A stretch of DNA of 64,000 bases from a virus, in IMG/VR virus record IMGVR_UViG_3300035696_000024, positions 1-64,000 of that record; one strand, given 5' to 3'. Positions 1 to 64,000 of this stretch are shown in pieces (position 1 is the stretch's first letter; the number at the start of each line of letters is the position of its first letter). A program made the translations under genes and the position numbers. Under the pieces are notes generated by a model. The model worked only from the letters and a program-made list of their open reading frames with translations. It searched no databases and had not been told where the DNA came from.

Positions 1-347
1 TGTACTGGTTAAAGTTTCATGAAAAATATCAAGATAGGCGTCCAACAAAAGCTGAGTTAAGACAGGAGTTCGCATCCCCGCCGTTTTACTTGGACCCGAA
101 AAAATGGAGAAAAGACAATTTTGAAGGTGGGAAAGAATATTCAGACAAGGAAATTTGGACGGAAGATGAAACCGACCCAATAATTTACAAGGGGCCTGAT
201 TTAAGTGATTCAGGTTTTGTCATAAATTATCAAAAAATAAAGCCTATGGAGCCGGTTGAATCCCAACTTATTCTCGTAAGAGATTTAAAGGGTTTCATGT
301 ATCTTTGGAATCATGCGTTGGCGAGAAAACTTGGATTGATGGATTAA
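1..347 (+). CDS. hypothetical protein, 5'-truncated by window edge
   Basis: The frame of ORF 90..347 stays open back to position 3 (YWLKFHEKYQDRR...). It stops at TAA 345-347, 3 nt before the next gene. Confidence 0.7.
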   Translation, partial: YWLKFHEKYQDRRPTKAELRQEFASPPFYLDPKKWRKDNFEGGKEYSDKEIWTEDETDPIIYKGPDLSDSGFVINYQKIKPMEPVESQLILVRDLKGFMYLWNHALARKLGLMD

Positions 348-350
348 ATA

Positions 351-2207
351 ATGAAAGTTTCTCACATTAAACAAATGGTGGATGAGTTGGTCAAAGAAGA
401 AGTGTTGAAAACGACTGATTTGGAAGGACCATATACCGTGCATGTCAAAAAAGGCAGGCTTGCAGGTCAAACGGTATTTGCTCATAAGCACAAAGTAACA
501 GGTGTTTATTATTATCATAATCCAGATACGGGTCAGGATGAACCGATTGGAACGGAAAACGATGTAGAGGTTCAAAAGCAACAGTATGAGGGTGTAGGGT
601 ATGTTTACGCAAAAGACAGGGCCAAAGACCCAAAATCCATCCCCGGCGAACATTGGCGCGTCAAGTTCCAAAGCGAAACAGATTTGAAAAAACACGGTAA
701 TACGGAAAAATCAAAAGTAGATGAAACAATATCAAAGGAAAACACACCAGCAATAACAGCAGAGGTTATTTTTAGACGGTTTAGTTACTGGGACATTTCA
801 AGAATTTGGAAAAAATATAATGATGTAGAAAAAGCATCCATAGAAGCTACAGCACTAGCTATTACAGGACAGAAAGATACTGAACCAAAGAAAACATGGC
901 CTTCTATAGTTTCTATATTTAAACAAATATTTTCCAGTCAATATAGGCAAATGGCTGGAGAATTATTTCAATTGTTTAAAAAAGAATTTGAAGACATGAA
1001 AAATTTGAATCAAAGAGAATCGGTTTCTAAGAAAGATGTCAAATCGGTTATTAGAGAACTTATTGATGAGATTTGGAATCTTAATAAAAATGATGTGGAA
1101 GGTGACGAAATTCATAGTGATGAGATATCAGAAATGTGGGCGGATATAGGGAATGTTTCAAATGAAGAACCAATGACAGGTGGTGAAGGTGGTGAAAAAA
1201 AGATGAAACCTACGGGTAAGGTAAGAGAACCGGGAGCTGATGCTAGTTTGGTAGATTTATACAAAGGTAAAGGCGGTCAATCTGATACAAGCGCACTTCC
1301 ATCAGTTGGTGGAGCAATGTCTGAAATAAGCGATTTAACGGAAAGAAAAAACAACATGAACAAATCAGAATTCTTAAAAAACGTTATTCGTGAAACAATA
1401 GAAGAAGTAAGGGACGAGGAACGCATAAAAGAACCTCAAGAACAAAAAAACATGAGATCGCTGTTACGAATACGGTCTTATGCAACTTGGGGAATAGACA
1501 ACCTTCAAAAGCAACCAAAAAAAATTACGGATGTATTTAACAGAATTATAATGGAAAGTGACACCCTTTCGTTATTACAAAAACGTGGATATTTTGATAT
1601 CGGTAAAAGTGGGGAAACATCATTAAAAACAATTGAAACTTATGCTCATTATGGCATCAACAATATCCAATCTTCCCCTGATAAAGTTGTCATGATACTT
1701 CAAAGGATAATCAAACAAGCCACAGAATTAATAGAAGAATATACACAAGGATTTCCCTCCAATGTAGGTAAACCAATTTATGAAGTCAGTTATGAACCTC
1801 CTTCTACTACCGATGCTACTGCTGCTGCAGACCATGCATATCAAGAACGACAAGAAGTGTTAGCGATGAAAAGAATACAATCATATGCGCATTGGGGATA
1901 TAAACACGCCAAAACACATCCTAATGAAGTTGTTGGTATGTTTAAGAAAATTGCAGATGAAATTGACGGTCTTGTAACGGCTCATGAAAAAGGAAAAGAG
2001 GTATCTCCATCCAATGTTAAGGAAGTTGCGCCGCCGGGATGGGAAGGAACAGTTAAAGCTATGAAAAAACATTCTGTAGGCGGAGCTAAAAAATGGAACC
2101 CAAAGAAGAAAAAAGATGAGGGAATGGAAGAAGAAGCCAAAAAGATTACAAATCCATATGCATTAGCGTGGTGGATGAAAGACCAAGGCTACAAGTCACA
2201 CAAATAA
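351..2207 (+). CDS. multi-module putative head/virion internal protein
   Basis: 618 aa. Several 'K-x-x-I-R-E-x-I-x-E' helices, three ~40-aa internal repeats (SYATWG / TYAHYG / SYAHWG) and a C-terminal APPGWEGTVKAMKKH...NPYALAWWMK module. Confidence 0.6.
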   Translation: MKVSHIKQMVDELVKEEVLKTTDLEGPYTVHVKKGRLAGQTVFAHKHKVTGVYYYHNPDTGQDEPIGTENDVEVQKQQYEGVGYVYAKDRAKDPKSIPGEHWRVKFQSETDLKKHGNTEKSKVDETISKENTPAITAEVIFRRFSYWDISRIWKKYNDVEKASIEATALAITGQKDTEPKKTWPSIVSIFKQIFSSQYRQMAGELFQLFKKEFEDMKNLNQRESVSKKDVKSVIRELIDEIWNLNKNDVEGDEIHSDEISEMWADIGNVSNEEPMTGGEGGEKKMKPTGKVREPGADASLVDLYKGKGGQSDTSALPSVGGAMSEISDLTERKNNMNKSEFLKNVIRETIEEVRDEERIKEPQEQKNMRSLLRIRSYATWGIDNLQKQPKKITDVFNRIIMESDTLSLLQKRGYFDIGKSGETSLKTIETYAHYGINNIQSSPDKVVMILQRIIKQATELIEEYTQGFPSNVGKPIYEVSYEPPSTTDATAAADHAYQERQEVLAMKRIQSYAHWGYKHAKTHPNEVVGMFKKIADEIDGLVTAHEKGKEVSPSNVKEVAPPGWEGTVKAMKKHSVGGAKKWNPKKKKDEGMEEEAKKITNPYALAWWMKDQGYKSHK

Positions 2208-4007
2208 ATGAACGATGTCTTGATAAAAGAGGGACCGGATACGGTTTATGATAAGGATGGAAGAACAATCGTAAATTGTAGTGAGGGGCCTAACGTTGGG
2301 TTTATAATTTATAAAATTACAGACTCCAATCCAACGGAAATTAAGTATGCGTTTTCAACCAAACACATTGATGGTGGAGCTGGGTCACATTGGGATGTTA
2401 GACGAGAAATAGAGAAAAAGGAACCAAATACATCTACCGATGAATTGATTCAAGGAAGAATATGGATTTACAATAAAATTGCATCCACATATCAAAATAA
2501 ATCAGAAGTTCAACAATATAGTTCTCAAATTGAATCAATCTTTGATGAATTAGATTTTGATATTAAGGAATATAAGTGGGAATTTGGAGACACACCCGAT
2601 GGAACATTTGTAGAATGGGAACACCTTTCCAAACCATTACCTAAAAGAGAAATGGACCCGGTACTAAAGAAAAAGATAAACGATTTAATACAAAGACTTC
2701 ATACAGCTACACCTGATGCAAAAATAAGAATTCGTTCTTTGATAAAGAAATATCAAAAAGAAGCTGGAATGGAAGAAGATGAATTAGATGCTGCCATTCA
2801 AGCTTCTCAAGAGAAATTGGCGTCAGCAAAAGGGCCGTATGATACAATTGCTCAAGCCAGATTTTATCAAGGCGCTATTGCTGAAACAAAACTCCGTGTT
2901 TACAACAAAACCTTGGACCCAAATCTCTGGGATGATAGAACACTCAAACCAGAAGTCAAAGAAGCGTTGTTAAAAGTTGCTGAAGATTTTTACAATTCCA
3001 CCGAATTAAAGGGGGAAATTCGAAATATTCTGTTTTTGGGGTCATCCGCAAATTATAATTGGACACCTACAAGTGATATAGACGTTCATATTGTTATAGA
3101 TATTGCTGAAGAGAGAATCAACGAAGAGTATGCTCGAAAGTTTATGGATGGGTTGGCGTTCAAATGGAATACAGAACACGATATTGAAGTAAAGGGACAT
3201 CCGGTGGAAGTGTACCTTCAAGACGTAAGAGAACCCAACAGCACACCACAGCAAGCAAGGCCGGGAGCTTCAATCTATTCCTTATATGATGATAAATGGT
3301 TGTTGGAGCCAAATCCACAAAACATTAAATTGGATTCTGACAAGATTCGTAAAAAATTTCAATTGATAAAGAAAAAAATTGAAAACTTGATTCAAACGGA
3401 AGATATTGAAAAATTGAAAGATTTGATGAAATCAATAAGAAATTATCGTGACGCGGGGTTGGCTAAAGCTGGAGAATTCAGTGTTGAAAATATTGTGTTC
3501 AAAGCTTTGCGTCATAGTGGCGACCTTAAAAGAATGAAAGACACCATCAATACTATTTACGATAGAAAATTGAGTTTACCAGAAGAAGGTCATGTTCTAA
3601 CATATAAGAAAACAAAACCGTTAAATGAACAATTAGGAAAACCCTTTCTTGTCGTTGGTGCTATTACCGATGATTTGAGTATAAAAAGCGCTATAGACTA
3701 TACAGGAAGTTCAACGGACCATGTAAAGATGACCAATACATGGAGTGTTTTACATGATGTTAGATGGAGATATAAATCCAAAACTAATACAATATATTGG
3801 ATGCCTCATGAATCGGAACCAACAACCGGCCAAAGAGAGGAAGTTATAGCTCATCTTCGCAGTAAATATAAAGTCATTAATCCAAGAGAAACATTCGATG
3901 CAGGCAAGTATGCTTTTGATGCTCATACTATAGATGAATTTATAAATGAAATAATTGATAAACATGGTAGTATTTCCAACTTGTTCTTTTCTGCCAAAAA
4001 AGTGTAA
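2208..4007 (+). CDS. Pol-beta-superfamily nucleotidyltransferase domain protein with flanking modules
   Basis: 599 aa. GSSANYNWTPTSDIDVHIVID matches the hG[S]-x9-DxD motif, and a third acidic strand is present (PVEVYLQD). Confidence 0.75.
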   Translation: MNDVLIKEGPDTVYDKDGRTIVNCSEGPNVGFIIYKITDSNPTEIKYAFSTKHIDGGAGSHWDVRREIEKKEPNTSTDELIQGRIWIYNKIASTYQNKSEVQQYSSQIESIFDELDFDIKEYKWEFGDTPDGTFVEWEHLSKPLPKREMDPVLKKKINDLIQRLHTATPDAKIRIRSLIKKYQKEAGMEEDELDAAIQASQEKLASAKGPYDTIAQARFYQGAIAETKLRVYNKTLDPNLWDDRTLKPEVKEALLKVAEDFYNSTELKGEIRNILFLGSSANYNWTPTSDIDVHIVIDIAEERINEEYARKFMDGLAFKWNTEHDIEVKGHPVEVYLQDVREPNSTPQQARPGASIYSLYDDKWLLEPNPQNIKLDSDKIRKKFQLIKKKIENLIQTEDIEKLKDLMKSIRNYRDAGLAKAGEFSVENIVFKALRHSGDLKRMKDTINTIYDRKLSLPEEGHVLTYKKTKPLNEQLGKPFLVVGAITDDLSIKSAIDYTGSSTDHVKMTNTWSVLHDVRWRYKSKTNTIYWMPHESEPTTGQREEVIAHLRSKYKVINPRETFDAGKYAFDAHTIDEFINEIIDKHGSISNLFFSAKKV

Positions 4008-4025
4008 AAAAGCACAAGTTGACAC

Positions 4026-4033
4026 TATTTATA
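4026..4033 (+). promoter_or_regulatory. putative late promoter TATTTATA
   Basis: Lies 30 nt upstream of the tail tube ATG. The same octamer recurs before many structural genes. Confidence 0.55.
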
Positions 4034-4063
4034 TTCAACATCACAAAATAAGGATGATTTTTT

Positions 4064-4555
4064 ATGGCAGACCTACTAAATAGCAATGAAATATTTTGGA
4101 CGGCTTATGAACCAAAAACACAAAACCGTTTCATTTTGTACATTGATGGTATTCCCTCTTTTTTACTAAGAAAGACAGACAGACCACATATAGTGCAAGA
4201 ACGAAAAGCATTAGACCACATTAACCTTCAAAGATACTACAAGGGCAAATCCATTTGGCAGGAAGTTGCGATGGAATTGTATGATGCAATTGTCCCATCG
4301 GGTGCCCAAGCAGTAATGGAATGGATACGTCTATCACACGAATCAGTAACAGGTCGTGATGGTTATCAAGATTTTTATAAGAAAAATATTACAATAAATG
4401 TTTTGGGCCCTGTAGGTGATAAGGTGGAAGAATGGACACTTGTTGGAGCATGGGTATCAGACGGAACTTTTAACGCAGTTGATTGGACTAATACGGGCGA
4501 CCCATTAGCAATTAACATTACAGTTAGCTACGATTACGCAATTTTACAGTATTAA
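4064..4555 (+). CDS. tail tube protein (T4 gp19-like)
   Basis: 163 aa with YEPKTQNRF, YYKGKSIW, AQAVMEW...VTGRDGY, VEEWTLVGAW and ITVSYDYA, typical of myovirus tube proteins. Confidence 0.88.
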   Translation: MADLLNSNEIFWTAYEPKTQNRFILYIDGIPSFLLRKTDRPHIVQERKALDHINLQRYYKGKSIWQEVAMELYDAIVPSGAQAVMEWIRLSHESVTGRDGYQDFYKKNITINVLGPVGDKVEEWTLVGAWVSDGTFNAVDWTNTGDPLAINITVSYDYAILQY

Positions 4556-4597
4556 TCATACTTATCAAATTACATCGAATCATTCTTATTTAACTTC

Positions 4598-4630
4598 AAA
4601 TCCCCCGTCATATGACGGGGGATTTTGTTT
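4598..4630 (+). terminator. rho-independent terminator
   Basis: Perfect 28-bp palindrome AAATCCCCCGTCAT-ATGACGGGGGATTT followed by TGTTT, downstream of the tube gene. Confidence 0.8.
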
Positions 4631-4660
4631 GTTACAATGGAATTCTTAATATTTATGATT

Positions 4661-5116
4661 ATGAAGAAAGTCGTTCTAAAGAGTCTCATCAAAAAAATAT
4701 TGAATGAAATGCGCTATTCTGAAAGATTGAAAGAAGATTTTGCTTTGGGATATAGCCACGGTATGGTTTTTGATGACCCTCAAGCAAAGGGATGGCGTGA
4801 TCCTCTAAATGACCCCGAATTGACGGGAAAAATAAATGAGACAGAATACAGGTTTCATGATTTTGATTGGTTAAAAAAAATGGATGGGTTTGGAATACCT
4901 ACTGATGTATATTATGGCTCTATTTATTTAGGTACGATAGTATCAAAACCCAAAGGATATGTCATAGAACTAATAGATACTCCACAAGGAAAAAGAACGG
5001 TCGAATATAGGAATAGAAAGAGGCAACTAATTGACCCAATCGTTTTTAAAACCAAAGACAGAGCGGCTAAAGCCCTTCACACATATTGGAAACAACAAAG
5101 GTCAACACAATTATGA
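4661..5116 (+). CDS. hypothetical late protein with N-terminal LKSLIKKILNE motif
   Basis: ATG at 4661 follows a TATTTATG element at 4650-4657. Its stop overlaps the next start (ATGA). Confidence 0.65.
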   Translation: MKKVVLKSLIKKILNEMRYSERLKEDFALGYSHGMVFDDPQAKGWRDPLNDPELTGKINETEYRFHDFDWLKKMDGFGIPTDVYYGSIYLGTIVSKPKGYVIELIDTPQGKRTVEYRNRKRQLIDPIVFKTKDRAAKALHTYWKQQRSTQL

Positions 5117-6243
5117 AAAAAATAGGTATATATCCCGGTAACTTTCAGCCAGCTACCAGAGCACATTTGGGAGTTTATAAACGATTAAAATCAATAGTGG
5201 GTCCTGATAGTTTCATAGCTACAACTGATAGGGAGCCCACCCCCGATGCACCACTTAATTTTGGCGACAAAGAGCAAATTTTGGTGAGACATGGTATCCC
5301 ATCAAGTCATATTGTCAAAGTTTCAACACTCCCTGTTGACAATGTAGGAAGAGCATCGGAGTGGAGGCCCAATGAAATTTTTGGAAATTTTTCAGCCGAA
5401 CACACAGTAGCTATATGTATTTTTAATGAGAAAGAAGCATCCTTGTTTGCAAAAAGAAAAGGAAAAATTAAAGTAAGTAAAGGTCTGTCTCCATCAACAC
5501 AAAGAGATGTTCAAAAAACACTGGAAGAGTTGGCAGAAACATCGGTTGAAACGTGGTTGAATGCAAACGGTAAACCTCAATATTTTCAACCATATAAAGG
5601 CAATGAAAGTGTTTTAAAACCATTGCAAGAACATGCTTACGTGATGGTGTTGGATGATTCAAGAATTGATGGAAGACCCGTATCAACAACAAATATTCGT
5701 AGTGTTTTAGGTTCTTCGAAGTACAATGATGAACAAAAAAAGAGATTTTTTACATGGATATTTGGTTGGTTTGACATTGGTTTGTACAAATTAATGGTGA
5801 CTAAATTTAGAATGGCCAGACAAGTTGCATCACCTGAAGAAGAACCGGCAGTATCGTCAATAGCAAATCCAAAAAGACAATTGGAAGAACTGGTATATGA
5901 AATTCTTAAAGAAGAAACAATGGATGAATACTATTCTTCCACTATCAATCAACCAGATTCCACAGATAATATAACGGGAGGCATGGATGGTAATGGTGAA
6001 ACAGACAAAACGGAAAGTCCGGCCAAACAAAAATCTGATGCTCTTAAAAAGAAAATAGGATTGGTCAAGCAAAAACAACAAGCTGAAAGAGATTTACACG
6101 GATTACAAACCGATTTAAAATGGAAGCAAGCAGATGTTATCAGAAAAAGAAAAGATGAGCTTCCGGGCAAAAGAAAAGAGATAGATGCTATAAATAAACA
6201 AATTACAGCAACAACATCAGCTAATAAAAATACGGTTGCATAA
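5113..6243 (+). CDS. HxGH-superfamily (cytidylyltransferase/CoaD-like) nucleotidyltransferase with C-terminal coiled coil
   Basis: IGIYPGNFQPATRAH (degenerate HxGH), PLNFGDK and VSTTNIRSVL (SxTxIR motif). Start set at the ATG at 5113. Confidence 0.7.
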   Translation: MKKIGIYPGNFQPATRAHLGVYKRLKSIVGPDSFIATTDREPTPDAPLNFGDKEQILVRHGIPSSHIVKVSTLPVDNVGRASEWRPNEIFGNFSAEHTVAICIFNEKEASLFAKRKGKIKVSKGLSPSTQRDVQKTLEELAETSVETWLNANGKPQYFQPYKGNESVLKPLQEHAYVMVLDDSRIDGRPVSTTNIRSVLGSSKYNDEQKKRFFTWIFGWFDIGLYKLMVTKFRMARQVASPEEEPAVSSIANPKRQLEELVYEILKEETMDEYYSSTINQPDSTDNITGGMDGNGETDKTESPAKQKSDALKKKIGLVKQKQQAERDLHGLQTDLKWKQADVIRKRKDELPGKRKEIDAINKQITATTSANKNTVA

Positions 6244-6575
6244 TGATGTTACTTTTGATCATGGTGGTTATTTTATTCGAACTTATAGTTCTGGTGGGTG
6301 GAGTGTATTTTACAGTAAAATATTTTTCTAAAATAAAGTTTTCTTCCAATAATATAACATCGAATGTAGTACATGACGGCGTTAAATCGGCAATGCAAGA
6401 AATCACTTATGAGGAACAAAAGAACAAACTTCACAAGAAAAAAATGGAAATTCCAACGCCCATATACAGTACATTACAGCACGATACTCCTGTTATTTCC
6501 GATGGTGATTTGATTCCATATGGATTGACAGAAAAAGAAAAGGCCACATTGGAAATGTTCTACAATAGTGATTAA
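6243..6575 (+). CDS. membrane-anchored hypothetical protein
   Basis: 110 aa with an N-terminal hydrophobic helix. Coupled to the upstream stop (TAATG). Confidence 0.6.
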   Translation: MMLLLIMVVILFELIVLVGGVYFTVKYFSKIKFSSNNITSNVVHDGVKSAMQEITYEEQKNKLHKKKMEIPTPIYSTLQHDTPVISDGDLIPYGLTEKEKATLEMFYNSD

Positions 6576-6635
6576 AACAATCTAAAAATTTATGTTTTCG
6601 CCTATATATCTTCGTGAAAGGCAAAATATAGAGTT

Positions 6636-7493
6636 ATGTCAGATAATAATCAAACAATCCCAATAAGGCGTCAAGTAGTTAATGTTCCAGATTTTATTAC
6701 AAAAGTTGCTACGGACGTTCCACAACAGAAAGATATCAAATATCCAACCGAAGTAATTCCTCTTCCAACAAAAGGATGGTTTTACCCTGAATCAAGTGTA
6801 TTGTCAAGTGGTGAAATTGAAATCAAACAAATGACAGCAAGGGAAGAGGACTTGCTTGCGAATCAAGAACTTATCAAAAAAGGCAAAGTATTGGACAAAC
6901 TGTTGGAATCTGTCATAGTAAACAAAGCCATTAAACTTGATGATGTTTTGGTTCCCGATAAAAACGCTATTTTTATTGCAATGCGACGATTAGCCTATGG
7001 TGATGATTATCATGTTTCGGTCACTTGTCCTCAGTGTGGAACACAAAACAAAGTGAAAATCAATCTTTCGGAATTGGCCTATAAACCATTTGACTTTGAC
7101 AACCATCCGAAGGGGGAAAATAATTTTATATTCAAATTGCCACACTCAGGCGTCACAATAACATACAAATTAATGAACAAGATTGATGAGCAAGCTATAG
7201 ATGCTGAATTGGCTCAAATAAAGAAATTTTCAAAGGATAATACGGGAGAATTGACTACCCGTTTGAAATACTTGCTGACTTCCGTTGACGGTAATGCTGA
7301 TAGAGTATATATCAGAAAATTCGTGGAAGATTCCCTTTCCGCCAAGGATAGTTTGGCACTTAGAAAATATATGAGAGAACATAATCCTGACGTGGATATG
7401 ACATTCAATTTCAAGTGTTCCGAATGTGACTTCGAAAGGAGGTTGGACATGCCTATCGGCGTATCCTTTCTATTCCCTGACACTGACTCCTGA
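6636..7493 (+). CDS. baseplate hub/tail assembly chaperone (T4 gp26-like)
   Basis: LPTKGWFY, IKQMTAREEDLL, two CxxC motifs (CPQC, CSEC) and a C-terminal FLFPD. Sits upstream of the tape measure gene. Confidence 0.75.
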   Translation: MSDNNQTIPIRRQVVNVPDFITKVATDVPQQKDIKYPTEVIPLPTKGWFYPESSVLSSGEIEIKQMTAREEDLLANQELIKKGKVLDKLLESVIVNKAIKLDDVLVPDKNAIFIAMRRLAYGDDYHVSVTCPQCGTQNKVKINLSELAYKPFDFDNHPKGENNFIFKLPHSGVTITYKLMNKIDEQAIDAELAQIKKFSKDNTGELTTRLKYLLTSVDGNADRVYIRKFVEDSLSAKDSLALRKYMREHNPDVDMTFNFKCSECDFERRLDMPIGVSFLFPDTDS

Positions 7494-7719
7494 GGATAAA
7501 GTCAGAGTACATCAGGAAATTTTTCATTTGGTTTACAACAGCAATGGTGGTTTTACTCATGATGAAGTTTATACCATGCCTGTATTTCTTAGATATTTTT
7601 ATCTCAACATGTTAGTTGACCAAAAGACCAAGGAAGCAGAAGCAACCAAGGATAAAGAGTCTGATATGTCGCCAAGACCAAAGCCTGTAGCTCGTCCTAA
7701 TATTAAGAAACCTTTATAA
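7426..7719 (+). CDS. gp51-like tail chaperone C-terminal segment, probably expressed by frameshift from the upstream gene
   Basis: LTPEDK..HQEIFHLVY..GGFTHDEVYTMPVFLRYFYL. Overlaps the end of 6636..7493 in the +1 frame with only a weak GTG start. Confidence 0.65.
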   Translation: MTSKGGWTCLSAYPFYSLTLTPEDKVRVHQEIFHLVYNSNGGFTHDEVYTMPVFLRYFYLNMLVDQKTKEAEATKDKESDMSPRPKPVARPNIKKPL

Positions 7720-7736
7720 TTCTTTTGGTTTTCCAC

Positions 7737-7744
7737 TATTTATA
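7737..7744 (+). promoter_or_regulatory. putative late promoter TATTTATA
   Basis: Intergenic, 27 nt before the tape measure ATG. Confidence 0.55.
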
Positions 7745-7771
7745 GTTTAATAACACCTGAAGTGTATTCGT

Positions 7772-10294
7772 ATGGCAGCTACAGCAAATCAACCATTTAA
7801 AGAGCAACTAGAAACTTTAGAGAAAACATCAAAACTCTATAGTAATGTGGTTGAATTCATGGATGATATCTTAAAACGTACCAAGGAACAAAGGCAGTTA
7901 CAACGTGATTTGGTTAAGGAACAGTTGGATGAACTAAAAATTTTGAATGAAACTGGTGCGATAAATGATGAATTATACGATAAGAAAAAGAATCTTCTTG
8001 AAGCAGAGTTAGCCATTCTTGAAGCGTCAACAGATGTGGTAACAACGGACCAGAACTTAATAAAAATCTTCGCAAAAAGATTAAAGATGTATGAAGCTTT
8101 TATTGAGGAACAGAAAAAAAGCATAACTTTGGAAACTGCTTTGCGAAAAGCAGGATTGGGATGGTTGTATGATACGGTCAAGTTGGTAGGGGAATATGGA
8201 TACAAAAACGCGGTTATTTTGACAACAATAGCTGGAATGGCACTGTTGGTGAGGGAGTTATTTCGAGATTTTAGAGCAATAGATGGTGCCGCAGCAGAAT
8301 TCAGAAAAACAATAGGAATAACAAGGGATGATTCTGCACAGTTGGAAGAAATAGCAAGAAACATAACGTTTCAATTTGCCAACATGGGAGTAACGGCAGC
8401 AGATGTTTATAAATCCATGTTGGCTGTAACAGCGGCAATAGGAAGCTCTCAGGCTCTCACTCAAGACATGGTAGCGGACATGACATTGTTATCAGTGCAA
8501 CTTGGGGTTGCTGAATCAACATCGGCTGAATTTTTGAGGGTTATGGGTCAATTGGGACAATCCACGATGGATGCTCAAAAGAATACAGCTTTATTTACTG
8601 CTAAATTATCTGCAGCTGCTGGTACAAATTTAAATGAAGTAATGAATGACATTGCTTCTGCTTCAAAATCCAGTTATCAATTTCTCACAAAAGACCCGTT
8701 GGTTCTTTCTAAAGCTGCCGTAGAGGCAAAGAGAATGGGAACAAGTTTGGAGTCTGCAACCAAAACTTCGTCTTCATTATTGAATTTTACTCAAAGTGTA
8801 AAAGATGAAATGGAGGCTAGTGTATTAGTTGGAAAATCCATAAATCTCCAGAAGGCTCGTGAGTTAGCATACCACAGGGACATAAGGGGACTAAACAAAG
8901 AAATTTTAAGTATTGCCAAACAAACCAATTTTGAAAATCTTGACCCATTTCAACAGGATGCGGTAGCTAGAGCACTTGGAAAATCTGCTGACGAATTGGC
9001 AAAGATGTTACAGGCAGACAGGGAAATGGACAAAATAAGACATAGCACGGACCCATCAATACAAAAACAAGTGGAATCTTATGACAGATTGGTTAATGCT
9101 AACAAACAATTGGCGGATGATGAAGCAAAGAATTATAGTTTGAAATTAGCTGAATTAGCAAATGCAGAAGCGTTAAAAACAATAACATTAGCTATGCATG
9201 GAATTCTGCAAAGATTACTTCAAGGCCCAATAACGCTGATAGCTAAAGGATTGACAGGAATTGCTAAAGTATTAAATTGGATAAATGACCTTATGAAAAA
9301 GTGGCTGCCTTTGGGCGCCGCAGCCTTGTCATGGGTTGACGACCTTCTTGTTGCAGTGTTAGCCATTGGTGGTGCGTTTGTATTTGGGAAAATATTTAAG
9401 ATTTTTGGTGTCGGTGGCAAGGTTCAAAATTTATTCGGCGGATTGGGTAAAGGCATAGGCGATTTTGCTAAGAATCTCATGTCCAAACTAAAAAATGTAG
9501 GGTCATTCATGGAATCAATAAGCATGTCCATTAAAAAGAGCATTTTGAACATATCGAGAGGAATTGGTTCAGGAATAAAGGTTATATTTAAAAGAATTGC
9601 TGAAGGGTTGGAATATTTATCCAAACCTAAACTTTTGATGGGTGCTCTCGTATTGGCTGCTTTGGGAGCTAGTTTGATTCCATTTGCATATGGAATGAAA
9701 TTGTTGACAGGTATCAGTTGGAAAACTTTTGGTATTGCTGCCGCATCTCTTGGTTTGTTAGTTGTTGCTGCTGCTGCACTTGGCGCACTTATGATGAGTG
9801 GTGTTGGAGCTGGGGCCTTGCTACTTGGAGCAGCAGCCATTGCAATTTTGGGTGCGTCTTTGATACCAGCAGCATATGCAATGAAAATTGCTGGTGAAGG
9901 ATTTAAATCATTGGGTGATGGATTGAAAGAAACGGTGGATTCTCTCGTAGAATTACAACAATTAAGTTTTCTTGGAACAATCAAGGAAATATTCATGTTG
10001 ACGGCTTCGATTACGGCTCTATCCAAAGCTATTTCAACGATGCCCAAAGTTGATATAACACCACTCAGTAAATATGCAAATGTAGCGGTTGATATAAACA
10101 AACCTGTTGGAAAGAAAGAGCAACAAAAAACAGCTGCAACCAACGATGACATTGTTTCAGCAATAAACAAAGGATTTGATGATTTAAGAAAAGATTTTAA
10201 AAGTGGTACACTAACCGCTAATGTTTATATTGACAGTCAAAAGTTGGATGCGCTCATGGGTAGGAGATTAGCCTATACAGGTCAACTGACATAA
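7772..10294 (+). CDS. tape measure protein
   Basis: 840 aa, Ala/Leu-rich helical protein with hydrophobic segments, lying between the chaperone and baseplate genes. Confidence 0.85.
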   Translation: MAATANQPFKEQLETLEKTSKLYSNVVEFMDDILKRTKEQRQLQRDLVKEQLDELKILNETGAINDELYDKKKNLLEAELAILEASTDVVTTDQNLIKIFAKRLKMYEAFIEEQKKSITLETALRKAGLGWLYDTVKLVGEYGYKNAVILTTIAGMALLVRELFRDFRAIDGAAAEFRKTIGITRDDSAQLEEIARNITFQFANMGVTAADVYKSMLAVTAAIGSSQALTQDMVADMTLLSVQLGVAESTSAEFLRVMGQLGQSTMDAQKNTALFTAKLSAAAGTNLNEVMNDIASASKSSYQFLTKDPLVLSKAAVEAKRMGTSLESATKTSSSLLNFTQSVKDEMEASVLVGKSINLQKARELAYHRDIRGLNKEILSIAKQTNFENLDPFQQDAVARALGKSADELAKMLQADREMDKIRHSTDPSIQKQVESYDRLVNANKQLADDEAKNYSLKLAELANAEALKTITLAMHGILQRLLQGPITLIAKGLTGIAKVLNWINDLMKKWLPLGAAALSWVDDLLVAVLAIGGAFVFGKIFKIFGVGGKVQNLFGGLGKGIGDFAKNLMSKLKNVGSFMESISMSIKKSILNISRGIGSGIKVIFKRIAEGLEYLSKPKLLMGALVLAALGASLIPFAYGMKLLTGISWKTFGIAAASLGLLVVAAAALGALMMSGVGAGALLLGAAAIAILGASLIPAAYAMKIAGEGFKSLGDGLKETVDSLVELQQLSFLGTIKEIFMLTASITALSKAISTMPKVDITPLSKYANVAVDINKPVGKKEQQKTAATNDDIVSAINKGFDDLRKDFKSGTLTANVYIDSQKLDALMGRRLAYTGQLT

Positions 10295-10309
10295 CATACT
10301 TATTAATAT

Positions 10310-12703
10310 ATGCCTATAGGAACACAATCAGTTATTAGACTTTCGGATTTTCCGCCAACATTACCAAATGTGCCGCCAAATTATCCATCGGGTCCAGCTC
10401 CCGGTAAATTGGAATTGATTTTAAATGCTAACAGCACTTATTTGTATCACGAATTCAGTCCTTATACAAATTATCAAGATAGTGTATTAGCTAGTATTCT
10501 TTCCAATAGACAACCGTTTCTTTACACATACATTGACCAATATCAAAATGGTTTATTTAATAAATTACCTCAATCTGTTCAATCGCTTGGTTCTATTGTA
10601 GGAATAACCCCTGATACAGTCAATGATGTTATTCGGGTTTCCAATTTTATTATATCAACATGGGGTGTTCAATTTTTAGTAACACAAGCAGCTATTCAAA
10701 GAATGGCTCCATTTGACGAAACAAGAGTTTACAATCCACTGTCTCCTGTTCTTGCTACAATATATCCATTGACATTGGGATTGGGGGAAAGACCTGTCAG
10801 ACATATTGAAGGCGGTTTACTTGGACTTGCCAATTCGGTTACATCAATAGTTGGTATTAATTTGGAGAGTGGATTTCAAACGCCTGCGAGCACGGTAGGC
10901 AATGCTGCTCTACCTACAACTAATACAGGTCAAGGCAAGGGATTAATTCGTGGATCTGATGCAGCAAAAGGTGCAGCATCATTCCAATCAAAATGGCAAC
11001 CGGCAAAATCAACAAACGGGTCGGTATTAAGTTCAGCACTAAATAATTTTGCTTCATCAGTCAAAGATTCGTTTTCTTCATTTTTTGGTAGTGCGCCAAA
11101 AGCAAAAGGTATGTTTCGGTCAGATGAAGAAGGATATAAAATCATGTCGTTGGGTTTTGCAAATTTATATCAACCTTGGTTTGCATCGGCCACAGACCAA
11201 ACAGATAAAATTGATACTTATGGTATGCCTCCGACGCCTAATAAATCCACATTTGGAATTGTTGGCTCTCCACTTGGTACTGGCAATGCACAGACTGTAT
11301 TTATAAAACAAAAACTTATATCTCTTCCTGATAGATTTGTTTATATTCCAACTACGGATGGAATTGCTGGATATGTTATTGGTACCAAAACAACAGGTTA
11401 CGGTGCTGGTGATAAATATACGGACTCCATAGGCAGGCAACCTCAAAGTAATGTGGACGGATTGACTAATTCTGATGTAACATTACAGTATAGTTATTAC
11501 GTACAGGAATCTAATAATTATCCCACCAAACTCTCAGACCCACAATCGTCCGGTGTGGCAGAAATTGAAAAACAGTTACAGAGTGTTATTAATGATATAA
11601 ATGCAGCGCCTACATATAAAATATTTACAAATAATTGGTCTTATTTGTTGCCTTATGGAAGTGATGCTAGATATGTTGGATATGATAATTGGACAAGCCG
11701 AAAAGCGGCAACAGATATTGGAAAAGTTATAACCGGAAAAATAGGTGCCGGAGAAGAATATAACGCTATGGCGTCAGGGCCCACAAGTGATGATACCACT
11801 ATACCAAAAACAATTGATGTATATGGTTCAAAGACAAATAATTTAAGAATGGCTGCAACATTTATGTCTGATGGTATCAATATGCTGGATGTACTGAATT
11901 CGCTTCGTGATACACCCAATAACGATTCATTCAATGCTTCTTACCCTAATTGGGTTGAATGGAAACCATATGATGATGATTTGATTGCATTCTTTTTTTA
12001 TGATGTGGTTAATGACAAATATATTCCATTCCGAGCTACAGTAAAGGCTATTTCTGAAGGTAATACCGCATTTTGGGACGAATTAAGATTTATAGGAAGA
12101 GCAGACCAGCTATACTCATATAATGGATTTAGTAGAACTCTGTCTTTTACGTTTAATGTGGTCATAAATAGTGTCAATGAATTATTACCATCATGGAAGA
12201 AAATAAATTACATAGCAAGTGCTGTTAAACCATCAAATTATACAACCGGTCAAAATGTGTCAGGTCTGTATTACAACCGATTTATTGTTCCACCGATGTT
12301 CATGTTGACCATAGGTGATTTGTATAAGTTTCAACCTATTGTTATCACGTCATTGAATGTAAATATTCCTGATGATGCTGCTTGGGAAACATTAAATGAA
12401 AATAATTCACAGCTTGGATGGAGTTATTTAAATGGATTAGTTACTGCTCCAAATTTAGGTAAAAATTATGGACAATTACCCAGAGAAGTTGAAATTGCTG
12501 TAACTTGCAATGTGCTTGAAAAAGAACGTGCCATTGTTGGTGGTTCTCATTTTGGTCATGAACCAAGGGTTGATAATTGGGAAAATTTGGATGTTGACAG
12601 CAGATTTATGACCGGAAGTGCAAACATTCCCTATTTGCCTAAACCTACGACATTGCATGAGGAATTTGTAGAATGGAATGACCCCGGTTCACCTGATAAT
12701 TAA
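10310..12703 (+). CDS. baseplate/tail-tube initiator protein (tube-like C-terminal domain)
   Basis: 797 aa. The C-terminal FRATVKAISE..W..FIGRAD..YSYNGFSRTLSFTF and PPMFMLTIGDLY are typical of contractile-tail tube-initiator domains. Confidence 0.7.
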   Translation: MPIGTQSVIRLSDFPPTLPNVPPNYPSGPAPGKLELILNANSTYLYHEFSPYTNYQDSVLASILSNRQPFLYTYIDQYQNGLFNKLPQSVQSLGSIVGITPDTVNDVIRVSNFIISTWGVQFLVTQAAIQRMAPFDETRVYNPLSPVLATIYPLTLGLGERPVRHIEGGLLGLANSVTSIVGINLESGFQTPASTVGNAALPTTNTGQGKGLIRGSDAAKGAASFQSKWQPAKSTNGSVLSSALNNFASSVKDSFSSFFGSAPKAKGMFRSDEEGYKIMSLGFANLYQPWFASATDQTDKIDTYGMPPTPNKSTFGIVGSPLGTGNAQTVFIKQKLISLPDRFVYIPTTDGIAGYVIGTKTTGYGAGDKYTDSIGRQPQSNVDGLTNSDVTLQYSYYVQESNNYPTKLSDPQSSGVAEIEKQLQSVINDINAAPTYKIFTNNWSYLLPYGSDARYVGYDNWTSRKAATDIGKVITGKIGAGEEYNAMASGPTSDDTTIPKTIDVYGSKTNNLRMAATFMSDGINMLDVLNSLRDTPNNDSFNASYPNWVEWKPYDDDLIAFFFYDVVNDKYIPFRATVKAISEGNTAFWDELRFIGRADQLYSYNGFSRTLSFTFNVVINSVNELLPSWKKINYIASAVKPSNYTTGQNVSGLYYNRFIVPPMFMLTIGDLYKFQPIVITSLNVNIPDDAAWETLNENNSQLGWSYLNGLVTAPNLGKNYGQLPREVEIAVTCNVLEKERAIVGGSHFGHEPRVDNWENLDVDSRFMTGSANIPYLPKPTTLHEEFVEWNDPGSPDN

Positions 12704-12708
12704 TATTT

Positions 12709-13008
12709 ATGAGAAGATACGATTCGACACCGACAATAACACGATGGGATGGTAAGAGAGCTTACGTTACAACCCAATATCCCATCATAGGACCTCAAGA
12801 TAGTGATGCTATTGTTATATCTAATGAATCTGATTATTTAGACAGTCTTGCTTACACCTATTACAACGATCCTACATTATGGTGGGTCATAGCATTGGTC
12901 AACAATCTTGGTAAAGGAAGATTGAGTGTCCCGCCGGGAATACAACTTAGGATACCGACCAACATAAATAATATTTTGGTTCAATTTAACACTCTGAATT
13001 CACAATAA
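12709..13008 (+). CDS. LysM-like baseplate wedge protein (gp53-like)
   Basis: DYLDSLAYTYYNDPTLWWVIALVNNL...PGIQLRIP signature. Confidence 0.85.
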   Translation: MRRYDSTPTITRWDGKRAYVTTQYPIIGPQDSDAIVISNESDYLDSLAYTYYNDPTLWWVIALVNNLGKGRLSVPPGIQLRIPTNINNILVQFNTLNSQ

Positions 13009-13011
13009 GTT

Positions 13012-13755
13012 ATGCAAGAAAATGTGTGGAAAAAGAATTGCCCCAAATGTGGGAGGGAACAGTCATATTGTTCTAAAAGAGTATTAGGAATATCTATATT
13101 GAAAAATACACAATGTAATAAGTGTCGTGGAATAAAAAATAGAAAACATAATGGTATATTTCAAAGAATTTGTAAATGTGGTAGGATTCTAAAATATACA
13201 TGCAGACAAAGTTTAAATTTAGCAAAAAAACACAATTCGATATGTAGAAAATGTGCTGCAACAAAGAGTGTAAAATATAGAGATAATTCATTTACTAAAT
13301 CAAATGAATATAGGGAAAAAATGAGTAAAAGTTTACAATTAGCCAGAAAATGCTCCACAAGATATAGTTCAGAAGAGTGTAGGGAAAAATTAAGGATTGC
13401 AAAATTAAATCAAATTAGAAAATTGGGAACACAACACACATACAATCCAAATGCATGTCAATTTATAGATGAATACGGAAGAAAAAATGGTTATAATTTT
13501 AGACACGCAATGAATGGTGGAGAAAAAATTATAGCAGGTTACTCTTTGGATGGTTATGACGAAAATAAAAATGTGGTATTTGAATATGATGAACCAAAAC
13601 ATAATGCACCCAGTGTTAAAAAGAATGATAAATTAAGAGAACAACGAATTATTAAAAAGATTAAACCAAATATGTTTATTAGATATAATGAAGAGTTTAA
13701 TAAACTTTATGATGTGATTTCAAGAAAGGAGTTAATGCCGTGCCTGCGCCAATAA
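13012..13755 (+). mobile_element. free-standing putative homing endonuclease (Zn-ribbon N-terminus, PD-(D/E)xK/Vsr-like C-terminus)
   Basis: 244+ aa, Lys/Cys-rich (CPKC, CNKC, CKC, CRKC) with LDGYDENKNVVFEYDEPKH. Very AT-rich, interrupts the baseplate operon, and is a paralog of 41841..42569. Confidence 0.65.
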
Positions 13756-16487
13756 TCCCGTGGCAGCCGTCCAACGTGCCTTCCGAAATTCAAGCTGAAT
13801 TAAATAGAAGAAAAGTCAATCGTTCCTTCAAATATATTCAAAATGCACAAGCAAGTTGGGATGTGAATGGAGATTGGTCTAGTTATAGAGGCCCAATGGT
13901 TTCTTGGATTCGGGTGTGCTCAAATGGTGCTGGTCATCCTCCTGTAACGGGTTCTTATGGAGGCAGTCCAGAACGATTTGTCTTTTATAGTGGTAAAGGA
14001 TTTTATCAAAGTTATGGATTTCAATCACCATCAAGTGCAGGTGGTACAACACAACAAGTTATTGGATATACTCCGGGGGTGTCAAAGAAAGGCGTTCAAC
14101 AAAAAAATGGGGCGCCTCAACCACACATTATTGAAAATTCTTTAATACAACCATCAGACGAACCAGTAAATTATCCTATTCATGTTCCGCCACCAGAAAT
14201 TTCAAGAATGGAAATCACAATTCAAAAGGAACTTTACAGACGTGCTCAAATTGAATGGGTTTGTTTTTCTTGGAAACAATTAGTATATATGACCCCATAT
14301 TTTCTCGTACCGGGTATAACTTGCATGGTAGAATGGGGATGGAACCATTATAATCCTAAATCATTGGTTGAAATTGGTGATACATCGTTAATGCGAAAAT
14401 TATGGGACAATGCTTATCCACTTTACACAGACAATATAATAGATTCAAATGGTAATTACGATGTGGTATATGGTATTATTACAAATTTTAATTGGAGTAT
14501 TGAAGGCAATAAAATAATTTGCACAACAGAAATAACTTCCAAAGACAGATTGTATTCTGGTATAGCGAAAGATAACGGCTTGTCGGTTCAAAGTTCCACC
14601 GATACAACTAAAAATGGGCTATTTCAATCACTAAAAGATTTCATAGATAACAAGGATACAATGAAAAATTTAAGAGATATGGTGACAGTATCTCCGGTTG
14701 TGAGTACGTCTCTTTTGTCAAAAGATGTCAAAGACCCCAATAATGGTATGTGGTATGATATTCTTAATCCGTTGTTACAATCGCCATCACTGACTCAGAA
14801 TGGAACGACAGTAACTCAACAAATACAACAGGCACAAAGAGCTATCAGGTCGTCGTATGTATTTGGTCTTTTTTCAGGCAGACCATCGGATGCATATGAT
14901 ACAGGTGAAAAATTTGGAACTCCTAAAACCAGTGACTTTGATTACGGGCCTAAATCCACACCCGATGCTAATAAATTATGGATTAATATGGGAATGGTTG
15001 TAGCCATTTTGAATTATTTTTCCGCTTTGGATAGTGGTGGTAAAAATGGTGAAAATATGTTTGAAGTGGACATTCAAAATTGTGTAATAGGTGGTCATAT
15101 TAATTTGATTTCCTGTGACCCGAGGGTATTGATTCCAAATTATAAATCACCGAAATTTTTATACGGACTTGTTGGTTTGAAAAACAATACCGTAGGAACA
15201 TCACCAGACCCTAAATATCCTTATTCATATCAAGTGGTAGTTCCCCTTCCTGCAAAAGCTATTCAAGATAAAAGATTAAAAGATGTGATGCTTCAGCCCG
15301 GTAATGCGTGTTATCGTGATAATTTGGATTCCATTATCAATTATAACAGATATAGATGGGCCAAAGTTGCAAATGATACATTTCAAAAATCGCCATTAAA
15401 CAACTACAGTTTTCCTGCACATGGTCTTGATAAAGCGGTATTACCAGTCAGTCCAAGAGGGCTTGCGGGTAATCAATTGGAAACAGATGTTTCAGGATTG
15501 CTTTCAAATATTTACATTTCTTTCGGATTGTTAAAAGAAGCAGTGGATGATGAAACTAATGTTTCCTATACGGACATATACAAGCACATTTTACAAGTTT
15601 TAATGAGTGCTTCAGATGGTTTTTGGGATTTAGCTTTGACGGAAGTGGATGGTATTTTCACCATATCAGACAAGAAATTTATAGGAAAATATGCTTTAAA
15701 TGAAGGACAGGGTGACATAGTATATTCTTTTGATTATTATGATGCAGATAGTATTATTAAGGGTTTAAAATTCAGACCTGTGTTATCTGATGCACAAGCT
15801 ACAAGAGTCATATACGGGGAAGTAAACAATGCGAATTCAAAGTATAAATACTTGGATAAAAATGATGTACTAGATTACAAATTTAGAGACGCAGTAATAG
15901 GAACACCAGAAAGTAAAGTGCAAGGGGACGCACAAGGAGATTTGGATAAAAGACAAACTGCTCAAGGACAACAAATGGATCTGTTAAGTAATGTTCAATG
16001 TATTAATTCTCAAAATGATGATGGAACTTTGCAAATGTCATTGAATCCATACAGACAGGGAAACAAACCATATACATTGGATAAGAGTGGTAAAGTGGTT
16101 GTTGCACCGACTGATATGCCTGAGGTTGTCAAGTTGGTGATGCCATATCCTCAACTTCTTCGCTTGTTGATAAATGATGGCGATGTTGACAACAACCCAA
16201 GATATTGTGCTGTTCAACCGGGTATTATTCTTGAATTGACTTTGCAAGGTATAGGCGGTTTGAGAACATTCCAATATTTTACTGTAAGAAATCTTCCAGA
16301 ACCTTATAGTGACAGAAATATAATTTTTCGTATTACAGACGTGATTCAAACTCTTGAAGCTGGTAATTGGGAAACCACCATTCGTGCGCAACCGTTGCCG
16401 CTTCGTGGTTACATTAAAAGCAGGCTCAAAGGACCATACACGGGCGTTGCAGGCACAACAAATGGATGGCTTCCAGATACGCCGTAA
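13740..16487 (+). CDS. large baseplate hub protein (gp27/late-control-D-like)
   Basis: 915 aa with PYFLVPGITCMVEWGW and a C-terminal LELTLQGIGGL..FQYF...FRITDVIQTLEAGNWETTIRA. Follows the LysM wedge gene. Confidence 0.65.
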   Translation: MPAPIIPWQPSNVPSEIQAELNRRKVNRSFKYIQNAQASWDVNGDWSSYRGPMVSWIRVCSNGAGHPPVTGSYGGSPERFVFYSGKGFYQSYGFQSPSSAGGTTQQVIGYTPGVSKKGVQQKNGAPQPHIIENSLIQPSDEPVNYPIHVPPPEISRMEITIQKELYRRAQIEWVCFSWKQLVYMTPYFLVPGITCMVEWGWNHYNPKSLVEIGDTSLMRKLWDNAYPLYTDNIIDSNGNYDVVYGIITNFNWSIEGNKIICTTEITSKDRLYSGIAKDNGLSVQSSTDTTKNGLFQSLKDFIDNKDTMKNLRDMVTVSPVVSTSLLSKDVKDPNNGMWYDILNPLLQSPSLTQNGTTVTQQIQQAQRAIRSSYVFGLFSGRPSDAYDTGEKFGTPKTSDFDYGPKSTPDANKLWINMGMVVAILNYFSALDSGGKNGENMFEVDIQNCVIGGHINLISCDPRVLIPNYKSPKFLYGLVGLKNNTVGTSPDPKYPYSYQVVVPLPAKAIQDKRLKDVMLQPGNACYRDNLDSIINYNRYRWAKVANDTFQKSPLNNYSFPAHGLDKAVLPVSPRGLAGNQLETDVSGLLSNIYISFGLLKEAVDDETNVSYTDIYKHILQVLMSASDGFWDLALTEVDGIFTISDKKFIGKYALNEGQGDIVYSFDYYDADSIIKGLKFRPVLSDAQATRVIYGEVNNANSKYKYLDKNDVLDYKFRDAVIGTPESKVQGDAQGDLDKRQTAQGQQMDLLSNVQCINSQNDDGTLQMSLNPYRQGNKPYTLDKSGKVVVAPTDMPEVVKLVMPYPQLLRLLINDGDVDNNPRYCAVQPGIILELTLQGIGGLRTFQYFTVRNLPEPYSDRNIIFRITDVIQTLEAGNWETTIRAQPLPLRGYIKSRLKGPYTGVAGTTNGWLPDTP

Positions 16488-16501
16488 AAAAATTAAACGG
16501 A

Positions 16502-16530
16502 TTGACATTCCTATGTTGAACTCTTATCAT
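16502..16530 (+). promoter_or_regulatory. sigma70-type early promoter, probably leaderless
   Basis: TTGACA-17nt-TATCAT ending 7 nt before the ATG at 16538. Confidence 0.7.
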
Positions 16531-16537
16531 ATTCAAC

Positions 16538-17875
16538 ATGATTGGTAATTATAAAGACTTAATAAAAAAATTGCATCATGTACCTGTTGTTTTATGGGCG
16601 ATTCCATCCGATGAATTTCTTCATCCATGTGTCACAGATATTTCTGCTGTTTTTATAAAAGAATTGGTAAATGGTGACACCTATTGCATATCTTTTAATC
16701 ATCCTGATTTATTACCTATCGTAGATAAAAAAACCTTCATTGACGACATAAATGATTTTCGTGATAGAAAATGGGTGTTTGATAAAAAATCTTTCCTTCA
16801 GCTTTTACCTGTTAAAAAATTATTGGATTTTGATTTGTGGATGCATCTTGAAAAAGGACACACATTGGATAAATTGAGTTTGGAAACTACAGCACACAAA
16901 TTTGTTTACAGAACGAAAAAGGAATGTGGTGATTTAAACAAGGTTGTTCCATTGTTAAAACATAAGGAAATATTTGAAAAAATATGTAGTGTTGTTTTTG
17001 AAACGGAGAAAAATATATTGGATGAAGGTTATGAGAAGGAAAACGAAATTGTAATAGAAACTTTGGCAGACTTGGAATCAAATGGAATTTATGTCAATGC
17101 AGATTGTTTTTCAAAACATTTCAATGCAAAAATAAATCCTAATGGACTGGTGTATAGTAAATACAATGTCTATACCAGCACAGGTAGGCCCAGTAATCAT
17201 TTTGATGGTGTTAATTATGCTGCTTTGAATAAAGATGATGGGTCAAGGTCGTGTTTTGTTTCCCGTTATGGAAAAGATGGAATGATGGTATTGGTTGATT
17301 ATTCCGCTTTTCATCCAAGAATTATTTGCCGTATCACACACTTTCCGATGGATATCAATGAGGATATTTACAAATATTTGGGAGAAATGTATTTCCAGAG
17401 AAAAGTTACCGAATATGACATGGACGAAATCAAGAGCATAACAATGCGACAGTTATATGGCGGTGTGGAAGAAAAATATGAGAACATCAAATATTTTGGA
17501 AATTTGAAAGAATTTATAAACATGCATTGGGAAGAATTCAAGAGAAATGGATTCACACGAACGCCATTGTTTAGAAGGATAATCACCAATAAACATTTGA
17601 AAGATGCCAATCCTGCCAAATTGTTTAACTACATTCTTCAAGCCACTGAAACAGAAATAGCTTTGTCAGCGGTTAAAGTGGTCAATGACTATCTTAAAGA
17701 TAAAAAAACAAAAGCGGTGCTATACACGTATGATTCTTTGTTATTTGATTTTTACAAAGCTGATGGACAGAAAGTTCTTAATGACATTATGGAAATAATG
17801 ACTATGTGTAAGAGGTTTCCTATTAAGGTGTATAACGGTGAATCTTATAACTCAATGGTTCAAATCTATCCTTAA
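16538..17875 (+). CDS. compact divergent family A DNA polymerase
   Basis: 445 aa with TSTGRPS, motif A VDYSAFHPR, motif B KSITMRQLYG, NYILQATE and motif C YTYDSLLFD. Confidence 0.85.
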   Translation: MIGNYKDLIKKLHHVPVVLWAIPSDEFLHPCVTDISAVFIKELVNGDTYCISFNHPDLLPIVDKKTFIDDINDFRDRKWVFDKKSFLQLLPVKKLLDFDLWMHLEKGHTLDKLSLETTAHKFVYRTKKECGDLNKVVPLLKHKEIFEKICSVVFETEKNILDEGYEKENEIVIETLADLESNGIYVNADCFSKHFNAKINPNGLVYSKYNVYTSTGRPSNHFDGVNYAALNKDDGSRSCFVSRYGKDGMMVLVDYSAFHPRIICRITHFPMDINEDIYKYLGEMYFQRKVTEYDMDEIKSITMRQLYGGVEEKYENIKYFGNLKEFINMHWEEFKRNGFTRTPLFRRIITNKHLKDANPAKLFNYILQATETEIALSAVKVVNDYLKDKKTKAVLYTYDSLLFDFYKADGQKVLNDIMEIMTMCKRFPIKVYNGESYNSMVQIYP

Positions 17876-17915
17876 TTTTTGGGTTTTTTGATAATATTTA
17901 TATTTACACGACTGT

Positions 17916-18617
17916 ATGAAAAAACAATTGCTTGAAAAAATTTTAAGTGAGGTTTCATTGGACCATAGAGTAGGCGATGGAATATTCAACATTGAAGAAG
18001 ATAGCCATATGGAAGCTTTGCGTGATTATCTTACCAAAAAAGGTATTGATGAAGAATCAGTTAAAGAGTTTTCCAACAAGGTTTTGGAGGGAAAATATCC
18101 TGAAAGACAAGCCTATAATGCCAAAGGTATTTTAGTTACATTCCCCACACCTGAATATAAACAGGCAGCCATTAAACGTGGTACCCATTTTGAGGATGAC
18201 CCAACCAGAAAAGCATCAAATATTTTTTCTGAACCTTCTGCACCATCCTCTCCCGAAGAGAAAAAACCTGTTGCGGAACCAGAAAAGAAATCAAAGACAG
18301 AACCAAAGACCAATCTTCCTGTTTCTCAAGCTGCACCACCGTCTGATGCTGCTGCGACTACAGAACCTTCCGTTCAAGCCAAAACCACTGCCGCTCCACA
18401 ACAAACACCTTCGTCAACACCAGCAGCCGAACCAACAGCAAAGGAACCAAATGAGTTACCTTTGCCACCACAAAAATCTCCTGCAGAAAAAGAAGCTGAC
18501 AAAACCGCCATCAAAGCAATGTTGAAAGGTGATGATTACATGCTGGATGAAGTAGTCCAGTATGTAATGTTTAATGCCCCGCCATACATGATAGATAAAA
18601 TCAAAAAATTATTATGA
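17916..18617 (+). CDS. hypothetical late protein with Pro/Ala/Thr-rich linker
   Basis: 233 aa. TATTTATA at 17895-17902 upstream, N-terminal LLEKILSE motif. Confidence 0.7.
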   Translation: MKKQLLEKILSEVSLDHRVGDGIFNIEEDSHMEALRDYLTKKGIDEESVKEFSNKVLEGKYPERQAYNAKGILVTFPTPEYKQAAIKRGTHFEDDPTRKASNIFSEPSAPSSPEEKKPVAEPEKKSKTEPKTNLPVSQAAPPSDAAATTEPSVQAKTTAAPQQTPSSTPAAEPTAKEPNELPLPPQKSPAEKEADKTAIKAMLKGDDYMLDEVVQYVMFNAPPYMIDKIKKLL

Positions 18618-19009
18618 ACGACAAGAGACAGTTGTTATGCACGTTCTCTTTAGCTACATCTTTCAAACCAACAATAGAAGAAATCAGAAAATTTTACACC
18701 GTTTACAACAACTGTTTTTTCGTTTTCTCTAATGTCACTGTTCCTAAAGAAGTGTTCATCACTTACAATATATTAAGTCAAAGTAAAGAGTTTCCCAAGT
18801 TTCTAAATACAATTTCCATCCACAGAAAGAAACAAACCAATACTCTTTATACTCTGAACGCTATGAATCAAATTATTAAGGACGAAAATGGGGGAGTATT
18901 TGACAAGAAATTTTCCGTGAATTGGAATCTCTACGCAAATTCTTTGATTATTACTGGCAATCCTTCAATTAGAATAATTCCCATCAAACTTTTGGAAATA
19001 GTGAATTAA
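18614..19009 (+). CDS. conserved phage hypothetical protein
   Basis: 131 aa with LLCTF...TISIHRKKQTNTLYTLNAMN. ATGA-coupled to the upstream gene. Confidence 0.7.
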   Translation: MNDKRQLLCTFSLATSFKPTIEEIRKFYTVYNNCFFVFSNVTVPKEVFITYNILSQSKEFPKFLNTISIHRKKQTNTLYTLNAMNQIIKDENGGVFDKKFSVNWNLYANSLIITGNPSIRIIPIKLLEIVN

Positions 19010-19050
19010 GAAAACGCAAAAAAATAAAAATTTTTTTCGCTTTTTATAGG

Positions 19051-19090
19051 TTGATTTTTGAGAAGTTTGAGTGTATCTTTCATACTTATT
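19051..19090 (+). promoter_or_regulatory. tandem early (TTGATT-17-TATCTT) and late (TACTTATT) promoter candidates for SSB
   Basis: Both elements lie in the 160-nt intergenic region before 19171. Confidence 0.45.
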
Positions 19091-19170
19091 AGTAACAAGA
19101 CAAGATTTAACGAATTATAGTTAATGATTGACTTTTAGCTAATTAAACTAATTAAACGAAAGATATAATT

Positions 19171-20145
19171 ATGGCACTTAACTTCGAAAAAGTAAATGCG
19201 TTTCGAAATAAACTCGCATCAAAAACCGGTAAAAAACTCACCGAAGCACAACAAGAACGAATCGAAAAAATCAAAAAATATATTTGGAAGCCTGAACCGG
19301 GCAAACAAGTAGTTCGAATTGTTCCTTATCAATATTCACCTGATTTTCCATTTATTGAATTGAAGTGGCACTATGACTTTAATGGAGACAAGGTAAGTTA
19401 TCTAAGCCCAGCAAGCGTCAACAAGGCGGACCCAATCGTAGAATTGGCTCAGCGACTTGAAAAAGTAAGAGAAACTTGGGCTAAGGGTAGAAAAATGCAA
19501 CCAAAACTGAGGACTTATGTTCCCATTATTGTTCGTGGAAAAGAAGAAGAGGGAGTCAAGTTCTGGGGATTTGGTAAACGAGTGTGCGACCAATTGACAG
19601 CAGCTATCAGTGAACCGGATTATGGTGATATCACAGATTTAAACAATGGATATGACATTACGGTTGATTTCAAAACTGCTGAAGAATTGAACGCAGATTT
19701 CCCTGACACCAAAATTCTCATTAAACCAAAACCACGTCCGGTGATTGACCCTGACAATCCAAAAGCCAAAGAAATCATGGAACTCATTACCAAGGGACAA
19801 CCAGATATTTACGATATCTATGAACCTGCTTCTTATGAGGAATTGGCAGCGGCTCTTGAGATTAAATTGGAGAGTGAACGCAAGGGCGTGAGTTCTGCTT
19901 CGTCTCCGCGTGGTGCAGAAAGAACAACATCAGCTCCAACTTCTGAAACGGAAGAGGATGATGAAACGGTTGTTCTTCCTACCGAAGAGGAAATTGCCGC
20001 ACACACTCCGCCTGCACCAGTGGCCGAAGTGGTTGCTGCTCCAGCAAAACCTGCTAATGTTTCACCTTCTGCTCAAAAGTCGAAGAAAGCAAGTGTGCAG
20101 GATTTCGAAGCAACATTCAAAGATATCTTCCCTGACAAGAAGTAA
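19171..20145 (+). CDS. single-stranded DNA-binding protein (T4 gp32-like)
   Basis: WKPEPGKQVVRIVP, PFIELKWHY, GVKFWGFGK, DYGDITDLNNGYDI and a flexible acidic tail. Confidence 0.85.
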   Translation: MALNFEKVNAFRNKLASKTGKKLTEAQQERIEKIKKYIWKPEPGKQVVRIVPYQYSPDFPFIELKWHYDFNGDKVSYLSPASVNKADPIVELAQRLEKVRETWAKGRKMQPKLRTYVPIIVRGKEEEGVKFWGFGKRVCDQLTAAISEPDYGDITDLNNGYDITVDFKTAEELNADFPDTKILIKPKPRPVIDPDNPKAKEIMELITKGQPDIYDIYEPASYEELAAALEIKLESERKGVSSASSPRGAERTTSAPTSETEEDDETVVLPTEEEIAAHTPPAPVAEVVAAPAKPANVSPSAQKSKKASVQDFEATFKDIFPDKK

Positions 20146-20201
20146 ATTGAATAAAATAAGTTGATAATCACCTGTTTTGGTGTATCATTGGAATAACTGA
20201 T

Positions 20202-20612
20202 ATGGCTAACAAGGAATATCATAAAGAATGGTACGCCAAAAACAGAAAGAAAAGGGTTATTTCGGCAAGGTTGTACCGAAAAACACATCAATATAAAGAA
20301 TGGAATAAACGATATAAGAAAAAGCACAAGAAAAAGATGACGGAATATATAAAGTTTTGGAATATTAAAAGAAAATACGGTCTATCTAAAATAGATTATA
20401 GTAGTCTGCTAAAGAAACAAAATTATAACTGTGCTGTTTGTGAAACCCCTTTATCTACAAACACAAAAAAGATTCATATAGACCACTGCCATTTATCTGG
20501 AAAAGTTAGAGGTATTGTTCATCAAGAGTGTAATCATTTGCTTGGTCTTTCAAAAGATAATGTAGAGTTGTTAAAGAAAGCAATAAAATATATACAAAAA
20601 TATTCAAAATAA
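20202..20612 (+). CDS. endonuclease VII-family HNH nuclease
   Basis: KYGLS..Y..LL..Q...CAVC...HIDHCHLSGKVRGIVHQECNHLLG. Confidence 0.85.
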   Translation: MANKEYHKEWYAKNRKKRVISARLYRKTHQYKEWNKRYKKKHKKKMTEYIKFWNIKRKYGLSKIDYSSLLKKQNYNCAVCETPLSTNTKKIHIDHCHLSGKVRGIVHQECNHLLGLSKDNVELLKKAIKYIQKYSK

Positions 20613-20618
20613 TAAGTT

Positions 20619-20939
20619 ATGAAAACAAAAACATCAACATGGAAATCCATTCAAAAAGCCGGTAATAAAATATCATTAGATGCATTTGAAGAACAAAAAA
20701 TGCTTACTGCATCACAAGCTCAAGAAAATGTTAAAAAGGTTGGTGGTGCGATGAAATCTATTCTTAAAGATATAAATCAAAACGTTATATATTTTTCGGA
20801 ACGAGGATATACGAAACTTTGTTATTCTTTGTGTCAAGTGAACAAAGAACTAAAATCTGAAATAGTAACCAAATTAAAAAATCTTGGTTATAAAGTTGAT
20901 AGTGATGATTTGGGATTGGTAGTAAATATTTCTTGGTAA
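20619..20939 (+). CDS. hypothetical protein
   Basis: 106-aa ORF in a tightly packed operon. Confidence 0.6.
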   Translation: MKTKTSTWKSIQKAGNKISLDAFEEQKMLTASQAQENVKKVGGAMKSILKDINQNVIYFSERGYTKLCYSLCQVNKELKSEIVTKLKNLGYKVDSDDLGLVVNISW

Positions 20940-20942
20940 GTT

Positions 20943-21155
20943 ATGAATAAGAACACATTTAAATTTCTATTTGGAAATAAAAGAGTAACATATTCCCCAA
21001 AAGAAGATATTACGCCATATGAAGTTGCAAAGTGTATGGAAATAATGTTGGAAAAAACAGGGCTTGGCTTTCAAAAAGTAATGGGTACTCATGAAACGTG
21101 GGAAATTATACAGTCTTATTCAAGTAATATTAGTCGTCACTTTAGAATAGAATAA
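20943..21155 (+). CDS. hypothetical protein
   Basis: 70-aa ORF that fills the gap exactly (YSPKEDITPYEVA). Confidence 0.55.
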   Translation: MNKNTFKFLFGNKRVTYSPKEDITPYEVAKCMEIMLEKTGLGFQKVMGTHETWEIIQSYSSNISRHFRIE

Positions 21156-21160
21156 AATTT

Positions 21161-22312
21161 ATGGCAAAAGGAAAATCTGTTCATGTAGAAGGTGAAGTTG
21201 ACAAAGTTCAAAAGGTGGAAAGAAGTGAACTTGCTGAACTTATTGTAAAAACAATGAACAAGTCGCAGACTGATGGTAGTCGTGTGGCGTATTTTTTGGA
21301 TGAACAGGAAGACCCTTCAATGGTTTCCGATTGGATTTCCACTGGTTCCAGCCTGCTCGATTTAGCTATTTCAAATAGAAAAAATGGTGGTTTGCCTGTA
21401 GGAAGAATCGTTGAATTACACGGACTTGAAAGCACAGGTAAGTCTCTTATTTGCGCACATATTATAGCTAACACTCAAAAAATGGGTGGAAAAGCTGTGT
21501 TTATAGACACTGAAAATGCAGCTGCACCTGAATTTTGGAAAGCAGTAGGGGTTGATATTAAAGAAATGGGTTATGCCACCCTGTTTACTGTGGAAGAAGT
21601 TTTCTCCAAAATTGAAGAAGTTATAGGCGCAGTAAGAAAAACCAACGGCGATGTATTGTTGACTATTGTGGTTGATTCTCTTTCTCAAGCTTCCTGTGAA
21701 ACAGAAATGGAATCAAAACACGGTAAAGATGGATATAATACTTCAAAAGCTATTATTATCAGCAAAGCTTGCAGAAAAATTACAGGTCTTATCGGAAGAC
21801 AGAGAGTTTTGATTGTATTCACCAATCAGCTTCGCATGAATCTAAATGCTGTAAAATTTGGTGATAAATGGATTGTTCCGGGTGGCAAGGCGATGGCTTT
21901 CGCTTCATCCGTTCGTGTTCGCCTTGGCAACACAGGTGCTTTGAAAAAAGGTAACAAGATTATAGGTAACAACTGCAAGGCCGTCGTAACCAAAAATAGA
22001 ATGGGGCCGCCAAAAAGAAGTGCTTTGTTTGAAATCCATTTTGATTCAGGTATTCAAGACTTGAAAAGTTGGTTGGATTTTATGAAGGAATGTGGTATTG
22101 CCAAAAAAGTTGATGATAAATATAACATCAAACTTCCGTCTGACACGATTAAAGTTACCGTACCTGAATTTGTTGAAAAAATAAATACCGACCAAAAATT
22201 CAAAGATGAAGTTTATGATGCTATAGCCAACGAATACATCATGAAGTATCGTGACCCCAATTCTCAAATTCAAGAGGATGTTGAAGTGGACGAGAACGCT
22301 GAGGAAGATTAA
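21161..22312 (+). CDS. uvsX: RecA/UvsX recombinase
   Basis: ISTGSSLLD, GGLPVGRIVEL, Walker A GLESTGKS, FIDTENA, IVVDSL, FTNQLR and PGGKAMAFASSVR. Confidence 0.93.
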   Translation: MAKGKSVHVEGEVDKVQKVERSELAELIVKTMNKSQTDGSRVAYFLDEQEDPSMVSDWISTGSSLLDLAISNRKNGGLPVGRIVELHGLESTGKSLICAHIIANTQKMGGKAVFIDTENAAAPEFWKAVGVDIKEMGYATLFTVEEVFSKIEEVIGAVRKTNGDVLLTIVVDSLSQASCETEMESKHGKDGYNTSKAIIISKACRKITGLIGRQRVLIVFTNQLRMNLNAVKFGDKWIVPGGKAMAFASSVRVRLGNTGALKKGNKIIGNNCKAVVTKNRMGPPKRSALFEIHFDSGIQDLKSWLDFMKECGIAKKVDDKYNIKLPSDTIKVTVPEFVEKINTDQKFKDEVYDAIANEYIMKYRDPNSQIQEDVEVDENAEED

Positions 22313-22316
22313 TATT

Positions 22317-22643
22317 ATGAAAATTAAAGACATAGAATACAAATTCAACCCATACAGGGCTGCAGCAGGTGGTCAATACACTCTTTCTTTTAACAAGAAA
22401 GAAACGTTGGAAGCTCTGGAAAAAATGAAGTCGAAATTAATTGAGTTGAAAAATAAATATCCATCCTTAAAAAATCTTGATTTGAATTTGTATGGAACCA
22501 GAGCATATCTGTGCTGGAACAGAGATTATGACAAGGAAGAACGTCAAAAGATTAAGGAACACGTTAAAAAAGAAAAGGAAAAGTGGAAAAAGACTCATAT
22601 TAGAGACGTTAAAAAAGAAGCAAAAAAATTGGGTATTATATGA
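22317..22643 (+). CDS. hypothetical protein
   Basis: Basic ORF with its ATG at 22317, just after the uvsX stop. Confidence 0.55.
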   Translation: MKIKDIEYKFNPYRAAAGGQYTLSFNKKETLEALEKMKSKLIELKNKYPSLKNLDLNLYGTRAYLCWNRDYDKEERQKIKEHVKKEKEKWKKTHIRDVKKEAKKLGII

Positions 22644-22870
22644 GTAAACCAGTAACATGTGAAAAATGTGGTGGTATCAAAGCTGGAACAGAAAGATGGT
22701 ACACGCCGGCAGCAATGATATGTGGTGGTCATCCAATGCAAGTTGATGAATTGGATGAAATTTTTTCAGACGAATTGAGCATCAATGACCGCCTTTTAAT
22801 ACTTGACATGGATAAACATCTATCGAGGCAAGTCAAACTTGGTGAATTAATTAAATTTATTAAAAAATGA
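22640..22870 (+). CDS. hypothetical protein (CxxC)
   Basis: 76 aa, ATGA-coupled on both sides. Confidence 0.55.
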   Translation: MSKPVTCEKCGGIKAGTERWYTPAAMICGGHPMQVDELDEIFSDELSINDRLLILDMDKHLSRQVKLGELIKFIKK

Positions 22871-23181
22871 AAACAGGAATAGAAATAATAGCAGAAGAAC
22901 GCCAGCGACAAATTACAGTCGAAGGCTGGACGGCTGAACACGACAGCCAGCATACGCGCGGAGAATTAGCCTTTGCAGCAAAATCATACGCTGAACATGC
23001 TGCATGTCAATCTGCGGCAAAAGAACAATTTGCAGGAGTGCAAACTGATTATCATCCGCAATGGTGGCCTTGGGATATGAAATGGTGGAAACCATCAACA
23101 GACCCCATTAGAAATCTTGCCAAAGCTGGTGCTTTGATAGCTGCTGAAATTGACAGGCTTCAACGATTGAATAATGGATAA
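22867..23181 (+). CDS. conserved phage protein of unknown function
   Basis: AEERQRQITVEGWTAEHD...GELAFAA...WWPW...RNLAKAGALIAAEIDRL, a widespread phage family motif. Confidence 0.75.
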   Translation: MKTGIEIIAEERQRQITVEGWTAEHDSQHTRGELAFAAKSYAEHAACQSAAKEQFAGVQTDYHPQWWPWDMKWWKPSTDPIRNLAKAGALIAAEIDRLQRLNNG

Positions 23182-24232
23182 AAATCAGGATATATTTTCT
23201 ATTTGGGAAAACCTCAAAGCAGAAAAGAAATTGGCCAATGAAAAGGGGTTGGGTGCGGCAATCAAAAAAGAAGTTTTGATTGTGGATGGAACGAATACTT
23301 TTTTGCGTTGTTTTGCTGCCATTCCCACACTTAATGAAGATGGATTACATACGGGTGGTATTTCTGGCTTTTTGAAAAGTGTTGGTCATGCAATCAAACA
23401 ATTTCAACCTGACAGATGTGTAATCGTTTTTGATGGGGTTGGTGGTTCCATGAAACGTCGAAAGATTTTTTCAGAATACAAGGAACATAGAAAAACAAAA
23501 GTCCGCCTTAATAGAATCTATGAAGATACATCATTGGGTGATGAAGATATTTCTCTAAAAAAACAATTTCAACGATTGGTGGTGTATTTGCAAAGTCTCC
23601 CTGTAAATGTAATTGCTCTTGATAATGTTGAAGCTGACGATACGATTGCTTATTTAGCTTTGGATTCTTTTAAAGATTGGAATTCAATAATCATGTCATC
23701 TGACAAGGATTTTTTACAAATAGTAAACGACCATGTTAAAGTCTGGAGTCCTACTAAAAAACGTATATACGGGCCTCAAGACGTGTTAAATGAATATGGG
23801 GTCAGTTCTCAAAATTTTGTCTATTTCAGAACATTGTCAGGCGACGTGTCAGACAACGTGCCGGGCGTCCGTGGATGCGGCCTAAAGACGGTTGTGAAGG
23901 CGTTTCCCATGTTGGGTGGGGATGGGGTGGATTTGAAGGTTTTACACGACCATTCTGTTGAATCTGGTAATAAATTAAAGGTTTATGACGCCATTGTTCA
24001 GAATTGGACAGACGTTGAAAGAAATTATGCTTTGATGCAGTTAACAGATACAGCGTTAACCACTATGGCCCAATTACATGTGAAAGAAGTTCTGGATAAT
24101 CCCATTCCAAAACTTAACAGGTTTGAATTGATAAGACAAATGAGTTCAGATAATTTAACAAATACCATTTACAACTTACCAAGTTGGATAACCGAATGTT
24201 TTGATAAGTTGAATAATTTTGTGAGAAGTTAA
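23174..24232 (+). CDS. 5'-3' exonuclease / RNase H (T4 rnh, PolI N-terminal-like)
   Basis: LIVDGTN, VFDGVGGS..RR...YK..R, EADDTIA, SSDKDFLQ and GDVSDNVPGVRGCG. Confidence 0.92.
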   Translation: MDKNQDIFSIWENLKAEKKLANEKGLGAAIKKEVLIVDGTNTFLRCFAAIPTLNEDGLHTGGISGFLKSVGHAIKQFQPDRCVIVFDGVGGSMKRRKIFSEYKEHRKTKVRLNRIYEDTSLGDEDISLKKQFQRLVVYLQSLPVNVIALDNVEADDTIAYLALDSFKDWNSIIMSSDKDFLQIVNDHVKVWSPTKKRIYGPQDVLNEYGVSSQNFVYFRTLSGDVSDNVPGVRGCGLKTVVKAFPMLGGDGVDLKVLHDHSVESGNKLKVYDAIVQNWTDVERNYALMQLTDTALTTMAQLHVKEVLDNPIPKLNRFELIRQMSSDNLTNTIYNLPSWITECFDKLNNFVRS

Positions 24233-24234
24233 AT

Positions 24235-24272
24235 AAAAAAGGCGTTAAAGATTTTGCTCTCTAACGCCTTTT
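24235..24272. terminator. bidirectional terminator between convergent genes
   Basis: AAAAAAGGCGTTA...TAACGCCTTTT stem flanked by A and T tracts. Confidence 0.7.
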
Positions 24273-24288
24273 GTGTGAAATTTAATTA

Positions 24289-25263
24289 TTAACCATTCCA
24301 ATTTTTGGGTGGTTGAGCATATCCACTTGGAAAACTTTGTGGTAAGTTGGTGGATAGTTTATTTGTAATGGGAACGCCCATGTTGATTAAAGCTTCTCTT
24401 GAAGCATAGTAGATGTCAAACGAATGAGCTAAACATCCACGGTCAAATGTAACATTGTAAACTTTACTGTATTCTTTTCTACCCCATTCTGTACCCATAT
24501 CAAACGATAGTTCTTTCTCTGATTCAAAAAAATCACAAGAATCTTCACTATAACCATTTAAGTTTTGGCCGCAATCTTTAAATGCGGTAGTATTACTACC
24601 GCCTTTGGTTGCACCTACTGGAGCTGCTGCACAAGCAGTTGATATGTTGAATATGTTGAATATATCTGATGTGCCAGCATTGTTACAGGTGTAGTTAACG
24701 TTAGATGTATAAGTCGAAGGAATGTTACCTGCTGATAATCCTTTTCCGCCTCCGCTTATTAGTCCTCCACAACTGTAGGAAGCAGTAATGTTATTACCAC
24801 AAGTATTCCATGTAGTCCACGTATAAGGAGGCCACGGTTGAAGATATGGAGGATTGTTGATGATTGTTGTGGTCACAATAGGTTCTTTTTCATAGAAAAT
24901 TCTAAGACCAATCACACCACAATTCTTTTCAGAACCATCTTCCTTGGATTGTGCGTAGGTGTTTCCATAAAATTTATAACCAAATTTAAACATGGCCCAT
25001 TCATCATCTGAAAATCTAAATCCCTTTATTTTTTCAGAGGAATATGCACCAATGATGTAGCCTGTGTCTGTATCTGATGCAGCTTTGCCTGTGAGAACGT
25101 TTAGTCCATCTACTGAACCTACTGCAAGAACTCTCTTACCATAATTGTTTTTGATTTCTATTACATATTCAGAGCCATTTTTAGCTTCAATGTATGTTTT
25201 ACCTTGATGTTGGTATTGTTTGCAACGGTTGCCGTTGACTAGGATATTGAGGTCGAAACTCAT
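24289..25263 (-). CDS. conserved hypothetical protein (beta-sandwich-like N-terminus)
   Basis: 324 aa with YIEAKNGSEYVIEIKNN..RVLAVGSVDGLNVLTG, CGVIGLRIFYEK, MGTEWG and YYASREALINMGV. Confidence 0.75.
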   Translation of the reverse strand: MSFDLNILVNGNRCKQYQHQGKTYIEAKNGSEYVIEIKNNYGKRVLAVGSVDGLNVLTGKAASDTDTGYIIGAYSSEKIKGFRFSDDEWAMFKFGYKFYGNTYAQSKEDGSEKNCGVIGLRIFYEKEPIVTTTIINNPPYLQPWPPYTWTTWNTCGNNITASYSCGGLISGGGKGLSAGNIPSTYTSNVNYTCNNAGTSDIFNIFNISTACAAAPVGATKGGSNTTAFKDCGQNLNGYSEDSCDFFESEKELSFDMGTEWGRKEYSKVYNVTFDRGCLAHSFDIYYASREALINMGVPITNKLSTNLPQSFPSGYAQPPKNWNG

Positions 25264-25357
25264 ATTTTCTTATCTTTCTTTTAGTTGTTTATTCTAAACT
25301 CAAGCGGCTCATACAGCCGATTTCGTATGACCATATATAGGAAACTGTGGAAAAAAA

Positions 25358-26608
25358 CTAATTTTTTAATTGTTTTTGTTTTGCTAATTTTCTATAAAGC
25401 ACATGCTGTTTTTTAATTATATTTGAACACCTTTTACAGATGGTTAATTTTTTCCCCTCTGGAGTTACGTAAAGAGGATTTTTATGACATATTGTGCATA
25501 TATTTTTCTTTAAATATTCAAGACGTTTCGATTTAGCGTATGCGCTTTGTAATTCTGCGCAATCTGCACAGAATCGTAATCGCTTTCCACTGGGGAGAAG
25601 AACCCCTTGCTTTTGCCTACAACGGAGGCAAAGTCCTTTATCTATCAATCCTTGAACCAAATCACGTCTTTGTTTGAGATGTTTTGTGCAATATGTTTTT
25701 GTCGTTCCGTCTTTATTTTTTTCGGCAGGTTCGCCACACTCCCCACATAGTCCTTGTGCTATTCTTGCAGCTCTGCGTTTTTTTATGTAGAAAGCCAATT
25801 TTTGATTAGGCGTCATTGTTTTAAGTAATTCTATTTCTTTTGGAGTTAAAGTATAACCTTTTGGTGTTCTCGGTTTCTTTGCACTTGTTGTTGGTTGAAT
25901 TATCTTGGTTGTTGCAGGTTGTATTTTTGATGAGGTTGTTGTTCTTAAAATTGGTGCTATTTTGTTTGGAAACATTTGCAAAAATCTACGAGTGTCATCA
26001 CTAAAGTCTTCCATGTGCATTTCGGTTATAGGACTTGACTCTTCAATTTCATAACCAGACCAATGTAATTTAGCTTTGCGTTGTCTCTCCACTTCTTTTT
26101 TTAGGTCGTTACATTTTTTACAAAACAATGTTTGTCTGCCCTTTTCATTTTTTTCAGCAGGTTCTTTTTTACATCGGAGACAAAGACCTTGTGCTAATGC
26201 TTGAAGTCTTAACGTTTCAAGTTCATCTATGCATTTTTGACAAAGTTTTTTACCCGGTAACGGTGGGTTTGGACATCTACTGCAAGATTTTCTTTTTCTG
26301 ACAAGCCGATTTCTGGCGTCCCTAAATGCTTGAAGACACACATCACAATATACAGCCCTTGTTCCATCTGGTTTTATTCTTGTAAAATTTTCACCACATT
26401 GAATACAAAGTCCTTTAGCTTTTCTTGCTTGATGAAGTTTTTTTGTTGCAAACGCCTGTCTTTGTCTAAGCGTCATGTTCCTTAAAGATAACTCTTCTTC
26501 CGGAGTTAATGTATATTCCGTGCTCGTTGGGTCGCCTACACTTCTATTGTAAATTCTAGCTTCCTCTATTGCTTCTCTGACAAGTTGCTTTACATCCTCT
26601 TTGGTCAT
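25358..26608 (-). CDS. Cys-rich multi-zinc-ribbon protein built from two duplicated halves
   Basis: 416 aa with six CxxC...Cxx[C/H] units and two YTLTP.E...L..MT..Q repeats. TATTTATA lies 3 nt upstream on the minus strand. Confidence 0.75.
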   Translation of the reverse strand: MTKEDVKQLVREAIEEARIYNRSVGDPTSTEYTLTPEEELSLRNMTLRQRQAFATKKLHQARKAKGLCIQCGENFTRIKPDGTRAVYCDVCLQAFRDARNRLVRKRKSCSRCPNPPLPGKKLCQKCIDELETLRLQALAQGLCLRCKKEPAEKNEKGRQTLFCKKCNDLKKEVERQRKAKLHWSGYEIEESSPITEMHMEDFSDDTRRFLQMFPNKIAPILRTTTSSKIQPATTKIIQPTTSAKKPRTPKGYTLTPKEIELLKTMTPNQKLAFYIKKRRAARIAQGLCGECGEPAEKNKDGTTKTYCTKHLKQRRDLVQGLIDKGLCLRCRQKQGVLLPSGKRLRFCADCAELQSAYAKSKRLEYLKKNICTICHKNPLYVTPEGKKLTICKRCSNIIKKQHVLYRKLAKQKQLKN

Positions 26609-26719
26609 GAATATAAATATACTTAAAATAAGTGTGTGGTGAATTAAAAAAGGGATGAATTGGTATAAAAAGTTTACTATTTAGGGCCATAGTGTAAAGT
26701 ACCGGAACAAATAAAATAT

Positions 26720-28114
26720 ATGGAAGAAACGAACAATCTCAAAAAATACGGTAGTGAATTTCAATCTAAGTGTGTGGCATCATTGGTAACAAACCAGTTG
26801 TTTGTAGAACAGATTTTTGATATTCTAACCTCTGACTATTTCGAGTCGGATGCAAATAAATGGATAGTTCAACAGATTATGGATTATTTTCTGAAATATA
26901 AATCATGTCCAACTCTTCAAGTATTTGGAATCGAATCAGAAAAAATAAGAAGTAATGTATTGAAAGCTGCTGTAATTGAACAACTTAAAAACGTTTATAC
27001 CAATTATATTGAGTCACAGGATTTGAAGTTTGTGTCGGAACAATTTTTGGAATTCTGTAAGAATCAGAAAATGAAAAATGCAATCATATCATCAACTGAT
27101 TATTTGAAGTTGGGTGAATATGACCAGATTAGAAGAGTGGTTGACGAAGCATTGAAAGCTGGTATGGAAAGAAATATTGGTCATGAATATCATGTGGATA
27201 TTGAAAAACGTATGTCAGCAATGTGTCGTGATACAATCAAGACCAATTGGGAAGAAATTGACAAATTGTTGGATGGTGGTTTGGCAAAAGGAGAACTTGG
27301 TTTTTTTGTTGGGCCTGCTGGAAGTGGTAAGACGTGGTTCTTGACTAGAATTGGTGCAGAAGCTATGAAAGCTGGAAAAAATGTAGTCCATATTACTATG
27401 GAATTAAATGAAAACTATGTCGGTTTGAGATATGATAGTTGTTTTACTGATATTGACTTTCAAGATATAAGGATGCATATTGATGAAGTTAAGAATACAA
27501 TTAACTCCATTAAAGGAAAATTATTCATAAAGTATTTTCCAACAAAAACGGTAGCTTCACATGCTATTAAAACATATGTAGAACGCATTCAAATGCTAAC
27601 AGGTAGTAAAATTGATTTAGCCATAGTAGATTATGCGGATTTGTTAAAACCTGCCGTGGAAGATAAAAACGCAAATTCTTATAGTGAAGGTGGTTCTGTA
27701 TATGAAGAACTAAGAGCCGTTGCTGGTCAACTTCAAATCCCCATTTGGTCTGCGTCACAAGCAAATAGGAGTGGTCATGAAGCTGAAACTGTTCAGGCTC
27801 ATAATGTTGCAGACTCTTACAAAAAAATTATGACAGGGGATTTTGTTGCAAGCATTTCCAGAAGAATGGAGGATAAATTAGCTGGTGTTGCACGGGTTCA
27901 TATAATTAAAAATCGTTTCGGTGCGGATGGAATGAGTTGGCCTACAGAGTTTAATGCAAGCAAGGGAACTATTAAAATTCTTGACCCTACAAGTTTTGAA
28001 GGTAAAAAATGTTTGGAAAAAATGAAAACCGGTGAGGATAAACTTCAAGATGTAGTAAGAGATAATTGGAATCAAATCAAGAAAAATCGCCGTCCAAGTG
28101 TTGATGATGAATAA
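26720..28114 (+). CDS. replicative DNA helicase (T4 gp41/DnaB-like)
   Basis: GGLAKGEL, Walker A GPAGSGKT, ITMELNE, IVDYADLL, WSASQANR and KNRFG. Confidence 0.92.
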   Translation: MEETNNLKKYGSEFQSKCVASLVTNQLFVEQIFDILTSDYFESDANKWIVQQIMDYFLKYKSCPTLQVFGIESEKIRSNVLKAAVIEQLKNVYTNYIESQDLKFVSEQFLEFCKNQKMKNAIISSTDYLKLGEYDQIRRVVDEALKAGMERNIGHEYHVDIEKRMSAMCRDTIKTNWEEIDKLLDGGLAKGELGFFVGPAGSGKTWFLTRIGAEAMKAGKNVVHITMELNENYVGLRYDSCFTDIDFQDIRMHIDEVKNTINSIKGKLFIKYFPTKTVASHAIKTYVERIQMLTGSKIDLAIVDYADLLKPAVEDKNANSYSEGGSVYEELRAVAGQLQIPIWSASQANRSGHEAETVQAHNVADSYKKIMTGDFVASISRRMEDKLAGVARVHIIKNRFGADGMSWPTEFNASKGTIKILDPTSFEGKKCLEKMKTGEDKLQDVVRDNWNQIKKNRRPSVDDE

Positions 28115-28256
28115 TTGAACAGCGCTGTTTTCTTGTACCCATAAAAAATCCAAACCACAAAAAATAATTTTATTTCTTAACACGGCTTAACACTGTTTTA
28201 GAAAAATGAAATCCTAATTATTGCTCACGTAAACGAGACAAAAAATTTTAGGATAT

Positions 28257-30920
28257 ATGAATGAAGATGATATGGTAACAAAAAAGACGGACTTCAATAA
28301 GATTACAACAAGATACGAAGATGTAAAAAAACAACCCACAAACGAATATTTTAATGGGAATGAATTTTCCATAGACGCCTTTAACAAAAAGTATTCTGCG
28401 ATAGACGATGAAACTTATGTTCAAGCGTTGAAACGAGTTTGTGATTATGTTGCTTCGGTGGAAAAAACAGAGGAACTCCAAAAATTTTGGAGTGAACGAT
28501 GGTTTGATGAAATTTACAATGACTGGTGGCACCCAGCAGGTTCCATTATGCAGGGTGCTGGAACATATCGTAAAATTTCCCTAGCTAATTGCACAACGAT
28601 TTCTCTCGGCGCACTTCGTGATGGAGAAGAGTGGGACAGTCTTGAAGCTATCATAAAAAATACGGCTTATACAGTTGCAAAATGTGCAGCTTATCGCCAA
28701 GGATTGGGTGTAGATTTTAGTCGTCTTCGTCCAAATGGAACAAGAGTTTTGAATAGTGCCAATAAATCTACAGGTGCTGTTCATTGGATGAAACACATTG
28801 ATGGTATTGGTTATTCTGTTGGTCAGAAAGGCCGTATTCCTGCAATGTTATTTTCTTTAAGTATTAATCACCCTGATGTTGAAGAATTTATAACCGTTAA
28901 GAGTGATTATACAAAAATTCAAAATGCAAACATATCCGTTCAACTTACGGAAAAGTTTTACAAGGCGGTGGAAGAAGACAAGGATTGGGAATTATCATTT
29001 GAAGTTCCTGCAATCAAGAGAGGCGACAAGGTTTACATTGATGTCCATAGCATAGACATGGATACCAAAACCGACAAGGATGGTAGATTCTACAAGATTG
29101 CTACTCATGACAAAAAAAAGGAAGTGTTTTCCAAGGTAGTCAAAGCTCGAAAGTTGATGGAGTTGATTGCGAAGAACATGTATCAAAATGCTGAACCGGG
29201 TATTCAAAATATTGACATCGCTAGAAAATATTCCAATTCAGATTACATGTATGACCCGAAAGATGAATATGACAGTCGCATAATCGGAACAAATGCTTGT
29301 TCAGAACAGTATCTCAGTCGTGAATCTCTTTGTGTTTTAGCTTCACTTAATGTTGGCAGATTTTCAACTCTACCAGAAGTTTATGTTAAACAACTCGAAC
29401 GGATTGGCGTGTCCATGAATCATTTTTTGGATAACGTCAATGAATGTGAATTGGTGTATGAAACTTATGCGACTCCACATCAACGATTAGCAATTCAAAA
29501 ACTTAGAAGAACGGGGGCCGGTGTCACCAATATTGTTGGTTGGTTGTTTAAGAAAAATCTTGCGTATGCTACCAAGGAAGCCAACGATGCTTTTGAAGAA
29601 TTTATTAAACTTTTTAACTACTGGCTTTATTACAGTTCAGAAATGAACGGAAAAGAAAAAGGTAATTTTGGTCTTTTTGACAAAGAGAAATGGAAGTCCT
29701 CCCCGTTTGTTCAAAGAGTTCTTGAGGAATCAATTAAACTCCACGATAAATATGGTGTTCCCGTTCTTAACGGGAATAGTGCTAGAAATGTGACCAACAG
29801 TTCTATCGCACCAACGGGTACTTTGAGTTTGATGTTCAGAAATTTGGTTATGAGTTACGGTATTGAGGCTGCTTTCTTTCTTTATTTTTGGAAGAGAACA
29901 AGAATGGAAGGTTCGTACAAGTATTATTTCAATGTTCCAAAGGTTGTCAGAGATGTGTTCGAAGAATCTGGTATTCCGATACCTATGAAATCTGATACCA
30001 TCCGTGATGAATGGGATGGTCGTAATGGAAAACCGATAGCTGAATTTATAGAAAAAAATATAAGTAAGGTGGGTATTAAATTCAAAGCTTCAACAGAAAT
30101 TGATCCTATGGATAAACTTGAATTTATGTCACAAGTTATGAAATGGGTAGATTCTTCCATATCAACTACTTATCTTCTTCCGATTGATTCTGATTGGAAA
30201 TCTGTTTACAAATTTATTTTAGCCTCTCATGCAAAAGAGGTAAAATCTATTGCAGCATTTCCAGATAAAAAAATGTATGGTATTGTTTCCAACATTGCAT
30301 TCAGAGATTTAGCGTTTAAATTGAAAGAAGAAAACATTGGGATACACCATCAAAATTTTTCCGATGAAGAACTTAAAGAATTGAATCTGTCCCGCCAAAA
30401 AATCAATACTGGTTGTGTTGATGCTCCCGAAAGGCTTCCAATATTGGATGCAGATATTTATGTTGTAAATGTTAAAGGGGAAAAGTTCTGTATTGCTATA
30501 GGTCTTCAAAATGGACAACCTTACGAAATCTTTGGTGGTCATCTTAACGGTCTTAGCCTAAAATCCAATTTTAAGAAAGGTAAAATTTCCAAAGTAAAAC
30601 ATCGCCAATATGCGTTGGAAATTGATGATATTCTTATTGAAGATTTTAGCAAGCAATTTACTCCAACCGAACAAATCATGTTCAGGCTTGCGTCCACAAG
30701 TTTGCGTCACGGTGTTCCAATCCAGTTCATAGTTGACCAACTGCAAAAAGCTACAGAAGATATTACTTCAATGGGTGCTGCTGCTGCCAGAGTGTTGAAA
30801 AAATACATCAAAGATGGTGAAGTTGCACGAGGTCAAGTGTGTCCAAGTTGCGGTAATGGATTGGTCTATCTTGAAGGATGTGTGTCTTGTACAACATGCG
30901 GATGGTCCAAGTGCGCTTAA
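28257..30920 (+). CDS. nrdJ: class II (adenosylcobalamin-dependent) ribonucleotide reductase
   Basis: 887 aa with SLANC, GVDFSRLRP, NANISV, EPG, TNACSEQ (thiyl Cys), SIAPTGTLS and DSSISTT. C-terminal TSCPD-like region and CPSC..EGCVSCTTCGWSKC. No NrdB gene is adjacent. Confidence 0.88.
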   Translation: MNEDDMVTKKTDFNKITTRYEDVKKQPTNEYFNGNEFSIDAFNKKYSAIDDETYVQALKRVCDYVASVEKTEELQKFWSERWFDEIYNDWWHPAGSIMQGAGTYRKISLANCTTISLGALRDGEEWDSLEAIIKNTAYTVAKCAAYRQGLGVDFSRLRPNGTRVLNSANKSTGAVHWMKHIDGIGYSVGQKGRIPAMLFSLSINHPDVEEFITVKSDYTKIQNANISVQLTEKFYKAVEEDKDWELSFEVPAIKRGDKVYIDVHSIDMDTKTDKDGRFYKIATHDKKKEVFSKVVKARKLMELIAKNMYQNAEPGIQNIDIARKYSNSDYMYDPKDEYDSRIIGTNACSEQYLSRESLCVLASLNVGRFSTLPEVYVKQLERIGVSMNHFLDNVNECELVYETYATPHQRLAIQKLRRTGAGVTNIVGWLFKKNLAYATKEANDAFEEFIKLFNYWLYYSSEMNGKEKGNFGLFDKEKWKSSPFVQRVLEESIKLHDKYGVPVLNGNSARNVTNSSIAPTGTLSLMFRNLVMSYGIEAAFFLYFWKRTRMEGSYKYYFNVPKVVRDVFEESGIPIPMKSDTIRDEWDGRNGKPIAEFIEKNISKVGIKFKASTEIDPMDKLEFMSQVMKWVDSSISTTYLLPIDSDWKSVYKFILASHAKEVKSIAAFPDKKMYGIVSNIAFRDLAFKLKEENIGIHHQNFSDEELKELNLSRQKINTGCVDAPERLPILDADIYVVNVKGEKFCIAIGLQNGQPYEIFGGHLNGLSLKSNFKKGKISKVKHRQYALEIDDILIEDFSKQFTPTEQIMFRLASTSLRHGVPIQFIVDQLQKATEDITSMGAAAARVLKKYIKDGEVARGQVCPSCGNGLVYLEGCVSCTTCGWSKCA

Positions 30921-30979
30921 TTTTAATTTTAGTGTACATTTTTTATATTTATAAGTCGGTGTAAAGTTCTAATCACAAA

Positions 30980-31360
30980 ATGATAATTGATGAAACATTA
31001 TTAAATGTAATTCCACCGTTGATAGCAGCGGTGCTGACATATATTGTCGCTAGTAAAAGGGCTCGTGCGCAACATGCGAAACTTATAGCGGACATTCAAT
31101 CACACGCCATAGAGCAAGTTCGTTTAATCGAAGAGAAAATGAGGGAAGAAATATGGGTGGAATTGCGAAAAGTTCAAAAAGAAAACGCCGAATTCAGAAA
31201 AGATATGGAAGCTCAACGCCTCGAAATTGATGATTTGAAAAAACAACTGGAGGCAGCAACAAACCTTCGCGTAACTCTTACTGAACAGGTTCATTCATTG
31301 GAGAGATTAGTAGAAACCTATAAAACAAGAATTGTTGAATTGGAAAAAAAGGAAAAATAA
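30980..31360 (+). CDS. membrane-anchored coiled-coil protein (holin-like candidate)
   Basis: N-terminal TM helix and a long heptad coiled coil. TATTTATA at 30946-30953. Confidence 0.6.
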   Translation: MIIDETLLNVIPPLIAAVLTYIVASKRARAQHAKLIADIQSHAIEQVRLIEEKMREEIWVELRKVQKENAEFRKDMEAQRLEIDDLKKQLEAATNLRVTLTEQVHSLERLVETYKTRIVELEKKEK

Positions 31361-31371
31361 TATACTGTGTT

Positions 31372-31707
31372 ATGAGTTTGATGGAGAATATTCGGAAAAT
31401 GTTTTACCGACCAAAAGTGTTTTTAGTTGATGAAAATGCAAAGGGATGTAAGCATCAAGCGGATGCTATTCGTGCAATGAATGTGGATGTGGATACTTTC
31501 ACGGATTGCAACAAATTATTGTATGTTCTTCATTCCTGTAAAACTCAAAAATATGCGGCGGGTATTATTTGTGAAAATGGTAGCAAATATAGGCCGCAAG
31601 TTTTATCTAATTTTATAAAGGATATAGACCCAAAAATTCAACTCATTATTTATAAAAATGGAGAAGAATTAAAAGAAGATGCAACTAAAATATTGTCTTT
31701 GACATAA
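31372..31707 (+). CDS. hypothetical protein with degenerate receiver (CheY-like) pattern
   Basis: KVFLVDEN...AIRAMNVDVDTFTD...LL...IICE...IKDIDPKIQLIIY follows the beta/alpha pattern of receiver domains. Confidence 0.5.
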   Translation: MSLMENIRKMFYRPKVFLVDENAKGCKHQADAIRAMNVDVDTFTDCNKLLYVLHSCKTQKYAAGIICENGSKYRPQVLSNFIKDIDPKIQLIIYKNGEELKEDATKILSLT

Positions 31708-31727
31708 TCCGCCCATTCAGTTATAAT
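31699..31727 (+). promoter_or_regulatory. consensus sigma70 promoter, probably leaderless
   Basis: TTGACA-17nt-TATAAT ending 8 nt before the ATG at 31736. Confidence 0.8.
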
Positions 31728-31735
31728 CATTTCGT

Positions 31736-32515
31736 ATGTCGGAAGAAAAGTATTTTGACGCTGAAAAAGTAGTTGTCAGAAAAATAGATAAGGCTGTTGC
31801 AGAAGAAATGATTGTAAAATATCACTATTCTCATAAATGGTCTTTGTGTCAGGTTGCATATGGTGTTTTTTACATTACTGATAAGCAATGCAAATTTTTC
31901 AATGCGGTGGAAGAAAAACTTATCGGTTGTATTGTGTTTGGTCAACCTGTCGGACGTTCTGCGGCTGAATCTGTTTCAAAATTAATAAACGTTTATGAAG
32001 TTTTTGAACTTACCAGATTGTTTATTCATGATGGATATGGAAAGAATATTGAAAGTTATTCAATAGCAAAATCTTTGGAACTTGTAAGGAGAGATTTTCC
32101 ACAAATTAAAGCAATCATTTCCTATGCAGATGGTGAACAGGGTCATAAAGGAACAATATATCAAGCATGTAATTTTTATTACCAAGGAAATTCATCCTTA
32201 GCTTTGATGCCAAATTATTCTGTTTCCTTGGTGGGTCCGCCGTATCAGTGGATACATTCTAGAACAATTTCATCAACATACGGGTCACATAACGTGGAAC
32301 ATTTAAAGAAAAAAATAGGTCATACATTTTGGCGGAAAAAGGAGTCTTCAAAACATAGATATGTTTTTTTGTTGGGTAGTAAAACAGAAAGAAGAAAGAT
32401 ACTAAAAAACCTTAAGCATCCCTTCGAATCAATCTACCCGAAAGATACAAGTCATACGGATGAAATAGAGGAAATTACGGTGGATACTCCGACAGAAAAT
32501 CAGTTCTTTGGGTGA
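31736..32515 (+). CDS. Mom-family GNAT-fold DNA adenine modification protein
   Basis: IVKYHYSH, LIGCIVFG.P, FELTRLFI, KNIESYSIAKSL, AIISYADGEQGHKGTIYQACNFYYQG and KHRYVFLL. Confidence 0.8.
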   Translation: MSEEKYFDAEKVVVRKIDKAVAEEMIVKYHYSHKWSLCQVAYGVFYITDKQCKFFNAVEEKLIGCIVFGQPVGRSAAESVSKLINVYEVFELTRLFIHDGYGKNIESYSIAKSLELVRRDFPQIKAIISYADGEQGHKGTIYQACNFYYQGNSSLALMPNYSVSLVGPPYQWIHSRTISSTYGSHNVEHLKKKIGHTFWRKKESSKHRYVFLLGSKTERRKILKNLKHPFESIYPKDTSHTDEIEEITVDTPTENQFFG

Positions 32516-32536
32516 AATATCCATATTTATAGTAAT

Positions 32537-34111
32537 ATGGAGCACAGTTTATTAATAGACAGAGAAAGAGTAATACAAGGTAGTGGTATTAGTGGAAGAA
32601 TAATTGTCGCACTGCGTTTCACAGAATTAGAGGCTACCAGTTTTGAACAGGCCATCGAGAATTACAATAAAACATCACCCAATAAAAATTTGGTGGTCGC
32701 ATTTATTGATTCTCATACAGGTGAAACCATTAAAGGGCCAAAATATGATACTACAACTCAATCTTTGGGTAAATATAACATAAAAAAATTTTTAGAGCCG
32801 GGAGTAAAGCAACAAGCACCAATAGAACCATCACAACACGAACCGAGAGATAGATTTGATGAATGGGGAAAGAAACCAAGATATAGAAAGCAAATTGTAA
32901 TTAAGAAAAAATTATTAGGCGGATATTCGATTATTGCTTATGGTGCAGACGGTAAGATAGAAAATAATGGGTTATTACAGTTTATTGTAGATACACCTCG
33001 AAAAGCTGCAGTAACAGCTAATCATTTACATGATAGATACAAGTGGCCTATTGTAGATTTAACCAGAGAAACAATTGCGAAGATGTCAGTATGTAGGTTG
33101 TGTGCTGATGAATTTAATAACGACGAAGAGTTATTCATTCATTTACACAAAGTTCATCAAGTGCCAGATAATGAAATATTAAATAACGGTTTTTGGGTGA
33201 ATATAAATAAACTCATAAGTAATCATCAATATCTTCGTCAACATTTGCCAAATAAAATAAAACCTATGAATGAAATCAATAAATTCAGAAATATGATCAG
33301 AGAATGTATCTCTGAAATCAAAAAAGAAAATGACCCAAAGACACGTCTCAAGGAATCTCTTCGTAATGTGGTCAAAGATGTTTTAAGTGAAATGAGCACT
33401 CTTACGACCAGCGGTAAACCAGACCAAACCAAGGATGAAAAAGAAGCATCGGACAAGCAATATTTTAAAGACCCCAATCCAAGACTTAACAAAACCAATG
33501 TCAAACAGCAAACTGAACTGGACACACTTGTTAAAGGCATTGACCCTTCATGGGAAGCCTATTGGGATGACCATCAACAATTGATAGTCCGAGCGCAAAA
33601 TCTTTTGTACATTCGAATTTGTCAAAGATTTGAAAATAGTTACGATGTGGATGCTATGGTTAAATTAGTTGATAGAGTTCGTGCCATTGCCCTTACATGG
33701 GACCAAGTCAAAGCATTTGTTAAAGCAAATTTCAGTGATTTGAAGAACAAGACCATTCCCGATAAGCAAAGGGAAAAAGCTATCAATAATTACGATGACA
33801 AGGAAGTAATTAAGAAGGATGCTGGACCGGAAAAGGCCAAAGTTGGTGTCAGATATCAAGACCCAAAACACGGCACAATTAAAGACACCAAGAAAGATGA
33901 CAAAGACTATAATGAACCCCAAACAAAGAGGGATGAGGATATGCCTGACCAACCGATGAAACAGGTCACAGAACCCGGTAAAGACCCTGAATCTAAAAAT
34001 AAGAACATCGAAAAAACGCCCAAGGTCAAACCACCTAAACATAAGAATGACAAGACGTTAAGGGTAAAAGATAAGAAGACTTCCAAATTTGTCTTAAAGA
34101 AGAGAGCCTAA
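32537..34111 (+). CDS. multi-module late protein with C2H2 zinc finger and Lys/Asp-rich tail
   Basis: 524 aa. TATTTATA at 32524-32531, CRLC..F.....L..H....H finger, and IRECISE and VKDVLSE motifs. Confidence 0.7.
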   Translation: MEHSLLIDRERVIQGSGISGRIIVALRFTELEATSFEQAIENYNKTSPNKNLVVAFIDSHTGETIKGPKYDTTTQSLGKYNIKKFLEPGVKQQAPIEPSQHEPRDRFDEWGKKPRYRKQIVIKKKLLGGYSIIAYGADGKIENNGLLQFIVDTPRKAAVTANHLHDRYKWPIVDLTRETIAKMSVCRLCADEFNNDEELFIHLHKVHQVPDNEILNNGFWVNINKLISNHQYLRQHLPNKIKPMNEINKFRNMIRECISEIKKENDPKTRLKESLRNVVKDVLSEMSTLTTSGKPDQTKDEKEASDKQYFKDPNPRLNKTNVKQQTELDTLVKGIDPSWEAYWDDHQQLIVRAQNLLYIRICQRFENSYDVDAMVKLVDRVRAIALTWDQVKAFVKANFSDLKNKTIPDKQREKAINNYDDKEVIKKDAGPEKAKVGVRYQDPKHGTIKDTKKDDKDYNEPQTKRDEDMPDQPMKQVTEPGKDPESKNKNIEKTPKVKPPKHKNDKTLRVKDKKTSKFVLKKRA

Positions 34112-34137
34112 TACATACCCCATTTATTGCTTCACAA

Positions 34138-34165
34138 GAAACCGTGCTTTTGCACGGTTTTATTT
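34138..34165 (+). terminator. rho-independent terminator
   Basis: AAACCGTGC-TTTT-GCACGGTTT followed by TATTT. Confidence 0.75.
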
Positions 34166-34169
34166 GCGG

Positions 34170-34330
34170 TTGACTTTGTTATGTGGTTGTGGTAAACTTA
34201 TGTATGAATAAAAAAATACAGAACATATTGCCGTGGATAACGTTATGAATATCGCTAAACCATCAATAAACTTTTTTTATTCAAAGAAGTATAAATAGAT
34301 ATTGACAAAACACGCTTTTTACAGTACAGT
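34170..34330 (+). promoter_or_regulatory. two sigma70-type promoter candidates
   Basis: TTGACT-17-TAAACT (34170-34198) and TTGACA-17-TACAGT (34302-34330) upstream of 34382. Confidence 0.5.
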
Positions 34331-34381
34331 GCTTAACTTATAAGGCTCTGAATATGAGAGAGCAAACAAGAAGGTATAATT

Positions 34382-34783
34382 ATGAGTATTAGAAAAACAC
34401 AGCGAAAAAATAAAACACGACAGGTCATAGCATGGCCATCACACGATTCATATTTCACCATTGACAGTTTGGTGGAAACAAATCCTCACATGCTTACTTC
34501 GTCAGGTTCGGATATAACTCTTAGAGTTCGTCTGAACAAAGCTATAAGTGATGAAAATTTGGTGGCAATAGTTGGGCAAAAAAATTGTGGAAAAGGAAGA
34601 CCACAGTTGGTTTTTGCTATGCGACCCGTCAAACAGACTGCCATTGATAAAGCGAAGGCTGATGGTATTTCCTTGGATATGCCAAAAATCATGACAGTAA
34701 TGGAAATTTCCACGCAGTCATCACCAACTTCCATTGTAACACCTGTTACAAACATAACATCGAATCAAGGCGTCAACGCTTAA
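34382..34783 (+). CDS. putative winged-helix DNA-binding protein
   Basis: FTIDSL...ITLRVRLNKAI..NLVAIVG...KGRPQLVF matches a wHTH wing pattern. Confidence 0.55.
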   Translation: MSIRKTQRKNKTRQVIAWPSHDSYFTIDSLVETNPHMLTSSGSDITLRVRLNKAISDENLVAIVGQKNCGKGRPQLVFAMRPVKQTAIDKAKADGISLDMPKIMTVMEISTQSSPTSIVTPVTNITSNQGVNA

Positions 34784-34818
34784 TAAAACAACCACCGATA
34801 TCTTAAAATATCATACAT

Positions 34819-35013
34819 ATGAAAAGGAAAAAAGTTGCGAAACGAAAATCGCGTCTAATAGACTTACATATGTATGGTATTTTTGATGTCAAGAAAAACA
34901 CAATTATCAAAATTAGTCTTGACCCCGCAGAGATACAAATGGAAGTTGCTCTTTCGGGTGGATTAAATGAAAATCTTATCGAATGTGAGTTTGATGTTAA
35001 GTTAGCGATTTAA
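34819..35013 (+). CDS. hypothetical protein
   Basis: 64-aa ORF. Confidence 0.45.
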   Translation: MKRKKVAKRKSRLIDLHMYGIFDVKKNTIIKISLDPAEIQMEVALSGGLNENLIECEFDVKLAI

Positions 35014-35515
35014 CACCCTTTCCCTTGTAACTCATAAAAAGTTTGAAAGACTTTTTGACTGCAACATCTTCCTTGTAGTAGAAGATGGTTGCTAAATTAT
35101 TAATTTTGTTTAATACCGCTTGAATTTTTTGATTTGACCCATAAGATAAAGGCATGTCAAATCTATCGTCAAATAACACGGACAAAACAGTGCTAATTTT
35201 GAAATGATGATAGAAGAGTTTGTCTTTTTCCATATAATGATATCTTAACGGCGCTTTTCGATGTTTTCCTTCCCCCTTAATTTCTATATATTTTTCAGGT
35301 CCCTTTTCAAAAAACATACGAGAATTCAATTCGTAGTAGAATACAAAAGAGTTTGGAGGAAGTTTGACCGATTTTATAATAGCTATGGAACCTATTATAA
35401 GAGGCATGTCCATTTTTATATCAAATAGAGCATATTCTGTATCACTGATTCTAAAACAATGGTAATACTTTGGAATTTTTATAGCTTCTTTATCATTGAC
35501 TTTGTTCTCAGGCAT
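34997..35515 (-). CDS. hypothetical protein with internal duplication
   Basis: Two copies of Y.H.F.IS.....LFD...DMPL..GS. TACTTATA element upstream on the minus strand. Confidence 0.65.
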   Translation of the reverse strand: MPENKVNDKEAIKIPKYYHCFRISDTEYALFDIKMDMPLIIGSIAIIKSVKLPPNSFVFYYELNSRMFFEKGPEKYIEIKGEGKHRKAPLRYHYMEKDKLFYHHFKISTVLSVLFDDRFDMPLSYGSNQKIQAVLNKINNLATIFYYKEDVAVKKSFKLFMSYKGKGVKSLT

Positions 35516-35523
35516 AATACACT
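35496..35523 (+). promoter_or_regulatory. sigma70-type promoter, probably leaderless
   Basis: TTGACT-16nt-TACACT ending 6 nt before the ATG at 35530. Confidence 0.5.
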
Positions 35524-35529
35524 ATAAGT

Positions 35530-36846
35530 ATGAGTGGATTAGAATTTATTGCGGGTGAAGTCTGTCCAGATGAAGCCAAAAATCATGCATTGGAAGAAAA
35601 GAGAAAGCTGAATGAGACGGCTGGAAAATATGCTAAAAATGATGCGTTTAAGTCCACTTGGGATGGAGAGGTTTTTGATTTCGAAGAAAATAAGAAAAAA
35701 TTGATTGATGATTTGAATTGGTTGAAATCTTTGTCGGTGGAAGAGTTTACCTTCCGTAAAAAATATGAAGAAATTCAACTTATAAACAAAGATATAAGAC
35801 AATTTGACACCAGAGCAAAAGCTTGTATTTGGGAACCCACCGATATCAATGATGAAGAATTGACTATCAAGGAAATAGAATCCATTCAACCGAGAGTGGT
35901 TGTTGTGGATTTATCACAAGAAAGATTATGGACTGCATTAAGAATTTATTGCAGCACAGCCGAATATAATCAGGCTCCGGGTAGATTCATAAAGTTTCTA
36001 ATGATAGATGACGTATCAAAAAAAATATTGGGTATAGCTTCGATTGCCAGCGACGTTATTTCCATTGCTGCCAGAGATAAATTCATAGGTTGGACATTAG
36101 AGGATAAATTAAAGCATAAAATGTTAAAACATTCAGCCATAGGGACTACCATAGTTCCCACACAACCGTTTGGAAGTAATTTTTTGGGTGGTAAACTTAT
36201 AGCAACGTTAGTGACTTCTGGTGTTGTTAGAAATGAATGGGAAGACCAAACCAGAGGCGTATCAAACAGTTGTAAATTAGTTGGTATGACTACAACAAGT
36301 CTTTATGGTGGATTTTCCATGTATAACAGTTTGAAATGGTGGAAGTCCGTAGGAATGTCAAAAGGTAAAATTCCAATAAAGCCTTATGAAGAAGCCTACG
36401 GCGATTGGCATGGTTGGTTAAAACAGCACATGAAAGATGAATATGACGAAGCCATGACGCAGAAAGAAGGCATCAGTGGTCCCGTTACAGGCGCAAAAAT
36501 GAGGGTATTATCAATGATATTCAAAGCTTGTCAAATAAAACAATCTGAATATTGTCATGGATATGAACGCGGTGTTTACTATTCTTGTTTTTATGAAAAT
36601 ACCAAAGAGTTTCTTTGTAGAAAAATTACAGAAGATAAATTGGTAATGAAGTCACTATTTAAAGATGATACAAAAGCTATCATGGATTGGTGGCGTCCAA
36701 AAGCTATAGAAAGATACAAAAGATTAAAATCAGAAGGACGATTGAATCCAGATAAATTGTTTTATAGTGATATGAATGAACGAGACAATCCGGGCATGAC
36801 CTACAAAAAAGCTAAAGACTTATTCTTTAATGATGTAGGACGATAA
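35530..36846 (+). CDS. DUF4338 / Druantia DruA-like protein (long form)
   Basis: PGRFIKFL, LGIASIAS, RDKFIGW, PTQPFGSNFLGGKLIA, TTTSLYGGFSMYNSL and VGMSKG. Confidence 0.75.
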   Translation: MSGLEFIAGEVCPDEAKNHALEEKRKLNETAGKYAKNDAFKSTWDGEVFDFEENKKKLIDDLNWLKSLSVEEFTFRKKYEEIQLINKDIRQFDTRAKACIWEPTDINDEELTIKEIESIQPRVVVVDLSQERLWTALRIYCSTAEYNQAPGRFIKFLMIDDVSKKILGIASIASDVISIAARDKFIGWTLEDKLKHKMLKHSAIGTTIVPTQPFGSNFLGGKLIATLVTSGVVRNEWEDQTRGVSNSCKLVGMTTTSLYGGFSMYNSLKWWKSVGMSKGKIPIKPYEEAYGDWHGWLKQHMKDEYDEAMTQKEGISGPVTGAKMRVLSMIFKACQIKQSEYCHGYERGVYYSCFYENTKEFLCRKITEDKLVMKSLFKDDTKAIMDWWRPKAIERYKRLKSEGRLNPDKLFYSDMNERDNPGMTYKKAKDLFFNDVGR

Positions 36847-36857
36847 TAAGATTAGAC

Positions 36858-37028
36858 ATGGGAAGAACGTATAGAAAAAACGACAGATGGAAGAAAGATC
36901 GAAGAGATCAAAACTTTAAAAAAAGTAAAAAATTCAAAGACTTCAAACGTGGTGGTTTTACACCGCCTAAACCAGTTTTACCAGAAGTGGTGGAACCAAA
37001 AGATTCTATAGATGATTCTGATTCTTAA
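36858..37028 (+). CDS. small basic protein (56 aa, below the ORF-track cutoff)
   Basis: MGRTYRKNDRWKKDRRDQNFKKSKKFKDFKRGGFTPPKPVLPEVVEPKDSIDDSDS fills the gap between flanking genes. Confidence 0.55.
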   Translation: MGRTYRKNDRWKKDRRDQNFKKSKKFKDFKRGGFTPPKPVLPEVVEPKDSIDDSDS

Positions 37029-37287
37029 AATTTTGGCATGGTTTTTCAGTTATTTTACGATATATCTTTTATTTCGATGGGTGTTCAAAATATCGAAATC
37101 TCTCAACGAAATAAACAAGGATATCAAACGCATCAATACCAATATAAATTCTTTACATCGTAATCAGATGGTGTTATCATCCTCCATTAAAGAATTGTAT
37201 AGGGAATTGAAAAAACATGACAAGACTTTCAGACAAAGACAAGTCAGAGTTGACGGAACCAAAAAAGAGGGGCCGGAAGAAACTTGA
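37012..37287 (+). CDS. membrane-anchored coiled-coil hypothetical protein
   Basis: N-terminal hydrophobic helix followed by heptad repeats. Confidence 0.5.
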   Translation: MILILKILAWFFSYFTIYLLFRWVFKISKSLNEINKDIKRINTNINSLHRNQMVLSSSIKELYRELKKHDKTFRQRQVRVDGTKKEGPEET

Positions 37288-37765
37288 AAATCCAACGGTA
37301 AAAGGTATAGGTTTATTCGACCATGTTAAGCACATTAGGATAACTCAAGACCCTGATTATTTTAAGAATTTGACGGAACTTGATAAGAAGTCATTTAATC
37401 ATTTTATGATACTCAAAGCGCTGAGTATGAATCCTGCGCTTTTAGAAGATGTCTCCACTCTGTTCAGGTATTTTGATAAAATTCCATCCCCACAATTTTA
37501 TAAACTTCTTATTGGTTTGATTCCGCCAGACCATCCAAAGAAATTTTATCCTTGGGTCAAAGCAAAGAAAAGCCCATTTAGTAAAAAACTTATTGAATTG
37601 ATTTCAACATATTTTGAGATTCCTCAAAGAGAAGCTACGGAGTATGCAACGTTATTGTTCTTGACTAATAATGGAAAAAAAGAATTGGAAGATATTTGCA
37701 AAGTCTATGGGTTGTCAGACAAGGAAATTGAATTCACCATGAAAGGTAATGATGATGAAGAATAA
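37217..37765 (+). CDS. clamp loader small subunit (T4 gp62-like)
   Basis: LFDHVKHI, SFNHFMILKALSMN, QFYKLL..LIP, YPWVKAKK and ELISTYFEIPQREATEY. Confidence 0.7.
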   Translation: MTRLSDKDKSELTEPKKRGRKKLENPTVKGIGLFDHVKHIRITQDPDYFKNLTELDKKSFNHFMILKALSMNPALLEDVSTLFRYFDKIPSPQFYKLLIGLIPPDHPKKFYPWVKAKKSPFSKKLIELISTYFEIPQREATEYATLLFLTNNGKKELEDICKVYGLSDKEIEFTMKGNDDEE

Positions 37766-38162
37766 ACCATTGGCGCCCGATACATCGTCAGTATTTGTGG
37801 TAAAAGATTCTGGTCAAAGACAGGAGTTTGTAACGGGAGCTCAAAGAGATACCCAAGAAGGAAAAGGAAGATTTGATCTTCTTCCTGTTCATGCTATCAC
37901 CAGACTTGCTCAACATTTTGAAAATGGGGCCAAAAAATACAATGATAATAATTGGAGAAAGGGAATTCCATTGAATCGTTATTTAGATTCTGCGTGTCGT
38001 CATTTGTTTAAATTTATGGATGGCGAAAGAGATGAAGACCATGCAATAGCTGCTGCGTGGAATATTCTTTGCCTTGTGGAAACAGAACATATGATTAATC
38101 AAGGTATTCTTCCAAAAGAATTGGACACTCTTAGAAAAGCGCCGGAACCAAAAAAGGATTAA
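37749..38162 (+). CDS. dATP/dGTP diphosphohydrolase domain protein (DUF5664)
   Basis: GAQRDTQEGKGRFDLLP, GAKKYNDNNWRKG, YLDSACRHL and EDHAIAAAWNILCL. Confidence 0.8.
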   Translation: MMMKNKPLAPDTSSVFVVKDSGQRQEFVTGAQRDTQEGKGRFDLLPVHAITRLAQHFENGAKKYNDNNWRKGIPLNRYLDSACRHLFKFMDGERDEDHAIAAAWNILCLVETEHMINQGILPKELDTLRKAPEPKKD

Positions 38163-38203
38163 AATATTTTTTAGTTCTTGATAGACAGTATTTATGGAGA
38201 GAT

Positions 38204-38956
38204 ATGTCTATTGCTATGTCCTTTTTTGATATTGAAATAAAAACCAGTTCATCTGTTTATTTGGCGGAATGTTCATCGCCAGCACAAAACAAAATATTCA
38301 GAGACACTATTAATAATTTCCATAGTTATGTTAAATATACAGATTCGCCAACACGAAATCTTAGATGGTTGGTTTATGAAACCGTTTCAGGAAATCAAAT
38401 AGGTGCAATAGGATTATCTTCCGCTACAATCGCTGTAGCCGTTAGAGACAAATTTATAGGTTGGGACAATCCGACCAAAATAAAAAATCTGTGTCATTTA
38501 GCAAATAATTCCCGATTTTGTCTGGCTCAACCAAGAATTTCCATAAAAAATGCAGCATCATCAACTCTCAAGCAACTTCGCATAGTGGGTGCTAAGCGAT
38601 GGAAGGAAAAATATGGTGATGACCTTGTTTTATTGGAAACGTTCGTTCAGCCTGAAAGAGACGAAGAATACAATAATTATAAACTACGATGTGGCGCGTG
38701 TTACAAAGCCGACAATTGGATATTCGTGGGCGAAACTCAAGGCAATCATATCCGTAAAACACCTATGCGTCTTTGGGCGAAAGAAGATGGTGAAAGAGGT
38801 AGATTGGCTAGGGAAGACCCGGAAGAGTGTTTAAAGAGGTATGCTGGATATTTGGGAGAACATTCAGGTTCAGGTTATAATGTTACCAAAGTGGCTAAAA
38901 AAATTATGTTTGTAAAGCCCCTAGTCAAAGATTGGAAGGAGAAACTGATACAATGA
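38204..38956 (+). CDS. DUF4338 / DruA-like protein (short form)
   Basis: FHSYV, RNLRWLV, RDKFIGW, ANNSRFCL, KNAASSTL, WKEKYG..LVLLETFV and GACYKADNWIFVGETQG. Confidence 0.8.
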   Translation: MSIAMSFFDIEIKTSSSVYLAECSSPAQNKIFRDTINNFHSYVKYTDSPTRNLRWLVYETVSGNQIGAIGLSSATIAVAVRDKFIGWDNPTKIKNLCHLANNSRFCLAQPRISIKNAASSTLKQLRIVGAKRWKEKYGDDLVLLETFVQPERDEEYNNYKLRCGACYKADNWIFVGETQGNHIRKTPMRLWAKEDGERGRLAREDPEECLKRYAGYLGEHSGSGYNVTKVAKKIMFVKPLVKDWKEKLIQ

Positions 38957-39831
38957 AAATTTTATTATTTGGCAGCAACGGATATATTGGTTCTGAATTT
39001 GTTAGTCAACTTCTTCAGTTAACCAATATCAAACTTATAAGATTGTTACCTTCAAGACATGCTGATGGTGGTAGCTATCTATTCAAAGAGTTGGATGGTC
39101 TTATAAAAGGAATTAAGCCTTCTGTTATCATCAATTGCGCAGCTTACGTTGGTGGTAACTCCATAGTAAATTGTGAAAATCATAAAGACCAAGCTATTCA
39201 GTCAAATGTTATCTTTCCACGGATGTTGGGAGAAATTTGTCAGGAAAGAAAAATCATTTTTGGTCATTTGTCATCAGGATGTGTTTTTAATGGGTATCCT
39301 ACTGGTGGATATGAAGAGGATGATGTAAGAAATATGACGTTTGATTCCAAATGCAGTTTTTACACTGGTACTAAAGCAATGGCTGAAGATTGCTTAAATG
39401 ACTTGGAAAAGAAATATATTTGGAGAATCAGAATACCATTTGATGAAATTGATCATCCTAGAAATTATTTGACCAAATTGATGCAGTTTGATAAATTAGT
39501 CGTAGCAAGTAATTCTATTTCCAATAGAAAAGAATTGGTGACTGCATGCATAGAATGTATTATGAAAGCAGTTCCATTTGGAATTTATCACGTCACAAAT
39601 CCCGGTGGAATTCGCACCGATGAAATAACAGCAATGATGAGAAATATTTTGAAAATTGACAAGGATTTTCAATATTTTGAAAGCATCGAAGCATTTGATA
39701 AAATAAGTACAACACCAAGGTCAAATACCATTTTAAATACGGAGAAATTGGGTAGGGCAGGAATTGTGATGACACCTGTTCATGAATCTGTGGAAAAGGC
39801 CCTTAAACAGTGGAAATGGGCTACCGCGTAA
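38953..39831 (+). CDS. NDP-4-keto-sugar reductase/epimerase (RmlD / NRS-ER-like SDR)
   Basis: GSNGYIG, INCAAY, LSSGCVF, YTGTK and WRIRIPF. Confidence 0.85.
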   Translation: MKILLFGSNGYIGSEFVSQLLQLTNIKLIRLLPSRHADGGSYLFKELDGLIKGIKPSVIINCAAYVGGNSIVNCENHKDQAIQSNVIFPRMLGEICQERKIIFGHLSSGCVFNGYPTGGYEEDDVRNMTFDSKCSFYTGTKAMAEDCLNDLEKKYIWRIRIPFDEIDHPRNYLTKLMQFDKLVVASNSISNRKELVTACIECIMKAVPFGIYHVTNPGGIRTDEITAMMRNILKIDKDFQYFESIEAFDKISTTPRSNTILNTEKLGRAGIVMTPVHESVEKALKQWKWATA

Positions 39832-40108
39832 TCGAAGCAATCATCTGATTGTTAAGATAAAATTGCATACGGTTATCATTTGATTTTGACAACAACAAAT
39901 ACGAAAAATTTTGTGCCCTTGATGCAAAAGCTACATAATGTTGTTTGCATTGATTTAATTTTGCTTGTTTTGCCTGTGGCGGGTCACATGCGCACATGCG
40001 AACCAAAATATCCATACAAGTAACCAAATTTTGAGCTTCTGGACATATTCCTACAATTCCATTGCCAACCAAAAAATGATATAAATCGTTTGGACTATTT
40101 ATGTTCAT
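39821..40108 (-). CDS. hypothetical protein (Cys-containing)
   Basis: 95 aa, last gene of the minus-strand run, converging on the RmlD-like gene. Confidence 0.55.
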   Translation of the reverse strand: MNINSPNDLYHFLVGNGIVGICPEAQNLVTCMDILVRMCACDPPQAKQAKLNQCKQHYVAFASRAQNFSYLLLSKSNDNRMQFYLNNQMIASITR

Positions 40109-40497
40109 GATGACAGTTTATTCAATGAAATTATAAGTCCGTAAAATGTCAATGATAAAACACATACGGTTGGTATAAACAACAAATTTAACCAGCTTGA
40201 TGACATAACGGAAATGAATATACAGGATAATATTGACAACCACACAGACAAGCATAGAGGACATCCTAAAAGTTTGGTAATAAAATTGTGATGATATTTT
40301 TCTTTCAAAAATTCTGGGTAACTAAGAGTAAAAGAAATCCCCTTTATTGCCATTTCAAGTCGTTTATCATAAAATTCGTCAATCTTTAAAAATTTGGACA
40401 AGCCAAACAATGAACCCCACGCAATAACTGCATCTGATTTAAACCAAATCAGCATTATAAGTGTTACAAAACTTGCTAAAAGAAACAATTCTGTCAT
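40105..40497 (-). CDS. membrane protein with CPxCxSxW motif (DUF1360-like)
   Basis: Three hydrophobic helices and LLGCPLCLSVW. TATTTATT upstream on the minus strand. Confidence 0.6.
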   Translation of the reverse strand: MTELFLLASFVTLIMLIWFKSDAVIAWGSLFGLSKFLKIDEFYDKRLEMAIKGISFTLSYPEFLKEKYHHNFITKLLGCPLCLSVWLSILSCIFISVMSSSWLNLLFIPTVCVLSLTFYGLIISLNKLSS

Positions 40498-40509
40498 ATT
40501 AATAAATAG

Positions 40510-41844
40510 TTATGACTTATGAAGATTGTTCATTAAAGGATTTATAAGTTGGTTTTGATAATATGGGTCATCTAAGTGTATTAGATGAGGTTCATAGGTA
40601 TTTAATTTTTTTATTTCAATGTTGAAAATATTAAATTTCATATTTCCTATTTCTCCACTGTCACTTAATACATCTGATAAAATATATAAAAAATTCATAT
40701 TTTCTATAGATTTCTTAGATAATTCTTCTATGCCATATTTTTTTGAATCCAATGGGCCTGTGAAATCAGAAAATTTAAATTTTACTATAATATCATTTGT
40801 TTGTTCTTCGTTTATATTTTTTATTTTTTTATTTAAATCAAAGTCCGTATTTTTTTGTTCTGAATTTATATATTTTTTTACAATATATTGCGGCAAATCT
40901 GTGTAAAGATTGGAAGATAAAGATTCAATTAATGGCAATGTATGTATAATAAACCATTCATTCAATTCTTCTTTTATGTTTAATATATCTAGTTCATTTT
41001 TTAAGAAAATATTGTCATCATCAAAATTTGTAACGATACCTATATCATATTTTTTACTAATTATGGGATACGAAAATGAATTATTTTTTGGAGACGTACC
41101 CCATTTTCTGAGGAAATTTTTAAAAGATTTAAGTTGATGAATTTTGAACTCTTGAGTATCTACATTAACTCTTCCTGTCGTCCATCTATGTGACCTACTT
41201 GCCCAATGATAACAAAAACTATCGCGACTTTGAATAATATTGTAGCCTGCTAAACACAATCTGTTTATAAAATCTGAATCTTCTGCAGGAAATGGTCTGA
41301 ATAAAGGGTCCATGCCTCCCATTTCAATATATTCATCACGATACATCGCCCAAGGGGCAAAAAAGCCCTTAGTAATTTGATTTTTAAATTCTAATTCTTT
41401 CTCTTCAACAAATTTTAAAAACTCTTTCTGCTTAAATTCTTCAATATATATTCCAAAATTTTGTAATATTTTTGCATCATCTGATGGATAGAGGGGAGGT
41501 TCTATTCTAGTTCCACTTACAATCGCTTTGGGTTTTATGTGTTTTAGAATATTTGATATAAAATTTGGAGTACATACCATATCTGAATGGAAGATACATA
41601 TTATAGGTTTGGTAGCAAGTTTTGCACCTATATTATATGTTATTGTGTGACCTAATTGTTTTTCTGTATTATACCATTTTATAAGATTATCATCATTTAG
41701 TGATTCCATCCATTGTATAGTTCCATCACTACTAGCATCATCCAACATTACTATTTCTATAGTAGGATTATATCGTCTGATACTTTTATATGCTAGTTTA
41801 GTGTATTGTAGGGTGTTTCTTGTAGTTAAAATAATACTTATCAT
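40510..41844 (-). CDS. glycosyltransferase family 2
   Basis: ISIILTTRN, LDDASSDGT, FHSDM, GGMDPLF..AEDSD and YHWASRS. Confidence 0.88.
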   Translation of the reverse strand: MISIILTTRNTLQYTKLAYKSIRRYNPTIEIVMLDDASSDGTIQWMESLNDDNLIKWYNTEKQLGHTITYNIGAKLATKPIICIFHSDMVCTPNFISNILKHIKPKAIVSGTRIEPPLYPSDDAKILQNFGIYIEEFKQKEFLKFVEEKELEFKNQITKGFFAPWAMYRDEYIEMGGMDPLFRPFPAEDSDFINRLCLAGYNIIQSRDSFCYHWASRSHRWTTGRVNVDTQEFKIHQLKSFKNFLRKWGTSPKNNSFSYPIISKKYDIGIVTNFDDDNIFLKNELDILNIKEELNEWFIIHTLPLIESLSSNLYTDLPQYIVKKYINSEQKNTDFDLNKKIKNINEEQTNDIIVKFKFSDFTGPLDSKKYGIEELSKKSIENMNFLYILSDVLSDSGEIGNMKFNIFNIEIKKLNTYEPHLIHLDDPYYQNQLINPLMNNLHKS

Positions 41845-42569
41845 AAAATTTCAATGGATTTTGATTTTCCATTATAGATAATAACTTTGCAAATTAAAAG
41901 TTTTTTTATTTCATTTAATCTTCTTATATCTTTTTCTCTTAAATTCCCATTTATATCATAATGATGGGGTTCGTTATATTCAAATATGGTATTTTTTCCT
42001 TTGTCATAACCATCCAACCAATAATTTAATTCTTCAATGTAATATTCACCGCCATTTTCTGCATGTTGAAAATTATATCCATTTTGTTTGTTATACGTGT
42101 CTATAAACTTACAAGCAATAGGATTATAAAATGGTTTGTTATCATAAATACCTAATTTTTTCTTTCTTTCTATAGCTAATTTTCTCCATAATTTTATTGT
42201 TTCTGTAGAATGTTTTCTACCTGTATTAACTTTAATAGATAATTCCCCAAGTTTCTTTTTTGTTTCTTGTGAATGGTGCTTCCCATAAAACGGGTTTAGA
42301 TGTCCACTTTTACCATACATCGGATTATTTTTACCTACAAATAACGCAGATAGCTTTTTTCTAGTTTCATTTGATATTATTCTATTTTTTGCTATAAATG
42401 ATAATCGTGTTTTTTCTTTAGGATTATTAGCTCTGATTTTGGTTTTGCAACTTTTACATAAACTTTTGTTTTTCAAAGCTCGACACAAACCACTTCTATA
42501 AGAGTATTTTAGTCTTTTCCTGCATTTAGGACATTTTCTTATCCATTTATTATGTGTTGAGATTTGCAT
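41841..42569 (-). mobile_element. free-standing putative homing endonuclease with NUMOD3 repeats
   Basis: CPKC/CKSC, NPMYGK, NPFYGKHHSQETKKKL, GRKHSTET and a C-terminal WLDGYD..KNTIFEYNEPHH. Paralog of 13012..13755. Confidence 0.75.
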
Positions 42570-43459
42570 TTTTCTGAAAACTTGATAATTTCTTGCTGAT
42601 ATGACTTAGCTGCATTGGCAGCAAATTCTTTGTTTTTGTATAAATTAAATGATATGTGGTTGAGATAAACATGATGTAATTCAAACATGTAACTTTGAGT
42701 GACAACCAAGTTTTTTACAATATATTGTTGAATGTTCATGTTGAAATTTTTCATTATTTTACATGCATCAACAACGAAGGTATCATCCAATCCATAGGGA
42801 CCAAATGAATCGGGTATATCAGTGTATGCTAATAACTTCGATGACAACATATTGAACCATCCACCACCCATTTTAAAGGTATCTATTGGAACCACTTCTA
42901 TATCGCCATAATCTCGTGTAAAGACTTCAAATTGGTCTGTGCAATACAAGTCTTCATGTTTAAGGTGACGATAAGATTCATTGACCAATACATCCCAAGA
43001 AGCATCCCAAAGCATTGTAGATTGTGGTGATATGATATAGTAATCTTTTTCCTTTTCTATTATCTTGGCAGATTCTATCATGTATTTTAAAGTGGTATTA
43101 GGATAAAACATATCATTATCCAAGTAAATAAAATTGTCACAAGATGAAGCATATTTTCTTATGGCTGTTCTTCTTTTATCATCCACACCCAAACATTTAT
43201 TATCACTATCAACATCAAAAAGAATTGTTGCCCATTTATCATTTACAATTTTCGATTTTTCAAATCGGTCAATAAAGTAATGTTTGTCTATTTTACTCTT
43301 ACTCCAATCAATTATTAAATCATTGATGTTTAGGGTAGCATCAATGACTATCTTATCGTCTTTTTCCAAATATTTACTGTTTTTGTGAAGCTCAAACATT
43401 TGGTGTTCAAACCTGTCAATTTCGAACGGTAATACGTGAATTATGATATGTGTTTTCAT
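42539..43459 (-). CDS. GT-A fold glycosyltransferase-like protein
   Basis: IYLDNDM DxD motif and GPYGLDD. Start set at MKTHII (43459), coupled to the upstream stop. Confidence 0.65.
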   Translation of the reverse strand: MKTHIIIHVLPFEIDRFEHQMFELHKNSKYLEKDDKIVIDATLNINDLIIDWSKSKIDKHYFIDRFEKSKIVNDKWATILFDVDSDNKCLGVDDKRRTAIRKYASSCDNFIYLDNDMFYPNTTLKYMIESAKIIEKEKDYYIISPQSTMLWDASWDVLVNESYRHLKHEDLYCTDQFEVFTRDYGDIEVVPIDTFKMGGGWFNMLSSKLLAYTDIPDSFGPYGLDDTFVVDACKIMKNFNMNIQQYIVKNLVVTQSYMFELHHVYLNHISFNLYKNKEFAANAAKSYQQEIIKFSEKCKSQHIING

Positions 43460-44289
43460 TAGATTACTATCCAGCCTTTGCAATACATATCCTTTGTATC
43501 ATGAGTTATTTCTGGCTTAAACCATGTGGAAGGCGCTATAACTTTTTTATTTTTATTGGTGTTTGTCCACGCTGCCCACCAACTGAAACTACTATTTGAT
43601 ATGATGTTGTGGTGACATTTACCCATGATACACAAATCAACATAATTGGAGTGATTTTCACTAAAAAATACGTTGTCTTCTTTTTGAAATGCATCTTTAC
43701 ACCAACCTATATCATCTGAAACAATTAGGAAATTATAATCCTTGTCGGTAAAATAGTTTAATGCTTTGCCTATGTAGTCCAACCCAACCAATGGAAATGT
43801 TGGATTGTAAACATTATCTCCACGTCGCATGTGAATTGCAACAATTTCTTTGTCATTAATTTGACTAATTATATCATTTGCTTCTTTGTCAATGTGTGGT
43901 TTGAATTTAAATTCTTTTAATATTTCTTCCCTGACATCCATGAAATATTTTTCGCTTTGAAAATAACCTTCGATTGATGTTGAATCTTTTACATTGAATA
44001 CACTTGGGTCAAAAGTCCACTCACGTTCATTATACACATGTTTTATTTCATTGAGTTCTTCTTCTGAACACTTTTTTGTTCCAAGGTCAAAACAATTATA
44101 CAAATCCAATTTGTATGAAATCCATCTATTATTGGCAAAATCATAACAACCATCTTGTTTGATGGTTTCGTTTTTAGCAGGAAGTTTTACCACATAACCA
44201 TTCTTTATACCGACAGAAATCAATGTTGCATGTTGGATTATTTGATTGGCTAGCCTACCTGTATAACCTATTGCCTTGTTTGTTATCAT
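43459..44289 (-). CDS. alpha-1,2-fucosyltransferase family (GT11)
   Basis: GRLANQ, EGYFQSEKYF, AIHMRRGD, SDDIGWC and ISNSSFSWWAAW. Confidence 0.9.
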   Translation of the reverse strand: MITNKAIGYTGRLANQIIQHATLISVGIKNGYVVKLPAKNETIKQDGCYDFANNRWISYKLDLYNCFDLGTKKCSEEELNEIKHVYNEREWTFDPSVFNVKDSTSIEGYFQSEKYFMDVREEILKEFKFKPHIDKEANDIISQINDKEIVAIHMRRGDNVYNPTFPLVGLDYIGKALNYFTDKDYNFLIVSDDIGWCKDAFQKEDNVFFSENHSNYVDLCIMGKCHHNIISNSSFSWWAAWTNTNKNKKVIAPSTWFKPEITHDTKDMYCKGWIVI

Positions 44290-45380
44290 GCAATAACATA
44301 TTTAAATCTATTGTTATAGATTTTCTTTAATTGGTTAATGACAGATTCACAATCTTTTATAGTAACATCATATCCCGCATATACCAACTCTAAAGCAAAT
44401 TTTAATTGTTGTGATTCTTCTATTATTGTGGACCCCTTTTTAAATGCAACTCCTTCGACAACAACAGATTCACCAAATTCATGAGATTTTTTAAATTCTG
44501 ATATTTGATTTTTTAAATGGGATTGATTACTTTCGTCGGTTGCTTGGCTTATGTATGGATGTATATTTTTAGAGACACAAAATAATGCAAATGCTTTGTT
44601 ATCTCTTGGGAAACAAGGGCCTCCAAAGCCAAAACCGTATTTCAGATATTTACCACCTATTCTCGAATCTTTACCAACAGCATCCAAAATAACGTCGGGA
44701 TTGCACTTAGTTTTCGATGCTACATCACCAACCATGTTAGCGTAAGCAATTTTTGTGGTTAGAAAGCAATTCAAAGCTATCTTTGTTATTTCAGCTTCCA
44801 TTAAAGACATTTTACAAATGGATGGATTATTTTCACATAGTTTTTTGTAAATTTCTTCAATAATATTTTTTGGTTCTTCTGATTCTGAACCTATTAAGAC
44901 AATATCAGGATTGCATTGGTCTTTGATGATTGTTCCTTGAGCAATAAATTCAGGATTATAGACAACTTCATAATTGTATTCTTTTATGTATTGTAACGTA
45001 GAACAATAACCGGGCATGACCGTTGAACTTATCACCAAATATTTTTTGGTTGGTTGTTTGCCCAACGCTCTCAAACTTTTAATAACATCGTCTATGTGAG
45101 AATGGTCATATCCGCCTTCTTCCAATGAAGGGGTAGCCACAACAATGAATATGAGGTCATTTGTTAAAGCTTTTGATATGTCTGTGGTAGCTATGAAATT
45201 TTTAGATGATGCCAAGTATTCTTCCACATTTGGTTCATCGGATTTTAATGTTTTATTGTTGATTTGGTCAACATAAGATAAATTGACATCTACTCCGATT
45301 ACATTGTAACCTTTTCGTTCCAAGTTGAGAGCAAAAGACAATCCCAACTTGCCAATTCCTATAATGCTAATGTTATTCAT
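44286..45380 (-). CDS. ugd: UDP-glucose/GDP-mannose 6-dehydrogenase
   Basis: GIGKLG, VATPS, SSTVMPG, YNPEFIAQG, KIAYAN and GFGGPCFPRD. Confidence 0.9.
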   Translation of the reverse strand: MNNISIIGIGKLGLSFALNLERKGYNVIGVDVNLSYVDQINNKTLKSDEPNVEEYLASSKNFIATTDISKALTNDLIFIVVATPSLEEGGYDHSHIDDVIKSLRALGKQPTKKYLVISSTVMPGYCSTLQYIKEYNYEVVYNPEFIAQGTIIKDQCNPDIVLIGSESEEPKNIIEEIYKKLCENNPSICKMSLMEAEITKIALNCFLTTKIAYANMVGDVASKTKCNPDVILDAVGKDSRIGGKYLKYGFGFGGPCFPRDNKAFALFCVSKNIHPYISQATDESNQSHLKNQISEFKKSHEFGESVVVEGVAFKKGSTIIEESQQLKFALELVYAGYDVTIKDCESVINQLKKIYNNRFKYVIA

Positions 45381-46044
45381 AATTTATGTTTGGAAAAAAG
45401 AAATCTTTTTGAACATCATATCTTTTTGGATAAAAAGCAGTCGTATTTTGTTTATTGAGTGCCGAAGCCAACACAGCATTGCCACTTGAAGAACAAACAA
45501 AATAATAACAACTGTGTATCATATCACAATATTCAAAAATGGTTTTGCACTCCATCTTTTCGTCGTGTTTTAATCCCTGATATTGTCTATGAAAATATTC
45601 TGATGTCGGTATTACAATTTTTCTATCTCCAAAATTTTCCTTTAATATTTCATCCAAATGGTCTGGTACTTCCCATGATGTGTAACCGCTAAAATCAACC
45701 AATATGGCTTCTGTTAGTGATTCTATGACTGTTGGTTGGTAATATATCTTTGGTAATTCGTTTTTAGGTTCCAACCCGTGGCAATATTCCCAATTATAGA
45801 TTCGTGTTTTGCCTGCATAATGGGGAACAAAAGGAACACAAGACCCAACATTATCTGGCTCGCTGGATATTCCTTTTACATATGGGTTTTTTCCCCACAC
45901 TAAACCATAAATTTGAGGATTTCTATATACATTTTTCTCTGAAATATAAAAGTCGTAGCCCAATTCAGCAAACCTTTCAGGCAATGTAGAATATTGTAAA
46001 TTGTCACCCAATCCGCCCCACGGTTGATAGAGAATTTTTTTCAT
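45373..46044 (-). CDS. GT-B-like glycosyltransferase-related protein
   Basis: GGLGDNLQ, NPYVKG and SSGNAVLASA (GT9-like motifs). Confidence 0.55.
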   Translation of the reverse strand: MKKILYQPWGGLGDNLQYSTLPERFAELGYDFYISEKNVYRNPQIYGLVWGKNPYVKGISSEPDNVGSCVPFVPHYAGKTRIYNWEYCHGLEPKNELPKIYYQPTVIESLTEAILVDFSGYTSWEVPDHLDEILKENFGDRKIVIPTSEYFHRQYQGLKHDEKMECKTIFEYCDMIHSCYYFVCSSSGNAVLASALNKQNTTAFYPKRYDVQKDFFFPNINYE

Positions 46045-46751
46045 TATAAGTCAGAGGGAATAATCCAGTTGTTGGTTTCATAATTGCGGTCATACCATCC
46101 CGCAAGTTCATATGGTTCGAAATTCGGGCAGGGATGGACAGATTCCCAAGGAATGTTTCTGTCGTCGGGATGAAGACAGTCGGATTGTATGAGAAAAATG
46201 TCATCCGCATTGATATAAACTGCGGTGTACCCATATTTTTCTCCTAATAGTTTATAACAATAAGGACTCGTTCCCCACCAACCGTTAGAATTGTTATTTC
46301 CATAAGGTTGTTCATACTTTCTTGCTAATTTTTCATATGTGTTGAATCTTACGTTGGTTTCAGCTATTATTACTCTTGGTTTATACTCTTTTAATAATTC
46401 TGCTAATATCCAATAATCATTGCTGTCAAGATCAATGGATAATAAATCAAACATTTTAGGCATATGATATTGTTTAAAAATGGGGCATATGTTGTCTTTT
46501 GTAAGTTCTATTTGATATAAATTGATATTGGAATTGCTAAAGGCCATATCAAGTAAAATACCGTGCCACCCACAATGTTCTCTTAGATACCAAACTGTGG
46601 AATTATTAATCCCATCACCTGCACCGACTTCTGCATAACATTTATTGGTAGTGCCTATGCAATCAAAAACGTGTTGTATGAGAGAGTCCTTGTATTTCTC
46701 TGCTTTACCAACTGTTATAGGCTTAACATTTTTTAAGTCTAATTTTTTCAT
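46044..46751 (-). CDS. FkbM-like SAM methyltransferase
   Basis: AEVGAGDG, GWHGILLD and FDLLSIDLDSNDYWI. Start set at MKKLDL (46751). Confidence 0.7.
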   Translation of the reverse strand: MKKLDLKNVKPITVGKAEKYKDSLIQHVFDCIGTTNKCYAEVGAGDGINNSTVWYLREHCGWHGILLDMAFSNSNINLYQIELTKDNICPIFKQYHMPKMFDLLSIDLDSNDYWILAELLKEYKPRVIIAETNVRFNTYEKLARKYEQPYGNNNSNGWWGTSPYCYKLLGEKYGYTAVYINADDIFLIQSDCLHPDDRNIPWESVHPCPNFEPYELAGWYDRNYETNNWIIPSDL

Positions 46752-47482
46752 ATTATGCTTACGCCTCTTTCTTGAACAACTTTTGATGCACATTTATTGG
46801 CAAATGTTATGGATGTTTCAATATCATTGGTTTCATAATACTTACATACCAAACCTGCCATAAAACTATCGCCAGCTCCCGATAAGTCCCATACTTGAAC
46901 TTTCTTAACAGGATACATTTTTTCTCTAAACAAGCAACCTTTATCTCCTTCTGTAACTATAATTTTATTTTCTAATTCTTTTGTAAGAGTTGGTTTTGAA
47001 CATGTATATTCATGGTGATTGATTTTTATGTAAAGAGCGTTATTAGCAAACTTGCTGATATTTTTTTTGGTATCTAAAAATACGGTGGGGTGAGAGGAAC
47101 AAATATATTCAATATCCTCTTCTTTTAGAAATCCTTTGTTATAATCGGACACTACGACAATTTTATAATCCAAATTCAAATCCTTGATGTTTATTCTAGG
47201 AACATCATGTTGATTTACGTCAATGCGAAAGAACATGTGATTGGTTCTTTTGTGCATGTATCGTGTTTTGGTAATATTATACCAATTATCGTTGGTTACT
47301 ATGTCGCACTCTTTGATTAAACTTTGAATGTTTCTTTGAACATTTTTTGCCATACCTGCGTTTTCCACTTCATTGACAATGTTTAAAACAGGGACAGGAA
47401 TATCAGGACACAAACGTTCAGCTTCACAATAAATGAAAATGTCCCTGCAACTGTCACCTATGACTAAAATTTTTTTATCCAT
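46748..47482 (-). CDS. PfkB-family sugar kinase (HldE/RfaE kinase domain-like)
   Basis: ILVIGD, RLCPDIPVPV, AGMAKNV, SDYNKG, DTKK and DLSGAGDSF. Confidence 0.85.
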   Translation of the reverse strand: MDKKILVIGDSCRDIFIYCEAERLCPDIPVPVLNIVNEVENAGMAKNVQRNIQSLIKECDIVTNDNWYNITKTRYMHKRTNHMFFRIDVNQHDVPRINIKDLNLDYKIVVVSDYNKGFLKEEDIEYICSSHPTVFLDTKKNISKFANNALYIKINHHEYTCSKPTLTKELENKIIVTEGDKGCLFREKMYPVKKVQVWDLSGAGDSFMAGLVCKYYETNDIETSITFANKCASKVVQERGVSII

Positions 47483-47483
47483 A

Positions 47484-48680
47484 TTAATACAAACTTTTCT
47501 TTTCTACAATCATGGAGGGCCTGTTTGATGCTAAAGCTAAACTGTAAGATTTAAGGACCTCTCCACCATTCTTTGGCACGTAAATCGGAAAATCCACCAA
47601 CATTTTGAATACATTGGTAAAGTTTTGTGAATGTGTAGGGCCTGCATAAAATAGTCCGCCATCCGTTACTATCGTTCTCATAATAACAGGAACCTTGTAT
47701 TCTCCGTAAGAAATTCTTTCTATATGATTCATGTGATTGCCTATAGCATCTGCAGCGACCAACATAAAATCGTGGCGTTCATAATAAATTACAGGTCTGA
47801 ATCCTTCAAAAGACATTCCCATAGCTAATCCTGCCATTAAATTTTCAGCAACAGGGGTTTCTATTTTCAAATCGTCTGATATTGGTTCCAAAACTCCCAT
47901 AGCGTTTCCATATTTTATATTTTTGACACCATAACCTATGAAAATACCGTTGTTGTTTGATATGTCAACCATAGAATTTACTACAGCATTTTTGAAGGAA
48001 ATTTTCTCAGATAGTAAATGGTCAAAATTTGGGAGAGGTTCTGATTGCAATGAAGGAAACAATTCTTCGTTTGTTGGAGCTTTGGACTTACTAAAATCCA
48101 ACATACCATCAACTCTAATATGTGGCCACGTTGAATGATAATAGTATCGTTTAACACATTTTGGAAGAATTGGTGGGGTCGAAGTACCCCAACGGTCTTT
48201 TCTTGAAGTGCTTACTGAATAGTTGTTGTCTTCCAATATAAATGTGCATGGTAAGTCCCATCCATCAACATAACGAGCTGCTTCAAATAAATGTCCATTG
48301 TCTTCCGTTCCATCACCGACAAAACACCATACTTTTTGTGTTGACCCTTTTTGCTTTAGCGCCCAAGCAACGCCAGCAGCTATGGCGACCATCCCCCCTA
48401 TGATTGCTGAAGTGAAGAAATTGCGTTTTCTGTCAAAGATATACATGCTTCTTCCTTCAACAATTTTTTCTGTCAATTCCTTTTTTGGAATACCGTGGAG
48501 TAATGCATGATAATGATTTCGATGTGTGGAAAAAACATAATCTCCTTCCTTGATATCTTTGAAAACATTTAGGAGCTGATCTTCATTTCCTCCCGATAAA
48601 TGAAATGTAACTCTTAGATTTTTCTCTTTGTAGATACGGACAATATTATCGCTGAAATCTATTAATTCTTGTTTATTCAT
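47484..48680 (-). CDS. fused TPP-dependent enzyme (E1-alpha-like plus E1-beta/transketolase pyrimidine-binding domain)
   Basis: HLSGGNE, STHRNHYH, TPP motif GDG...EDN, then IETPVAENLMAGLAMG and GPTHSQ. Confidence 0.82.
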   Translation of the reverse strand: MNKQELIDFSDNIVRIYKEKNLRVTFHLSGGNEDQLLNVFKDIKEGDYVFSTHRNHYHALLHGIPKKELTEKIVEGRSMYIFDRKRNFFTSAIIGGMVAIAAGVAWALKQKGSTQKVWCFVGDGTEDNGHLFEAARYVDGWDLPCTFILEDNNYSVSTSRKDRWGTSTPPILPKCVKRYYYHSTWPHIRVDGMLDFSKSKAPTNEELFPSLQSEPLPNFDHLLSEKISFKNAVVNSMVDISNNNGIFIGYGVKNIKYGNAMGVLEPISDDLKIETPVAENLMAGLAMGMSFEGFRPVIYYERHDFMLVAADAIGNHMNHIERISYGEYKVPVIMRTIVTDGGLFYAGPTHSQNFTNVFKMLVDFPIYVPKNGGEVLKSYSLALASNRPSMIVEKKSLY

Positions 48681-48683
48681 AGT

Positions 48684-49250
48684 TTATATTTGACATGCAA
48701 AAATGACAAGTGGAAGAGAACTGTTTTTACCAACTGCCATCATTTCTCTAATTTTGTAGTTACATTTTTCGAATTGTTTTAGAAAATTATCATGGATGGA
48801 CAAAGTATGTGTTTCAATGTAATATTCTTTTACTAATTTAAAAACATCATCATTTATGGATAACAAATTGGTTTCATATCCTTCAATATCTGCCTTTACA
48901 ATTTCAATATTGTATTTGGTTATTAATTCTATTACTTGTTGTGGAGAAGTTATTGTTTCATTGAAAAATAAAGCCCGTTCTGACCCAACGTTGGAAGTTA
49001 ACCAATTAATGTCTTCTTGGTTTGAATCAATACCAATCACTTTTTTGGCACCTAAAGACAAAAAGTATTCGGCGGTAGAAACCATGTTAGGCAATTTAAT
49101 ACCTTCCCATTCCATCGTTCCTTTTTTAAACTGGTCTGTCTTACCAAAAAATCCACATCCCAAATCCAAAACAACTCTATCTTTAACACGAATGTATTCT
49201 TCTGGCCAAGCGTGTATTGGGTCTTCATCTATGATTGATTTTATTTCCAT
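48684..49250 (-). CDS. SAM methyltransferase (FkbM-like)
   Basis: VLDLGCG, GAKKVIGID, KADIEGYE and IETH. Confidence 0.7.
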   Translation of the reverse strand: MEIKSIIDEDPIHAWPEEYIRVKDRVVLDLGCGFFGKTDQFKKGTMEWEGIKLPNMVSTAEYFLSLGAKKVIGIDSNQEDINWLTSNVGSERALFFNETITSPQQVIELITKYNIEIVKADIEGYETNLLSINDDVFKLVKEYYIETHTLSIHDNFLKQFEKCNYKIREMMAVGKNSSLPLVIFACQI

Positions 49251-50257
49251 ATGTTTATTATAATTCTTCCCGATTTCCCCTGTTTTACCAATTCAACAGC
49301 TTTGTTTATATCCTCTAATGGTAAAATATTTGTTATCATTTTGTTTACATTTATTATACCACTTTTTGCTAATTTTATATAGCGTGGAATATCAGTAGCA
49401 GGATTAGTTCTTCCACCTTGAGAAGCTTTTATGATTTTTCCTGTGCCACCAAATAAGTGACAAAAATTTGGAACATGAAGACAATCAAAAGGCGAAGACT
49501 GACCAACCAAAATATATCTTCCACTATCAGCTAACATTTCTGTCGTTATGGCAATAACATTGGTGTCGCCTGTGGTGTCTATAATTACGTCAAATTTTGT
49601 TTTTATCATTGGTTCAGTTCTAGCGTTTACAAATTTTGTAGCACCCATTTCCAACGCCAAATCTTTTTTACTATCGAAAATATCTGCTGCTAAAATTGGA
49701 TATGCGTTATGCAACTTAGCGCCCATGATTATATTCAATCCGACTCCACCACAGCCAATAACCATCACACTTTCGCCCATTTTGATATTGGCGTCATTTA
49801 TTACGGTTCCCAACGCTGTTGTCAGGCAACACCCAAGAAGAGAACACAATTCGGGAGGGGTGTCAGATGGAACAACAGTGAGTCTATTTTCTGACACAAT
49901 TGAATATTCATTCAACGTGGTCACTTTTCCACTGGATATTAATTTACCTTTGTATTTGTAATGTGGAAAGTTGGATTCTATACCCTCTGTTTTCATCCAA
50001 TGCATGACTACCCTATCGCCTACTTTGACTCTAGTGACGCCTGTACCAATTTCCACAATTTCACCACACCCTTCATGTCCCATTAAATGGGGAACGAATT
50101 TAGCATTGCCTTTGTGACCACCAATTTCAAGTAGCTGAGAGCCACATAATCCACTTGTAAGAACTTTGACTAAAACCTGACCTACTTCAAGTGGAGTTAA
50201 TTCGACTTCATCAATTATAAGAGGAGCATTTATTTTTTCAAGTATGACAGCTTTCAT
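49241..50257 (-). CDS. Zn-dependent alcohol dehydrogenase (MDR family)
   Basis: GLCGS, GHEGCGEIVEIG, LGCCLTT and GCGGVG. Confidence 0.9.
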   Translation of the reverse strand: MKAVILEKINAPLIIDEVELTPLEVGQVLVKVLTSGLCGSQLLEIGGHKGNAKFVPHLMGHEGCGEIVEIGTGVTRVKVGDRVVMHWMKTEGIESNFPHYKYKGKLISSGKVTTLNEYSIVSENRLTVVPSDTPPELCSLLGCCLTTALGTVINDANIKMGESVMVIGCGGVGLNIIMGAKLHNAYPILAADIFDSKKDLALEMGATKFVNARTEPMIKTKFDVIIDTTGDTNVIAITTEMLADSGRYILVGQSSPFDCLHVPNFCHLFGGTGKIIKASQGGRTNPATDIPRYIKLAKSGIINVNKMITNILPLEDINKAVELVKQGKSGRIIINIWK

Positions 50258-50260
50258 AAA

Positions 50261-51598
50261 TTATATTTTGTGTAATACATCAGATGTATATTCTTTATTG
50301 TAAATAGGAACATGTGATTTTTTTCTGTTAAAAAGATATTCTTTTAACATTTCTCTGTTGATTTCCATTTCTTTAGGAGTTGCAGTAGAAATTCTATGAA
50401 CGAAAGGAACGTGAGATTGCCATTTTATGGAAATATCATAATTTTTCCAATCTTTATCCAAAATGACAACCCCATATTTTGCAGGATGATTGTATATGTC
50501 TGAACCCGGCAAGGGAATGAAAGATGTTAATGTTACCACATCTGGTTGAGTTTCCTCAAGAAAATCAATCATTGCTTTAGCAGAATCTTTCGTTTCACCC
50601 GGAAGTCCTGTCATCATAAAAGCTCTTGTGCGAAACCCGGCGTCCTTGGTTCTAAAAATCCCTCGTCTGTTTAATTCTACTGTAGTTTTTTTGTTCAAAA
50701 GTTTCAATACATGGTCTTCAGCAGATTCTATACCAAATCCAACTTCCCTGCAACCACCCCGCCATAAATTATTTAACGTCTTATCATCCACTTGGTCAAC
50801 TCTCATTGAGCATCGGTAGTTAATTTTAGATTGTTCTAACAAATCGGTCAATTCCGAAAACCGCTTTTCATTGACGGTAAAACAATCATCTTGAAATCGA
50901 ATTTCTGTCACGTTGTAATCTCTTTGAAGTATTTCCAATTCAGCTCTAACGTTTTCTATGGTTCTGAATCTTACTCTTTTATGATGCAAGGCTGGTGAAG
51001 CACAAAAACTACATAAAAATGGACATCCTCTACTTGTTATCATTGTGGCCGAATTTCCTTTTCTGAACACGTTACCACCAAATGCTTTGCCTTCTCTAAA
51101 ATATCTGATTTTATCCAATACATCTATGGCAGGTAACGGAACTGCATCCAAATTAAGTAATGGAACTTTTTGTGTAATTATGTCTTTTTCTGTTGGGTTT
51201 GTGAGTGATTTATTTAATGCTTCTTCGATGGTGGTTTCTCCTTCGCCACGACAAATGTAATTTATCGGAATATTTGGTAATTCTTGTTTCCATTCAGTTT
51301 CAGAAATAGCATCAAAGTGTGGGCCACCAGCAATGATAGGTTTGTTATATGTGTCTTTTATTCGTTTGGCAATTTTAATTGTTTCAGGGTAATCCAAAGT
51401 ACAAGCTGATAACGCAAACACATCGGCTGATGAAATTTCTTTTTCATGTGCCATATCTGTAAAAACAACACCAACCGATTCACCATTGATTTTGAGATTT
51501 CTCATGGTGGCTATGACATAAAGCATTCCCAAATTGGGGTCGGAATATGGGTCCGCTCTCCAAGGTTCATTTAATCTTATGAAATTTACGGTTAGCAT
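50261..51598 (-). CDS. B12-binding radical SAM enzyme
   Basis: AGGPH, GEGE, TSRGCPFLCSFC (CxxxCxxC), DDCF, GIESA, GLPGET and PLPGS. Confidence 0.9.
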   Translation of the reverse strand: MLTVNFIRLNEPWRADPYSDPNLGMLYVIATMRNLKINGESVGVVFTDMAHEKEISSADVFALSACTLDYPETIKIAKRIKDTYNKPIIAGGPHFDAISETEWKQELPNIPINYICRGEGETTIEEALNKSLTNPTEKDIITQKVPLLNLDAVPLPAIDVLDKIRYFREGKAFGGNVFRKGNSATMITSRGCPFLCSFCASPALHHKRVRFRTIENVRAELEILQRDYNVTEIRFQDDCFTVNEKRFSELTDLLEQSKINYRCSMRVDQVDDKTLNNLWRGGCREVGFGIESAEDHVLKLLNKKTTVELNRRGIFRTKDAGFRTRAFMMTGLPGETKDSAKAMIDFLEETQPDVVTLTSFIPLPGSDIYNHPAKYGVVILDKDWKNYDISIKWQSHVPFVHRISTATPKEMEINREMLKEYLFNRKKSHVPIYNKEYTSDVLHKI

Positions 51599-51603
51599 TT
51601 ATT

Positions 51604-52473
51604 CTATACTTTTATTGGATTATTTGTTCCTTGAATTGGGATAATAAATCCTTCACTATCGAATTGGGGCGGTTGACCCCATTTTTTTATCCATTTTTGA
51701 AATCCGTTTCTTTCGTGATTTGCCAATTCTGGTTTTCTTTGATGTAAATTATCATCTGGAAATCTACTTGCTCTTGAACCAAAGTGATAAACCACAGACC
51801 TTGCAGTTAAGACGAATTTGTAGTTTGCTAACTGCATTCGCACGAATAAATCGTAGTCTTCGTAATAAGCTGGAGCAAATAAATCGTCATTACCGCCTAC
51901 AGCATCCCAATCTTTTTTCCGAATCAACCCCGACACGCCTTCTCCTTTTCTTATTTCCGTATCATTGAGCGATGAAAATTGTTCAGCATAATTGATAAAA
52001 TGTTCTTCATCAAAGTTATGATAGTATTCGCCAAACTCTTCTGGCGGAACAACAAGAGTACCCGGTCTACTTTCTTCATGAAAAATGTTTGGTTGAATTC
52101 TGTAACTGGATACCCAAATTGGAATATTGCCGTTTTTGTCTGCAATTCTTAATGCGTTTATATCCCAATCCTTCGATACAAAGAAATCAGCGTGCAGGAA
52201 CATCATCCACGGAGTTTTTACCTTGTTAGCACAAAAATTCATACCACCACCGATACCTTTGGCAACAATGTTGTTTTCTGTGTAAGGTTCAAGTTTGTAA
52301 ATGTCTTTTCCCTCTTTTGTTATCCATTCATTTGTTCCATCAGTGGAATTTTCGGAATAAATGATGAATGGAGCATCTTTGAAGTAAGAATACTTCCTCA
52401 CAGATTTAACTGCCAACTTGAGATAATTCAAATTGTTAAATGTTGATATACAAAATGTTATTGGAGTCTCCAT
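51604..52473 (-). CDS. glycosyltransferase family 2
   Basis: STDGT, LHADF, VGGNDDLF..YYEDYD and YHFGSRA. Confidence 0.85.
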   Translation of the reverse strand: METPITFCISTFNNLNYLKLAVKSVRKYSYFKDAPFIIYSENSTDGTNEWITKEGKDIYKLEPYTENNIVAKGIGGGMNFCANKVKTPWMMFLHADFFVSKDWDINALRIADKNGNIPIWVSSYRIQPNIFHEESRPGTLVVPPEEFGEYYHNFDEEHFINYAEQFSSLNDTEIRKGEGVSGLIRKKDWDAVGGNDDLFAPAYYEDYDLFVRMQLANYKFVLTARSVVYHFGSRASRFPDDNLHQRKPELANHERNGFQKWIKKWGQPPQFDSEGFIIPIQGTNNPIKV

Positions 52474-52476
52474 ATT

Positions 52477-53244
52477 TTATAAAAGATTTTTGTAAAATCG
52501 CTCGAAAGCGATTTCTACTACTTGATTTCTAAATTCTGCATCAGCGGTCATATGAACATAATTAACGTTATCAGACATATAAGACTGTGCATCCATATAT
52601 TTATTTTCATGGTCCATATAGTTATTTAGAAAAATTCTCAAAAAGTAATCATGAACCATAAAACTTCTTGGTAGTATGGTGGTTTCAACAGAACTGTGGA
52701 CTATGTAATTGAATATCGTCTGTTCATCTATGGCTAATTTTTTGTTTACCATGATGTCTTCCTTGTGTTTGTTAAAAAATTCGATGGCTTTTTCAAATAT
52801 GAATTTTTGTCCTTTCTGAAATATAAAGAATCCACTATTGAAATAATTGTCCCAAGTTACTGCTTTTGGATTTTCAAAATAGTTTCCAACAAACTCCACT
52901 CTTTTCAATAGAGCGGGAGCATACCCATAGTCCAAACAAATTGTAAATTTGTCGTTTGTGTAATCAAAGAGATTCTTAGCATTGGGCATCGGAAAAGTAT
53001 CCCAATCAGCCAATAGACACTGGTCAAAATCTATCCCATTTTTCTCCAAAATTTCATAGGTATAAAATTTTTGAAATGCTGGAATCATTTCAGAAAAATC
53101 GTGAATTTTTTCTGTTGTTACTATAAATTCTATGTTATTTTTTTTACAATAGTAATCCCAGTATTGAATATCCCTGACAGCATAATGAGGCAATTCCTTA
53201 TTAGGCTCTAACAGTGCTTGTATGAGAACTACATTCTTTTTCAT
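52477..53244 (-). CDS. GT-A glycosyltransferase (GT8/GT34-like)
   Basis: LADWDT DxD, YFNSGFF and DEQTIFNY. Confidence 0.7.
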   Translation of the reverse strand: MKKNVVLIQALLEPNKELPHYAVRDIQYWDYYCKKNNIEFIVTTEKIHDFSEMIPAFQKFYTYEILEKNGIDFDQCLLADWDTFPMPNAKNLFDYTNDKFTICLDYGYAPALLKRVEFVGNYFENPKAVTWDNYFNSGFFIFQKGQKFIFEKAIEFFNKHKEDIMVNKKLAIDEQTIFNYIVHSSVETTILPRSFMVHDYFLRIFLNNYMDHENKYMDAQSYMSDNVNYVHMTADAEFRNQVVEIAFERFYKNLL

Positions 53245-53247
53245 AAT

Positions 53248-54069
53248 TTAGTATTTTAAGGGCAATCCTGATGACGATTGCATCACAACACCCAAATAAT
53301 TTTTTGCCCAATGGTCTTCTGTGTAACCCAGACTTTTGAACTGTTGATATTCAGGCATGTAGTGAAAAAATTTAAATATTGGTTCAACAGGCCATATTTC
53401 TATGGGTTTCCTGACCAACAACCACTCTCCATACCAAGTGAATTCACTAGCTACTGTATTGATAAGCCCTTCAAAAGTCAAATTATTTGGTTTGACATAT
53501 TCTTCTTCCAAACTCTGTAATACTTTGTAGGAGAAAACTACAGGCGGAGGACCAAAATCATACAGTCTTCCTTTTCTATCGAATAGTTCCATAATTGGTG
53601 TTCGACATTCAGCAAACGATTGTTGAGGGTCAAAGCCAAGTATTTCCTTGTATTTTGCCGTCCATGAAAAGAGGTCCTTCTGTTCATGCATCACTGTATA
53701 TGGAATAGCATCATCCAACGGAGAATTAAATCCAACCAAGAAATCCTTGTAGTAAAAATCTTTTATAAAATATGAGTCAGAGTCCAATATTACATAGTTT
53801 TCAGCTATTTCCGTTTTCCAAAACATTAATTTGGAAACCTGTTGGGTGTGCCATGATTGAACAAGATTATTACCTGTTATTTCTTCATCTGTAATAATGG
53901 TGTAGCCTGATGTTCCTAAAACGGTTTTGAATAGTTGAATATCTTCTTTAGGAATGGAAATGTAAAGTGGTATATTATCCTTATTGTGTTTCTTAATGGA
54001 ATCAAAAAGAATTTTACATCTATGTACATCTCTACCGAATGATTTACAGTATAGGATTATTTTGTTCAT
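53248..54069 (-). CDS. GT-A-like protein (DUF6492-like)
   Basis: WHTQQVSKL, ILDSDSYFIK and SEFTWYG. Confidence 0.65.
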   Translation of the reverse strand: MNKIILYCKSFGRDVHRCKILFDSIKKHNKDNIPLYISIPKEDIQLFKTVLGTSGYTIITDEEITGNNLVQSWHTQQVSKLMFWKTEIAENYVILDSDSYFIKDFYYKDFLVGFNSPLDDAIPYTVMHEQKDLFSWTAKYKEILGFDPQQSFAECRTPIMELFDRKGRLYDFGPPPVVFSYKVLQSLEEEYVKPNNLTFEGLINTVASEFTWYGEWLLVRKPIEIWPVEPIFKFFHYMPEYQQFKSLGYTEDHWAKNYLGVVMQSSSGLPLKY

Positions 54070-54787
54070 ATTTGTAGCCTATGGACTTCAATTTTAATTG
54101 ATTTGCTCTTTCAACCAAATTTTTATCAACGAAATATTGGTCCATTTCTTGTTGTGCTAATATATTGTAATTCGCTAAATTGGGATTGGTTTTAACTGTC
54201 ACGTTTCCTATGTGAACAATTGGTGCCCAATCACAGACAGCAATTTTCCATTTGTTGTCTTCACAAATAATACCTGTCATCAGGTCTTGTACCCATCCAT
54301 AATGACTTCCAAATTCGCCAATTTTCTCTGCTAATTGTCTTTTCATCAATGCACATTGAAAATCAACAAATGGCACATATCTTAATTCCGTCGCGTTCCA
54401 GTTGTGCATTTGTTTCCAAAAACATTGATTTGGTATCGGTTGTATCACACATGGAGATACTACCATTAAATCATTATTTGAGAAAAGTAACTTTCTTAAT
54501 GTGCTGATGAAATTGTATCCGTGAACAATCAGGTCAGAATTTAATAACGTAAATGAATCGTATTCCGGGCTATCAATGAATAATTTCAATGACATATCCA
54601 ATCCACCACCGTAACCCATGTTGGTATCTGAATGATATGTAGAATATTTACTGACCTTATCAGAATCACTGCCATTGTTTATCACAACCAAATCATAATT
54701 ATTGCGTTCGTAAGGTTTTAGCATTTCATACAACGCATCTGTGTATTGAACTGTATTGTGATGTAAAATGGCTATTAAACTTTTCAT
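54044..54787 (-). CDS. glycosyltransferase family 2
   Basis: VINNGS, NMGYGGG, LLNSDL and IVHIG. Confidence 0.8.
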   Translation of the reverse strand: MKSLIAILHHNTVQYTDALYEMLKPYERNNYDLVVINNGSDSDKVSKYSTYHSDTNMGYGGGLDMSLKLFIDSPEYDSFTLLNSDLIVHGYNFISTLRKLLFSNNDLMVVSPCVIQPIPNQCFWKQMHNWNATELRYVPFVDFQCALMKRQLAEKIGEFGSHYGWVQDLMTGIICEDNKWKIAVCDWAPIVHIGNVTVKTNPNLANYNILAQQEMDQYFVDKNLVERANQLKLKSIGYKYEQNNPIL

Positions 54788-54788
54788 T

Positions 54789-55877
54789 TTATAATTTACC
54801 AGTAACTAATAATGCTTTTTCTATAGTATCATCCATGTCATAGTATTTGTATTCTGCTAAACGACCACCGAATATAACATTTTTTTGTGAATTACACAAG
54901 TTTTTATAATCACATAATATCTTTTCATTTTTGTTATTATTAATTGGATAATAAGGGTCTTTTGTGATATTCCATTCTTCCGGATATTCTTTGGTAATTA
55001 TTGTGTGTGGTTGATTACCAAATTCAAAGTGCTTGTGTTCTATTATCCTTGTATAAGGAATAGATGATTCCGTAAAATTTACTGATGCAACTCCTTGATA
55101 ATCTTCACACTTTAGAAATTCTTTTTCAAACCTCAAAGTGAGATATTCCAAGTTACCGCATTGATAATCATAAAATTCATCAATGGGACCTGTGTATATG
55201 ATTGTTTTTGCTAAAGAATTGAAATATTTTCGGTCATTGAAATAATTTACCCCCAATTTGACTTCTATTCCATTCAATAGATTTGTAAAGATGTTTGTGT
55301 AGCTACCTATGGGAATTCCCTGATATTTATCAAAAAAGTAATTGTCATCAAAGGTCAATCTTACAGGGATTCGTTTAATGATGGATGATGGCAATTCTTT
55401 CGGGTCTTTTCTCCATTGTTTTGTTGTATATCCTTTTATGAAAATTTCATAAAGTTCCTTACCAACAACCGACAGAATATATTCTTCCAAATTTTGTGGA
55501 TTGTCGTTTTTTATTCTAACTGATGCAAGTTTTTCTTTTGCTTCGGTTGGTGTTTTTACTCCAAAAACCTGATATAGAGTAAGAAGGTTTATTGGAAAAG
55601 AATAGAGTTTATTTTTGAATGAAACTTTTGGTCGGTAAGTAAAATTGTTAAATGAACAAAATCTGTTCATGTAGTTCCACACTTGTTCATTTGATGTGTG
55701 AAAAATATGAGGCCCATACATATGAACATTTATTCCCTCAATATTTTCAGAATAACAATGTCCACCTATATGATTTTTTTTGTCTATTATCAGACATTTA
55801 TAACCTTTGTCTGTAAGTTCTCTGGCGCATACAGACCCGAAAAGTCCACATCCAACTATTAAGTAATCATAAGCCAT
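54789..55877 (-). CDS. glf: UDP-galactopyranose mutase
   Basis: GCGLFG, HIGGHCY, HMYGPHIFHT, YTTKQW, TRIIEHKHF and GRLAEYKYYDMD. Confidence 0.95.
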   Translation of the reverse strand: MAYDYLIVGCGLFGSVCARELTDKGYKCLIIDKKNHIGGHCYSENIEGINVHMYGPHIFHTSNEQVWNYMNRFCSFNNFTYRPKVSFKNKLYSFPINLLTLYQVFGVKTPTEAKEKLASVRIKNDNPQNLEEYILSVVGKELYEIFIKGYTTKQWRKDPKELPSSIIKRIPVRLTFDDNYFFDKYQGIPIGSYTNIFTNLLNGIEVKLGVNYFNDRKYFNSLAKTIIYTGPIDEFYDYQCGNLEYLTLRFEKEFLKCEDYQGVASVNFTESSIPYTRIIEHKHFEFGNQPHTIITKEYPEEWNITKDPYYPINNNKNEKILCDYKNLCNSQKNVIFGGRLAEYKYYDMDDTIEKALLVTGKL

Positions 55878-55886
55878 AATACATCA

Positions 55887-57110
55887 TTAAATGATTATCG
55901 GTTGTGGAAACATCTTGATAAATTTGCCTTTGTAAACAGGTTTGACAGACTGGATAATGTAATCAGCAAAATTGTGTGCCAGAATTATAACATAGTCAGG
56001 AGGGTCTTTGATAAGTCTGTTTCTGTCAACTATTTGTATTCCAATACCCGGCATAAACTTGTTTTGTTTTGTATCAGTATCATCAACGATGTAATCTATG
56101 GTTTCGTAATTTATTTTGGTGGCGTTTAGAAAAGTGCATCCTTTGGCCGCTGCACCAAATGCTGCAATTCTTTTACCTTCTTTTTTGATGTTTGACAAAA
56201 AGGTTTTACTGTCTGCTATATGGCTCTTTACATTTTTACCCCAATTTTTGTAAAAATTTTCATCAAATTTTGATTCTTCTTTTAGGAAGTTTGATACGGC
56301 TGGATTTGGAGACCTGTTTCTTCCTATTCTACTGATAACTCTAAGACTACCGCCATGAATTGTTTGTTCTGACACGTCAATAATTTCCAATCCATTTTGT
56401 TCAAATAAATCACATAACGGTGCCATCAAATAGTAGTATATGTGTTCATGATATACTTGGTCATATTGGTTGGTTTCCAAATCTTTTCTCCAATATGGAA
56501 ATTCCAGACACCAAATTCCATCTTGTGATAAAGCTCGATGAATTCCTTGAACAAACTCTCTTATATTTTCCGTGTGTTGAAATACATTTGTGGATGTAAT
56601 AACTTTGCATTTATGTGGCAGTGATGCCGCTACACGATAATTCCACATCATGTTCCAAGTTTCAACACCAATTCCTTTGCTAATCTTACCTAGATTTTCT
56701 GAGGGGTCTATGTTAAGAACATTAAACTCACATTTTGATTTTTTAAGAAATGTGTGTAATAACGTTCCATCATTACCGCCTATATCAACCACCCAATCAT
56801 TTTTTCTTATGGATGCAAATTTTGATATGTAATTATACATTTCTTTGCAGTGGTCAATGTATGGTTGACTTGTCCCTGATTTATAGACATAATTGCTGAA
56901 CAATATTTTGGGTTCTATAGCTATGGACAACATCGAAAGCTTGCTATCGGGATAATAGTTCACAACCAAAGGATAATGAGGACATTCCAATGACGCTTTT
57001 TTTGTTTCACTAAGATTGTTTACCAAAGGCATCATTCCAAAATCCAAATACGTTGTATTTTTTTCGGAATAACTGATGGGACATTTGGTTAGTGATTTAT
57101 ACTCTTTCAT
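55887..57110 (-). CDS. NDP-sugar C-methyltransferase (NovU/TcaB9-like)
   Basis: DFGMMPLVN, YVYKSGTS, DIGGNDG, NVFQH, YHEHIYYY, HGGSLR, GAAAKG and ILAHNF. Confidence 0.88.
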   Translation of the reverse strand: MKEYKSLTKCPISYSEKNTTYLDFGMMPLVNNLSETKKASLECPHYPLVVNYYPDSKLSMLSIAIEPKILFSNYVYKSGTSQPYIDHCKEMYNYISKFASIRKNDWVVDIGGNDGTLLHTFLKKSKCEFNVLNIDPSENLGKISKGIGVETWNMMWNYRVAASLPHKCKVITSTNVFQHTENIREFVQGIHRALSQDGIWCLEFPYWRKDLETNQYDQVYHEHIYYYLMAPLCDLFEQNGLEIIDVSEQTIHGGSLRVISRIGRNRSPNPAVSNFLKEESKFDENFYKNWGKNVKSHIADSKTFLSNIKKEGKRIAAFGAAAKGCTFLNATKINYETIDYIVDDTDTKQNKFMPGIGIQIVDRNRLIKDPPDYVIILAHNFADYIIQSVKPVYKGKFIKMFPQPIII

Positions 57111-57114
57111 TGGT

Positions 57115-57714
57115 TTATTTTCTGTATATCATCAACACATCATCATATCTGTCTTTTACTTTTCTAAGGTCTATTACTTCTACGTTGGAATCAAGGCTTT
57201 TCAATATGTGCCCTTCTGTGTCCAATGATTGGACATCTTCTATGATGTAAAGGCCACCTTTTTTTAATTTTGAAAAGTAAATTGGAAACCTCACTGCTTG
57301 ATAATTGACTTCATGACTAGCATCATCCATGACTATATCAAATTCAATGTCGGAATAAAATTTGCTTATTATTGATGGGTCATTTGCATCATAAAATGTA
57401 ACCTTTACATCTTCATCGTATTGTAATACGTCCCTGTTATCTATTCCATATATGTTGGCCTTTTCAAAATATGCTCGCCATAAAGCAAGACTAAATCCAA
57501 AATCTGCTCCTATTTCCAAAAAGTTTATTGGTTCGTTTCTGTAAGGTTCGAACAAGGTTGAATAAGTGTCAATATAACTGTGGGTGGTTCCCTTGTCCGT
57601 AGCATAACCCAAGGCTAGAACTTCATCGTGAATTTGCTTAAGCGTTTTTTCTTTGCTTTGAAGTGGTTTTACCGAAGGCCTGTATGCTTGTTTTCTGATT
57701 ATCCATTCACTCAT
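57115..57714 (-). CDS. class I SAM O-methyltransferase
   Basis: TDKGTTHSY, LEIG, YGID, DIVMDDASH and GGLYIIEDV. Confidence 0.8.
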   Translation of the reverse strand: MSEWIIRKQAYRPSVKPLQSKEKTLKQIHDEVLALGYATDKGTTHSYIDTYSTLFEPYRNEPINFLEIGADFGFSLALWRAYFEKANIYGIDNRDVLQYDEDVKVTFYDANDPSIISKFYSDIEFDIVMDDASHEVNYQAVRFPIYFSKLKKGGLYIIEDVQSLDTEGHILKSLDSNVEVIDLRKVKDRYDDVLMIYRK

Positions 57715-58385
57715 ATCACATGATGTCCTTTGTTGTCGTCAACACTAAACTGTTGGTTGTATCTTAAATTTGTCTGTATTTGCTTTTCTATGGTTTTGTC
57801 ATGATAAAGGGCTATGGTTTCATCAGGAGGGAGAAAAGCATATTCAGTATGACCGGTGATTTTTTCATGTAATTTTCTGTCCCATTTAATTCGGTCTATA
57901 TCTTTTTTGTAAATTCTTCCTTGATAATCCGGCCAATTAACCAGCGGTCTGCTTTCATAATCAGACGACGCGGGAGTTAATTTCCACCCCCATTGTTTTG
58001 CATGTTCCAATGTTACTCCCTTGTAATCATTGATTCTTGGAACATACATCAATTCAATATTCAAATTGGTTGATATTATATCTCTTATATTAAAAATCAA
58101 TGTTTCAGATGGTAATTCATCAGCATCAATTTGAAATATCCAATCGCCAGAACATTTGGAATTACCAAAATTTTTATGTGAACCATAATCGTTATTTAAC
58201 GCATGTTGAAAAATTATTATTTTTCCAGAGGCTTTGCTTAGAATTTTTTTGGTTTCATCGTTATCTGAAAAATCATCAATAACAATAATTTCATCTTCAT
58301 CAAACTTATCGTTTATCAGTCGTTCTAAAAGTTTGATTAAAGTATCAGTTTCATTGTGAACAGTGATTAGATACGAAATTTTCAT
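57711..58385 (-). CDS. glycosyltransferase family 2
   Basis: ITVHNE, IDDFS, WIFQIDADE, NWPDYQGR and LHEKI. Confidence 0.85.
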   Translation of the reverse strand: MKISYLITVHNETDTLIKLLERLINDKFDEDEIIVIDDFSDNDETKKILSKASGKIIIFQHALNNDYGSHKNFGNSKCSGDWIFQIDADELPSETLIFNIRDIISTNLNIELMYVPRINDYKGVTLEHAKQWGWKLTPASSDYESRPLVNWPDYQGRIYKKDIDRIKWDRKLHEKITGHTEYAFLPPDETIALYHDKTIEKQIQTNLRYNQQFSVDDNKGHHVI

Positions 58386-59779
58386 GTCGAACTTGTTGCA
58401 TTATTATTTGAACCTGTTTCTGATGAGCTTGTTTCTGGTAGTGAACTTGTATCTGGCGTTTTGATGGTGGTTCCAAGACCCACTTTGCGTAATTTTGGTA
58501 GAACCAGTTTGGTTTCAGTGGCGAATTTAGGAACGTATTGGTCCAAAAATCCGTGAAACTTTTTGTCCATTGCTTGAATGGAAAATTCCACGACATTTCT
58601 TTGACGAAGTTTTTCTGCTAATTCAAGATGTGGTTTGTAAAAATGAAAACAGTTTTTCATTGATTCCATTGCTTTAAGATAGTTCACAGTAAACCATCCT
58701 GATTCCTTAATCAACCATTCATTTACACAATCTCCCGGAATCTGTTTTACTTCACCATCCAATAATTTACAGAGTTTGGTGTCAAGAAAATCCAAATGAC
58801 CACTCCAGTTGGAAACCAACAGGGGCTTACCACTTAGAGTTGAAAGAAGTAGTGGATGACCGAATCCTTCACCATGAGTAAAAGAAATGTGTGCTTTAAT
58901 CTTTGAATGATTATAAAGAGCATTCATTTCTGATTCTGTTAATTCACCATATAAAATATACACATTTGGAAGGTCAGTCGTCTTTCTTTCCTGTTCAACT
59001 ATGGCTCTGACGGATTTTAATCTGTTAATCATGTCGTGTTTATCCATATTACAGATTGCTGCACCACTTGTTTTGATTATCAAAGCTGGTTTCTTTTTAA
59101 GTCCCATGTTGGAAAATGTTGTAAGAAAACATTTGATTAGATTGCCTATATCTTTTCTATCACTAAATAATCCACCACTGGTCCATTGACCAACAAACAA
59201 AAAACAAAAATCTTCCTTGATAACGGATAGTTCTTCTTCAACTCTTGCTTCAAATGTTTTGTCATTTCCATAAATTGACAAGTCTGCTCCCCAAAACAAC
59301 ACTTCCATTGGTTTCAATGATTTCAACGAAGGTTGTGGTGGTTGATTTGGCTCTTGTTGTTTTTGATAAACTGCTTCCTCAAAAACTTTTTTAGCATGGT
59401 TTGAAGTAACGATGTTAAAGTTCATTCTATTCAATCCTTCAACCCAATCTGGTCTGGCAATGGTTGTTTCTATTCCAGCGGTTACACCAATGTTATATTT
59501 TGCTGGTGGCTGAAATTCATTAGGAATGGAACATTGAATGAACAAATCTGGTTGACGAGTCACAGGTTGTCTTATGATTTTCTTAAATAATTCCTTTTCC
59601 ACGGGGTCGGTCATATCTGATTCCAAATATTTTCGACTGCATCCACCCCAACGAGTAGGAACAATCATCAAGTCATATTTGTCGTATCTTAACAAACTTT
59701 TAGCCAACGCCATTCCCAAATCGCCATAGCCGCTACGAGTCCACATTGGACTCTGAAATATACACAGTGGTTTACTCAT
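58382..59779 (-). CDS. GT-B glycosyltransferase (GT4-like)
   Basis: TRSGYG, FLFVGQW, RKDIG and HGEGFGHPLL..GKP...WSGHLDF. Confidence 0.85.
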   Translation of the reverse strand: MSKPLCIFQSPMWTRSGYGDLGMALAKSLLRYDKYDLMIVPTRWGGCSRKYLESDMTDPVEKELFKKIIRQPVTRQPDLFIQCSIPNEFQPPAKYNIGVTAGIETTIARPDWVEGLNRMNFNIVTSNHAKKVFEEAVYQKQQEPNQPPQPSLKSLKPMEVLFWGADLSIYGNDKTFEARVEEELSVIKEDFCFLFVGQWTSGGLFSDRKDIGNLIKCFLTTFSNMGLKKKPALIIKTSGAAICNMDKHDMINRLKSVRAIVEQERKTTDLPNVYILYGELTESEMNALYNHSKIKAHISFTHGEGFGHPLLLSTLSGKPLLVSNWSGHLDFLDTKLCKLLDGEVKQIPGDCVNEWLIKESGWFTVNYLKAMESMKNCFHFYKPHLELAEKLRQRNVVEFSIQAMDKKFHGFLDQYVPKFATETKLVLPKLRKVGLGTTIKTPDTSSLPETSSSETGSNNNATSST

Positions 59780-59780
59780 A

Positions 59781-60461
59781 TTATGATATTCGTTTCTCTC
59801 TTTCTCTTACCATCGTTTCATATTTTGGTGGAGTTGGGCTTTCCGATGCTCCTGTTTTCTTCCATTTTTCAACTATATTACTGTTTTCTTTCGGTGATTC
59901 GCTTTTTTTTTCTGTAATGGTTGATGTTGTGCTGCCGAATCCACCTGTTCCTCTGACCGTAGTGGTTAAATCTGCAACTACAATCCAATCTACGTGATTT
60001 GTAACTTCTGATACAAGTTGCCCAATTTTATCGCCTTTCTTGTAGATTTTTTCCATGTTGATTTGACCTCTTAATGTTTTTCTCCCCGTAGTGTCATCAA
60101 GTGGAACAACACAAGGAAACATGTCGTCAGGTTGCCATATGTATTTAAAACACAAAATTAATTCACCCCTGTAATCATTGTCAATCAGTCCTATGCTGTT
60201 TGCTAAAACCAAATTATATTTTCTCACACTTGAACGGGGAAAAATAAGAGTGTGATAATCGTGGTAGTAATGGTCTGCTTGTGGAGCAATAAATAATCCC
60301 GTTTTATATTCGATGTAATCTATTGATTTCCAAATATTTATCCCGTCCTGTTCTCCGACAATTTTTGGGTCTTCCAATGCTACAACATCATATCCAGAGG
60401 ATTGTGGAGTAGCGGCTTGTGGTATGATTAAATCTTTTGAGTCTTTAACGTGTATTTTCAT
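59781..60461 (-). CDS. dut: trimeric dUTPase
   Basis: SSGYD, PRSS, GLIDNDYRGEL, IGQLV and RGTGGFGST. Confidence 0.92.
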   Translation of the reverse strand: MKIHVKDSKDLIIPQAATPQSSGYDVVALEDPKIVGEQDGINIWKSIDYIEYKTGLFIAPQADHYYHDYHTLIFPRSSVRKYNLVLANSIGLIDNDYRGELILCFKYIWQPDDMFPCVVPLDDTTGRKTLRGQINMEKIYKKGDKIGQLVSEVTNHVDWIVVADLTTTVRGTGGFGSTTSTITEKKSESPKENSNIVEKWKKTGASESPTPPKYETMVREREKRIS

Positions 60462-60468
60462 GTAACCA

Positions 60469-60496
60469 ATTATATCGCAACTATCAAATTATTCAA
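60469..60496 (-). promoter_or_regulatory. sigma70-type promoter, probably leaderless
   Basis: Minus strand TTGAAT-16nt-TATAAT ending 7 nt before the dUTPase ATG. Confidence 0.6.
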
Positions 60497-60500
60497 CTTA

Positions 60501-60974
60501 TTATAGTTGTTCTACCAACACTTCGTATTTAAATCCACACAATTTATATCTTATGACATCATACCATTTCGGTATTTCAAGCAAATCAACGCTCACACCT
60601 TCTTTTATTGTCAATCTGGCTACTGCTGGAGAGGTTTTTATTCCTGCTAACAACCGAAGCCTGTTTTTAAAGTTGGTTCTTTCATTAATTTTTTTCCTAT
60701 CAAATGAAGGAGATAAACTTTGATAAAATGATGGTTGTGTGTTTTCTGATTCTGCACTACCACTAACAGAATTGTCACCACTTGCCAATTCATCAATCAT
60801 TTCATCCAAATCTCCTGTAGTAACCCCTTCTTCTGCCACTTTTTTGATTATTGTTACATTACGTTCAGGAAATGCTTCTTCAAGTGCTGCTTTAGCTTTG
60901 TTTAATGCGTCTTCTCTTTGTTGTTTTGCTTCCGTTATACAAGACTCCATTAATTTTCGTTCTCTGTCATTCAT
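60501..60974 (-). CDS. hypothetical protein resembling the N-terminus of prohead scaffold proteins
   Basis: KLMESCITEAKQQREDALNKAKAALEEAF and DLDEMIDELA. Confidence 0.5.
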   Translation of the reverse strand: MNDRERKLMESCITEAKQQREDALNKAKAALEEAFPERNVTIIKKVAEEGVTTGDLDEMIDELASGDNSVSGSAESENTQPSFYQSLSPSFDRKKINERTNFKNRLRLLAGIKTSPAVARLTIKEGVSVDLLEIPKWYDVIRYKLCGFKYEVLVEQL

Positions 60975-62455
60975 ACCGATATTGTATTAAGTTGTTGTTT
61001 GAGTTTTTCTTGGTCAATCTTTGGAATTTCAAATCCCATTCCACCCGGCATCAAATTACCAACATAATCTTTTTCGGTAAATATACTGAAAGGTTTTACA
61101 GGTTGAAAATTATCCAATGTGTAGTCCATACATTTGATGAATTCATTACACATATTTTCAGAATTGATTCCACCGGTACCCATTGCCCATTCTCTTCCCT
61201 TTATTCCGCATTGTTCTCGTTTTGCTGACCCCATTAAATACCAATACATCATTCCTTCAGCAGCATCTTCCCATCGTGTCATATCGTCAAAAATATATGG
61301 CGTTGGTATGCTTCCTTGGATGCATTGAACAAGAGGATATACAGGATAGGCCCATATACCATGTTTTTTGTATTTGCCCACATTATTTGAACCAAAGTGT
61401 AAATCAAACTCAATAGGCGAACCATCATCTTTTGTTTGGCCAATCTGGTCCTGTAATCCACCTGTTACGGCTACAATGATTGGTGTGCCTGCCATCAACG
61501 ATTCAGCCGTTGAAAGACCGAATCCTTCATTTGATGATAGGTTGATGGTAATATCAGCAATATTATACAACACATTCAAATCTTCTGGCGTATATTTTGC
61601 CGTGGAGAATACAACATCATAATTTGGACAAAACGCTTCTTTAACAGCCATCAAGTCTGTTCCAGCATCTTGACGAACTTCGGTGTGTAATACCAGCACA
61701 CATTTTTCCGCCTCTTCTTTTGTAAGATTGTCACAAAACGCTTTGTAGGCCAACATAATGTTGCTTGTTCTCTTTCTCTGAACATTGCGTGAATTGTAAA
61801 AGATTACAAAGTCATAATTTTTGTTGTTGAAAATTTGTCTTTTTTTCTCTTTAAGGGCTTTGTCATCATCTGGAATGGGATGAAATATTTTACTATTTAT
61901 ACCATGTGGGACATAGTGCAATACGGTTTTATTGTCGGTGTCTTTTGAATCAATAGTGGAAACCTTATCAGGCCCCAACACCCACTTGTTGATATTATAG
62001 GTCTGTTTGCTTATTGACATCAATAAATCACATGATTCATAATATGGTCTGTTATACATTGGATATGGAACATCATCCCAAATGTTCAAATAAGTAAGAG
62101 GTATTTTGGACCTTACTTGTCTTTCTATTGCGTAAAGCCAACCCCAGAAACGCGGGTCGGTAAAGTGCATCAATGCATCAGGTTTTTCTCTTTCAATAAT
62201 ATTAAATAGTAATTCCTCATTACCATAACCATCAACCGGATAAAGAGTGACATGCGCATCTTTAACACCAGTCATTTGTGTAGTTGCTGCATCCATGTTT
62301 ATTACTTTACCTTTGTCAGGGTGTTGAATGGCGCCAGCAATTTGAACCCAATCATAAGCCCTAACCGTTCCTAAAACGAGTTCCCGGCTCATTGTGGCAA
62401 CGCCACTGTGCATCCTTAAATCGTCTGATAACAATAGAATTTTTCTTTTACTCAT
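60971..62455 (-). CDS. GT-B glycosyltransferase (GT4-like)
   Basis: ILLLSDDLRMHSGVA, YVPHGI, RNVQRK and SNEGFGLSTAESLMAGTPII..TGGLQDQ. Confidence 0.88.
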   Translation of the reverse strand: MSKRKILLLSDDLRMHSGVATMSRELVLGTVRAYDWVQIAGAIQHPDKGKVINMDAATTQMTGVKDAHVTLYPVDGYGNEELLFNIIEREKPDALMHFTDPRFWGWLYAIERQVRSKIPLTYLNIWDDVPYPMYNRPYYESCDLLMSISKQTYNINKWVLGPDKVSTIDSKDTDNKTVLHYVPHGINSKIFHPIPDDDKALKEKKRQIFNNKNYDFVIFYNSRNVQRKRTSNIMLAYKAFCDNLTKEEAEKCVLVLHTEVRQDAGTDLMAVKEAFCPNYDVVFSTAKYTPEDLNVLYNIADITINLSSNEGFGLSTAESLMAGTPIIVAVTGGLQDQIGQTKDDGSPIEFDLHFGSNNVGKYKKHGIWAYPVYPLVQCIQGSIPTPYIFDDMTRWEDAAEGMMYWYLMGSAKREQCGIKGREWAMGTGGINSENMCNEFIKCMDYTLDNFQPVKPFSIFTEKDYVGNLMPGGMGFEIPKIDQEKLKQQLNTISV

Positions 62456-62466
62456 AATGGGTAATT

Positions 62467-62685
62467 TTAAGAACCGAATGAGCCCGTTGTATCACTTAGA
62501 ACTGGAACAATAAAATTGTTTACAAGAGTTCTAAATGATGAACTTGCAGAAGTGTCGCCCACGTAAAGATGAACGCATTTATCAACGAATGTTTGAAGAG
62601 TAAGATTGTTTTGAATACCTAATATCTTAAAATTATCATACAGGCTTTTTTCAATCTTAACCGTAGTAGCTGTTTTTGTTTTCAT
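62467..62685 (-). CDS. putative ribbon-helix-helix regulator
   Basis: TTVKIEKSLYDNFK.....LTLQTFVDKCVHLY beta-alpha-alpha pattern. Confidence 0.6.
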   Translation of the reverse strand: MKTKTATTVKIEKSLYDNFKILGIQNNLTLQTFVDKCVHLYVGDTSASSSFRTLVNNFIVPVLSDTTGSFGS

Positions 62686-62721
62686 ATGTATGTAAACGTT
62701 TTAACGTTTGACTATACATAT
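62684..62721. promoter_or_regulatory. imperfect palindrome (candidate operator) overlapping a late-promoter-like TATGTATA
   Basis: ATATGTA-TGT-AAACGTT-TT-AACGTTT-GACTA-TACATAT. Confidence 0.5.
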
Positions 62722-62740
62722 TGGCGGTTTATGAAAGTAG

Positions 62741-63286
62741 TTATTTTATTTTCTTAGGATAGGGTCTGTGTGGTAATTTATTTCTGAGAGCTTTTAAATT
62801 GCCACGAAGAATATAAGCATATTTGTGAAATCCTTGTTTGGTTTTACCAAGATAAATTGCGTTGGTTGCTTGATAAACTGTTCCAATGTGCCCGGCTTTC
62901 TCATTAGCATTAGTTACCACCACTTTTACATTGGGTTCATCCTGTTTTAACATTCTTAATGTCTGCGCAATAACATAAGATTCCAAATTAGGAATACCAA
63001 CGTCGGCAATATACAATCTTTTCAAATCCAATACTTCTTTTGAGATTGCTTCCGGATTTAGAAATTTTGAAATGGAAGGCATGGCAGACCCGTATATAGC
63101 CATTCCAATTACCATATTTCCCTGATGTGGGCGTTTGTATCTTACAACATATACTCTTTTAATGTGAGATGGAAGGGAACGCAAATAATGTTTTTTCGCA
63201 AGTTGTATTATTGCTTCTTTTGTGGCAGGAATAACTTCTATTTCATCCTGCAATCTCTCAATAATTATTTGTTTTTTAACTCCCAT
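62741..63286 (-). CDS. second Mom-family GNAT-fold protein
   Basis: KKHYLRS, IGMAIYG, LDLKRLYI, PNLESYVIAQTL, VVTNANEKAGHIGTVYQATNAIYLG and HKYAYIL. Confidence 0.75.
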   Translation of the reverse strand: MGVKKQIIIERLQDEIEVIPATKEAIIQLAKKHYLRSLPSHIKRVYVVRYKRPHQGNMVIGMAIYGSAMPSISKFLNPEAISKEVLDLKRLYIADVGIPNLESYVIAQTLRMLKQDEPNVKVVVTNANEKAGHIGTVYQATNAIYLGKTKQGFHKYAYILRGNLKALRNKLPHRPYPKKIK

Positions 63287-64000
63287 AATTTTTCATCTGC
63301 CGTTCTGCTACTTGGATAAGTTTTCTGATAATTTCTTCAGCTTTGCCACCACCCAACAAAACTTCTTTTATGTGTGGTATTGGTATTCTGTAAAATAATT
63401 TCTTTACCAAAGGCAGGTATTCTATTTTGTCTGCTGGTATCAATCGTCGCAATCTGTTATCCAATCCCGGTCCTGCTAAAAATTGTTTCATTTCGTCGCT
63501 CAATTTTTCTGTATCTAATTGTTCTTGAGAGGCGACATCCATAGAAATATATTCTCCTATACCTTTAACCAACTCATGAATCAGTAATACAAAATTTCTT
63601 CCCCTGACTTTAATGGTATATTTGTCACCTGTTGGAATTACTTCTTCACTGCCAACGGCACAACTATTTACAAAATCTCTAGTAAATCCCATACTTGGCA
63701 TTCTATAATTTAGAACTAATGATACAGCCGATAAAAGTCCATATTTTTGTGGTAAAGTTCCATCTATTCTTTGTAATTCCTCATTTACCTCGTTAAAAAG
63801 AAAGAATTTATTCAGAGCATCCCCTTGAGTAATATAATTTGCTAATGCTCGTCTTAATTTACCTTCTGTGTCTATGGACAAAGCTGAATAAATTTGAGTA
63901 TTGAGATTTTCAGCTACAGTCAATCCATTGCCCATCAGTTGGTCCAATTCATCTTCAGCAACAGCATTCATAAGGTCAGCAGTATCCAATTTAAGGTCTA
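63276..64000 (-). CDS. conserved phage hypothetical protein, 5'-truncated by window edge
   Basis: The frame is open to the window end. KLRRALANYITQG and FVLLIHELVKGIGE motifs. Confidence 0.7.
   Translation of the reverse strand, partial: DLKLDTADLMNAVAEDELDQLMGNGLTVAENLNTQIYSALSIDTEGKLRRALANYITQGDALNKFFLFNEVNEELQRIDGTLPQKYGLLSAVSLVLNYRMPSMGFTRDFVNSCAVGSEEVIPTGDKYTIKVRGRNFVLLIHELVKGIGEYISMDVASQEQLDTEKLSDEMKQFLAGPGLDNRLRRLIPADKIEYLPLVKKLFYRIPIPHIKEVLLGGGKAEEIIRKLIQVAERQMKNYGS

What the first reader, a model, noticed from the sequence alone, without database searches (positions are those of the whole stretch)
31699..38956. Candidate novel phage DNA-modification system: four Mom/DUF4338 GNAT paralogs plus nucleotide-pool enzymes
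Seen: four separate genes (31736..32515, 35530..36846, 38204..38956, 62741..63286) share GNAT-like architecture. Three carry a G-x-x-Y-x-A-x-N-(F/W/A)-x-x-x-G motif (GTIYQACNFYYQG, GACYKADNWIFVG, GTVYQATNAIYLG), and the two DUF4338 proteins share the identical peptide RDKFIGW. A DUF5664 dATP/dGTP diphosphohydrolase and the clamp-loader subunit sit between the two DUF4338 genes. Known: Mu Mom makes N6-carbamoylmethyladenine, DUF4338 is the uncharacterised DruA component of Druantia, and dATP/dGTP diphosphohydrolases often accompany modified-base pathways. Inferred: this phage uses a multi-enzyme, replication-coupled purine acylation or hypermodification system, which would also suggest that DruA is a Mom-like base-modifying enzyme.
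Basis: partly seen in the sequence, partly recalled or inferred. Interest (0 to 1): 0.8.

Follow-up and report, generated by a model that had tools for sequence, protein, structure and literature searches.

The report
Mom- and DruA-type enzyme genes in phage
An uncultured marine giant phage carries five related acyltransferase-fold genes, some like phage Mu's DNA-modifying enzyme Mom and some like the bacterial defence protein DruA, and one of them links the two families, which suggests, without proof, that the phage chemically decorates its DNA in several ways.

Summary
A fifth gene, a third Mom, lies outside the window.

The two DUF4338 proteins have a GNAT fold, and Mu Mom (8bv8) is their top solved match. 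The match is clear for the 250-aa protein (Foldseek E 1.7e-7; Z 14.8 over 178 residues). For the 438-aa protein it is only a tie with other GNATs.

A profile comparison links the 250-aa family to Mom along the whole length (E 3.9e-6; 25 shuffled controls no better than 0.031). This family keeps Mom's R111, S124, Y159 and W181. The 438-aa protein is a full-length DruA homologue. Like 3 of 3 true Druantia DruA proteins, it lacks R111 and S124.

The MazZ-like gene is not a conserved neighbour (4 of 54 loci) and no PurZ is present. "Replication-coupled" and "one multi-enzyme system" remain inference. DNA modification itself is untested.

The scan has noted DruA/Mom-like phage genes before on other DNA. 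The private tRNA-Gly mimic seen there was not found here.

Verdict: a new variant of a known kind, of moderate interest.

The parts
31736..32515 (+). MomA (P0001, 259 aa): full-length Mom-family GNAT. Mu Mom R111/S124/D149/Y159/W181 correspond to R94/S107/D132/Y142/W172. Mu R151 is Glu here. It ends in FFG.
   Evidence: Pfam Mom 1.2e-43 over positions 2-198 of 202. PHROG 1384 at 4.9e-44. phmmer against 8bv8 gives 5.8e-9. Residue map; C-terminal tails.
35530..36846 (+). DruA-long (P0002, 438 aa): full-length homologue of Druantia DruA. It has a GNAT core (about residues 115-380) with helical ends. At Mom's R111/S124 positions it has A203/G221.
   Evidence: Pfam DruA 1.9e-26. PADLOC DruA1 4.1e-22. 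hhalign against 3 true DruA proteins: 99.2%, E 2.2e-19, 344 columns. AF2 pLDDT 84.9. Mom is the top match, but Foldseek gives only E 0.019 and Z 9.5 ties with other GNATs. Residues.
37217..37765 (+). Clamp-loader small-subunit-like gene (gp62-like). It is a conserved neighbour of the DruA genes and is not shown to work with them.
   Evidence: PHROG 225 at 1e-11; Pfam Phage_clamp_A at 0.0013, below the cut-off. It lies beside DruA-short in 27 of 54 related loci. The same adjacency is seen in Synechococcus phage S-SCSM2R.
37749..38162 (+). MazZ-like dATP/dGTP diphosphohydrolase N-terminal domain protein (137 aa). It is a neighbour only and probably not part of the set.
   Evidence: Pfam PF18909 3.1e-23. 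It is at this place in 4 of 54 related loci. No PurZ-type gene in 0 of 5 related records.
38204..38956 (+). DruA-short (P0003, 250 aa): bridge between DruA and Mom. The N-terminal half is DruA-like (RDKFIGW). The C-terminal half is Mom-like (Tyr motif, helical insertion with W191). Mom H58/R111/N121/S124/Y159/N163/W181 correspond to H40/R104/N116/S119/Y167/N171/W191.
   Evidence: Pfam DruA 3.5e-20. PHROG Mom-like 0.0021 on residues 162-248. AF2 pLDDT 87.6. 8bv8 is the top match: Foldseek 1.7e-7, next family 1.1e-4; Z 14.8 over 178 aligned against 13.4 over 134. hhalign against the Mom family: 87.2%, E 3.9e-6, 202 columns, with a null maximum score of 21.6 against 46.7 observed. Residues.
62741..63286 (-). 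Mom-short (P0004, 181 aa): truncated Mom-family protein. It ends before the helix-turn-helix-like insertion. D149 is Asn and R151 is Lys. It sits at the end of the glycan gene island.
   Evidence: Pfam Mom 7.2e-24, but only over positions 9-138 of 202. BLASTP against P0001 gives 8e-21. It is conserved as a 183-aa frame in the complete relative G013. Residues.

Best explanation
The window comes from an uncultured marine T4-like giant phage. Its complete relative is 365 kb. The phage carries a family of paralogous acyltransferase-fold (GNAT) genes of the Mom/DruA clade, placed inside its DNA-replication gene modules.

Shown:
- There are three Mom-family genes and two DruA-family genes.
- All belong to one homologous clade.
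- The 250-aa DruA-short protein bridges the two families and keeps Mom's R111, S124, Y159 and the Trp of the DNA-facing helical insertion.
- The 438-aa protein is a full-length DruA homologue with a different active-site make-up.

Inferred:
- MomA, the third Mom and DruA-short each act alone, like Mu Mom. Each would transfer an acyl or aminoacyl group onto a base in the phage's double-stranded DNA. The paralogues would differ in donor, target base or sequence context, and the result would be protection from host restriction.
- DruA-long does related but chemically distinct work on nucleic acid.
- The MazZ-like pyrophosphatase and the clamp-loader gene are neighbours, not pathway members.
For: - Family hits over the cut-offs.
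- Mom (8bv8) is the best solved match of the P0003 model in two programs, with more residues aligned than for any other GNAT. The BFVD list puts a phage Mom second, at 4.3e-8.
- Whole-length profile match of DruA-short to Mom, E 3.9e-6, well above 25 shuffled or reversed controls.
- In the P0003 family, 39 of 39 sequences keep R104, N116, Y167, N171 and W191, and position 119 is S in 33 and T in 6. R111, S124 and the insertion are essential in Mu Mom (PMC13219725, section 13).
- Links to DNA: relatives of the DruA-like domain are fused to a UDG domain (35.3 bits, over the cut-off). Structural neighbours in BFVD are named as endonuclease fusions. DUF4338 is reported fused to DndF (PMC10853773, passage).
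- The order MomA, DruA-long, DruA-short is kept in related phages. DruA-short is directly followed by a Mom gene in L026 and L034.
- The complete relative G013 has 3 Mom and 3 DruA matches.
Against: - No modified base, substrate or donor was tested.
- Mu Mom's essential R151 is Glu, Ile or Lys in the three Mom paralogues and variable in DruA-short. D149 is Gln or variable in DruA-short.
- DruA-long and 3 of 3 true DruA proteins lack R111 and S124. DruA-long does not match Mom by profile (E 0.17), and its structural match to Mom ties with other GNATs.
- With narrow alignments, the DruA-short to Mom profile match was not significant (E 0.14). The A1 profile did not find Mom among PDB sequences.
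- DruA genes occur without Mom in complete records G014 and G017, so the genes are not obligate partners.
- No tRNA gene lies in this 90-kb record.
- GNATs modify many kinds of substrate, and a shared fold shows no function.
Confidence: 0.5

Rival explanations
1. The paralogues are GNATs that act on something other than DNA. Examples are aminoacyl-tRNA (like TacT toxins), host or phage proteins, or sugar-nucleotide intermediates of the adjacent glycan island. The likeness to Mom then reflects shared ancestry only.
For: - Hundreds of ordinary GNATs score only slightly below Mom for both models.
- Mom's R151 is not kept in any paralogue.
- P0004 lies at the end of a 22-kb sugar gene island and lacks the DNA-facing insertion.
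- PMC13219725 (discussion passage) states that Mom's substrates could not be predicted from structure.
Against: - P0001 and the third Mom score 150-183 bits on the Mom model.
- DruA-short keeps the Mom-specific insertion with its Trp and aligns over 178 residues, against about 134-150 for other GNATs.
- The fusions of the DruA-like domain are with DNA-acting domains.
- The genes sit in replication modules, not in the sugar island, except for P0004.
Confidence: 0.25
2. The phage DruA-long protein is a counter-defence mimic. As a copy of the host defence protein DruA, it would jam or misdirect Druantia-type systems rather than work as an enzyme for the phage's own DNA.
For: - It is collinear with true DruA over 344 columns.
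- It lies outside any DruB-DruE context.
- It lacks Mom's R111 and S124.
- That phages copy defence proteins is general knowledge (recalled).
Against: - The family has many invariant polar residues (R182, D183, Q212, K222, T254-S257, Y265), as expected of an active enzyme.
- It is widespread in marine T4-like phages at a fixed place beside the clamp-loader gene, which suggests a core phage function.
- Nothing is known about Druantia in the hosts.
Confidence: 0.08
3. One reading: one coupled multi-enzyme pathway. The MazZ-like pyrophosphatase would shape the purine pool, and the four GNATs would act together at the replication fork.
For: - The genes lie among replication genes.
- The clamp-loader neighbour is conserved in 27 of 54 loci.
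- FF-containing termini are shared with the phage polymerase.
Against: - The MazZ-like gene is at this place in only 4 of 54 loci.
- PurZ is found in 0 of 5 records.
- DruA occurs without Mom in 2 of 3 complete relatives.
- Mu Mom needs no partner and acts after replication (PMC13219725, title, abstract and heading of section 6).
Confidence: 0.1

Closest known systems
Mom of bacteriophage Mu (Pfam PF25680; PDB 8bv8), a Gly-tRNA(Gly)-dependent N6-adenine modifier of dsDNA (PMC13219725)
   Same: - GNAT fold with a helical insertion after the Tyr motif.
- R111, N121-x-x-S124, Y159 and W181 are kept in MomA and DruA-short.
- It is the top solved structural match of both DruA-type models.
   Different: - R151, essential in Mu, is not kept in any paralogue. 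D149 is not kept in DruA-short or P0004.
- There are five paralogues per genome here, against one in Mu.
- The genes sit in replication modules. No Com-like gene was looked for.
- Donor and product are unknown.
DruA of Druantia type I (Pfam PF14236/DUF4338; PADLOC DruA1)
   Same: - P0002 is collinear with three annotated DruA proteins, at 99.2% probability and E 2.2e-19.
- They share the R-D-K-x-I-G-W, L-G-G-K-L and T-T-S-S...Y-N motifs.
- P0003 shares the N-terminal half (97.0%, E 1.1e-10).
   Different: - There are no DruB-DruE neighbours. The context is a phage replication module.
- The Pfam score is far lower than for a true DruA (93 bits against 271 bits).
- No NCBIfam hit.
- P0003 lacks DruA's N-terminal helical region and has Mom's catalytic residues instead of DruA's.
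DruA-like or 'mom' genes of marine cyanomyophages and pelagimyophages (S-PRM1 and five others in the Phold preprint; S-SCSM2R ORF152 in PMC12801897; Pelagibacter phages Mosig and HTVC008M)
   Same: They are homologues of P0002 (25-32% identity, E from 7e-48 to 4e-8). The gene sits beside the clamp-loader small subunit gene.
   Different: - Those reports describe single genes, each named after one family only.
- Here Mom-type and DruA-type genes coexist, and a bridging family is present.
- P0003 has no match in the 50,697 isolate phage records.
MazZ of Z-genome phages (dATP/dGTP diphosphohydrolase working with PurZ and DatZ; recalled)
   Same: The N-terminal domain family PF18909 matches at 3.1e-23.
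   Different: - No adenylosuccinate-synthase-type PurZ in this record or in 4 relatives, including a complete one.
- The gene is not a conserved neighbour.

Membership tests
Mom (PF25680) | Matches the family model above the curated cut-off (27.1 bits) | tested here: met
   P0001 scores 149.6 bits, P0004 85 bits and the third Mom 183 bits. P0002 and P0003 do not match the Pfam Mom model. P0003 matches only PHROG 1384, at 0.0021.
Mom (PF25680) | GNAT fold with the helix-turn-helix-like insertion (Mu residues ~175-209, essential; W181) | tested here: met
   - P0003: helices 188-217 lie between strands. W191 is invariant in 39 of 39 sequences. 178 residues align to 8bv8.
- P0001: Pfam coverage reaches position 198 of 202, and W172 aligns to W181. 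It was not modelled.
- P0004: not met. The protein ends at about model position 138.
Mom (PF25680) | Essential residues R111, S124 and R151 (PMC13219725, section 13) | tested here: inconclusive
   - R111 and S124 are kept in P0001 (R94, S107), P0004 (R90, S103) and P0003 (R104, S119).
- The third Mom has K77 at the R111 position.
- R151 is E134, K130, I117 and E151 in these four proteins.
- P0002 has A203 and G221 at the R111 and S124 positions.
Mom (PF25680) | Uses Gly-tRNA(Gly) to modify N6 of adenine in dsDNA | not testable with these tools
   This needs biochemistry or nucleoside mass spectrometry.
DruA (PF14236 / PADLOC DruA1) | Matches the family models | tested here: met
   P0002: Pfam 93.4 bits and PADLOC 4.1e-22. 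P0003: Pfam 72.8 bits and PADLOC 1.4e-6. No NCBIfam model hits either protein at E <= 0.01.
DruA (PF14236 / PADLOC DruA1) | Full-length collinearity with DruA of true Druantia type I loci | tested here: met
   - P0002 family against 3 plasmid DruA proteins: 344 columns, E 2.2e-19.
- P0003 family: 231 columns, E 1.1e-10. It lacks the N-terminal region.
- The loci were checked to hold DruA, three further genes and a large DEAD/DEAH helicase gene.
Druantia type I system | DruA encoded with DruB, DruC, DruD and the DruE helicase | tested here: not met
   The neighbours here are small ORFs, the clamp-loader subunit gene, the MazZ-like gene and an RmlD-like gene. No large helicase gene is adjacent.
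Z-base (2-aminoadenine) pathway | MazZ together with PurZ (adenylosuccinate-synthase family) | tested here: not met
   PF00709 is found in 0 of 5 records, including the complete G013. The control found it in 14 of 14 genomes.

The most novel reading that the evidence does not exclude
Abundant marine giant phages use a whole toolkit of Mom/DruA-clade enzymes to put several different acyl or aminoacyl marks on their DNA. Each enzyme would have its own donor, possibly drawn from the roughly 50 phage-encoded tRNAs seen in complete relatives. Conserved FF tails might recruit the enzymes to the replisome. By extension, DruA of Druantia would be the self-marking enzyme of that defence system, writing a non-methyl adenine adduct. 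This would explain the 'm6A-like' signal reported for a system without a methylase (preprint 10.1101/2024.04.14.589459; abstract and discussion passages only).
Probability: 0.18. Interest if true: 0.85.

Novelty: new variant of a known kind. Interest (0 to 1): 0.55.

Why it matters
Mom is so far the only enzyme shown to modify DNA with an aminoacyl-tRNA donor. DruA is the unexplained first gene of a widespread defence system.

A phage family that carries both types side by side, plus a bridging protein with DruA's front half and Mom's catalytic back half, offers a concrete route to test two questions:
- Do DruA-type proteins write marks on DNA?
- Which residues set donor and target choice in this clade?

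It also corrects the record. The 'first cyanophage mom' (S-SCSM2R ORF152) is a DruA-family protein by Pfam.

If the enzymes are active, DNA of very abundant marine phages may carry unknown adducts. Such adducts would affect restriction, sequencing and the detection of methylation.

Tried and rejected
- **Narrow profile comparison.** A1 (37 sequences) against A2 (32 sequences) aligned only the 22-column Tyr motif (E 0.14, probability 0.4). It was superseded by broader non-redundant alignments.
- **A1 profile against PDB sequences.** It did not find Mom. The only hit was an unrelated one at E 0.4.
- **DruA-long family against the Mom family.** E 0.17, inside the null range. The true DruA trio against Mom gave E 0.0038 and probability 8.8, too weak to count on its own.
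- **Megablast of 31000-39900 and tblastn of P0003 against isolate phages.** No match.
- **Private tRNA-Gly mimic**, reported by earlier scan notes beside DruA genes in other phages. ARAGORN found 0 genes in the window, in the rest of the record and in 14 of the 15 related loci scanned. The other locus, L026, had one tRNA-Ala; the two tmRNA calls in L033 and L040 are not tRNAs. Rfam gave 0 matches at gathering score over the whole 90,208 bases and no tRNA match at E <= 10 in the window. So it is not detected here. A very atypical RNA could still be missed.
- **Z-base pathway.** Rejected, because no PurZ is present.
- **Complex prediction.** I tested the probable sliding clamp (L058:11407-12156, alignment A4 of 5 rows) against the C-terminal 60 residues of MomA (alignment A2). 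The result was no verdict (score 0.19, mark 0.32). This is neither support nor evidence against binding. The identity of the clamp rests only on a language-model lead and on gene position.
- **NCBIfam.** No hit for any of the five GNATs.
- **First literature search.** It was too loose and gave nothing useful.
- **Literature coverage.** 'Druantia' plus 'GNAT' found 0 papers. 'DUF4338' found 4. 'DruA' plus 'Druantia' found 6, of which 5 were listed. In those searches and the passages I read, I found no paper stating that DruA is specifically Mom-like. The supplements of PMC13219725 (active homologues, residue conservation) were closed and may bear on the R151 question.


Full report
**What the window is.** The window is the first 64,000 bases of a 90,208-base IMG/VR virus record that CheckV rates 26% complete. 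A complete relative, G013, is 365,299 bases. The gene content is T4-like:
- tail tube and baseplate genes at 4-7.5 kb;
- PolA-like, gp32-like, endonuclease VII, RecA/UvsX-like, 5'-3' exonuclease and DnaB-like helicase genes at 16-28 kb;
- a ribonucleotide-reductase-sized ORF at 28.3-30.9 kb (not scanned against families);
- a 22-kb sugar and glycan gene island on the minus strand at 40-62 kb.

The nearest isolates by the DruA-long protein are Pelagibacter phages Mosig and HTVC008M and many Synechococcus myophages.

**Checking the observation.** All four ORFs exist at the stated coordinates.
- Pfam gives Mom (PF25680) for the 259-aa and 181-aa proteins, and DruA (PF14236) for the 438-aa and 250-aa proteins. 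All four are above the cut-offs.
- PHROGs agrees. It also gives the C-terminal third of the 250-aa protein a weak Mom-like hit (0.0021).
- PADLOC's DruA1 models hit both DruA-type proteins.
- The quoted motifs can be read in the translations.
- Between the two DruA genes lie a gp62-like clamp-loader subunit gene (PHROG 225 at 1e-11; Pfam below the cut-off) and a 137-aa MazZ-like protein (PF18909, 3.1e-23).
- A search of the whole record found a third Mom gene outside the window at 73,824-74,621. The record therefore holds five such genes. The complete relative G013 has three Mom and three DruA matches.

**Are the DUF4338 proteins Mom-like? The 250-aa protein.**
- AlphaFold2 with 37 homologues gave a confident model (pLDDT 87.6).
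- Foldseek against the PDB put the two chains of Mu Mom (8bv8) first, at E 1.7e-7 and 3.2e-6. The next family (FeeM) was at 1.1e-4.
- VIA-align gave Mom Z 14.8 (rmsd 4.7, 178 residues aligned). The next GNAT had Z 13.4 (rmsd 2.8, 134 aligned).
- Against viral models, a Salmonella phage Mom ranked second (4.3e-8). Many hits carried names such as 'endonuclease-like protein' or 'homing endonuclease'.

**Are the DUF4338 proteins Mom-like? The 438-aa protein.**
- The model had pLDDT 84.9.
- Mom was again first, but weakly. Foldseek gave E 0.019, with no match at E <= 0.001.
- VIA-align gave Z 9.5 over 172 residues. This ties with other GNATs at Z 9.0-9.2 over about 150 residues.

So both proteins have a GNAT fold. 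A specific closeness to Mom is clear for the short protein only.

**Sequence-level tests.**
- Pairwise BLASTP between MomA and DruA-short is not significant.
- A first profile comparison with narrow alignments found only the 22-column Tyr motif (E 0.14).
- I then built broader non-redundant alignments: 39 DruA-short, 38 DruA-long and 38 Mom sequences. The Mom set included Mu Mom and Mom genes from related loci.
- With these, hhalign aligned DruA-short to Mom over 202 columns covering nearly both whole proteins (probability 87.2%, E 3.9e-6, score 46.7).
- Twenty-five controls with a reversed or column-shuffled Mom alignment reached at most score 21.6 and E 0.031.
- DruA-short against DruA-long gave 98.5% and E 3.8e-15. 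DruA-long against Mom was not significant (E 0.17).

The short family is therefore the link between the two Pfam families.

**Catalytic residues.** The 2026 Mom paper shows the following (PMC13219725; I read the abstract, sections 13 and 38, and found passages):
- Mom takes glycine from Gly-tRNA(Gly) and puts it on N6 of adenine in dsDNA.
- R111, S124 and R151 are essential.
- Mutating H58, Y59, W48, Y159 or W181 cripples the enzyme.
- A helix-turn-helix-like insertion (~175-209) is essential.

I fetched Mu Mom from NC_000929. Its numbering fits the paper. I then mapped these residues through the alignments:

| Protein | Residues kept | Residues changed |
|---|---|---|
| MomA | R94, S107, D132, Y142, W172 | Glu at the R151 position |
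| Third Mom | (not listed separately) | K at R111, Ile at R151 |
| Mom-short | R and S | Asn at D149, Lys at R151; ends before the insertion |
| DruA-short family | H40, R104, N116, Y167, N171, W191 in 39 of 39; position 119 is S in 33 and T in 6 | D149 and R151 positions vary |
| DruA-long | (none of these) | C141, A203 and G221 at the H58, R111 and S124 positions |

**What true DruA looks like.** A tblastn search of plasmids found 5 records, 3 of them annotated as DruA. The three loci each hold DruA, three further genes and a very large DEAD/DEAH helicase gene, that is, a Druantia type I layout.
- Their DruA proteins align with the DruA-long family over 344 columns (99.2%, E 2.2e-19).
- They align with DruA-short over 231 columns (97.0%, E 1.1e-10).
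- They align only weakly with Mom (E 0.0038, probability 8.8%).
- All three have Val at the R111 position and Gly/Lys around the S124 position. They keep the Tyr.

So the phage's 438-aa protein is a true DruA-type protein. DruA proper shares fold and ancestry with Mom but not its essential Arg/Ser pair.

**Is it one system? Co-occurrence.**
- Among 20 related virus records searched, DruA matched in 19 and Mom in 13, of which 12 were over the cut-off. One further record was not held.
- Of three complete records, DruA matched in 3 and Mom in 1.

**Is it one system? Synteny.** In the 54 loci fetched around DruA-short homologues, I counted homologues at tblastn E <= 1e-5 covering at least half the query:

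| Homologue | Loci out of 54 |
|---|---|
| MomA | 12 |
| DruA-long | 17 |
| Clamp-loader subunit | 27 |
| MazZ-like protein | 4 |

Many loci are short and some are duplicates, so these are lower bounds. In L026 and L034 a Mom gene directly follows DruA-short, and L024 has three Mom genes in tandem. In Synechococcus phage S-SCSM2R the DruA-type gene overlaps the start of the clamp-loader small subunit gene, which is followed by regA.

From this I conclude:
- Mom-type and DruA-type genes travel together in this lineage but are not obligate partners.
- The clamp-loader adjacency is old and conserved. It may be no more than conserved gene order.
- The MazZ-like gene is incidental. No PurZ-type gene was found in 0 of 5 records, against 14 of 14 control genomes, so a Z-base pathway is excluded.

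**Other links to DNA.** All ten long relatives of DruA-long that I scanned carry the DruA domain. One has a UDG-superfamily domain above the cut-off and one has DUF3102. There are weaker ParB_N and GIY-YIG hits. The Aravind-lab paper lists a 'GNAT domain (annotated as DUF4338 in Pfam)' among the N-terminal fusions of DndF (PMC10853773, one passage).

**Replication coupling.**
- The third Mom gene lies between the two halves of a split family-B polymerase and a macro-domain gene.
- After the macro-domain gene come a 250-aa probable sliding clamp and an AAA+ clamp-loader gene. The clamp call rests only on a language-model lead of 0.94-0.95 to PCNA/gp45 clusters.
- MomA homologues end in FFG in 74 of 121 sequences. 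The third Mom ends EFFG, and the polymerase C-half ends KFFDFGE. DruA-short and DruA-long often carry FF near a disordered end.
- This resembles clamp-binding tails of T4 proteins. That comparison is recalled, not checked.
- It is no more than a lead. My one complex prediction gave no verdict (see Tried and rejected).

**Leads from the scan's earlier notes.** A same-genome note lists the same five genes, and I confirmed them independently. Many follow-ups on other phages describe a shrunken tRNA-Gly right beside a DruA-type gene. I looked for it here and did not find it:
- There is no tRNA or tRNA-like match in the window or in the rest of the record.
- Relatives have 45-57 tRNA matches elsewhere in their genomes.
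- In G013 a small cluster with two tRNA-Gly genes lies about 2.6 kb upstream of the third DruA gene. Both look canonical to the eye.

**Literature status.**
- DUF4338 being a GNAT is in print (PMC10853773).
- DruA-like proteins in six Synechococcus phages are noted in the Phold preprint (10.1101/2025.08.05.668817, passages).
- A cyanophage 'mom' said to be structurally similar to Mu Mom is described in PMC12801897 (passages). That gene is a homologue of DruA-long. It hits Pfam DruA (9.3e-9) and does not hit Pfam Mom.
- A preprint reports an unexplained m6A-type signal for Druantia type I, which has no methylase domain (10.1101/2024.04.14.589459, abstract and discussion passages).
- In my searches I found no paper that states a specific DruA-Mom relationship, or that describes sets of Mom and DruA paralogues. 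The Mom paper's main text holds neither 'DUF' nor 'paralog'.

**Verdict.**
- This is a lineage-conserved set of Mom/DruA-clade GNAT genes.
- One of them is a real bridge between the families and is very likely an active Mom-like enzyme.
- The pool enzyme is a bystander.
- The DruA-type catalytic site differs from Mom's.
- DNA modification and replication coupling remain inference.

I rate it a new variant of a known kind, of moderate interest. The scan has found the broader theme before on other DNA.

Noticed in passing
G000:C1:73824-74621 (L058:9824-10621), outside the window: A third, full-length Mom-family gene (265 aa; Pfam 2.2e-55). It lies between the split family-B polymerase and a macro-domain gene, a probable sliding clamp and an AAA+ clamp loader. 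It has Lys at Mom's R111 position and ends in EFFG.
   Followed up: partly
L058:4782-6065 and L058:7070-8407: The family-B DNA polymerase is encoded in two separate ORFs, an exonuclease/N-terminal part and a C-terminal part, with two ORFs of 132 and 187 aa between them. The window also holds a small PolA-like gene at 16538-17875.
   Followed up: no
G013, G006 and G004 (related records); none in G000: Related giant-phage records hold 57, 45 and 47 tRNA matches, mostly in one block. The 90-kb record of this window holds none.
   Followed up: partly
L080:1315-2447 and L080:5027-6130 (G013:C1:127500-135500): In the complete relative, a separate cluster of six tRNA genes (Gly-GCC, Gly-UCC, Ile, Met and two Leu) lies about 2.6 kb upstream of the third DruA-type gene, on the opposite strand. 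Both tRNA-Gly genes look canonical.
   Followed up: partly
termini of P0001, P0365, P0002, P0003 and of the polymerase C-half (L058:7070-8407): Short FF-containing terminal peptides recur. MomA homologues end in FFG in 74 of 121 sequences, the third Mom ends EFFG and the polymerase ends KFFDFGE. DruA-short often begins with SFFD, and DruA-long often ends (F/Y)FxxVGR. These are possible clamp-binding tails. A complex prediction gave no verdict.
   Followed up: partly
window 38932-62455: A large sugar and glycan gene island. It holds an RmlD-like gene, several GT2 genes, GT11, a UDP-glucose dehydrogenase, a PfkB-type kinase, a TPP enzyme, a zinc alcohol dehydrogenase, a B12-binding radical SAM enzyme, DUF6492, a UDP-galactopyranose mutase and a C-methyltransferase.
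   Followed up: partly
window 41841-42569 (-): An ORF with NUMOD3 motifs (homing-endonuclease-type DNA-binding motif; 2.7e-16) sits inside the glycan island.
   Followed up: no
L079:2845-3966 (Synechococcus phage S-SCSM2R ORF152): The gene published and annotated as 'methylcarbamoylase mom' hits Pfam DruA (9.3e-9) and not Pfam Mom. It lies directly before the clamp-loader small subunit gene and regA.
   Followed up: yes
proteins P0402, P0374, P0382, P0502 (relatives of DruA-long): Longer relatives carry extra domains beside the DruA domain: UDG superfamily (1.5e-8), DUF3102, and weak ParB_N and GIY-YIG hits.
   Followed up: partly
L024:333-2584; L025:7615-9154; L026:10001-11450; L034:9989-11204: Related phages have two or three Mom genes in tandem, or a Mom gene directly after the DruA-short gene.
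   Followed up: partly
L058:13615-14154: A nucleoside 2-deoxyribosyltransferase-like protein (Pfam 1.2e-9) lies just after the clamp-loader gene.
   Followed up: no
window 34107-34165: A G+C-rich hairpin followed by a T run lies right after the 524-aa ORF. It looks like an intrinsic terminator. It surfaced as a weak Rfam Leu-leader hit.
   Followed up: no
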